Shown: positions 1 through 62,770, numbered from the whole stretch's first letter. The stretch: DNA of 62,770 nt, filler included, from Collodictyon triciliatum (GCA_043381765.1; 17 parts of 17 records of this genome joined end to end with filler, not necessarily neighbours in it); one strand, 5' to 3'. The notes: generated from the sequence alone by a model not told the origin. Numbers and translations: made by a program.

Positions 1-663
1 TTTTGCAATTTAATAAGAGTTGCTTCCAGTATTTCTCACCAAGGCTTTCTATTTTTACATGATGACATAAATGCTCTACAATTATTGCCAGAATTTGATT
101 CGATCTTGCTTTATTTCAATAGTCATTCTTTTTCTTCAAAACATGTGTGTGGTACTTATAGCTACTTAAGATGTAGCGATACTTTAAACTTCTTACAGCC
201 TTCAGACATTTCTTTTGCCGATCAGCTTGATATCATGTCAGATACTTACTTAAATTACGAAGAATGTAAGTCCTGTCCATGATGCGAACGTCTTGGTCCC
301 AGTCATTGATATATCTGAAAAATAAATGAGAAAAGGGCAGAATATTAATTCACTTGCCTGCGTAATGGTCATTTATATTACATGTGTGAGAAAAATATAA
401 GAGACAATCATCTAGATGAATATTGGAATGGTTTTTTTTAATTATGGACGAAAAATGGCTTACCTTTCAGGAAATAGGTAGACAGAGTTGTTATAGACGG
501 TGTTTCCACGAGTCGCAAAGCCGGGCGGGTAGTTTGTCAGGATGGACCACTGGTTGATTTGCGAATCAACAACCTGGCTGGAAAAGCCAAATACATGCGG
601 CAGTGCGAGAAGAAGCACCAGATAAGCACTATGTCCGAAGGCGGAGGGAGGCGTGGACCGCAT
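1..663 (-). CDS. Hypothetical secreted protein, 5' part (runs off the window start)
   Basis: ATG at 663 is followed by a signal-peptide-like stretch (MRSTPPSAFGHSAYLVLLLALPHVFG). Exons 663-464, 314-~251 and ~50-1 join in consistent phase through GT-AG introns (...YLFPER|YINDWDQDVRIMDRTYILRNL|KSLGEKYWKQLL). No family recognised. Confidence 0.45.
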
Positions 664-2522
664 TCTCCAAGGGAAAAGTCTCACTGGGACAGTCAAAAAG
701 AGTTTCCTCACAGAAATGTTGGTTTTGGTCTTGTCAAGTGAGGGCAGTCACCAGGCGAGTTTGCGAATGTGAGCAGAGGAGAAGGGTTTGCGCTGATGTG
801 GGATAAAGGGTCGAGCTTCTTGCTGGCTAGTAAGGAGAGAGGGCAGAAAAGAGGTAGGTTCTGTTAAGTTTCGTTTAGAGTGGGGTGAATCCCCAGGCAC
901 GTGATTGGACTTGTAATGTAACATGGAAAGGAAAATAGAGGGGAATGTGATAAGGCTCTCGAAGCCAGAATTCTGTTTGTCTAATTATCCTGGTTTTGTT
1001 AATCTCATAGTTGCTTTTCCTCTCCTTGTTCTCGTTGTTCTCGTTGTTCTCGTTGTTCTAGTTGTCTGTGCGATTGGTTTAATTGGGGACCGGGGTGAGA
1101 TGGTTTTTTATATTCGCAACGGATGTATGAAGGAAAGTCGCATTCATTTATTTGTTTTCTCTGGTTATATGGCCAAGAAAAAATTGCCCATGTTCTTGCC
1201 GTGGAAAATGTGGGCAAGCTTTTTTTCTTCTTCAAAATCATGTTTGAATTCAGGGCCAGCGCACTTCAGCGTTGGTTTCAGTGGAATAAGTCCTTTGTTG
1301 AATCATTTCCATGAACTCTTTAGTATCTCATTCGTATGTTTTTTTCAAATATTCAAAGGCAAACAAATAGAAATTTAGAAAATTATTGTGGCTTCACGTG
1401 ATTCGACGATTCCTTCAAAGGCTCTTGAAAAAATTTGTTCAATAAAACTGAAGGGGACAGCCCCGACGAAATATTGAGTTGCACGTCATCGGACTCTCGT
1501 GGTATATTTTATTGAAATTCTTTCGGTTATGACTTAATTTAACGAAAAAATGTGTCCTCTATATACCGCAGCAAAGTTTTCGCGCCAGATTTTTGGGTTT
1601 TTTCCCGTAAGCGAGCTAATTCCATAGAAGTATTATGGAAACGACTTGTGGGGCACTGGGAATCCCATATATGAGCATAGTTTTGCATTTTCATCGAAGA
1701 ATACTCTTCCCAATTTTCCCAACCACCATGGATTTTTCTTGTTGGGTTACTCAAGCCCGGTTTATTTGACCAACTGGTCTGATTTGGAATTTTTAATAAT
1801 TTGACATTTACGACCATCATGACGCTGCGGCAATAGTTCAGTCTGCTAATAAAAAATGCCACATATCTGATTCTAACATTATGAGAAAGCCTCACTTTCT
1901 TAACCTCAAAGGCCATTAGATGGAGTCTCATGTCACCTCGGTCACCCCGAGACTGCCAGTGGCCTAAAAATTATAGAAAGGCTATTAAAGCAAAACCCAT
2001 TCACGCTTTTAGTTCACCCATCGAAGTGGAAGAATAAGCGAAGGTGTAGTGGCAAAAAGCAATCCTGCCAAAAGCAAGTTTGCTAAAAAAGAAACATCAT
2101 TTTTTAACATACACAATTTAGATGATTCCGTCCAATGTAGATACAAAATACATTTAAAGGAGAACCAACTGGCTAACTTAGAGGCGAGTTTACAAATGAT
2201 GAGAATATTTTATCTTTTATGCATTGTACATGGAATCGGATAAAGGAAAATAATCTTTCATATGTAGCAGATTGCAAGTACAGGTACGCAATTCAGTTAG
2301 AAAGCTTCCCAATCACATCCATACATTCTCGGATCAGAACAACTCGAAAGGGAGTATCATATTATATGTGACTTGTATACCTGCAAAGGGTCTATTCTAT
2401 ATTTGTTTCTTAAACCTATTTCAATAGGATTGAATCGAAAAAAATATTCAGCATGATCAAAAGTCGTGATGTTTGCTCAGAAGAGTTCACATTGGCATAA
2501 AATTTTATGGTTTTGAAATATA

Positions 2523-2812
<290 letters not shown>

Positions 2813-4582
2813 TAATCATAATCATAATAATTCACGCGGTATTGATTCTAGAATTCCTGTGGATTTTTCATCTTTTGTGGTATTATCACCTCTATAATAT
2901 ATAGGTGATAATACCACATCTTTATACAAATCAAAAACTATTTTCAAGGTTTATCAAAGATGCGCTTAAAATAAAAAGAAAACAGAAAATAAAGGCATAG
3001 GCAAGATATACTCGCTGACATATGGGAGTAGGAAATAATATTGAACATATTCATAAATTTTCATAAAATACTCTATCAAGCTTGATGGTATGTAAATGTC
3101 AGCAAGAGAATGCAGGGCTTCAGTAGATTTCAATCGCATCGGATTTTTTTAAATAAAATTCATATTCTTCTTGTTTGCGAACAAATAAATAGCGCTATAT
3201 AGTTTTTCACAGTCGCTATAAAGAGGCGCAGTCGTGGATATCTTGTGCGCAACATGGCATAGTTTATTTTATTACAGAGCCTTATGTCTCAATAGTAGAT
3301 GGAGCAGGGTGGATAAATATAACTAGCATGCATATTAAGAAAGAATTAAATGTAAACAAGCAAGATCAAGAATGATCTAGCTGAATCTTTGTTGTACAGC
3401 CTGCCCACGGATTTCTAAACTTCATGATGAAAATACAGCACCCGCTAATCTCACGGTATACAGTCAAGATTGTATGGACTAACCCTTCAGCTCTGGTTGA
3501 TCAATATTCCAGTACCCTTTGCTCATCTCATATAGTAATTTGAAGCCTTTAATTATTTCTTTACTACTCTTGGGAGGTTATCACGAGAGTTTTTTTTAAC
3601 TTGAGCAAATGGAATCGGCGAAGCATTAACAATTGCATTTAAAGTGAGCATCAAGGTGCTGACCAAGTCCCAAAAAAAAAAAAAAAGGATGCCAATGCCT
3701 TTAAAATGATAAATTGATATTCCTGATATTTGGTGAATGTACTGCTTTTTTTTTTAAGGGCCAAAATCAATTATTGGGGATATTTATGTGTTTTGTGGTG
3801 GCTTGGCATCCTCTCGCCGGCAAGATTCAAATAATGCGTACAAAGAAAAAAAGCTATTGCTATCACCCCACANNNNNNNNNNNNNNNNNNNNNNNNNNNN
3901 NNNNNNNNNNNNNNNNNNNNNNNNNNNNNNNNNNNNNNNNNNNNNNNNNNNNNNNNNNNNNNNNNNNNNNNNNNNNNNNNNNNNNNNNNNNNNNNNNNNN
4001 NNNNNNNNNNNNNNNNNNNNNNNNNNNNNNNNNNNNNNNNNNNNNNNNNNNNNNNNNNNNNNNNNNNNNNNNNNNNNNNNNNNNNNNNNNNNNNNNNNNN
4101 NNNNNNNNNNNNNNNNNNNNNNNNNNNNNNNNNNNNNNNNNNNNNNNNNNNNNNNNNNNNNNNNNNNNNNNNNNNNNNNNNNNNNNNNNNNNNNNNNNNN
4201 NNNNNNNNNNNNNNNNNNNNNNNNNNNNNNNNNNNNNNNNNNNNNNNNNNNNNNNNNNNNNNNNNNNNNNNNNNNNNNNNNNNNNNNNNNNNNNNNNNNN
4301 NNNNNNNNNNNNNNNNNNNNNNNNNNNNNNNNNNNNNNNNNNNACTTGCGGTGGCCCGAGAACAGCTGGAGGCTGGGTTCATCGAAGCTACCCACAAACA
4401 CCGCAGCAAGTGACCAAATCTTTTCTTTTCTTTACTTTTCTCGTTCCCTTCCCTTCCCCTCCCTTCCCTTTCCTTTCCTCTCCCCTCATCTTGAGACGCC
4501 AACAAAGCGAGAAAGCTACTCGAGCGCCGCACGCAAACAAGAGGCTTGCTCTTCATAGACCCACACGCGACCAGGGAGACGG

Positions 4583-5025
4583 ATGGCGCAGCAACGGCCG
4601 AGACCCTATGCCGCAAAAGACGGCGTGCTCCTGAAATGGTACGTGCCTGCCCTGCTGGCCTGGAGAGTGCAAAGCCGCTTGCCGGGCCAGAAGAAAGCCC
4701 CTCGCACCTTCCTGCTCTCCTGCCCTTTTGCTTTCACCCCAAGCAAACACCCGCTGCCACGCCCCACCGCACTAAGCAGAGTTTTTCCTTTTCGTTGCGG
4801 CCCTGGTTGCGGCTGGCGAACCCCTGCTGCAGCGACGAGCCGCTCAGACAGTACCTGCTGATCGAGAACCGGAGGCTGATCGAGAGCAGAAGGCCTCCCT
4901 TTGTGATAGACGAACTGGCAGGAAGCGGCGAGTACCTCTTCGTCCTTGAGGACAAGCTGGAGGAGATCAAACGGCATTGGGACGCGCACATCAAAAAGTA
5001 CACGCACGACAAGGAGGAGAAGTAG
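4583..5025 (+). CDS. GTF2H5: TFIIH subunit Tfb5/TTDA (82 aa, 2 exons)
   Basis: Exons 4583-4638 and 4833-5025 (GTACGT...CTGCAG intron) give MAQQRPRPYAAKDGVLLKCDEPLRQYLL...FVIDEL...YLFV...EEK*. This matches the Tfb5 pattern GVLxxCDxxxxQFLL...FII.DI...VFV and the expected small size. Confidence 0.8.
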
Positions 5026-5258
5026 GTCTGCGCTGCCGCCCGTGCCGGTCATAAACTCGCACAAAGAGTTGCGGCTGCAAAGCATTCAGAGCGCACCAGC
5101 CTGTGGGTGGGCTCTGCGTACCCCATCGTTCTACCACCTGCGCCCCACCCGTCGCCGCACCTTTTCTCCCCAAGCATAGCGCCATGCACACCGGCATCAG
5201 AGTCGTTAACGCTTCCACATGGTTTATAATCTGCGTGTTTGCCTTGCCTCCTGAACGC

Positions 5259-5906
5259 TCACGCTTCTTTCATGGTGTCCTCTTCAGTTTCAAGTTCGAT
5301 GATGTCGTCGCCAGAAGTGTCCTCCACTTCTTCAATCTCCTCGTCTTCATCTGTTGCCTCTTCCTCGACGTCGTGATTGGCTTCAGCCTCTTCCACCAAT
5401 TGTTGCTCCCTTTTGGACAACCAGGAACCTGGTTTCAGAAGTAAGTGATGGGTGAGGCTATTGCACTCACAAATGTACTTGGGTCTTGTGACTTTCGAGG
5501 GATTGCAAACCTTCATTGAAGTTTAGAAGGGCTTTGGTACGTCCTCTGATCTTAGTGTAGACTGGTGTCTATCGAATTGAGGATAAGTAATCTATGATTG
5601 AAATACTAGAACACATATTATTTTTAGTCAAATCATTACGGAATATTGGAATTTATTCCAGGAACGAAACCACACCTATTTGTGCATAGCGACGGGAATG
5701 GCAAAAAAATAAAAAAAAATATTCATATTGTCTTTGATGGTCTAAATAGAGTCTTCGATTGTTCTCTTACAGTTTTATTTGGCTCGACGACGGCTGATAT
5801 CTTGTGGTAAAGCTGCTTCATTTCGTGGTAGCTGGACAGACGCTCATCGATCAGTTGGTAGATGTTTGACAGTATCTGAACAAGATTTGGCGACGCAATC
5901 AAGTAG
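5259..5906 (-). CDS. 3' end of a UTP5/WDR43-like protein (Utp12 domain plus acidic tail)
   Basis: The exon from 5906 reads YLIASPNLVQILSNIYQLIDERLSSYHEMKQLYHKI, resembling the WDR43 Utp12 domain ([23 protein letters not shown]...). Further exons give ...KALLNFNE|GSWLSK... and an E/D-rich tail ending at 5259. 5' part missing. Confidence 0.55.
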
Positions 5907-6066
5907 CTGCAAAAAAATTGAGGAAATGAATATTAGTTGTCTGTTGTTATCCTACAAAATCGAACAAAGAGACAATTATAGAATAAAACAAAACAAAAAA
6001 AAAAGTGAGGTGGTGTTGCAGAAATTCACCAGATATCTTGTGATTCGGAGCCGATGTCAATAAAAA

Positions 6067-6098
<32 letters not shown>

Positions 6099-6154
6099 AA
6101 AATTTTTTTTTTTTTAAAATGATTTTTTTTTTTTTTTTGAATATTTGAGGTAGG

Positions 6155-6254
6155 NNNNNNNNNNNNNNNNNNNNNNNNNNNNNNNNNNNNNNNNNNNNTT
6201 AATTAATTAANNNNNNNNNNNNNNNNNNNNNNNNNNNNNNNNNNNNNNNNNNNN
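6155..6254. other. Artificial contig spacer N44-TTAATTAATTAA-N44 (first of 16)
   Basis: Identical 100-nt spacers also start at 9692, 13228, 16764, 20301, 23836, 27371, 30905, 34439, 37972, 41504, 45036, 48567, 52098, 55712 and 59242. The 12-mer places stop codons in all six frames. Contig lengths fall from ~3437 to ~3429. Confidence 0.98.
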
Positions 6255-6317
<63 letters not shown>

Positions 6318-6348
6318 AAAGCGGGTATTAAAGTGCCTCTTGATTAAG

Positions 6349-6767
6349 ATGGTAACGAGCTTAGCGTCACACTGTTGAAGCAAAAGAGACACGAAGTTTG
6401 GCTCTCTGTAGTGAAGGGGAAGGATGAGTTGAATCCTGCAGACAAGGACCAGATTGAGAGAAAGATGATGCTTCAAAAGTTCCAGGAAGAGGTTGAAAAT
6501 CAAATGTATATGTGTACATACATACGTATCATTATGCGAAGCAGATTTCTTTTCATAAACATTACAGAAACATATCTTCTTTATATAAGATGAACACGAA
6601 AATGTAACAACTCAAATCATAAAAACAATAGTACATTTCCCTTCAGTCACGTATACTCAGCCTATATCAACCTGCAATCAAACTAGACTCCTGGATTTGA
6701 CTTTTCTGGTGCCGAGTTTACAGGCGCAGTGCCAAAAGACCCGGCCAACTTCAACCGCTTCAATTGA
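6349..6767 (+). CDS. NUDCD2: NudC domain-containing protein 2, last two exons
   Basis: Exons 6349-6491 and 6687-6767 give ...VWLSVVKGKDELNPADKDQIERKMMLQKFQEE|TPGFDFSGAEFTGAVPKD...*, the characteristic NUDCD2 C-terminal motif (LMLERFQEENPGFDFSGAEF). Confidence 0.88.
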
Positions 6768-7397
6768 TCATCTGGAATAAACATACCAGGGTATCGGATC
6801 AATCTTACATTTTTCCTATATCTTTTTTTCTCTTTCTCTGTTTGTTTGATTCTTTCTCAGCGAATGAATGGCTGCTAGCGAAAATACTCTGAAGTATTCG
6901 CAGCAGGTCTCCCAAAATTGTATCGGAGCAACAACGAATTGGCTCAGACTCGGATGTGCAAAAACAGCCTCCATAAACCGTTGTGATTCCTTCAATAGAT
7001 ACCGCGCTTTGGGCATTTGTGCTTTGTGAACCTCTCGAAGTGAATGTCAAACGTTTCATTTCTTTTTCTCTTTCGTTCGGTTCAAAGTTTGGTTTCATCC
7101 CATGAAAAGTACCTAAACTAGAGGTTCAATTGATTGCTCACGGAAAATATGAACAAACAACATTACGCATGTTTCAAGAGCGAAAGTGAATGGAAAACAT
7201 AAATTCAATCACCCCATTTTTGTTACTGTCACTCGATGAACCAGATTAGACACTATTGTTATTTAATTTATTTTTTTGTTTATTTATTATTCATTAGGAA
7301 GTAACGTCCTGATGGATTAAGGTATCAATTACTTTAATTTAAAAAAAGATAGATGGGTGCCATCGGAAAAAAACGGAGAACTAGATGGTTTTTTAAA

Positions 7398-9238
7398 CTA
7401 GACATTTTCATCTTTTTCATCCGAATCGAGGTCAATCATCGCTCTCAGTGGTCGAATAGGTTCCAGTCGGCTAGAAGATGACGCGGTGCCTCCTCCAGTT
7501 AATGGAGTTGGAAGAGCCGTATGAGAGTCAGCTTCAAATTTAATGTGAGTGTACCACATGAGACCCAGAATGGATAGTATAATTCCCATCGAATTCATCC
7601 ATGTAATAGGGTAGTTAAACTGTAAGTATCCTACGAATATCACAATGATGGTTTTGAAATGACCCATCACGTTATATCTAATTTAATGTAATTTTTTTTT
7701 AATAATAATAAATTAATAGTCAAGACTGTAATTAAATTTTCGATCAGGGAAAAGCCATTGTTATTAGGAAAATGATTACAACATAGAAAATGAGCTCGAT
7801 CCCAAACGAAATCGAGAGTGAGGAAAAAGAAAATATTTACGTCAATGGCCCCGCTAGATCAATTAGGAAATAGTTGCTCAGGTTAAATACAAAAGCCAGA
7901 ATAGAAGATAAAAGGATAATGTGCTGTTTGTTGGATTGTACTGATTAATCATAAAAATAAACATACACGACTAATTTGGATATTACTATTTCATTTACTC
8001 CATTCAAAGAATTTGTATATTATTTAAATATAGTCATTCTATTTATTGCTATTATTTTTTACGATGGATACGGGGACATGAGTGATTGCATCATATTAGT
8101 TCTTAAAATAAGAATTACCACTAGCGAGCCTGTCATCTCAAATTCAAGGAGTCCTTCTCTTCCAGTGATATTATCGAACGCTGGTGTCAAAAGCACTAAG
8201 AATAGTGACGAGAGAGGCGCTTGGTAATAGAGAAGCTGCATGCTGTTGACCCCCAGCTCCTTATGCTTTGATCCTGTCAGCTTCCATATATACGTCCAGT
8301 TTATTCAGTGTATTTGCGTGTTATAACTAATGAAACACAGATTTCGTTTGGATCAATCATTAGCATTTGAAAAATATTTTTAAGTGTACCACTTGACTCC
8401 CAGCCTTGGCAAACTCTCCCAGAACAGCGATAATAGAGCCAACAAGATTAAGTTCAACATCAGTAAAAGTAGCGAGACCGATTCCGACGCATGTGCAAGC
8501 GAGAGATAGTTTTAAACGATGGGAAAAGTACGCCCCATAAAAAATGCTCTGTATTAAAACTACTAAAGGGATGGTAAACGCTTTCATCACTTGGTAAAAT
8601 CCAACAGAATTATACTGCAGGCTCAGATTATTCAGAGTAACAAATAATGCATGCATGAATGAGAGAGTAAAAACATCTCTGTATTTTAGGGATTTCTTTT
8701 GTAGCACTCCAGCCAACATGCATAATCGAAGACCAATAGAGCAAACGGCAAAATGAACCAAAGTGATGAATGTACCTATGCCAAAAAGAAATTACACCAA
8801 TGTCCGATAGTGGCTTTTTAATTTTTCTTCGTAGTTGTTTGATTTTATTTTATTTTATTTTATTTTATTTTATTTTATTTTATTTTATTTTATTTTATTT
8901 TATTTTATTTTATTTTATTTTATTTTATTTTATTTTATTTTTAGTGAATATTAGAATTTAGATATATGTATATCTGCTGCAAATATAAGACTTCAAAAAA
9001 AGATAGATAATTTACCAAAGTTGAAATTATAGAAGTAGAAAATGGACTTGTTGACGGAGACCAGCAAGATGGAGACAACAATGTTGAATAACATTGAAAG
9101 ACCCACGTAGCAACTTCTCTCAAGCATGCGTTTACTTCCTATACCATACTCTGCCCTCCAGAGTCCTCGTTGGACCATTTTACTTGGTGGTCGCATCGGA
9201 GTGAGTCGTGGAACTTCTGCTACAACTTGAATGAGCAT
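7398..9238 (-). CDS. Nucleotide-sugar transporter, SLC35E3/UXT-like (triose-phosphate transporter family), 5 exons
   Basis: Spliced motifs NIVVSILLVSVNK, LNNLSLQYNSVGFYQVMK, MQLLYYQAP, NLSNYFLI..AGPLTYNVMGHFKT; multiple TM helices; canonical GT-AG introns in consistent phase. Confidence 0.9.
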
Positions 9239-9617
9239 TTTTTTTCATTATGATTATTGGCGATATTAAAGAGATTCCCTATGCACATGTTTATATCTCT
9301 CCCTTAAAAGTTTTTCTATGTATGGCTGTAATACTTCAAAAAGGCAAACTAAAAAAAAAAACGATGGAACTGTGCGTATCGATATATGCTATGAACGTAT
9401 AAAAGAGATGTTTTGGGCGGGACTTACATTCCTTCGGTCTTTCGCCAAGTCTCTCAATCATGGCGATCGTCTGACGCCCTTTATATTTATTTTTTTTTTA
9501 TTAGAGCTATTGTAGGTGGTGGCGCTGCGCATTTTTCTGTAGCCATCCCTTTTGTATCTTTGTAGTTTCGTGCTCTCGTTTTATTTTGTGTTTTCTCTCT
9601 TCTAATGCTTTTTTTTT

Positions 9618-9691
<74 letters not shown>

Positions 9692-10993
9692 NNNNNNNNN
9701 NNNNNNNNNNNNNNNNNNNNNNNNNNNNNNNNNNNTTAATTAATTAANNNNNNNNNNNNNNNNNNNNNNNNNNNNNNNNNNNNNNNNNNNNACCATTCAT
9801 CCATTCCCGGCGAGGCACCCATGCATTCTTCCTGGTTTGTACTGCCGTGGTAATTCTCACTTCCTTAACATCAATTATTGGTCCATATGCAATTAGGTTT
9901 CTCTATCCTTAAATCATTGCTTCATGCTAAATTATTACAAAGTCCAGAAAACATTTCTGTTCGGGGTTTACGAATATTTTGTCATGTCCGTAGATAGCCG
10001 ATTGCTATATATATTTTTTTTCCTCTGCCCTTCTTTCGAATCACATTGCCTTGGCTGCGAACCACGGAGCCATTTTGTTTCTTCTTTTGGAATTTACCAT
10101 ATGTATTATACTTTGTGGTAAATTTTGCCATGAGTGGTATATAACAAATATTGTAAAATAAAATTTACAAAATATAATCGGATTGCACCACCAAAGGAAA
10201 GAGAAAGAAAGACTGAAAGGTACCAGAACCTTCAAATTTTGGAAGATTCTTTAAAAATATTATATAGTGGAATTTATATATTATTTTATAATTATGGTAG
10301 CATATATTGATATCATGAACTTTATTGAATCAATTCTTATGTGACTATACAATATTAAGATATATGAGGGTAGTGGGGTCACCAGGGTTGGGTATCCAGA
10401 GACTTCCAAGAAATTTCCAGGGAAACGCACAAAGGCTTGGTACAAAAGAAGAAGTAGGGCAGATTGGTATATTTCCATTTATGGAGTAGATATCCTTATA
10501 AAGCAAGGAGGGCGTCAAAGGCATGCACCTAATTGGGGAGGGTAGGGCCAAATCCGTTCCGGCCCCGGAAATAGGAGGCGAGTGCCGGATGGGGAGGGGG
10601 CCTGCAGGAAATGGGCAATGGCCACGGGAAGCAGTGCGGCGCAGGAGGAGGTATATAGACCAAAACACACAGCCTTTCTCGTTGCAGAACATATATAAAC
10701 TGGTGGGGTCGCCCATTTTTCTCCCTTCAGAAATACAAACATTCACACAGCGAGATCGAGAGATGAATCACAACACGCCCAGAGGACACAGAGCGCAGCA
10801 AAGAGCATCAAGCTCATAAGATGGCACAATGGGACACGAACTGAAATGGCCTACCCTTTGAACCGGCTTGGGATGGTATGATGCGAGCCTGGTTGGTGGG
10901 GCCCCGCCAGAACCTGGACAGAGACGCGACCCAGGGACTTGTTACCCACTAACCCACTAACTAACCGACCCACCCACCCATCCGTGCAGCAGA

Positions 10994-11680
10994 ATGAGCC
11001 GCCCCACTACAGTCTATGCCCTGAGCGTCGTTGCGGCGCTCGCCCTTGTGATGCTAACGTGCACGCCGTCCGCCATGGGGACGCCGATCCAGCCTGCAGT
11101 GGCGGTCGGAGCGGATCCGATCCCGCGGGGGTGGGCCAACTCGTGGTTTGCGGTGCTGAGCCGCAACTGCACCAACCCGACGACGGGGCTGCGACGGCCG
11201 TACGAGGCGCATCTGAAGTGGTACGACTGGACGCTGCAGGCGCTGCGCGACGAGTGCACCACCAACGGGGTGACGAGCACGTTCCTTGCGCTGGGGACGA
11301 GCAGCTACATCTTTGCGGATGCCACGCGCGAGTGCGTCTACGTGCGCCTGCCCGTGGGGCCCGTCACGCCCGGCTGGATGTTTGGCGGCGCGTATGCCGG
11401 CCAGCAGGTCATCAACTCGGTCCCGTCCAACGTCTGGATCAAGCTGGACCATCTCTACGCCGAGGCCCTGACCGACGGCCGCACCACCCGCGTGATCTCG
11501 CCCTTTGACCAGAAGGGCGACACGGTCCAGGACGACTACGGCGTCTTCTTTGAGGGCCCGCAGGACCGCAGCCTCTTTGTGCCGCCGCCCTACTGCACCG
11601 CCGCCCGCCGCTTCGACTCGCTGGAGGAGCTGGCCAGGGACACGCGGCTGCGCAACACCTTTGTCTGCTACCTGCCCTAG
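10994..11680 (+). CDS. Secreted At4g14100-like / ependymin-related (LolA-like fold) protein, intronless
   Basis: N-terminal signal peptide; motifs WYDW, C-x5-PVGPVTPGW-x2-GAYAGQQVI-x4-SNVWIK and a terminal FVPPPYC match my recollection of the plant At4g14100 / ependymin-related family. Confidence 0.7.
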   Translation: MSRPTTVYALSVVAALALVMLTCTPSAMGTPIQPAVAVGADPIPRGWANSWFAVLSRNCTNPTTGLRRPYEAHLKWYDWTLQALRDECTTNGVTSTFLALGTSSYIFADATRECVYVRLPVGPVTPGWMFGGAYAGQQVINSVPSNVWIKLDHLYAEALTDGRTTRVISPFDQKGDTVQDDYGVFFEGPQDRSLFVPPPYCTAARRFDSLEELARDTRLRNTFVCYLP

Positions 11681-11683
11681 ATC

Positions 11684-11714
<31 letters not shown>

Positions 11715-11826
11715 CCCCTTACACACATATCTTCACAACGTACCCATCTCGACAGCCTGCCTCCCCTGGATGAATAAAAGACACGAGAGGAAGCGGCGCC
11801 GGATTCGGCATGCGTGCGCGGGGCGT

Positions 11827-12792
11827 TTATGCGGCGGGGTCGATGGCAAGCAGGCGGGCGGCGTGCAGGGTGTCGAGGGCGTCTGCGGCGTGGAGGGCCT
11901 CGACCAGGGCGCCGTCGCAGACTGCAATGCCGCGGCCGGCAGCGCGAGCGCGCACATAGGCGTCGGCCACGGCGAGGGCGCGGCGGACGGCGGCGGGGGC
12001 CGGGGCGAAGGCGGCGTTTGCGACGGGGACGTGGGCGGGGTGGATGAGGGTCTTGCCGTCGAAGCCGAGGGCGCGGCCCTGGGCGGTGTGTGCGTGCAGC
12101 CATCCGCGGGTGTCGCGCACGTCGAGATGGACGCCGTCGAGCACGGTGCGGCGGTGTGCGCGTGCGGCCAGGACGATGCGGGCGAGGTGGGGCAGCAGCG
12201 CGGCGCGGGTGGGGTCGGCGTCGGCGGGGGCGCACCGCAGCGACCGTGCCAGATCGGCCGTCCCCGCAAGCAGCGCCCGGCACGCCGCGTCTGCCGCGAT
12301 GGCCTCTGCGCCCGCCACGCCCGCCGCCGTCTCCACCAGCGCCCACACGCCCACCCCTGCGCCCACCGCCGCCCCGACACGTGCGATCTCGGCCGCGCTC
12401 TCCGCCTTGGGCACCACCACCGCCCCGACCACCCCCGCGCCGTGCGCAGCCACACACGCCACGTCGGCCGCGTGCCACTCCGCCCCGCCCCCGTTGACGC
12501 GCACCGCCCACACCGGCCCCTGCTGCCTCGCCCCCTCCGCCCTCCGCGCCCGCTCCTCCTCCAGAAACCCCGCCAGGTTCTCCCGCGCCTGCGCCTTCTC
12601 GTCCGGCCCCACGGAATCCTCCAGATCCAGGATCACCCCGTCGCTCCCCGCCGTCCGGCTCTTGGCCAGCGCCCGCCCGTTCGAGCACGGCACGTACAGC
12701 ACGCTCCGCAGCGGGCGCACAAGCTGCTCGCTCCCGATCCCCAGCAGCCGCTGCAGCTGCGGAATCACCTCGCTCCAGTGTCCCTGGCTCAT
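11827..12792 (-). CDS. HpcH/HpaI aldolase / citrate lyase beta (CitE, malyl-CoA thioesterase Mcl2-like), intronless, 321 aa
   Basis: RPLRSVLYVPCSNGRALAK...DGVILDLEDSV, ALVET, GTADL, DGVHLDVRD and GFDGKTLIHP are all CitE-family motifs. First ATG at 12792. Confidence 0.9.
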   Translation of the reverse strand: MSQGHWSEVIPQLQRLLGIGSEQLVRPLRSVLYVPCSNGRALAKSRTAGSDGVILDLEDSVGPDEKAQARENLAGFLEEERARRAEGARQQGPVWAVRVNGGGAEWHAADVACVAAHGAGVVGAVVVPKAESAAEIARVGAAVGAGVGVWALVETAAGVAGAEAIAADAACRALLAGTADLARSLRCAPADADPTRAALLPHLARIVLAARAHRRTVLDGVHLDVRDTRGWLHAHTAQGRALGFDGKTLIHPAHVPVANAAFAPAPAAVRRALAVADAYVRARAAGRGIAVCDGALVEALHAADALDTLHAARLLAIDPAA

Positions 12793-13327
12793 CCGGCCTC
12801 CGGCTTTCTTGGCCTTCTGCTTTCTGCTGCGTTCTCTTGAACATAAGTGTCTGCATACGCATACACGTACACATTCCAACATTTCTTGTCGTGCTCCTGT
12901 CTATTAATCTTTCCCCTTCTTTCCCTTCTGCTTCGTGTCTTTTCGCTTGTGCGTATAAAGATATTTTTTTTTTATTTTATATATTTCGGCCAGCCGTGGA
13001 TCAGCTTGCGTTTGTGATAAATGTGTGGGTGTGGGTGTGTGTGTAGATCAGATCGGTCTCGGTATTTCGTCAGCGTGACGGTGTGTTGGCATCGGCCACG
13101 GATGCATATCAACAGCAAGCAAAAATAAGAACAAACAAACAAACAAACAAACAAACAAACAAACAAACAAACAAACAAACAAACAAACAAACAAACAAAC
13201 AAACAAACAAACAAACAAACAAACAAANNNNNNNNNNNNNNNNNNNNNNNNNNNNNNNNNNNNNNNNNNNNTTAATTAATTAANNNNNNNNNNNNNNNNN
13301 NNNNNNNNNNNNNNNNNNNNNNNNNNN

Positions 13328-13358
<31 letters not shown>

Positions 13359-13446
13359 AAGAAAGAATAATGGTGCTGACACTTAACATCCCCTTCCCTA
13401 GACAAAGCTGGTCTGTAATTATCTTCCAATATGTTGTGCAATATAG

Positions 13447-14045
13447 GGCCCGGTTACTGTTTCTGTGCAAGTGCCAAACGACTCTGAGAAGAGTGAGTGG
13501 CAGCTCAATGGCCAGACCATTAGTCTCACTTTCAACATCACAGACACAATCAAGCACGTCAAAGACGCGGTTGCCACACACTTGTCATTTCCGGCCAACA
13601 AGCAAAAAATATCTCTCGGTGAGTGAGCCTCTAAGTGCCCAAACGTCCTCTGGAATTTTTTTTATGTATTGATTATTATGATTATGGTGATGATAAAGTG
13701 AAAAGGCTAACCAGATATGAGAACATATTTTGTCAAATTTTCCTTATTTTTCTTCTTTGCGTCATGTTTTAAATGACTAAAATATTTACCGTCTCTGGAG
13801 GACATCAACCGGGAGCTCGATAAGGAGCTCCAGTCCTGATGTTTATTTATTTTCTCTTTATCCAAAAGTTCACCTTTTCCTTGCTGGAGAAAGTTTCATA
13901 CCTAGTGTTTCTCCTCACTCGCGTACATCATCCAGGAAATATGTTTCTCAAGGATGAGTCCAGTCTCGCGTACTACAACGTGAACAACCAAAGCGTGTTC
14001 AGTTTGGGAATCAAGGAGCGCGGTGGTCGCGGGCGCAAGAATTAA
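13447..14045 (+). CDS. SF3A1: Splicing factor SF3A1 (Prp21) C-terminal ubiquitin-like domain, last two exons
   Basis: Exons 13447-13618 and 13937-14045 give GPVTVSVQVPNDSEKSEWQLNGQTI...PANKQKISL|GNMFLKDESSLAYYNV...LGIKERGGRGRKN*, closely matching the SF3A1 C-terminus. Confidence 0.92.
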
Positions 14046-14498
14046 GCCGCTTTTGCGTTCTCTCGTTTTTTTCTTCTTTTTCTTCTCTCTCTCTATCTCC
14101 GTCTTTCCCTCCCACGCCCACAAACCCTTATTCTCTTTTTCTTCTTGAGGCCACAGCAACCAACGTCCAACTATCTAAAGAATCCGCCTCCCAGTTGGCG
14201 TCCGAAGGGGGAGATGCTGCCACGATGAAACATCTTGGGTATTAGCGGGATGAAAATAAAGGGATTAAGAATGAATCAAGATTGATTGCCAATTTTCAAT
14301 TATCCTTCATTTCGTTTGCACTAGTGAAGTATGTGTTGGTATAAGGGTCAAAATCAAAGGCTTTTCTAATGACTTGTATCGCCTTCCATATTCTTTTATA
14401 TATATTATTCTTCATTATTGCTGTTATTGTAATTTTTATTTATTGATTTCAGCGTATCCTTGAATGTGTGTTTGTTTTCAAAAGCGAGTTTCTCTTTG

Positions 14499-16547
14499 TC
14501 AGACGCAGTCTTCGGCCTCGAGTTTCGGAACAAGTTCCCTAAAGTGTTGGATATTGAAAAAAGATATTGCAAGTGAGCATTTTTGTCAACAGACGTTATT
14601 CCATTTCATTTTCTTAAAGTACTTCTCCTCTTATTTCATTTTTATTATATTCGTTTGTTTTATTTTGTTGAAGAGGATTGTTCTCTGTGATTGTAAGTTA
14701 TAAAGATAAAAGAAAAAGAAATATTTCGTAGCAACAGCATTTATTAATCAGTTAAATGAAATATACCGAAGAAGTGGGTCTTGACTCCAATTTATTCCTA
14801 GATGGTAAATGAGGTTCTGGTACATGAAAAAAGTAATTTGTTTAGCTTTGTTTTAAATGTTTCATTAGCCACGCATTCCAATTACCAAAGAATATATTTA
14901 AATTATGTCTTGTGTTTCTTCACATAGAAGTTTTTTTTTAAAAAAAAATATATAATATTAACCAGATACCATAAATGTGTGCCTTATAATTGTATTATTT
15001 GTTCGAAGTCTTTGGAGTTCTTCTTGTAATCTGTTTTGTTGTGGCCAATGAAAATTATTTGGTCATCATTTATTAAAGAAAAATATAACAATAGGTGAGA
15101 GGAGAACTGATACATGAAGATTTGATGGAGCTGAGCACCATCGGCACGCATAAAAATAATATTAGCATCTGTGAAAACTTGCTCGAGATATCTAGATGTT
15201 GTTTGCTCTCTATTCTCTCTTTTGGAGAGCTCCTCTATTCTCTGTTGCAATGTTTTGTTCTCTTTGATCAAATTGATCTATGCAGGACGTATGTAAAATC
15301 ATTTATTTATTTTTGTTTGTTTATTGATTAATCTGACCAACTGAAAATTTTTTATTTTCTCTGTTATTTTTTTCCATTTAAACAAACAAATAGAAAAAGG
15401 ATATCATGAAATCATTAAAAATAAGTATGGTGGTCAATTGTTACATTTTTTATTCGATACTCGTCGGCTTGTTCTTGCAGCGACCGAATTTTGATTTCAG
15501 ATTCTCTAATTTCCTTAGACATGGTATCCTTTTTCCTTAACATGGCGATGGTAGTTCTTGATACATATAAAGTTAAACGTAAAGTATGATATTATATTAT
15601 TCACAATAATTGGGATCTATAATATCACGCATAAAACAATTTTTTTATCTTCGATCGATTCAAAGACGCATAAAATAATCTTAATTACTCAGAGTATTGC
15701 TCATCCTTCAACAATTCCTCTAGCAGATACGACTCATGTATCCTAAATCGTAACGCAGGTACGTTGCAGGTTTCAAATATACTAAATTAATAAAGGGAAA
15801 GAGTAACAATAGAAAAGACTATTTTGTCATAAAATCGATATATTTATTTATCTTTTTAAAAAAAAAATACGAAATCGTGTATTTAGTCCTAATAAATCTG
15901 ACGATTATCTGGCCACTGAAAACATTTCAAAGAATTACCCGGATGATTAAAACTTTGCAATATATCCCGAGAAAAGAAAAATACCTCTTTATGACGCTAT
16001 CGCGAATATCCTGACGAACCTGCATCTCATAGACCCTTTCATTCATCTCCAATAACCGTGACTGAATCTCATCTTCGCTTCGTAGGTCCAGCTTCAGGAA
16101 TTTAAGAAGGATATTGAGTATATGGACTTGTGGGCATATTTACTCTTCATACGAACACCATAATCATCACATACATCCTGACTCTAAAAAAAAAAATACT
16201 CATAGCGAAACATATTTATGTATATCTTGGGATATTATTCACAATACGTCATCTACTCCATTCGCAGAATAAACATTTATTATTATTATTATTATTGTCA
16301 AGCAAGTGGTGGATAGGATATATTTTGTTATCGAAGAGAAGCTGGAATCCGAAGCCACCTGAGACCGGGTGCGCTCTCTCCGCTCCACCTCTAAAGCATC
16401 AATTGCCTTCTGATATTCGGTGTTCTGTTCTCGAAGACGCGCGAGAGCCCTTCGCTTCGCCTCCAAAGGCGTTTCCTGAAGCACTTTCAAAAGCTGCTCG
16501 TCCAGTGCGTCCTGCGCCTCTTCGCCGAGCTGCGCGGGTTGGTTCAT
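14499..16547 (-). CDS. CENPH: Centromere protein H (CENP-H/Mcm16/Fta3) homologue, ~8 exons
   Basis: Coiled-coil exons splice in consistent phase to a C-terminus IIRHTFM|NLIYHLGINWSQDPLLR|ELVPKLE, matching the CENP-H motif IQHVFQNLILGSKVNWAEDPALKEIV. The start codon (16547) is tentative. Confidence 0.75.
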
Positions 16548-16863
16548 TCCGCCGCCTGTGGAAGCTTGGGTCAAACGAGAAATAGCGGGTGATCATTGTT
16601 GGAAGGGAGTTGTGAGAGGCCCGTTGCTCCGGATAATTCCTTCTCCCTTTCTTTTGTCCTGTTCTTTCTTCTTTTCTTTTCTTTTCTTTTCTTTTCTTTT
16701 CTTTTCTTTTCTTTTCTTTTCTTTTCTTTTCTTTTCTTTTCTTTTCTTTTCTTTTCTTTTCTTNNNNNNNNNNNNNNNNNNNNNNNNNNNNNNNNNNNNN
16801 NNNNNNNTTAATTAATTAANNNNNNNNNNNNNNNNNNNNNNNNNNNNNNNNNNNNNNNNNNNN

Positions 16864-16973
<110 letters not shown>

Positions 16974-17029
16974 GCAATAATAACAACATAGGTAAATAGT
17001 AGATAAATAGATAAATAATCTTATATTAG

Positions 17030-20000
17030 GCTCGATTCCGAAATTTGGCAACATTCCTAGAATCGAATCGATATACTGTTATGAAAATCAGCTCAATGGT
17101 AATCAATCATGTAATTTCACCAAACCTAATATATTTCTAATAGCTGATTTGCAGGAACCATACCCAATTTCGCTAATATTAAGAACATCGAATTAATTGA
17201 AATGTCCAACAATCAATTGGATGGTAAGATTCTAATCGGTTGAATGAATATAGTTCTCTATCTTACCATTAAATAACACAGGGTTTATTCCAGATTTTGA
17301 TAGCATTCAAAATGTCAAAAGTATTTTTTTATACAACAATAGATTCACAGGTTTGTTTGTTTTTTTCATCTGGAGTATATTATAGACATATATTTAACCC
17401 AATTGTGCACAGGAAATATACCAGATTTTTCTAATATCTTGGATATCGAAGTGATGCTTCTTTACGGCAACAGATTGACCGGTTAGTAAATATAAGTTTT
17501 CAGCAATTATCTACGTCACATAATTTTTTCTTTGTCTTCGTTTAGGAATGATTCCAGACTTTAGCAGAATCCCAATATCAAATTTATATACTTGGATAGG
17601 AATCAACTAATTGGTAATATTTTTTTTTAAAACTTTAAGTTCCTATATGCTAATAATTGATTACAGGACAAATTCCAAACTTCAGTTTGATTCCAAGAGG
17701 GAGAACAATTTACCTTGATAACAACCAGCTGAATGGTGGGTCACATTTCTTAAAAAAATAAATTGCATTTCATTTTCTGAACGAATTTACAATTCCAGGC
17801 ACTATTCCAAACTTTAAAAATCTCCGAGATATAGAGTATTTTTCTGTCTCTGACAATAACATTGAGGGCTCGGTTCCAAATTTCGAATATTGTACCAATA
17901 TGAAAGAAATAATTCTTTTCAGAAACCGTCTGAATGGAGTACTTCCTTCTTTCAAATTACATAACCTAACCAGATTAGATCTAAGTGAAAATCATATTAC
18001 AGGGGCTATTCCTGAAAATTGGAGTATAAAATCGATACAATATATAGATTTATCAAGAAACCAGATGACTAATACAATACCATACAATTTTCAGTATTTT
18101 TTGGAACTGAAATCACTAATTCTATCACATAATCAATTCTCTGGTGGAGTGTCCGCTGGATTATGGAACCTGCCCCATATAGTTGCGATTGATTTGAGAA
18201 ACAATTCATTCTCTGGTGACATCGGAGAATTTATGGTGCCAAATTTAGAAAACTTTGAATTTTTTTATCAAAGTCTATTTCTGGATGATAATAATCTCCA
18301 CGGAGAGGTAAACTGGAGGATTTTTGGTTACGTTTTAAATATTAAAACATTCAGTATTAAGAGGAACAATATTACTCGCCTAGATGAGCTAACAAATTTA
18401 TTAAAATGGACATATCTCGATCTTACTGGTAACCCTATTGTGAATAATATTCCTGAATCTTTCAAATTATTTTCAAAGCTTGAATACCTGGGATTAAAGG
18501 ATACGCTCATGAATCATGAGAATTTTAACTTTCTTCCTGGATTTATGAATTATGCAACTCCTTTCCGTCTGGAGGACCAATCAGAATTATATCTCTGTCC
18601 TTCTACTAAATCGAAATCAGGTCTCATAGAATTAATAGTTGAAATAAATCCAACATACTATGATTACGAGTTTTGTAAATGCTTGCCCGGATATTTTGGA
18701 TTTCGAGATAGTTGTATTCAATGTCCGAGGGAATGTCTATGTCTTGATGGGGTTAGTTTGAAATATTGTCATGCTTCACCAAGTGCAACTGAGGTAAAAT
18801 CAATTCTTCCATGTCCAAGACCAGAATCATGTAGCACGTTAATCCCTGACAAGACATCCAGATCAAATAAGACAGTAGCAATAAATCATCTATGCGAAGA
18901 TGGATATGAAGGTCATGCTTGCTCAAAATGTCAAAAAGGATATGGAAATCAAGGCTGGGCATGCGAAAAGTGTGATAAAGTTAATATTTATCTCACTTTG
19001 ATATTCAGCTCCATAGGATTTTCCATATTTATGACCTACCTTTACTTTTCAGAAGCATCCAAATCAGGTTGGTTCACATGTTCATCAAAGCATAGTATTA
19101 AATACTGCGAACTAATACATTTTTTCAGCTAAACTTAGAATCATCTTGTTCCACATGCAAACACTTTCTATAGTCTCAGCTGGGTTAACCAAGTCAGAAG
19201 ATGCAAACTCTTTTATTGATTTTTCATCCTCTATAAGCTCAATGAAATATCCTAATATTTATTGTGTCTTGGATATCAATAATGTTTATGATACCCTCCT
19301 GCTTAGTTTTGCTAGGATACCTATATTCATTATTATTGGTTCCATTATGTACCACTTTGGATATGGACATAGACAAAACAAGGTTTGCATCAGTTATGAT
19401 TACATTTATTCTCTCCTATTGAAGACAACTTAGTAATATTAATATCATAAACTAGGCGGTCTTTGTCACTTTGAATCTTTTGTTCCTTATTTACTATTCA
19501 GTGGCAAGAGAAGTTTTTGGCGTCTTTGGGTGCACTGTTTATGATGATGGTGAAGATATGTGGTATCTGAATTATGTACCCTGGATTCAATGCAGCCCAG
19601 CTTCAGATGAATATCGAAAACTAGTTGCAATATCTATTCCTGTTTTTGTTTTATATTTGATCGGGCTACCAGTTTTTGTATTATGGAAAGTGAGAATTAT
19701 GTCTGAAAGACCTGGCTATGAACCAGGAGCGAGATATGGATTCTTGTACCTGCCATACAAAGAAGTATGTTTTTTTATTTTTTTTTTTAAAAACACAGCC
19801 ATCATCATGCACGGATTGAAAGGAAGAATAAAAATTTCAATTTTAATGTGCTCGTTTAGAGTTTCAAGTATTGGGAATTCGTCATTATTGCTCGTCGTAT
19901 CGCCTTTTCGTTTATCCTTAGCGTCATTCCGTACACCAAGCCATCAATTTTCTTTCTGCTTCTTGTAATCGTCATTCAGGTTTGATTTCCAATAGTAGAC

Positions 20001-20300
20001 GTTCAAATTATTGTCTTAATTGTTTTATCACACACCTTATTCTGTAATTTATTATTCTAGGGCTCTATTTGGATGCAAAAAGGATACAAACCATACAACT
20101 CTAAAACTGAAAATCAAATGGAGTTGTCCAGTTTATACATTATTTTTGTTTCTTTCTTCCTTGCACTCTTATCGACTTTGCTTGGTTCGCAAACATGGAT
20201 TACCATATCTCTAATTGGCATGAATTCAGTATGGTTGCTTTATTTCACCAGTATTGCTCTTGTTATTCCTCTTTTTCGTGGAGGCACAATCAAACAAAAA
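17030..20300 (+). CDS. LRR ectodomain + Cys-rich region + ~9-TM receptor-like protein (partial at both ends; one LRR exon frameshifted)
   Basis: Six 68-69-nt LRR exons precede a long exon 17799-19067 carrying more LRRs and CKCLPGYFG...C...CEDGYEGHACSKC. The TM exons contain RYGFLYLPYKE|SFKYWEFVIIARR and KPYNSKTENQME, motifs typical of protist TRP/Flc-like multipass receptors. Confidence 0.85.
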
Positions 20301-20659
20301 NNNNNNNNNNNNNNNNNNNNNNNNNNNNNNNNNNNNNNNNNNNNTTAATTAATTAANNNNNNNNNNNNNNNNNNNNNNNNNNNNNNNNNNNNNNNNNNNN
20401 TTTTTTTTTTTTTTTTTTAATAAAATCCTTTTGTTTTGTTTTCTTTTGATCATACACAAAAAATTGTCCGTTTGGTGGCCGATCGCTTGTGTCATACTTT
20501 ACAGTCAAGCACTCGGCAATGAATTGTTGTTGTGTGGGTTTTATACTCAAACATAGGCTTATAAGAAAAAAAGAATAGAAAAAGAATAGAAAGAACCAAA
20601 TAACAAACTAAACAACTTACAAAACGATGAATAATCTTGAGACACAACACAAATAAAAT

Positions 20660-23189
20660 ATGAGCACACACTTATTTCCTCGGTTGAGCAGCCAGCCTTA
20701 CCCTGAAACGACTGTCCTTCCGATCAAGGATGTTTGGCTTCGGTCTGATCAACCGGCGCCACCGTCTAACGTTTGCTGCTGCAGGCATCCAAGTATTTCA
20801 GCCAGGGATGGAGTTCAAAGACGGGAAAGGCGTCCACGGGGATCACCAAGTCTCGTCTTCCCGCAAGCGGCAAAAGGACGTGATGATGCCCACCAGCCAG
20901 CAGCAACAGCAGCAACAGCAGCAGCAACAACAACAACAGCAACAACAGCAACGTGAGAATAGAGTGGCTTACCGCAGAACAAAAAAAAAAAAGATAAAAA
21001 AGTTAATTATAGCAAAAGATACCGAAAAGACAATTTAAAAGCAATTAAAAAAGCAATTAAAAAAGCAATTAAAAAAGCAATTAAAAAAGCAATTAAAAAA
21101 GCAATTAAAAAAGCAATTAAAAAAGCAATTAAAAAAGCAATTTTAAAAGCAATTAAAAAAGGCAAATAGACCAGATAGTAAACATATTATGATAAACAAA
21201 GTTAAAAAAATATCTTAAGGTTTTGAAGCACACCATCGAACATATTAAGAAACTCTAAAATAAAGAAAAGAAATTAGAGACCACAAAGCCATGAAATATT
21301 GCAGAAAATATTATTATGCACTGGCCCATTTAAACTATGCATCCAATCACGGTCTTAACTGCAACTGAAGACAAATCTCAGTTACTTATCATTCACCACC
21401 TATTACCAACTATTGACCAATAAAAATTCATTCACGTCTGGTTGTACTGTACTCCAGCTCATATGCAGCAAGTCCGAATCGACTATGACAACCACGGCCC
21501 CATCCCAGAGGAACCACCAGTAGACGTCCATGAACTCTTTCAGACTGTCCGTCGCATCGAATCCAAAGTCGATCATCTTCTCCATCTAATGAGTCAGAGG
21601 ATTGCCATGCCCTATTCGATTCAACCCGCTGCAGAACCGGTCCCTCTTAAGCGCTCACGAGTGTCTTCTACAATTACTCTTCCTGTTTGTGTTGCTTCAT
21701 AATGACATGCACGCCCTCGATATCACAGTCACAGTCACAATCACAATCACAATCACAAAAAAACTACAGAATGAAGCATCTTATGAAAATGAATACAAGA
21801 CAAGTTTGATATACAAGAGCATTATCCATGATGATAGTTTTCATTCTCATCATGCTTTTTTTTTTTAAAAAAAAATGAACGCGTTATCCTCGCATCGAAT
21901 AATGGGTCTGTTTCGCTCTGCTCCTGGGCACAAAAGATGTCGACCCGGCTGATGATACGCACGCTGGCTTGTACCAACCCCTTGGTAAATGTGTGGGACC
22001 ATATTGTGAAGATGATGCAAAGGGCACAGGAAAAACATCCTTCTGAAATTACTGAGATGGAGATGGATTTGAATCGCATTCGAGGGGACTGTGGTGTGAA
22101 TCAAAAATATTTACAGGATAAGGTATTTCTTTATCATAAAAATGACTACAGGAAAGAAAAAGCATCAATATACCTATCAGGGATAGAGGCTTACTTGATA
22201 AGGAGATGAGAAAAAAAATAATTTTATTAGCCCTTGATATGCTTAGAAACACTAAATTCACTTACCACATAGGTGATCGAGTACTTCTACTCATTCAGGA
22301 GGTCTGCGAAATATCACGCAGGAGAAGCCTTTATACTCTGTTTCATTAAGTAATTTTGAGAATTTAATCCCATCGATTCTTAAATCACCTTGCACTTTTT
22401 ATATTACCTCTCTAAATTATAACCATACAAATATTTATTCCATAATAAATTAAAAAATCAATAAATAAAATTTATAATTTATTCTATATAATATATCATA
22501 AAATAAAACGTGGACTGGGAATACGCTTGAACACATGTCATCGATTGTTTTATACACACATTGAGATTTCACCTCGTCAATCTTACAAGTAACAAATATT
22601 TCAACAACTTATTGAAGAGGAACGCAAGATCGGATTCATGCAGACCACCTGGATCCAGACTGCACAAACCTCCACGACGCTGGACCATCGGATGCAGAGG
22701 ACGAATCAAAGACGGGAGAGCAAATTGCTTTAATGGTCAAGCGAGACCCTTCATTCAGGGTGTTCTGGAAAGCAGGCTCCAACTCAAAATACCGAGCTTC
22801 TTTGACCACATGGCTGAAGAATGTCGGCATGGAAGAAAGCTTCGATACTGAGCCCACATTTCGCTTCTTCGTAAATACCTTATCAATTTACATGCATTTC
22901 TTATGCGTTAGTAGTGTTATATAGATTCTTATCCGAGGTATCATTTTTTCCTTGATTTTCCTTCCATTTGTTTATTTCTGACTTGTCTTTGCAGATTGAC
23001 CTGTACATGCAGAACTACCATCTGAGCAGTAGCAACAAGGCCAAAGAGACGTTCAAGCACATTCGATTGGAGCTCGAGGAAGAGCTTAGAGCGCGTGGCG
23101 TCTGCTCCAAGGAAACTGATGAAGTGATTGGGGATGTTCAAGATTTTGAGTCCATGTCCAAAATCATCATTCCAAAGTTTAAGTCATAA
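20660..23189 (+). CDS. Hypothetical multi-exon protein with a polyQ tract
   Basis: Several GT-AG-bounded open exons (polyQ ~20897-20951; 21459-21660 with VHELFQTVRRIESKVDHLL; ~21937-22122; ~22620-22870; 22995-23189). First exon unresolved, no family recognised. Confidence 0.5.
21036..21160. repeat. 12-bp tandem repeat (AAAAAAGCAATT)n in an intron
   Basis: About 10 units seen directly. Confidence 0.9.
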
Positions 23190-23746
23190 TCTAATGAAGC
23201 AGGCAGCCTGTGCAAGTTTTCTCTCCTTTTTTTCATTTACCGAAAGCGCGATGAATTCATTTATTATAGAAAGAAGCTACAATAAGACAGAGAAGAGAAA
23301 AGAAACGAAACGAAACGAATAGAGAAGAGCCGAAAGAATAGAAATGGGACCCAATAAATCATCCATCCACACTACGATCAATCCCTCGACTTTTGTCATA
23401 TCATGAATTTTCTGTCAGTAGTTCATGACTTTCGTTGTCTTTTACTTTCGTAATTTATTTTTATTTTTATCGGGCGTAAATTTTTTCTCGCCGTTTTCTT
23501 ACAAACCGAAGACCCTGACTAAGGCCAAGACCAAGACCAAGACTAAAACCAAAACCAAAACCAAGACCAAGACCAAAACCAAGAACCAAATGAGGAGGAG
23601 CCGTAAGATTGAAAAGCTTACCCAGGATATTCTCACTTTTTTAATTCTTTTTAAATCTGCTTGATTATATTTTAAATCTTTGGGAATTTGGTGATAAATC
23701 ATACTTCTCGTTCAATTTGAGACTACCATAACAATGATAGTAATGA

Positions 23747-23835
<89 letters not shown>

Positions 23836-23960
23836 NNNNNNNNNNNNNNNNNNNNNNNNNNNNNNNNNNNNNNNNNNNNTTAATTAATTAANNNNNNNNN
23901 NNNNNNNNNNNNNNNNNNNNNNNNNNNNNNNNNNNTTTTTGCTTTCTTAACTTTCTTTAC

Positions 23961-24627
23961 CATGGGCTCCCTGGGTTATCACTGTAGAAAGGCGGGAGTG
24001 TCTGCACGCAAAACACTATTATTGATGCAAGAACGAATCCCATCATAAACAAGCTCCATAAGGAAGCCTATAATCCAATTTAATCATATTAAGATAGACA
24101 TATGATGGCAGTAATAAAATGTGATATATCCCCTAAATTATTTTGATAACCAATTTAAAAAAGTATAAAATCTCGAACATACTATTCTTTATTTAGAGGA
24201 TGAATAATTGGACAGTGATGAATAACTTTTGAAGAGAAATAGTTATATGTAAAAAAAAATGTTAGCTAACAAGGGTAGAGGAAGACGGCTCCGTCATAAA
24301 CACGTATATTTTTCCTCGCAACCCAGGTGCAAGATTTTGAGCTTTAGCTACATCCTCCACGACAGATTCCTGGGATTTACTTTGGCTGTTTTCCTCGACT
24401 TCAATTTCCTCATCGCTCGACTCAGATTCAACAAAATTCTCCCCGGTGCCGGGTACTGACGATTTGAATCGTAAAATGAACAAGAATGCAATGCCCATTA
24501 GTCTCGCAATATGAGGGGTGATAAATGGAAGATTGTAAATCACATGCCCATGTATCATCCTCATCGTGTGTAAAAAACCAAGCCTACCATGTTCCTCTTG
24601 GTTCTCAATAATTTCTTGCTGCGACAT
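23961..24627 (-). CDS. Voltage-gated potassium channel (Kv-like), N-terminal part
   Basis: LRGKIYVFMTEPSSSTL|ASLWSLFMMGFVLASIIVFCVQTLP matches the Kv pre-S1/S1 consensus (R.KIW.L.E.P.SS..A....F ILISIV.FCLETLP). The pore region lies beyond the contig end. Confidence 0.75.
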
Positions 24628-25650
24628 TTCAATACCACCTAGTAGAGAGAGAAAAAAATGGAGTAGCTTTATTATTGCCCAAGGAAGAAAAAAAAGCGCA
24701 TTATCCCGCGTCCCCTCTCTCATTCTCGCCCTCCCTCCCTCCCTCAGCTTTAGTCCAGCTTTCATTGAGACACATGCTGACAATCACTTTATCCTCGATT
24801 GATGCGACAAATTTTGCACTGCAGAGCCAGCCAGCAAGGAACTGTCAACAACAGCAGACTGGAAATTCCCTTTGAAAATGGGAGAGAAAAAGAGGGGCAA
24901 GAGAGGTTGTGTCTCTCGCCCAAGAGGCACAAACACCCACACCCGCGCTTGTGCCGGTGAGCCGAGGTGGTGTCTTCCACGATCGAATACAAAAGGCTTT
25001 GGTTGTGATACCCGAGTCGATGACACCTTTGAGTCAATTCTTTTCGAGCGAACAAAAGAAACGGCAACCATGCCTTCCTCGGCACCGTCTCATTCCCCAC
25101 CACGAGCTTCTTTTTTGTTTTTCCCTTCTTTTCTGCTCCTCCCCTTGCTTCTCTCTTTTTCTCATTCCTATTTTCATTTGGCACAGGAAATCATGGCACT
25201 TGCCTCTATATGGACACACAATGAAGTTGTCTCATCTATATACCTCGACGCACTTTGACTATTCAATATGACATATATGGTCAATGGCTTCCGCATGTGC
25301 TATAAACTATTCAGTAAAAATATGCTTTTTAGGTAGATTTTCCAGATATGTTATTTTAAAAAGGAATGTGCTCGGTAGTCGGGGGTGAGCAGAGAATGGT
25401 ATCTGGCATCAAAAAAAGACAGTCTGGTGCAACCACACTGCGTGATGCTTGCTGTTTGGGGGTATAATACGCCAGACTAAGAAGGAACGACATGGATACT
25501 AGTGCTTTTCACGGCAACATAATTTTGCAACGCCAATCAAACTCATCCACATTTATTTCGCATGTTTTATTGGCTTTCATAATTATATGGGCACGCATGA
25601 AGGAAAGAGAGCCTGGTTGTGATACATCTTGAAGACAGGCGGCCCAGAAT

Positions 25651-27239
25651 TCAGTAGAGAGACTCTGCTGGGCTCATTCTTCCAGAGCTAATTCCATCAG
25701 GGAACTGTACTTCAGCAGGGAATTCATTTTTGGATGTATCGACGGGTTCATGGGGTTTGCATTCTATTGTACTTGATGTGGGGTTCGCCACAGTTTGCTG
25801 CTCCAGTTCTTTGGCAGCTACAGACGCAGCTTGCTGCAGCACTTCCAACAGAGTGATTTTTTCTTCGTTTAGACTAATGGGCTCGCTTCGTGATGAAAAT
25901 TCTTGATTCGTTTCGTTCGAAGGGATTTGGGGCTCGCTCGTCGTGTAGTTAGTTGCGCCAGAGTGCTCGTTAACTGAGCCAACCCCTTCGTGAAGGTGGA
26001 GGTGTTGTTGTTGTTGCTCTTGGAGTTGTTGGAATTCAGGGAGTCTATGGGGAGTTTCTGAATCTCTAGGAAGCGCAACGGCAAGCGAAGCATTTGAGTT
26101 GCTTTCTAGTCCTTGTGGAGGAAATGCCCTCGCCACATTCGCCTCTGTTGACTGATATACTGGGGAACTGCCTATGGTATTCTCCACCAAGGAGAGGAGT
26201 TCTAGAAAGAAAAATTAAGCAAAGTAAAAGATGAAGAAAAAAAACAGATGACATTCATCAGTTATAATAAAGTAAGCAAGACTTTGAGCCCCTTGAGTGG
26301 GTTTTACGATATGTCATGAATATCAAAAGCCATACGATTGATAGTATTTAAGATAAAAATCTAAGAACCTTCGGTAGAAAGCCTTGAAGTCAGAGCTGCA
26401 GTGATTAGTCGGGGATTCTAAAACCAAAAGTGAAAGATGAGGCCATGAGGCATCTTTACTACATATGTACATAGAAAGTAAAAAGTAGAGAAAAGAATTT
26501 CGAAGTATGTATCTGGATGACAAGGGAAAGACAATTGACCAATCGTCAATTGGAGAAGAACAAGAGAATATGCTTGACCTGAATGGGACAACTGTGGTGG
26601 TAAATATTGAAAGAGATTGTTACAAGCGTAATAGTTTTTGGCTGTGGCAAAAGGATACACATTTATTTACCTCTTTATCCTCTCGCTTGAACTTATTTTT
26701 CAATTGATTTCTGGTGCGATTAGGGAAAACGCGCGCAATCATACTAAAGTCCGTCCCGAACTCTCGAAGATGCTAATGGTAGAATTTAACGGAAGGGGAA
26801 GAATAGAAAATGAATTTTGAGCTGAAAAGAAAAGTGATATGGTTATTTGATATGACAACACAGAGGAATTTGTTCCAAAAAAAAAGTGGTGGAAGAATCT
26901 TTTTAAGAGAAAGCACCACACACTGCAAGTGGGATATGAAAATGGGAGTGTCCTGTCTTTTCAGGAGAAAGAAAAGAGAAAGAAAGTGAAAAGAAAGGAA
27001 ACGAAGAGAAACGAAGAGAAACGAAGAGAAACGAAGAGAAACGAAGAGAAACGAAGAGAAACGAAGAGAAACGAAGAGAAACGAAGAGAAACGAAGAGAA
27101 ACGAAAGAGAGAAAGTCCTAGTAGCTTACTTGATAGAACTTTGTAGTCTCTGTTTCGCTCCATCTCTCTGTTATGGGTCGATTCGAGTACGTGTGCGATG
27201 TGAGGTAAGAAGAGCCCTCTCGAACGACACTATATTCTT
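25651..27239 (-). CDS. BDP1: TFIIIB subunit BDP1 (B''), SANT domain and C-terminus
   Basis: Spliced: SYLTSHTYSNRPITERWSETETTKFYQ|HLREFGTDFSMIARVFPNRTRNQLKNKFKREDKE|NPRLITAAL, the diagnostic Bdp1 SANT motif (GTDFSMI..FP.R.R..IKNKFKREE). Low-complexity last exon; 5' part missing. Confidence 0.9.
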
Positions 27240-27603
27240 CTATTGGAGTCACCTTGTGAAAGATAGAGTAGCGATAGGATTATTTGATGGTGTTTCATGG
27301 GGCATACTTAGGGATGTATTGAGATGTTGTTGGTTTTTTGTGCTTGTGCTTGTGTTTTTTGTGTTTTTTGNNNNNNNNNNNNNNNNNNNNNNNNNNNNNN
27401 NNNNNNNNNNNNNNTTAATTAATTAANNNNNNNNNNNNNNNNNNNNNNNNNNNNNNNNNNNNNNNNNNNNTTTGTTTGTTTGTTTGTTTGTTTGTTTGTT
27501 TGTTTGTTTGTTTGTTTGTTTGTTTGTTTGTTTGTTTGTTTGTTTGTTTGTTTGTTTGTTTGTTTGTTTTCTTGAAAATTAACTAGATGTATGAAAGGGA
27601 AAC

Positions 27604-30600
27604 CCTGGGAGATATCAGTGATTGAACCTGATTTCTGGGGAGCCTCTTCGTCCGAGGATTTGTCACTGTCAGCATCAGATTTTTGCAGATGAGTTTGGCT
27701 CTGGGTTGGTGCTGCAGTCTTTGGCTTCCTAGCACGGCGCGGACCAGCTTTCTTTGTCTTGAATTTAAGAGGGAACCATTTCAGCCGCTCAAGGTGAAAG
27801 ACGTACCTATCAAAAGGAATGAAATATTCAGATGAGACGGCTATCTACTCATTCACGTTATTGTTCTTTTTTTATATATAATTTTAGATAGGAATGACTG
27901 CTTGAGTTACATTTCATTGTAGAATATGCTGGATTCATCCTTGATATCGTGAACACCGCCAAATAGAATTGCCGTATTTTTGAAGATAGCGATGGGAGCA
28001 CCACTTCTTTCACTATGGCGTGATATAGACTGTGAGTTATGATAATAAACCCATAAAGTCATCCCCATGCATATACCTTTGGGTGGCTTGTTTGTTAACT
28101 GCATAGCTGTTTCAGACTCCTAGTATTTCGAATCACAAATTGATACAAACCTTGGAGCAAACCCTGATCTCTTAATTTTTTCCCATCGAATCAATTTGAT
28201 GTCATCATTCATTTTTAGGCACCACATATCTAATAATTGGAGATAAATCACTGAATCAATTTAGGCCAATGAAAAAAGAAAAAGGTAGTCCGCTAAAATA
28301 CTATGCAAAGACAGTAGAGACTACAGCACAAGACCCTTCAACAATTTAACTGGTAAAAGCAAAGAGCATTCATCCACCAGTGTGAGTAACTCCGTGATAA
28401 TCTCCATCTTTCCCAGGCTCTTTTGAATACCCTCCGAACATGAAACAGGTGTTTTGATAAACAAATAGCTGACAGGCACTAGAAGGGGTTGGAGAATACG
28501 ATTTAGTGATAGATTGAATTCAGAAGATTTAAAAAAGGGGAAGATATGAATAAATAGATTAACATCAAGATGAATTAATAAATACCTTCGTGGAGAAGGC
28601 TTCATGCTACCTGGTGGTAGTAAGTCATCCAAGCACTATATTTGGATTATCCGAGCGATAGGAATACATTAGATAGTAACATAGATGTTTGTTTTATGAT
28701 TGTATGGTGTGTTTGTGTGTTTGTGTGTTTGTGTGTTGGTGTGTTGGTGTGTTGGTGTGTTGGTGTGTTTGTGTTTTGGTGTTTTGGTGTTTTGGTGTTT
28801 TGGTGTTTTGGTGTTTTGGTGTTTTGGTGTTTTGGTGTTTTGGTGTTTTGGTGTTTTGGTGTTTTGGTGTTTTGGTGTATTTGTTTGCCCGAACCTGCCA
28901 GGTATTTTCCTCAAGATCGTATATCCACAGGTCACTAAAGTACTTGATAGTTTTGTAGTTATCATAAAATCCTGAAAGAGTTATTTTAATTTAATTATAA
29001 AAAATGAATAAATTAAGGTCGTTGGTTCTTCATTTCACTAGGAATTGATTTTTATAAGATTATACCTCCAAAAAGAATGATTTTCTTTTTCCAGACAACC
29101 ATCCGGTGGCCAGAACGACCCTTTAATAAAAGAGGAAATAAATAAAAAAAAAATTGGAATCATATGTGTATATATATTATATTTGTGTAGCGAATTCAAT
29201 GCTAGATTAAAGAAATAGAGAAAGAAAAACTATACACTCGGCGCCTTTCTTGTCTCAATTTTTTCCCAGAAATTATTGGACAGATTCATCCTCCACATAT
29301 CCTGTGAAGAAAATACGATTTAAAAATGAATACATGTTTCCTTGTGTATAATTCTTGATTTCGCAAAGATTCATCTTTGGAATAAACCTTGTAATGGTAA
29401 AATTGGTACTGCGACGGAGAAGCAAATTCACCTATCATTTGGGACACGTTATTCGGACTCACTTTCTGATTTTTCATATTTTATTTTTATTACTAGCATT
29501 TCAATCAAAGTATCCATGAAATGAGAGATACGGTTATTGAACCTCCAAAGATGTACATAAAGTCGTTTCCAAAAATATGAACTCCAACGGCTTGATGGGA
29601 TGAGCGAGGGGGAGGGCTATGTTTCGACGTGATGATTTTCCATTCGTCCTTTTCTGCATTGTATCTGATAGAAAAGAAATGCACATCAAAAACATAGTTA
29701 AATTGAAAGGAGTGATTATTTGAGTATCATTACACCCAGGCGAACTGTTTACGTAAGTAATTCGAAGAAAGACTACATAAGTACAAATAGATTGGAAAAG
29801 AAACAAATGATTGTTAGCAAACAGTAAAGAAAAAAATTTATTTAAAAAGTAACCTTCTGACCTCCCGAAACATTTGCAAATGCTCCCCATTGTAAAATTC
29901 ACCACCCATCATCAGTATCTGTTTTTTTTTTTTTTTCATGTTGGTAAAGAGTATATAAAGGGTATATAATGAGATGATAAATACATTTTATGTATGGCCA
30001 GCGACATATTCTATGCAGTAATGGCGAGCTAATATCAGTATATCAATTACTTTTTCTATTTGCTTATAGGCGATAGATATTAGAAGAGCAAAATGAACCT
30101 CATTGGGCTTCGATGGATGCGGAATCATAGTTGCAGCCGTTCGGGGCGTGGGTGGGTCAGAAACGACTTCCTCAATTTTGGCTCTACTGAGTTCCTATGC
30201 AGAAGCAATAGTGTCTTGTATTTATATGTAGAAAAAAAGAAAAGAAGAAAAAACGGGGGAAAGGGTGGGGGACGAAAGCAACCATATAATGAAATTGAAA
30301 TGTTTTGTATTCGTCGGGAAAATTATCAGCTCTGGATATTTTTCTCTTATGATGGAGGAAAAATAGCAAGTTTGTAGTAGGAATATATTGTGAATATAAT
30401 TTAGACACTTCGCGCTCTAATTGCTCCATAATCAGCTCAATGTCATCTTCGGCCTCTTCTTGCGACATTTTCTTGGACGCCTTCTTCGTTGCTTTCTTGG
30501 CTTGTTTTTCAGCTTTCTATTCAGGCGGTATCCAGAGTGTTTATCAACCATTCATTTATTTCTCTTTTAAAAAAAAATAAAAGCTTCGGATTACACTTTT

Positions 30601-30744
30601 TGAACCTTTTATTTTTCTTAGCTTTTTTAAAGATTTTAGGCATTTTGTGTCTTTTTGTATTTACTGCTTAGAACCCCCACACAACCATGGTAGTATGCCT
30701 TTAGGTAACAGAAAAATGTGAAAGGCAAGAAAAAATATGATGAT

Positions 30745-30842
<98 letters not shown>

Positions 30843-30899
30843 CTGCTCTTTGAGCTTGGCCTTGTCTTTCTTCTTGTCTTTCTTCTTTTCTTTGCCCAT
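27604..30899 (-). CDS. KLHDC4: Kelch domain-containing protein 4 homologue (3' truncated)
   Basis: Basic N-terminus [78 protein letters not shown] and later kelch blades, over more than 12 exons. Confidence 0.92.
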
Positions 30900-31004
30900 A
30901 CTACNNNNNNNNNNNNNNNNNNNNNNNNNNNNNNNNNNNNNNNNNNNNTTAATTAATTAANNNNNNNNNNNNNNNNNNNNNNNNNNNNNNNNNNNNNNNN
31001 NNNN

Positions 31005-31079
<75 letters not shown>

Positions 31080-31269
31080 TTTTTTCACCTGTTTTATTCA
31101 GAGTGCGATATCATGGCGCGGGATTTTATGTACATTCAAAAGCTGAATGGAGTTTGCATGCTGAATGTACGAAGAATAGGAGCCAATCATAAGGGATTTT
31201 GAGCTTTGTTGATACAGTGAAATGCTGGGTAAAAGACGGCAAAGTAACACTCCTTCATGAAACCAATTT

Positions 31270-33797
31270 TTAAGGTGACTCTGGGTTATGCTCCTCTGCT
31301 CCACTTCCTTCATGGAGTCTTTTCTTCTTTCGAATCCAGAAACCCAAGCGAGCACGAATATTGCTGCGATAACTGTGGTATGCAATAACGAGATACAGCA
31401 CAACAAGCGATTGAATAAATAGGATATCTCGAAACAAATCATACCCATCAACAACCAGGTAAACTTGAAGTGTAAATGATACAACGCATATAAGCGCGCT
31501 TATATGAAAGGGAACTGAGAGTGATGTTAGAAGAGCCTCGTGGGTTCGCCAAAACACAGGGAAAAAGTCTCGAGGGTCGTTATTTCTTAGCATCTCGAGG
31601 ATAATAAAGTCGACTGCGATGCAAAAGGCACCAACGAACACAGTAAAATATAAACGCATCTTTGTGTCCATGAATTTGATCTGGTATATAAATAACAAAC
31701 CCCAAAGAGGGACAGTTATGGTGCTCCTTAGAAATAACAAATTATTGGAATCCTCCTATCATGGAAATGGATTTAAGTACTGCTATTGACATAAAAAAAA
31801 AAAAGGAGATAAATGTAATGTGGTATTGCAGTAGTATCAATTTCGAAACAATTAAAAGAATACTCTCTTACGTCGTCAGATTCGAATTGAGGCATTAAAA
31901 ACTTTAAGGAGGCAACGCATTGTATAAACGTGGAAAGCTGAATAGTAAACCAGGAGCTGACATCAATTATGGTTTTAGATATGAGTCGCTAAAATAACTT
32001 CTTTTTTTACATAAATTGGATCATTTAAAAAAATAGTAGTTGTAGTAATTATAATTATGATGATAATATTATTATCAATACTCTGCTTGGGTAGAAATTT
32101 GGAATTCTGTCTCAATTTCTCTATCAACGAACATGGAGTATCTCATGGATGATATCATCTCAGTTCGTGTTGATCTCATTGTGTCAATCAATCCAAATAT
32201 ATCTGTATTCGATGTGAGTGTGTAGAACAGGTAGATTACGTTAGACTTTGATCAATTCCGATGAATTACTTTGATCAGAGGGAGAGGAGAAGAGGTAAAA
32301 CTCGTGTGTTGGTTCTGTAAATATATTTATGATTATATTAAACTAATTGTATTCGATGATAAAAGAAATCAGTCTATTCAAAAAAAAATTGAAAGCTGCT
32401 TGTCGATAAAATGGAGAGGTTCACGAATTGAATTCGTCCACTTCTTGATTGTTTGTAGCTTGATACACAGCCAGAGAAACATGCTATGCACAAGCTCAAT
32501 ATGTTTGAAACCCAACTTGTTGTGTCCCCAAACATAAAATACAGTATGACAAAGCTATATTGTTGAGTGTGTAACGATGTGATAAATTTTAGTCTCAATC
32601 AATTAATTGTGACATCTAAAAAAAAAATTGGAGAATAAGGTATTTGGACGAAAATAATCATTCATAAACAAGAAATCTTAATATCGCGCGCAAATGAACA
32701 ATAATGCACCTCACAAGCGTAACTAAGCTGCAAGAAAGAACCAATAAGAACGACAGCTCGATAGCAGATGGAACACAGCTCAACATTGCAATCATGAATG
32801 TAAATGGACCTCTTTTGGTTCCAGTCTTGAGCAGCAAAATGTAAGCATTTGCGATGATGATGAAGAACCAACCGACGGAAACCCGATCGATTTTTTCTGG
32901 GGATGTCAATTGAATATACTCCGGCAATGCATAATCTTCGGAATTTTGTTTACTTTTTGAATGTATTTCAGTCTCATCCGTTGTATTACTTGCACCTTCA
33001 ATAGTTATATCCATTGTTGTTGTTATGTTGCTATTGGGTGCAGCCACGTTACTTGAGATATCACTAAGCACATCATGGAATTCTCTCTGTGACCTCTGCT
33101 TTTTTATCCACGCAAGTGCTATCACATTTAGGATGATATATCCGATTCCGTTTGATATTTTGACCCAATCGAAGGGAGGGATAAGGCACAATAAAAGAAG
33201 CAGACTGGAAGTGCCTGTGGAAAGTATCCCCATGTGTCTCAAACTCTCAAGTCGAAAAGGAGTGTAAAACCATATATACTGTCGCTCTGTCACATCATCA
33301 GAAAATTGCATGCCATAGCCAGTGCCAGCCAGAGGATCGGTTTCAATCTGGGACTTTGCTTCATAGAGGCCTATCCTGGTGCTTAGGAGACCCGGCTCAA
33401 CGGATTCTGCCCCAGGGAAAATAACAACCTCTTGGTTGGGGTTTCTTGTACCATTACTTTTACTTCGTCCCTTTCTTCCGGGGCCGATATTACTCCGCTC
33501 TGACAAAATTTTCTTTGGATATCCTCTACCCGAATGCTCATTAGGTATTTTTGGTGGGCTTCCCAAGGGTCTACCACCACTTTCAGCTGTCGGACCATGT
33601 GGAACTGGTAAACCTGTTTGTTCGCGATCTATGACGCTCAGTTCGGTTTCCGTGGAGGACGCCGTTTGGCTCAGGTCGCCCAATATTCTGACCCGGCGAA
33701 GAGTCTTGGCTATAGATAGGGCTTCGCTGATAGATGCGTGCGTAGATCCGAGTGTCGTGCAGCTGCCTTCGGAGTCAGGTACTTGAGGCGAGTACAT
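31270..33797 (-). CDS. Multipass membrane protein resembling two adenylyl-cyclase membrane anchors, no catalytic domain seen
   Basis: A long first exon and several smaller exons encode two hydrophobic blocks, each preceded by F-x-D-x3-E-x2-[YF] and ended by Y-x5-6-R-x2-F (SYKQSRSGRIQF; YHSYRSNIRARLGF). Internal splice phases around 32200-32700 are not fully resolved. Confidence 0.6.
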
Positions 33798-34405
33798 TTT
33801 TTTTTTCGGGAATAGCCGACAAACTGCGATATAGAGGAAAACACTCCACTTAGTTCCTAGTAGTATATATCAAAAGGAGCGCTTCTTATGGGTCTGTGCG
33901 TGAAGATTCAGGGATATGTTCTGGTGGAGGAGGCTGTGCGTGAAACTCTGATTGGGCAGACGTTTTTGTTGGAGGGGGAATCGGGTCGATCGCGCAACTG
34001 AGTTTGAGGGAGATTCCCCAAACCGATCGACCAGTCAAAAGAAAGAGCGAAGCCCACAAACGGCTATATGAACTCTGCGCTCAAATGCGGAATACGCTGG
34101 GCAAAACATCTCCCGCAGATCATTTTCCTTTTTTCCTAATCTATTTTCTTATCTCTAATTGTTGCCTTTTTTTTCTTTTTTCTTTTTTCTTTTTTCTTTT
34201 TTCTTTTTTCTTTTTTCTTTTTCCTTTTTCCTTTTTTCTTTTTTCTTTTTCCTTTTTTCTTTTTCCTTTTTTCTTTTTTCTTTTTCCTTTTTTCTTTTTC
34301 CTTTTTTCTTTTTTCTTTTTCTTTATTTCTTTTTTCTTTTTCTTTATTTCTTTTTTCTTTTTCTTTTTCTTTTTTCTTTTTCTTTTTTCTTTTTTTTTTT
34401 TTTCT

Positions 34406-34437
<32 letters not shown>

Positions 34438-34805
34438 TNNNNNNNNNNNNNNNNNNNNNNNNNNNNNNNNNNNNNNNNNNNNTTAATTAATTAANNNNNN
34501 NNNNNNNNNNNNNNNNNNNNNNNNNNNNNNNNNNNNNNAAAAACCAAAAACCAAAAACCAAAAACCAAAAACCAAAAACCAAAAACCAAAAACCAAAAAC
34601 CAAAAACCAAAAACCAAAAACCAAAAACCAAAAACCAAAATAAAAACAACAAAATAAACAACAAAATAAGAGAAGAGAAGAGACGAGACGAGAAGATGAA
34701 AGAACAAAAAGAAAACAGCTCAACATCTCTCGAAACACTAGCTCGCACCTTCAAATAAGGGAATAAAGAACCCATCAAAATTGTGCTGTAGATATTGTCT
34801 TAGTT

Positions 34806-37800
34806 TTAGAATATCTTGAGTTTTCCTGAAGGCAGTTCTCTCAAATGTCTTTCGGTCTCGATGGAATGTCGTCTACAAAATAGATGATGTGGTTTCAGAT
34901 GGATAATAAATGGGGATGCCATAATAGAGAAAGGGAAGATAAGAAAACAAGACAACGAGAAATGATTGATAAAGATAAGCATAAAAAGAAAAGAAAAGAG
35001 AAGGTTACTTTAAAAAAAGCAATAGAAAACAGGACATACCGATGACATTATTCGATACACTGTAGTGGATTTTTTCTTCGTTAGTGTTAAAAGAACAATC
35101 GATACATTTACATCTGTGCTGAAATCTTCCCTGTGCCCATTCCAAACGATTGTATCTGTAGAATCTGCATAAACATGTGTTTTTCAAAGTGTAAGAAGAA
35201 CTTTGTAAGATTTCTTCTTTAAAAAGAAAGCAAATGTTCGTGATATCTCAAAAAACACAATTTTCTGAAAAGAATAAAATGTATCGTTGAATATCATAAA
35301 GATATATATATTGAGCTATCTTAATAAAAAAAATCAACCAGAGTCACCACCGACACACGATATCACAGATGAAGTTTCGGATGATGCTTCTACTTCTCTA
35401 AAATGGCATCAAGGATGAAAGAAGAAACTCACGAGTAATTATTGTCTAGTTTTAGAAAAAAGAAAATAGAATATTTGGTGCTTACCCATATTCCTCTTTG
35501 GTAGTGAGGGGGTAACTCTTGTTCGGTGGAGACGTTTTTACCTCAACAAATAATGTGTTTGAATCTGGACTGGCATTGAGGTCACTATCGAGTGAAGGTA
35601 GCAAAATGTTGCTTTCGTGGTCTTCGTCAACTACGGTCATCTTCATTGAGGGTGAATGCGCCTTCTGAATTTGGGGTATTTTTTGATTGGAGAACTCATC
35701 GAGTTTTGGAAATCTATCAAGTTCGTCTGAGATACCCGAATCAGTTTCTAACTTCATGCGATCATCGAATCCGTTCACGAAAGGATCTTTGAGAGACACA
35801 CATAAGGCATCACCAAGCTCATCGGCCATAGATGTAGTGCCCGCGATTTTGCCCGTTGGTACATAGTCGAATTCCTCTTCAACAGAGTATCCATCAGATT
35901 CCACATGCACTTCAAGTTGGCCGGTACTGTGAACCGGTGTAGAAAGAAATGCCTCTCTAACTGAGTTTCTTCTCAGTGGATTTGGTGACAAAGATAAAGA
36001 TATTCTTCGATAGTTTCCTGTTGGCGATGACTTTTCTTGCATTTCTGCTGTCAGATACGGTCCGTGCCTATGTATTCATTCAGCTATTCATCGTTCATTT
36101 TTCACCTTATCATCATTCCACTTCTTCAATTCATAAACTGAGAAGAAAAATACAATAGTAAAATAAATATAGTAAACGCAGTTGTAAAATACTGGCTGCC
36201 CACCAGCATATATCATACAACACCCATATCTTTCATAATAAACACATAATATATCCTTACATTCGCATCACATTCTCAATATCATTCAAACGTAGGGCGC
36301 ACTTCTCCTCATCCTATAAAAATCAATCATGTCAGATGCCTCATGCAGCTTCTAACGCCTATCATGTGCCTCTCAACCGCGATGTGTGCCATACATCGGT
36401 TGCATTGACGGGCTTGACATGTCTACCGAGGCATAGAGAAAACAGTATCATGTACAAAAAGAGTGGATGCTGTTCTTACCACAGTGTCCACATTTGTAAG
36501 TGCAGAGTCTCTGTACAAAAAGATTTGAGTTGGTCACTTTGCTTCATTAGTCTTTGCGAAAAAAAAAAAACATCTATGAAAGCTTATGGCTATGCAAATA
36601 AACAAGTCCTTATCAAACTATTTTGAAAAAGTCGAGCAGAGGGACGGTCGATGTTGCAACACGCCCATTCATCATTTCGCTTCTCTGTTCTTATGTATGC
36701 ATATATCTTTCCTCTTTTATTTTATATATATATATTTGCCTTTTTCTGTTCTTTTTGTTATTATGAAATGGCGGTGCTTTTACATGCTAAATCCAAGCGA
36801 TGAGTACAGCTTGAAGCACTGTTTGGTGTACACTTGATTAGTTGACATGTCTGCTTCAGTCTTTTGCATGCATGATTGATTTGCAGGGTCTTTCTTACCG
36901 TAGACACCACGCGCTTCCATGCTAATGCGTCTCCCTTGAGTTGCTGAATGTCCATCTCCAGTTCAGATATTTTGATCCGTTTCTGCGTAAAATATAAGAA
37001 AGCTGTATTAAGCGTCTGGCACACCATGTATCTTGAGTGTCTCTGGTGTATATGTTGATGCTTGTTGATGAGTGCATATGCATCTATATATGAGCTTGTG
37101 TTCCTACTCCACAAGAAGTGACCAGCGTTGCTATGCTCACAACAGAAAGATTTCACACCATCCTTGAAAATTGGCAGCGATACCCCTGATTCTATAGATA
37201 TGGAGTCATACCAACTCCAGCTCAGTTTGAATACCCATGCTTGGATTCGGAGGCGCGTCTACCAGTCGGTCATACTTGAGAAGGGCATTCTTCGCCTGGT
37301 CGAGCTCAGTCTGCAGTCGGAGTCTGTCTGCTTGGTATTGGGCTACAATGTAGGAGGCGTGTCACTTATTTTTGAATCAACAGGCGACTGCCTAGAGAAA
37401 AGATGGGTTACATCGAGAGGCAGCCAGCTCTTTAGTCAGGCGAGAAACCCTCTCCTTCTCCTTGTCGTAATCTGCGTCGAGGCGGGACAAATCGTCCGAT
37501 AGCTGGATGGAGTTTATGTATTTATCGAATAAAGCGCTCCTTGAGATTGACGATGTGGACACATATCAGGGAAATAGAGCAGATAAAAAACAAATATGTA
37601 AAAATAAAACAAACAACAAACAACAAACAACAAACAACAAACAACAAACAACAAACAACAAACAACAAACAACAAACAACAAACAACAAACAACAAACAA
37701 CAAACAAAAAACAAGCAAAAAACAAGCAAAAAATGAAAGGAATACTAGACTTAATATGTCCTATTTGACCCTTACCATTCTGACCGTCCTGGTTTCCTCT

Positions 37801-37880
37801 TCATGTTTCTCGATGGACTCTTCCAGTAGCCTATTGGTTCTCTCAAGTTCAAAAGCAATCTCGCTCTGTGATTGAATTAT
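34806..37880 (-). CDS. Hypothetical coiled-coil protein, 3' part
   Basis: Heptad-rich exons (ELERTNRLLEESIEK; LSRLDADYDKEKERVSRLTKEL; ISELEMDIQQLK) followed by an S/E/D-rich exon at 35485-36050; GT-AG boundaries. Confidence 0.55.
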
Positions 37881-38249
37881 ACTGTGGTGAGTCTCGGAAT
37901 GAGCTTGAAATAGTGATATAGCTGTATTGAAAGGAAATTTGATTAAACAACGCTCTACGTTGTGATTGATGNNNNNNNNNNNNNNNNNNNNNNNNNNNNN
38001 NNNNNNNNNNNNNNNTTAATTAATTAANNNNNNNNNNNNNNNNNNNNNNNNNNNNNNNNNNNNNNNNNNNNAAAAAACAAAAAACAAAAAACAAAAAACA
38101 AAAAACAAAAAACAAAAAACAAAAAACAAAAAACAAAAAGCAAAAGACAAAAAACAAATAAACAAAAACAAAAACAAAAGAAAAGAAAAGAGAGCCAAAT
38201 AGACAGTTCATATAAACACAAATTACTTTTCCCAACGATACAGGAATAG

Positions 38250-41200
38250 ATGGACGTAAAGTCGTTGTATGATTCCTTCGTCGAGTCCTTTGGCAAGGGC
38301 AAATATTCAGAGGGTATTCGCACTTGCACAAAGATTCTGGACCGGGAAACTCGCCCTGAAAAGCGCGTTGTGCATTTTTTGTGAGTATCTCAAATACATA
38401 ATTCTTTCACGACCAGGTGTCTATGTAAGCCCTCAACTTGCCACAAAGGATCTTTCATTCTACTTGAACTATTGATATTTTGGTTCACATCTTCCGATCC
38501 TGTCAAAGTCACAATAAAAGATTCTATTGATCGTACGACCTACTGCGATCGCTATAAACCCTCTGCCCTTTCCATATTTCTCCATCTCTTTTTTTCAATC
38601 TTTCAATCCATTTGGTTTACTTATTTATTTTTTGGCTATTTTCTTATATTTTATCTTTCGTCAATCGAAATGGCTCTTTCCCTCTTTCGATCGCTTGTTT
38701 CTTTGTCAGTACAGCATATCTTGATCACAAGCACAAACAACGATGTCGTATCACAGCAGTAAATCCACACTCACTCTGCTTAGACAGCCGTCAAATCTAC
38801 CAAATTCTATCCTGTTATCCCTTAATTTCTTTATTCCTTTATATCACTTGTTCATTTAGAAACCGTGCCGTCTGCTACTTCAACTCTGACATGCACAAGA
38901 AGTGTGTTCAGGACTGTGATGCTGCGATTGCCATAGACCCAAACTACATCCGCGCGTATGTTCGAAAAGGCAAGACTATTCTAAACCCATCCGCACCAGC
39001 CAGCTCTGTGTTATATTTTCCTCCTTTTTCTTCTTCTTCTTCCCCAGTGCACTAAAGTTCAATTTGCCACACACTTGATGCAAACGGGATATCTTCACAG
39101 GCCAGTCCCTGTGGAGATTGGGAAAGCAGAAAGAAGCCAACGAGGTATGGAAGTCTGCCACGCAAATTCCTGGAGACATCGATTATCGGATGCACGCTGT
39201 TTGGCACCTAGACAACGGCTTCGACAGCGATGTTGTAGGCAGCATTTCCCCGACTCCGTCCAAGCAGATGGTCTCTACATCTCAGTCTCCTGTCTCTGAC
39301 AGTGGGTCGTCGGTTGTGCCGAAGGCTGAGTCATCCTCGTCCTCTGTTGCAGCAACAGATACTTCCCAGCCAAAGAAAGCAGCCTTTTCAGACATTATTG
39401 CAAATGGGCTTGCTGACTCCATGGAGGATATCCGCATCGATGGTAAAGTCCTGACATCGCAGGAGGCACTCATGCTGGCCTCTTTCCAGACAAACATCAA
39501 ACACTCTTCTGGGGACCCATCGTATGATAAATATCTTGGTAATGATTTCTCCATAGTTACCGCTTGGCTTCCATATTAATATGCTTAATTTTCATTATTT
39601 TGTACCTGCACAACATACTTTGATGAAGCACCAATTTACCCCATATATTTTTCAACACTTTATGCAATATTCATATCGAACTTATAAATGGTGGATTTTC
39701 TCTCTCTCCATCCTAACTCTCACCTCAGCCATGGGATACTTGTGTGTAAACACCGCTCGCTTGGATGTTGCTACCCGCATCTTCGACGCCCTGATTCAAG
39801 AGAATCCCAAGATTATTGCGGCATACATCGGTCGTGGAACTGCTTATGCTCTTCGCGGAGAATTTCTCAGGGTACGCTAAACTATTTCTTTTTCGTTTCA
39901 TTTTGCTATATCTTGATTTATCTTGGACTTATTCTGCCCGATCTTGTTTTGGGTTTGGTTTGGCCTCGATAGTTTTTTAACTTCCTTAGTATTCTTTCAC
40001 TTACACCACCGTTCTTGTCACATCCGCACGAAATCCGTCTCTCCTGATAACTGCATCGACAAAAAAATAAATAATAATAATATCAAAATACTGACCATTC
40101 ACGCGTGGGTGTAAATAAAATCTAGGCTGTCGAAGACTTCTCTTCTGCCCTCGAAATTGACAAGACTGTGGTGGAAGCCTGGAAGCGTAGAGGACAAGTA
40201 ATACTATCAATCCACCAACTGAAAATTCTCTGCTAATTTTTAACCAGTCTCTAATTTTGATTATGACTGCGATGTTAAATATTTGAACTCATGACAGCAT
40301 AGCTCTGTAAGCCGCATGTATCGATTTCAATGGATTGAATTACTTTAGGTACATGCTGCGATGGGTCTTGAAAAGGAATCACTAGCTGATATGAATGAAG
40401 CAGTTAACCTAGTTGGAGATTCTGAAAGTTATCAGCAACGCGGAAACGTCTACCAAAGACAGGTATAACTCTCTCCCAACCCCCAACCCCCCAATTGTCT
40501 TCCTTTTTTTTTAATGTCCTCCATATTTGTAACTATAGTATCACATTGCTTATTTATTGAAAATTTTCTATCGGTAAAACTAGAAAAATTACCGCCGTGC
40601 ATTGGCAGACTTCCGAAAGGCCTATGAATTTGAGCCGGATAGCAAAATGTTTTATTTTCCTCTAATATATCAAATGAAAAAATGTAGTACTTTATCAACC
40701 TAGACTCTAAATCTGCAAATTGCTAATATTTTCAATTATTATTTTTTTTTGCCGCAGTGTCATTGGTTTTCTGGCTTTGAACGAGTACTGCACCGGAAAC
40801 GTCCTTGTGGTTGAGATTAATTCAATAAATATTGCCCTCTACTCGAATACATATCTTAAGCGAAATAGTCCCACTCAAATCACACGAACTCACAACTAGG
40901 GAATCGAATACTACAAGCGCCTCTTAGAAATGGACCCTAATGTTCGAGACCCATATGTCAGCATTGGACAGGTTCAAAAGATTAAATTACTCAAAATCTA
41001 TATTAAATTCAAAAAAAAAAAAACACAAAATGAATTTTCATTTTCAATTATGGTAAGTTTTGAGTGCCGAACTTAATTGCAAACCCCTAGGCATACAAGG
41101 ATTACGGTGATTTCGAGAACTCCAAGACATATCTGGAGAGGGTATATAAATGATAGTATATTACCCACAGAAAATCATTTACTCATTTTTTTGATACAAT

Positions 41201-41503
41201 TGGGAAGCAAGGGTGTTAATAAGATGGATTAATTATAGGGCATCGAGCTCGACCCCAATCATGCACAGTTGCGCCATATTTACGCGATGGCCTTGTAATG
41301 CACTTATCTAGTTCTAGACAAACTTGAAATAGCTATGCTCTGCAATAAACGAAAGGAAGGATATATACAACGCAACGCACTTTCGTCTACCTTAATACAT
41401 TCGCTTCAAATAGTTACGGCACCGGACGATACACGGAAGCAATCACTAACTTCTCGAAAGTTCTTGAAATTGATCCCAACTACAATGAAGCCATACATAT
41501 GAG
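38250..41503 (+). CDS. TPR protein of the SRFR1 / TTC13 family (3' truncated)
   Basis: NRAVCYFNSDMHKKCVQDCDAAI...AYVRKGQSLWRLGKQKEA and AYIGRGTAYALRGEFLRAVEDFSSAL...EAWKRRGQVHAAMG closely follow Arabidopsis SRFR1 as recalled (NRAFCY..LELHKHVIKDCDKAL; ALIGRGTAYAF...EAWKRRGQARAALG). Confidence 0.85.
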
Positions 41504-41657
41504 NNNNNNNNNNNNNNNNNNNNNNNNNNNNNNNNNNNNNNNNNNNNTTAATTAATTAANNNNNNNNNNNNNNNNNNNNNNNNNNNNNNNNNNNNNNNNN
41601 NNNGTTATTTTCTGTTTCTGCAATTTGACGAGCCTGTCTTTCACAGGCTTCCCTCAC

Positions 41658-43228
41658 CTCTGCACTTTGTTTGGCGAGAATGGCCGCCTAGTGATGCACA
41701 TGTACGAAATAAGAGAGATAAAAAAAAAAAACAAAAAACAAACCAAACACAAATGAAAATATACAAAACAAAACAAAACAAAACAAAACAAAACAAAACA
41801 AAACAAAACAAAACAAAACAAAACAAAACAAAACAAAACAAAACAAAACACACATGAAAAGAAATAAATAAAAATACTAGAATATCTTACAAGGAAATAC
41901 AAGAAAAATAATTTTTCATGAAAACAGCAGTCATATGATTTTTGTATACACAATCAACTATTTATGAGGGATGGGGCCACCTGGAATCGCTCATTGGCGA
42001 GACGAAGCTCCTGTTTTAGTTCAATGACGGGCTATGGGGAGTAGCATTAATGGAAAGTTAATGCCAGCGGTATTTCTTCAAGTATATAATTTATATTATG
42101 TCTGCCTATATCGATACCTGAGAACTTTCTGAAATGAGTTTCTTTAAGTCTTCAATTAGATTTTTCCTGTTTGCCAATTGTTCTTCAAGTTGTGGTATGC
42201 GCTGGACATATATGTGCTACAGCAAAAGACGCAAGTAAATTAAAGAATAATGTAGCAAAAAGGATAGTTAAATAATAATAAAAAGATTGTAAACAGATGG
42301 TAAAAAATTTAATAAACTTTTCAAAATTAGAAAAAAATTCAGACTGATTTTCAGGTGACTGATGTTTGATTTCTGAAAAATAGGTAAAACAATAAAAAAA
42401 AAAAAAAGAAAGAAGAAGAAAAGAAAAGAATATCTATAAACCTGTTCTTTGTAGAGTTGAGTCAAGCGATGAAATCGCTCTTGCAAGCTGCGATAGTCTT
42501 GAGACACAGCACTCTCTTTTGAAATGGATCGCTGAATATACACAAAATTCATATCTTAATAAGTTATTTATGTATCACGCATGCATAGTGATGCAAATAC
42601 CTCTAGTTCAATAATCCTTTCCTGCAATGACATAATTTGAACATCTTTCTGATGGACAAGGGCATCAACGTTTTGGTCTCTCGTTTTACTATGCGATGGA
42701 GTTATTCTGTCTAGAAGAATCTTCCTGTGCCAAAAAAAAAATACCAAAAAATAAACTCTATTAGTCTCCAGATGATAAAAGGATAAACTAAAAAAATAAA
42801 AATAAAAATAAAAATAAAAATAAAAATAAAAATAAAAATAAAAATAAAAATAAAAATAAAAATAAAAATAAAAATAAAAATAAAAATAAACCAAAAAACA
42901 AAACATAAGTTGTGCTTGAAAGATATAATATAACTAACGCATCAATTTATGAGGAAAAAACCTAAATAAAATCGATGCTATCACGAGAAGAACACGTGCA
43001 CGTAACTTCGGAAGACGCTGTCTCTTTTTCTCATTCATTTCATATGTCATTTCAGTTGGGTTTTGAAGGCGAACCCCGGACATGAACTCTACTGCGCTCT
43101 TCTCTCTATATGGAGACGAGCAGGTATGTGTTGTAGATAATTAAAAATGATTCAACGGGGCAGATATTATGTTTTCCCCTTCCTCTGACAGAAAATGTTA
43201 TCACTAGCATTTTCCTCTCAAAACTTCG

Positions 43229-43276
<48 letters not shown>

Positions 43277-44868
43277 ATCAAGCAAAATATGGGGTAAAAA
43301 AAAAAAAAAAAAAAAAAAGGGACAAGAGGGGATGTAAATAGATTTGAAGTTAACGCACTTACACGTATTTATATTCGGATATTTCTCGGACGAGATAGTA
43401 CTTTTGAAAAATAAGATTATTGACACGTTTATATAGACGTTGTAAATCATCATGGTGGACCGCAGAGATCTTCAGGATGAAATGATAACAGGATGAATGT
43501 TAGAATCATTTATTGATTTGTAGTTAGTATGCTATATAATTAATTTTGAAAGCTATGTAAACGTTTGGATTTGAAAACCTCATCTTTCCTCTGAGAGGCT
43601 GCTTGAATTTGCAACAAAAAGATGATATTGAAATTAGCATGTATGGATTCGGTATATAAATAATTTTTTTTTTTTTTAATGAATGAGACAAGCATACGTA
43701 TGTGTTTTGCATTATTGTTATTTTTGAAGAAAAAGAAAAAGGAGCTCACTTTCGACAGCTTTAGCTACTTCTGATTTGATAGTTGATATATCTAAATCAA
43801 TAGTTTGCGAGCATGATTTATTAAATATCAAGAAGAGGTCATGTAGTAGCGAGTTGAATCTAATTTTTCAAACAGTGAGTTGAATTCTATCGAAATGCTT
43901 TCCGTATATCACCATAATATGAGTATTTTTCATACTTTGCCAGGTTTTGCTGTGCATATGATTCAGCCTTTGCAGATTCAACGAGTGAAGCATGCACACT
44001 TTTAATTCTTTCCTGTTTTTTTTTTTTTTAAATTTTTTTATCATTAGCCATAGATCTACCTACTAGTTTCATAATTTTCTTTTTTAAAAACTCATTTCAA
44101 TCATAAGACTTGAAAACCAGCCAACCTCACTTTTAGAAGCATGTGTTTTGAATTCCTCCTCTAAATGGGTGTATTTTAATGAGAGTTCCATAAAATTTTC
44201 ATGATTTTTAGCGATTTTAGAATCCTTTTCTGACGATGAAGCTCTATATAATTTTTTTTAAATACCATTTTAGTAACATACACATATGCTCAGCCTGTAA
44301 TGTACATTCACATATAATGAGCGTATGGATACCTTAATTGATCAATATTTTGATTGAGTGATTGAAGCCTTTCGCATATTTGACTTTCATCAATCGAATT
44401 TCCACTGCTAATAAAGAAAGGAAAAGGCAATAAGAAAAGTAGAACAGTGTTTTTTTTTTCTGTTTCAAAGGACGATGGACACACAAATTACATTATACCT
44501 AGCGTCAATACCGAGCAAACTTCTTATATTTTTGATAAATTCAAAGGAGAAGTGTGCAGTCCCTCCATTCTCATCTTCATCTTGATTTTATCGCGTAATA
44601 GGCAAAATATGTCGAGTCATATTTCATCGATAAAAGTGGTCACAATAAAATAGCATTTAAATTCATGACCTAAATTTACTTTAAACATTTGATAGCTATT
44701 GAAGCATACTCTCTGTATGAGCTTCCTCAAGACTACTAGTTGGCACAGCCTCTGAATTCGAAGCGTCATCCATCGTGGTTGATACAGAAACCTGGGCAGC
44801 CTGAGAATGAAGTTCCTTGAACGAGGCATATGGAGACCTTTCCAGCTTAACTAGTGATGACTTACAAT
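41658..44868 (-). CDS. Coiled-coil protein with an internal PACT-like motif (partial at both ends)
   Basis: About 14 exons, mostly in consistent phase. Exons 43469-43363 and 43105-42962 give LYKRVNNLIFQKYYLVREISEYKYVEKSAVEFM...RLPKLRARVLLVIASILFRKIL. Confidence 0.65.
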
Positions 44869-45135
44869 CTATTGAATAAGATTGAGTTCTAATTGCTTTC
44901 AAAGTTAAAAAAAGTAGAAAAGTAGAAAAGTAGAAAAGTAGAAAAGTAGAAAAGTAGAAAAGTAGAAAAGTAGAAAAGTAGAAAAGTAGAAAAGTAGAAA
45001 AGTAGAAAAGTAGAAAAGTAGAAAAGTAGAAAAGTNNNNNNNNNNNNNNNNNNNNNNNNNNNNNNNNNNNNNNNNNNNNTTAATTAATTAANNNNNNNNN
45101 NNNNNNNNNNNNNNNNNNNNNNNNNNNNNNNNNNN

Positions 45136-45232
45136 CGTCTTCCGTGAAGATCCTCTCCAGGTCTACACTGGGCTGGTCAAGGATCGAGTCGATCGCGGAG
45201 GGAGCGTGGTAGCCAAAGCGCCAGAACATCAT
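45136..45232 (-). CDS. PP6 regulatory subunit / SIT4-associated protein (SAPS), extreme N-terminus
   Basis: MFWRFGYHAPSAIDSILDQPSVDLERIFTED matches the conserved SAPS start MFW[KR]F...S.ID..L....L..L..E[ED]. Confidence 0.85.
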
Positions 45233-46994
45233 TTTCTGTTTAGTTCTATTGTCACGGGGGCATGTGAGCTTCATAAGAGTACTCTGAAGACATTGTGGAT
45301 TTTATTATTCTTTGTTCAAGCTCAAGACTGAAATACTCAACCTTGAAAAGGATGTAGAATATTTAATAAAGGAAGCGTAAAGTCATGCTTCCTTAAATAC
45401 TGTTTTGATAAAAGTTTTTTTTTGTTATTTTGGTTCTTTTGATTCTTTTTCCCCAGTCTTTTTTTTTTTAAATTCCCATTCTTATTAAAGTGCAAGTTGG
45501 GAAGGATGAGAGTAACAGGTAGTAATTTGAATCAATAACGAATTGATACTCAGATCACTGTTATCTCAGACTTGGTTTTTTTCAAGTCGGATTAGCTCCA
45601 CACTTCAAAGTAATTTGTGTCTATCATGAAAGGCCAACTGAAAGACTTGAGTGAGAAAGATCCAGTCCAGGAGTATTAAAAGGGGGACAAGGGAAGAAGC
45701 TGGGAGGTGAGGTAGTCTTCTCATATTGAGGCAGAGGCTGTATGTTCGATCGCTGTTTGGAAGAAGTTTGTGGCAAAATATTCGGACCTCGGAGAAGGAG
45801 TAATGGGGAGAACAGATCACTCAAAAACAAAGTGCGCTACGAGAGGCGCAAGCCTTGATGCTGATTGTTTAGTTATTGCTGTGCAATTCTTGTGGGTAGA
45901 TCAAGAACTTAAGGGAGAACAAATACATTATAATTAGGTGTTAAAGAAAAAATGGCGGGTTGGTTGGTTGGTGGTTGGACAGCAATAAATAACCGCAGTG
46001 GCCCGCTTTTGCTTTTTGGTTGGTTTGTTTTTTTTCTGGTTGGAAGTGTTCCATATTATTTCGCAGAGGCGCTGAATGATTTAGCGTTCTTGTTGGACAT
46101 GAAAGAATGGTTGATATGGTACCTAAAAAATAGGTGATATTGTAATGGTTGCAACCCACGATCGCAGCCGACTTTGCGCTGAAGGCGACAAACCCCTGAA
46201 AGGTGATTAATCTCTGGGCGTGATTAGTTGTGGCCCTAGTTCGTTACGATGTCTATTAAGAAGTAACACATTTGGAAATAGAGCCGTTGGCGGTGTGGTC
46301 ATCTGTGCGAAAAGTTGGGGTGGGCTTCGTCACAGACTTCGTAATCAATTTTGCTGATTTGGTGAAGCAGTAATCTTCTTTTTCATATCCCCTTTTCTGG
46401 ATACGATTGGAACTGAAACACTGACATTAAGTTGGGTTCCAGGAAATGGTGTGGCAATGATTTTAGTTGATACTAATGATAATATATATTTGTGTTACAT
46501 TATTTTGATCTTTTGTAGAAAAATAAATATTATTAAAAAAATAAAACTATAAATTATAATAAATTCCATATTTAATACAATTAGTACCGAATCTTTTTTT
46601 TCTTTCTCTCACCTCGTTTGCATTTGTGGACGAAGCAATTCAAATTTCATCACATTCCCATACCCAAACAAATGCGTCAACGCTGGCAGAACAAATCAAG
46701 CACGGACACAAACCAGACACAGTCAAACTGTGATCGGTTGCACAAAGCCTTTTCTTGCCAGGCGGTTTTGAGAGGATGGCAATAGAGTCCGCCAGGAATA
46801 AGCATACAAACACGAACACGAACACGAACACGAACACAAACACAAACACAAACACAAACACAAACACAAACACAAACACAAAGTATAATTTTTTTTTTAA
46901 AGAAAAGGACTGAAGACAATAGTTTACTCAATAAAAGACACAACCAATCAGGTCAGGTGCAAGTAAGACAAACGCCACTTCTCCAAAAAAAAAG

Positions 46995-48566
46995 ATGAAG
47001 GCGCTTATTCTTGTCGGTGGATTTGGAACCCGTCTCCGTCCTTTGACGCTGTCTATCCCGAAGCCTCTTGTGGAGTTTGCAAACAAGCCCATGGTCGTCC
47101 ATCAAATCGAAGCCTTGAAGAAGGTTTGCCAATAGCTGATAATTACCTTTAGCATATTGTAGCTCTTGTACATTTTATTGTGGCATATTTTATTCTTTTG
47201 TCTATTCGTTTACACATGTGTCGCAACTATCTATTCTCCTGTGCATTTTCTTTAATGGCCTTCGTTACTTTTGATTTTAGGTTGGTTGCACAGAGGTTAT
47301 TCTGGCCATCAACTATCAGCCTCACCTGATGTCTGAAGCCTTGGCCCCTTATGAAGAGAAGGTATATCCCACTAAGTCATAGTTAACTCAGCATACCTCT
47401 GTCAAAGTTGTTTTGATTTAAGTAACAAAATTCAACACACACACCCAAAACAACGACCATTCACCTTTGAATCAGATAAAGGAACCCCAAAAAAACCCCT
47501 AAAATAACAAAAAAGAAAGAACCCAAAAGCCTAAACCCCAAAACCCAAAACCCAAAACCCAAAACCCAAAACCCAAAACCCAAAACCCAAAACCCAAAAC
47601 CCAAAAACAAAAAACAAAAAACAAAAGCAAAGGACCAAGCAACAGCCGAAAATTTTTAAAATAAGGAATACCTGATAATGTATGAGGGAGATGTTCACGA
47701 AATATCATGTGGATATTGATTTTCCTTTTTCTAATCTGATACCTCTCCTTTTGTTTTCTTTGACCCAGATCGGAATTAAGATCTCATACTCGCGAGAGAC
47801 CACGCCGCTTGGAACTGCTGGACCGATCGCTCTCGCCCGTGATCTCCTGCGCGACGGAGAACCTTTCTTTGTTCTCAACAGTGATGTCATCTGCGAATTC
47901 CCTCTGGAGGACCTCCTCAAGTTCCACCGTGCACACGGAAAAGAAGGAACAATCATGGTCTGTTGTCTTCTTATGTAAACATACTCCATATTACCATGAC
48001 TAGCTCATAAGACAAGGCCTATCAATGAGCTAATTGTATATCTCCTCCTACAACTGTTAATGGGTCTATTTTCGGACTCTTTTTTGTTGTAATATGAACA
48101 CCATATTTTCATTCCTCTTGTTTGATGAGAGAGAAAAATCAACACCTTGTCTTCCTTGAAGTAACCGCATACAAGCTAAATCATTATGACAAAATCTCAC
48201 GTCGTCTGTTTATAGGTTACCAAAGTTGAGGAGCCTTCAAAATATGGTGTTGTTGTGTCGGATGCCGACGGTAAAATCAACCGCTTTGTGGAAAAGCCAG
48301 AGAAAGAATATGTTGGAAACAAGATCAATGCTGGACTCTACATCTTCAACCCTGCCATTCTCGATCGCATCGATGTATATATTCATATATTACTAGAAGC
48401 CATATTATTTTAGCTATTACGGCCTGTGGGGAGGCAATCAACGACATGAATCTGCTCTATTCTACTTACTATAGTATCACATGATTTCCAACGTGATCAA
48501 GTTGCACTAAATGCCCGTCCTGATTCAAAGGTTCGCCCTACAAGTATCGAGAAAGAAATCTTCCCT
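46995..48566 (+). CDS. GMPPB: Mannose-1-phosphate guanylyltransferase (GDP-mannose pyrophosphorylase), 3' truncated
   Basis: [91 protein letters not shown] across 5 exons. Confidence 0.97.
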
Positions 48567-49669
48567 NNNNNNNNNNNNNNNNNNNNNNNNNNNNNNNNNN
48601 NNNNNNNNNNTTAATTAATTAANNNNNNNNNNNNNNNNNNNNNNNNNNNNNNNNNNNNNNNNNNNNTTTATTTTCGCGACAAATTATGTATAATTCATAA
48701 AAAATTGTACATGTTAAGACATAATCAATGAATCTTTCTTCATTTCGCGGCAAAACCAGTCAAATCTGTCAAATCTATGTCGCGTCTAACAAAAAAAAAA
48801 TGAAGAAATCGATGAAGAATTGATAGTGTGATGGAAGAGATGGATTGGTTTGCAATATGTGCATTCATTTTCATATTCCTAGCTATATTAACTTTGTAGA
48901 TAGTCACTAACCCGCTTATTCAGATATCCAAGACACAAGCCCCATTTTTTCCACATTTGCTCCGTCCAGCATTTTTCCTATGTTTTTTTGCTTTGGATTT
49001 TTCTGCTCGACTAAAATTTCTTACAAGAAAAAACAATTTACCCATGTCTTTGTACTTCAATATAAAAATAAGTAACACCTTATATGCGACACAAAAAACC
49101 TTGTTCCGAGCCTTTAAAAAACAAACCGGCTCACTGGTGCACATAGCAGATCACTCAACCAGCACTTTCCCACCGACGAAAGCACACAGACAGCCAAGAA
49201 CAAAAGCCAAAGACTGGCACAACACAACTGATCTATCGAATCCCTTTTGCTTGGACACTCATTCATTTTACCACATAAACAACAGTATCAACACATGCCA
49301 AGCAAACTGAAGAAACCAACGTGAAAATATAGCTTTATTTTTTCTTGAAAAAGGCAAAGGTTTAACCTTAAGCAAGTTTGATATTTTATTTCAAATTGAT
49401 ATCTTATTTCAAAAAGCCAAAAGACTTTATCGAGAGAGGGGTAGTCTGTCGGATGCTGGGAAATAATGCAAACTATAAAAGATACAAGCAAGGACACAAA
49501 ACGATTCCTTCCAGCAAACCTATATGTGTTTGGCTTAGTCCTTGCCTTGTTTAATATCTGGTTCTACCATTACTCATCATCCCACAACTCAAAAAACTCT
49601 TGAAAACTCAATTGCGTATCCAAATAATAAAGAATTCAAGTTTTCTAATTTTATGTGTCAATTTTGTCA

Positions 49670-51960
49670 GGTCCATTTATACAGCAACCTGCAAGCCAAG
49701 AAGAAACGGGACTATTCAAGTTGTGGAGCATCCTGTAGCAGAGAATTTTTGGCCATGCATCCACACTTTCTGAGCTACCCAACTCTCCATATTCACTCTA
49801 TTCTTTTATCTTCATATCTATAGCTTTAGAATTATTATTATTTATGGTGTATATTGGACTCTAATCCCGTCACGTGCAGCTTGGGATAATTTTCACGGGC
49901 ATGACAGCGACTGAGACATTGGTTACTCTGTTGTCCACATCGCACTCTCTTGGATGGATTTATCCAAAGACGCAAACATCAAGTACATCTCATTTAGCCA
50001 CATACTTGCCATCATTTCAGTTATTTTGATCTTTTCGCCTATTTCTTCTCAACTCAGGCTTTTTATGGGATTCATTTACTAGTGAAAAAATACAACATAT
50101 TCTGATCAATATAATAATTATATGCCTTCCTCCCTCTAAATTTTTTTTTATCAAGCGAAGCTGCCGTCAATTTAACATGCCTGGGAGCATACTATCAGGA
50201 TAACAGACTAAGCAACTCATCGTTTATTGTGCTCGGGGAATCGCTATGATTAAGGGAAAGTAATCAATTATCTATCATTATCTTTTTATTACCATTGTTA
50301 AGTTTTATTAATCGCAGGCCGTATCAAAATATATAACAATATGTACTTTTATTAGTCATGCTATTATAAACGATACCTAAATGACCCTCACTGTCCATAG
50401 GATAGAGAAAATGGTTGAGCTATGGCCAAAAGGGGAGGAAAAGTTTATCTGTAATGACTGCATCCCTGCGACTGAAGCTGATCATTTGGCACCAGAAATG
50501 TAATAATGTACCTTTATAATAACAAATTATATCAAAGAATCGATTTTTAATACATGCGAGATGACATAATTTTTGAATAATAATCAGATAATCCGCAACA
50601 TGAATTGTTCACTCGAACATTTGCCACCATCGAAAAGGAAGAAATCTGCGTGATAAAGAAGCGGTTACTCTATTTACTGTTTTGATATTTACTACCCATA
50701 CTTTTTTTTATATTGAATTCTTTCAACTTTAGAAACCGTTTTTATTGATCGATTCACATTTTACATCCAGCATATTACAAGCAATAGCTGACATACTGCA
50801 CAACTCCTGCAACAAAGGCAATAGTGGATTCCGTAAGAATAATGCTCTTGAATTGTCGAATAGACTCCAAAAATACATACAAATATTTATAGTTGAATTA
50901 ATTACTACACTAAACCACAATATTTTCGAAACTTAAACAAACAATTATACATTCCAAATAGTCCGGAGAAAGTCGTCCTTCAACGCGGCGCCTTTTGTCG
51001 CAAAATTACACTTCAATTAGTCGTATTTAAGTATGACACACTTTGCATGACTTAATACTTAATTCCTTTGATTATATAATCCTAAGAAAGTAGTAGACTC
51101 TGCTTCTTTGTTATCATTACAACATTTTCTTTATCTCACATGAGCACAAATGAAATTGGATAATGGATGTATTATAAGAATATATGTTCGAAAAATAAAG
51201 GTGATTGAATTTTACGACATGAAAAGATATTAAAATAAACATTATAGATATTGCTAGCCTTTCTACGGCGGTGTCTTCTACTCGCGTTTGCTCTCTACCA
51301 CGCGCACTTATCTCGTCCCTTTGTATGGCAAAACCGCGCTGCACTTTGAATCGAATTAAGGAACAAAAATAAATATCATCAGATATCCTTAGTTACGGAT
51401 AGAGTAATTTTAATGCTCTGTCAGTGGAATCTAACAAAAGCTTTTTATAGTAGCACCTGACGAACTAGCCAAATAGGCTCTTCTTCCCTACTTCATCGCA
51501 CAGAAGTCTTTGCGCTCGCAATTTTAGGTCATATACAAGCCATATTGTGAGATTTGTTCGTTTCATTTTTATAAGGAATATTTTTATTTATTTATATCAT
51601 ATATTGAATTATCTCAATACATAGAAACCTCCATAATTAACATATTCAACACACATTTTACAAGACAGTGGAATCTTTAGGCCAGAATTCACGAGCATTC
51701 TGATAGTAGAACAGTGTGGATCTGATCAAAATTTATCATACAAAAAGTTTGGTATGTTTCACTTCTAAAAACAAAAAAAAATTAGAATAATAAATTTCAT
51801 GATAGATAATTGTCACATGATTGATACTCAACAATTGAACACAAAATAGGCACACACTGAGTTTCAATTCGTCTAGCAAAAATATAACAAAATGATAATC
51901 AAACTTCATTCCGTGCCAATGCCCTTTTTTTCGATAAATGGTTCAACCTGGCTACTTCAT
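49670..51960 (+). other. Possible fragmented multi-exon gene or pseudogene of unknown function
   Basis: Short less-AT-rich segments bounded by AG/GT (e.g. 50401-50500 with KFICNDC). I could not build a continuous frame, and some segments contain stops. Confidence 0.25.

Positions 51961-62770: not shown

Follow-up and report, generated by a model that had tools for sequence, protein, structure and literature searches.

Does a run of short exons, each of which carries one leucine-rich repeat (LRR), allow a receptor to recombine its ectodomain exon by exon, or does it record how a long repeat solenoid once grew? The gene fragment analysed here, from the protist Collodictyon triciliatum, raises this question in a simple form, with six small LRR exons in succession ahead of a long LRR exon and a multipass membrane domain. 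Our analysis indicates that the one-LRR-per-exon array in this receptor gene fragment is genuine, and between a static origin by exon duplication and an active generator of diversity we favour the former. The equal-length, same-phase LRR arrays of brown algae and ciliates have been proposed as engines of receptor diversity.

The window, by which we mean the whole stretch of 62,770 nucleotides of DNA that was analysed, consists of 17 small contigs, with 16 linkers of the pattern N44-TTAATTAATTAA-N44 between them, and is not a single locus. The LRR gene lies on the piece 16864-20300, which is 3.4 kb long with ∼32-34% G+C, and it is truncated at both the 5′ and the 3′ end of that piece. Its 5′ part, upstream of exon 1, lies beyond the contig start; judging from full-length relatives in Diphylleia rotans, the N-terminus off the contig should comprise ∼420-530 residues, with a signal peptide, an LRRNT-like cap and ∼20 LRRs. 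On the other 16 contigs of the window, a scan with an LRR-HMM built from this gene's own units found no further LRR exon below E ∼0.1. Freshwater metagenome DNA contigs from four runs cover parts of the gene. The features of the piece are as follows.

16864..16975, no strand assigned: (TAA)n microsatellite, which opens the contig and lies within the intron upstream of exon 1
17030..17098, plus strand: LRR exon 1, 69 nt, phase 1-1; GSIPKFGNIPRIESIYCYENQLN
17155..17223, plus strand: LRR exon 2, 69 nt, phase 1-1
17282..17350, plus strand: LRR exon 3, 69 nt, phase 1-1
17413..17481, plus strand: LRR exon 4, 69 nt, phase 1-1
17546..17613, plus strand: LRR exon 5, 68 nt, with a frame break in the C-run 17571-17573
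17667..17735, plus strand: LRR exon 6, 69 nt, phase 1-1
17799..19067, plus strand: exon 7, 1269 nt, phase 1-1, with ∼10 LRRs uninterrupted by an intron, a Cys-rich stalk (weak DUF7630 likeness) and transmembrane helix TM1
19129..19382, plus strand: exon 8, phase 1 to 0, with TM2 and TM3
19456..19764, plus strand: exon 9, phase 0-0, with TM4, an extracellular Cys-bounded hairpin (GCT..WYLN..PWIxC), TM5 and an RYGFLYLPYK motif
19860..19979, plus strand: exon 10, phase 0-0, with TM6 and the start of TM7
20061..20300, plus strand: exon 11, with TM8 and TM9, open at the contig end

All six small exons are preceded by AG and followed by GT, five of them are 69 nt long, and the introns behind exons 1-6 (56, 58, 62, 64, 53 and 63 nt) run from GT to AG throughout. 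G is the last base of each exon and the next one opens with GA, GG or GC, so that these introns are in phase 1 and cut a Gly codon behind its first base. Translation of exons 1-4 and 6 yields one 23-residue LRR unit of the form GxIPxFxxIxxIxxIxLxxNxLx per intact small exon, and the same five exons receive right-frame tblastn matches from cDNA-derived proteins of D. rotans. The original prediction, made from the DNA sequence, had given the exon coordinates, introns of ∼53-64 nt, phase 1 within the conserved Gly and the beta-strand strings ESIYCYE, ELIEMSN, KSIFLYN, EVMLLYG and RTIYLDN, all of which we recover exactly. Its statement that every exon carries one 23-aa LRR holds for exons 1-4 and 6 but not, as assembled, for exon 5, whose length of 68 nt and broken frame it did not flag. 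Among themselves the six exons are 42-64% identical in nucleotides and 39-57% in amino acids, with unrelated introns. As each small exon is symmetric (1-1), the frame is kept if one of them is skipped or duplicated, a property that had rightly been pointed out.

Further downstream the membrane-proximal LRRs do sit in one long exon, as had been anticipated, with ∼10 of them in exon 7; the introns upstream of exons 8, 9, 10 and 11 are in phase 1, 0, 0 and 0. Exon 7 scores above the curated cut-offs for LRR_4 (62.4 bits, cut-off 27), LRR_1 (58.7, cut-off 20.6) and LRR_8 (58.3, cut-off 27), and it matches DUF7630 (PF24633) at 17.6 bits (E 0.0042), for which the curated cut-off is 27 bits. Exon 11 runs to the end of the contig without closing, so that the model lacks the C-terminal tail. 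The spliced model has 868 residues, with an X at the exon 5 break, and is collinear with residues 419-1287 of the 1309 residues of the D. rotans protein P0126, with gaps of at most 3 aa. Against residues 531-1412 of the 1445 residues of a second D. rotans protein, P0207, it shows a single gap, of 23 aa, placed exactly at the exon 4/5 junction. Since P0126 is derived from cDNA, the collinear alignment speaks independently for the reality of the small exons, all six of which have counterparts in the mRNA of a relative.

The family to which the gene belongs is large and uncharacterised. An exhaustive phmmer search with a 103-aa TM exon returned 85 clusters at E<=1e-3, 40 of which reach E<=1e-10; among 20 relatives whose organism we looked up, 16 are Diphylleia rotans transcripts, one is from Anaeramoeba ignava and one from Aphanomyces astaci. 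Taken together, the clusters and the look-ups indicate that the paralogue family that the original prediction called for exists and is large in Diphylleia. The Aphanomyces astaci relative is named as a DUF7630 protein. DUF7630 itself matches 16 of 46 relatives at E<=0.01, with 30.9 bits for P0136, and the term ‘DUF7630’ occurs in no paper of the literature that we searched; the same literature holds no paper in which ‘Diphylleia’ and ‘leucine-rich repeat’ appear together. With exon 7 as query, the one close match was the fragment P0001, at 58% identity, and after it came generic LRR receptors of plants (25-34%); the best matches to longer proteins are Diphylleia transcripts, with 39-41% identity over 98% of the query. 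Two further fragments are 69% and 56% identical to the gene.

The genomic fragments P0001, P0123, P0129, P0141 and P0143 continue for a few residues beyond intron junctions of this gene, and the overrun at the second of these junctions starts with V, from a GTN codon, which points to conserved intron positions. In P0136 and P0237, tails resembling a retained intron follow ‘..IQ’. A scan of metagenome contigs with the exon-7 alignment gave 18 pattern matches, none of which was confirmed. Two metagenome contigs from a scan with a smaller TM alignment, L001 and L002, were discarded as spurious; they have a GC content of 52% and 60%, long overlapping ORFs and no LRR signal.

What kind of membrane domain follows the stalk? 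Its helices number 9, eight in an AF2 model of the relative P0208 plus TM1, with the N-terminus outside. For this model of the P0208 TM domain, which draws on the family alignment, pLDDT is 89.3 and pTM 0.83; the Cys-bounded hairpin lies between helices three and four of its eight. The predicted count of ∼9 helices thus stands, while the TRP/Flc-like assignment that came with it stands in a remote form: Pfam TRP (PF06011) matches 10 of 46 family members at E<=0.01 (best E 6.6e-7), the scores listed for two relatives, 23.1 and 19.3 bits, both fall short of the 28.5 bits set as the curated cut-off, and the TM exons of this gene, scanned singly, match no Pfam family. A feature-based atlas has PF06011-bearing clusters as its top matches (0.97 and 0.96), which we take as a lead. 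With the AF2 model as query, Foldseek found nothing in the PDB at E<=0.001, and the best VIA-align score, a Z of 7.4 to Hrd1, falls within the noise range of helical bundles; we therefore regard no solved structure, Hrd1 included, as a convincing match. Conservation within the protein is highest in the TM domain, with 43-46% identity to three of four Diphylleia relatives and 35% to P0156, the fourth. We conclude that the membrane domain appears remotely like the fungal TRP-like/Flc/Pkd2 domain. As the PF06011 matches are not confirmed above the cut-off and no solved structure matches, the signalling step in what follows is one that we infer.

Our proposal is the following. The region would be the middle and 3′ part, 868 codons in all, of a gene whose product is a multipass surface protein in type-I orientation. 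Going from the outside inwards, a long extracellular solenoid of LRRs of the plant type (22-24 aa each) would be followed by a Cys-rich stalk and then by a membrane domain of 9 helices. The solenoid would have grown by tandem duplication of an exon-plus-intron unit, of which the six 69-nt phase-1 exons are the presumed remnant, while the membrane-proximal repeats would by now have come to lie within one exon. Presumably the ectodomain binds an external ligand, such as the surface of prey, of bacteria or of a substrate, and a signal may then be relayed by the membrane domain, perhaps as a cation flux. We consider it probable, with real room for doubt, that the gene encodes a multipass LRR receptor of this kind, in which the six small exons are constitutive and are a trace of solenoid growth, and in which the ectodomain and signalling roles are as suggested. 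Constitutive splicing of exons 1-6 is what the relatives, our sole guide here, make most likely.

One could instead suppose that the gene is a decaying pseudogene, or that exon 5 is dead and skipped, the 68 nt being a true frameshift. The assembly indeed gives 68 nt, read-through shifts the frame, and since the neighbouring exons are phase 1-1 the frame would be kept if exon 5 were skipped. However, this is the sole defect in 868 codons, and GT..AG is kept in ten of ten introns. The frame shifts at the CCC of 17571-17573, within a C homopolymer, and the two halves of the exon fit the LRR consensus each in its own frame, MIPDFSRI / NIKFIYLDRNQLI, with every framework residue kept. Moreover, a 151-nt contig from the freshwater metagenome run X2, the one contig there (depth 2), spans 17486-17635 and has an extra C behind 17570, which restores a natural length of 69 nt; it shows three other differences, two of the three intronic. 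The alignment of the spliced model also finds the counterpart of the exon 5 module in P0126. A pseudogene or a dead exon is thus very unlikely in our view, and the 68-nt exon is most likely an assembly homopolymer miscount or a very recent, strain-specific frameshift. A different doubt concerns the other end of the protein, where the membrane domain might not be a signalling or channel module, the protein being instead an adhesion molecule or scaffold anchored by a polytopic domain of unrelated function. That the TM exons of this gene fall below every Pfam curated cut-off would fit such a role, as would the empty Foldseek search and a best VIA-align Z at the level of noise; against it, the remote PF06011 signal recurs, both in 10 of 46 members and in the atlas, and the TM domain is the part that is best conserved among the Diphylleia relatives. 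We think such a role improbable.

The reading that the original prediction had put forward is that the symmetric exons are cassettes, skipped, chosen or shuffled to produce many ectodomains for recognition of prey, pathogen or self, by analogy with brown-algal LRR-ROCO genes. A number of observations would suit it. Small exons and exon 7 alike are phase 1-1 with lengths divisible by 3, which would let any small exon drop out in frame; the paralogue family is large; in P0207 an additional module of 23 aa falls precisely on the exon 4/5 junction; and there are the precedents of Ectocarpus and Saccharina (PMC3341825 and PMC11378527). Among the Trinity isoforms of the relatives there is also one exact module swap. 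It distinguishes P0131/P0219 from P0220, isoforms of one Diphylleia gene, as a replacement of one module bounded by Gly residues. Such a swap would fit mutually exclusive exons or exchange at the level of exons; the swap isoform also has substitutions nearby, which fit an allele or a recent paralogue. Positional conservation, in addition, is weak in the distal modules: against P0126 the collinear partner is the best match for two of eight of them, a result that cannot be used for or against purifying selection, and in the small-exon region the variable positions are identical at 11-21 of 76-78. Since these positions are barely conserved there, the distal array may be more plastic than the rest. 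A metagenome contig that is 99% identical to the gene, moreover, has 2 non-synonymous differences at x positions beside the conserved Asn, against 2 synonymous ones elsewhere in near-identical metagenome DNA.

One point against cassettes is that modules duplicated of late are seen neither in the gene nor among the relatives. We parsed 387 modules, mostly of 22 or 23 aa, from 32 family proteins. Among the 184 modules of 23 aa from the Diphylleia relatives, three of 16,836 pairs reach at least 70% identity, all of them between isoforms of one gene, and the 99.9th percentile of identity is 61%; near-identical modules are absent within the gene as well. Signs of recent shuffling, such as near-identical exons or relic exons in introns, were not found within this one gene of the source genome, nor were recent module duplicates among the Diphylleia relatives, and introns of 53-64 nt leave no room for a reservoir of spare exons. 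Thirty of the 32 Trinity isoform pairs are alike at the level of LRR modules, the other two being the whole-module replacement, whose nearby substitutions would fit an allele or a paralogue of recent origin, and a deletion of 12 aa; what else differs between isoforms comes down to N-terminal truncations, small loop variants and tails resembling a retained intron. Nor does the LRR region look markedly more diverged than the stalk or TM region, with identities of 53%, 64% and 53% for LRR, stalk and TM against P0001, and of 38-40% for LRR and 45-49% for stalk and TM against P0126; on these values a greater divergence of the LRR part is not clearly apparent. With exons only 42-64% identical and a single swap in 32 isoform pairs, the proposal of a diversifying cassette system does not hold up well, and we consider it unlikely.

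Returning to the static origin by duplicated exons, we note that since the data favour it, the present value of the locus is mainly descriptive. A bolder possibility may nevertheless be stated, namely that in this lineage of Diphylleia relatives the distal 69-nt phase-1 exons are used combinatorially, through skipping or mutually exclusive choice, and also exchanged exon by exon between paralogues or alleles, so that channel-coupled surface receptors would present variable ligand-binding faces to prey or microbes. We hold this to be quite unlikely; if it were true, such combinatorial use would bring the LRR exon-cassette systems of independent origin to three, this being the first that is wired to a polytopic TRP-like domain. 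Independently of it, the gene points to a previously undescribed receptor architecture, in which an LRR solenoid and a Cys-rich stalk precede a 9-TM domain of TRP/Flc-like kind, and which is expanded in Diphylleia rotans.

How does the gene compare with systems already known? The nearest are the Diphylleia rotans proteins of EukProt EP00002, such as P0126 (1309 aa) and P0207 (1445 aa), which have the same domain order and the same 22-23-aa LRRs started by Gly; measured against the spliced model, their LRRs are 38-40% identical, the stalk 43-49% and the TM domain 45-46%. Full-length forms add the signal peptide, the LRRNT-like cap and ∼20 more LRRs, and some members, unlike others, have N-terminal FG-GAP or NIDO domains. 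These proteins come from another species or are paralogues, with identity to exon 7 of at best 41%, and they are known from transcripts alone. Plant LRR receptor-like proteins and kinases share the GxIP consensus and are the best named matches outside the family (25-34% identity), whereas their repeats are of 24 aa and they cross the membrane by one helix, with a kinase in some and none in others, so that the relation is one of repeat type only. Fungal TRP-like proteins of PF06011 likewise place a polytopic domain of ∼9 helices behind a large extracellular N-terminal domain, which is of another kind than the LRR and Cys-rich stalk ectodomain found here. We take S. cerevisiae Flc1 and S. pombe Pkd2 to be members of PF06011. 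For the roles of Flc1 and Pkd2 we refer to PMC9600462 and PMC9727806.

It is the exon layout that has the closest precedents. In brown-algal LRR-ROCO genes, according to Zambounis 2012 (PMC3341825) and Teng 2024 (PMC11378527), one LRR is encoded per 72-nt phase-2 ‘type I LRR exon’ that starts from the Gly register GxxPxxLxxxxxLxxLxLxxNxLx, and the arrays exhibit shuffling and positive selection, with alternative transcripts, exons that are nearly identical and non-coding remnants of LRRs within introns. The likeness extends to one LRR per exon, a uniform length divisible by 3, a uniform phase and the register that starts at Gly. The differences are 72 nt in phase 2 versus 69 nt in phase 1, and a cytosolic ROC-COR GTPase versus a membrane protein; a Pfam search found no Roc or COR match on the window pieces or in full-length relatives (19 scanned, in a family tally of 46). 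The near-identical exons and intronic LRR relics described for the algal arrays are not seen in this gene. For Tetrahymena, Xiong 2019 (PMC6564038) describes 90-bp LRR exons by the tens of thousands, with phase-2 introns and in genes most of which have no TM domain; the authors read the arrays as the outcome of exon shuffling. These arrays, too, are protist LRR exons of exactly equal length with an extreme phase bias, though of 90 bp in phase 2, where the gene described here has six visible exons of 69 nt in phase 1, fused to a 9-TM domain.

By the measure that these systems suggest, equal exon length divisible by 3, the same phase and one LRR per exon, five of our six exons have 69 nt and one has 68. 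The array is a third, independent instance of the layout, after the 72-nt arrays of Ectocarpus and the 90-nt arrays of Tetrahymena. While the layout as such is known from brown algae and ciliates, what differs here is the length of 69 nt, the phase 1 and the occurrence in an unrelated and poorly sampled protist lineage, and this further instance shows that the layout arises repeatedly.

Between Trinity isoforms of a single gene of Diphylleia rotans (P0131 and P0219 versus P0220), transcript-derived proteins related to the product of the LRR gene, one LRR module at residues ~700-735 is exchanged for a different one, of 22 aa versus 23 aa. The borders of the replacement are exactly the flanking Gly residues, and outside the replaced module the 1754-aa protein is 99.9% identical. 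The exchange could reflect mutually exclusive exons, or alleles exchanging at the exon level. Moreover, in P0125, P0131, P0162 and P0245, all from the same species, FG-GAP_2 repeats or NIDO domains lie N-terminal to the LRR array, which indicates that the modularity of the receptor family's ectodomain extends past the LRRs.

Freshwater metagenome runs X1, X2, X3 and X6 contain several contigs of 151-256 nt that match parts of the LRR gene (17486-19046) with 0-3 differences, so the source organism, or a very close strain, occurs in fresh water. Further metagenome contigs, over 19450-19574 and 20108-20182, have 85-90% identity and look like paralogues or related species.

The window (1-62770) is a series of 17 short contigs, most of ~3.4-3.5 kb, joined by linkers of the form N44-TTAATTAATTAA-N44, and genes on opposite sides of a linker have no physical linkage. 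G+C content varies from piece to piece, with extremes of 30% and 66%, so the contigs may derive from more than a single organism. Repeats and further coding frames are as follows.

Repeats and other coding frames in the window
16650-16763 and 16864-16975: long microsatellites, (CTTTT)n and (TAA)n, at contig ends
21030-21150: 12-nt tandem repeat, (AGCAATTAAAAA)n, interior to the contig after the LRR-gene contig
8360-8791, minus strand: exon-like frame with similarity to the triose-phosphate transporter family (TPT) at E 1.4e-11
52951-53958, minus strand: open frame matched by zf-RVT at E 8e-9
56730-59117, plus strand: open frame of 795 aa, protein kinase and Sel1, in the piece with 66% G+C

Microsatellite and tandem repeats of this sort are probably the cause of the assembly's fragmentation. 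The zf-RVT domain is a zinc-binding region associated with reverse transcriptase; the frame that matches it is probably the remnant of a retroelement. In the 795-aa frame a kinase domain (PK_Tyr_Ser-Thr, E 2.5e-18) is followed by Sel1 repeats (E 7e-59), and in composition this frame is strongly unlike the LRR-gene contig.
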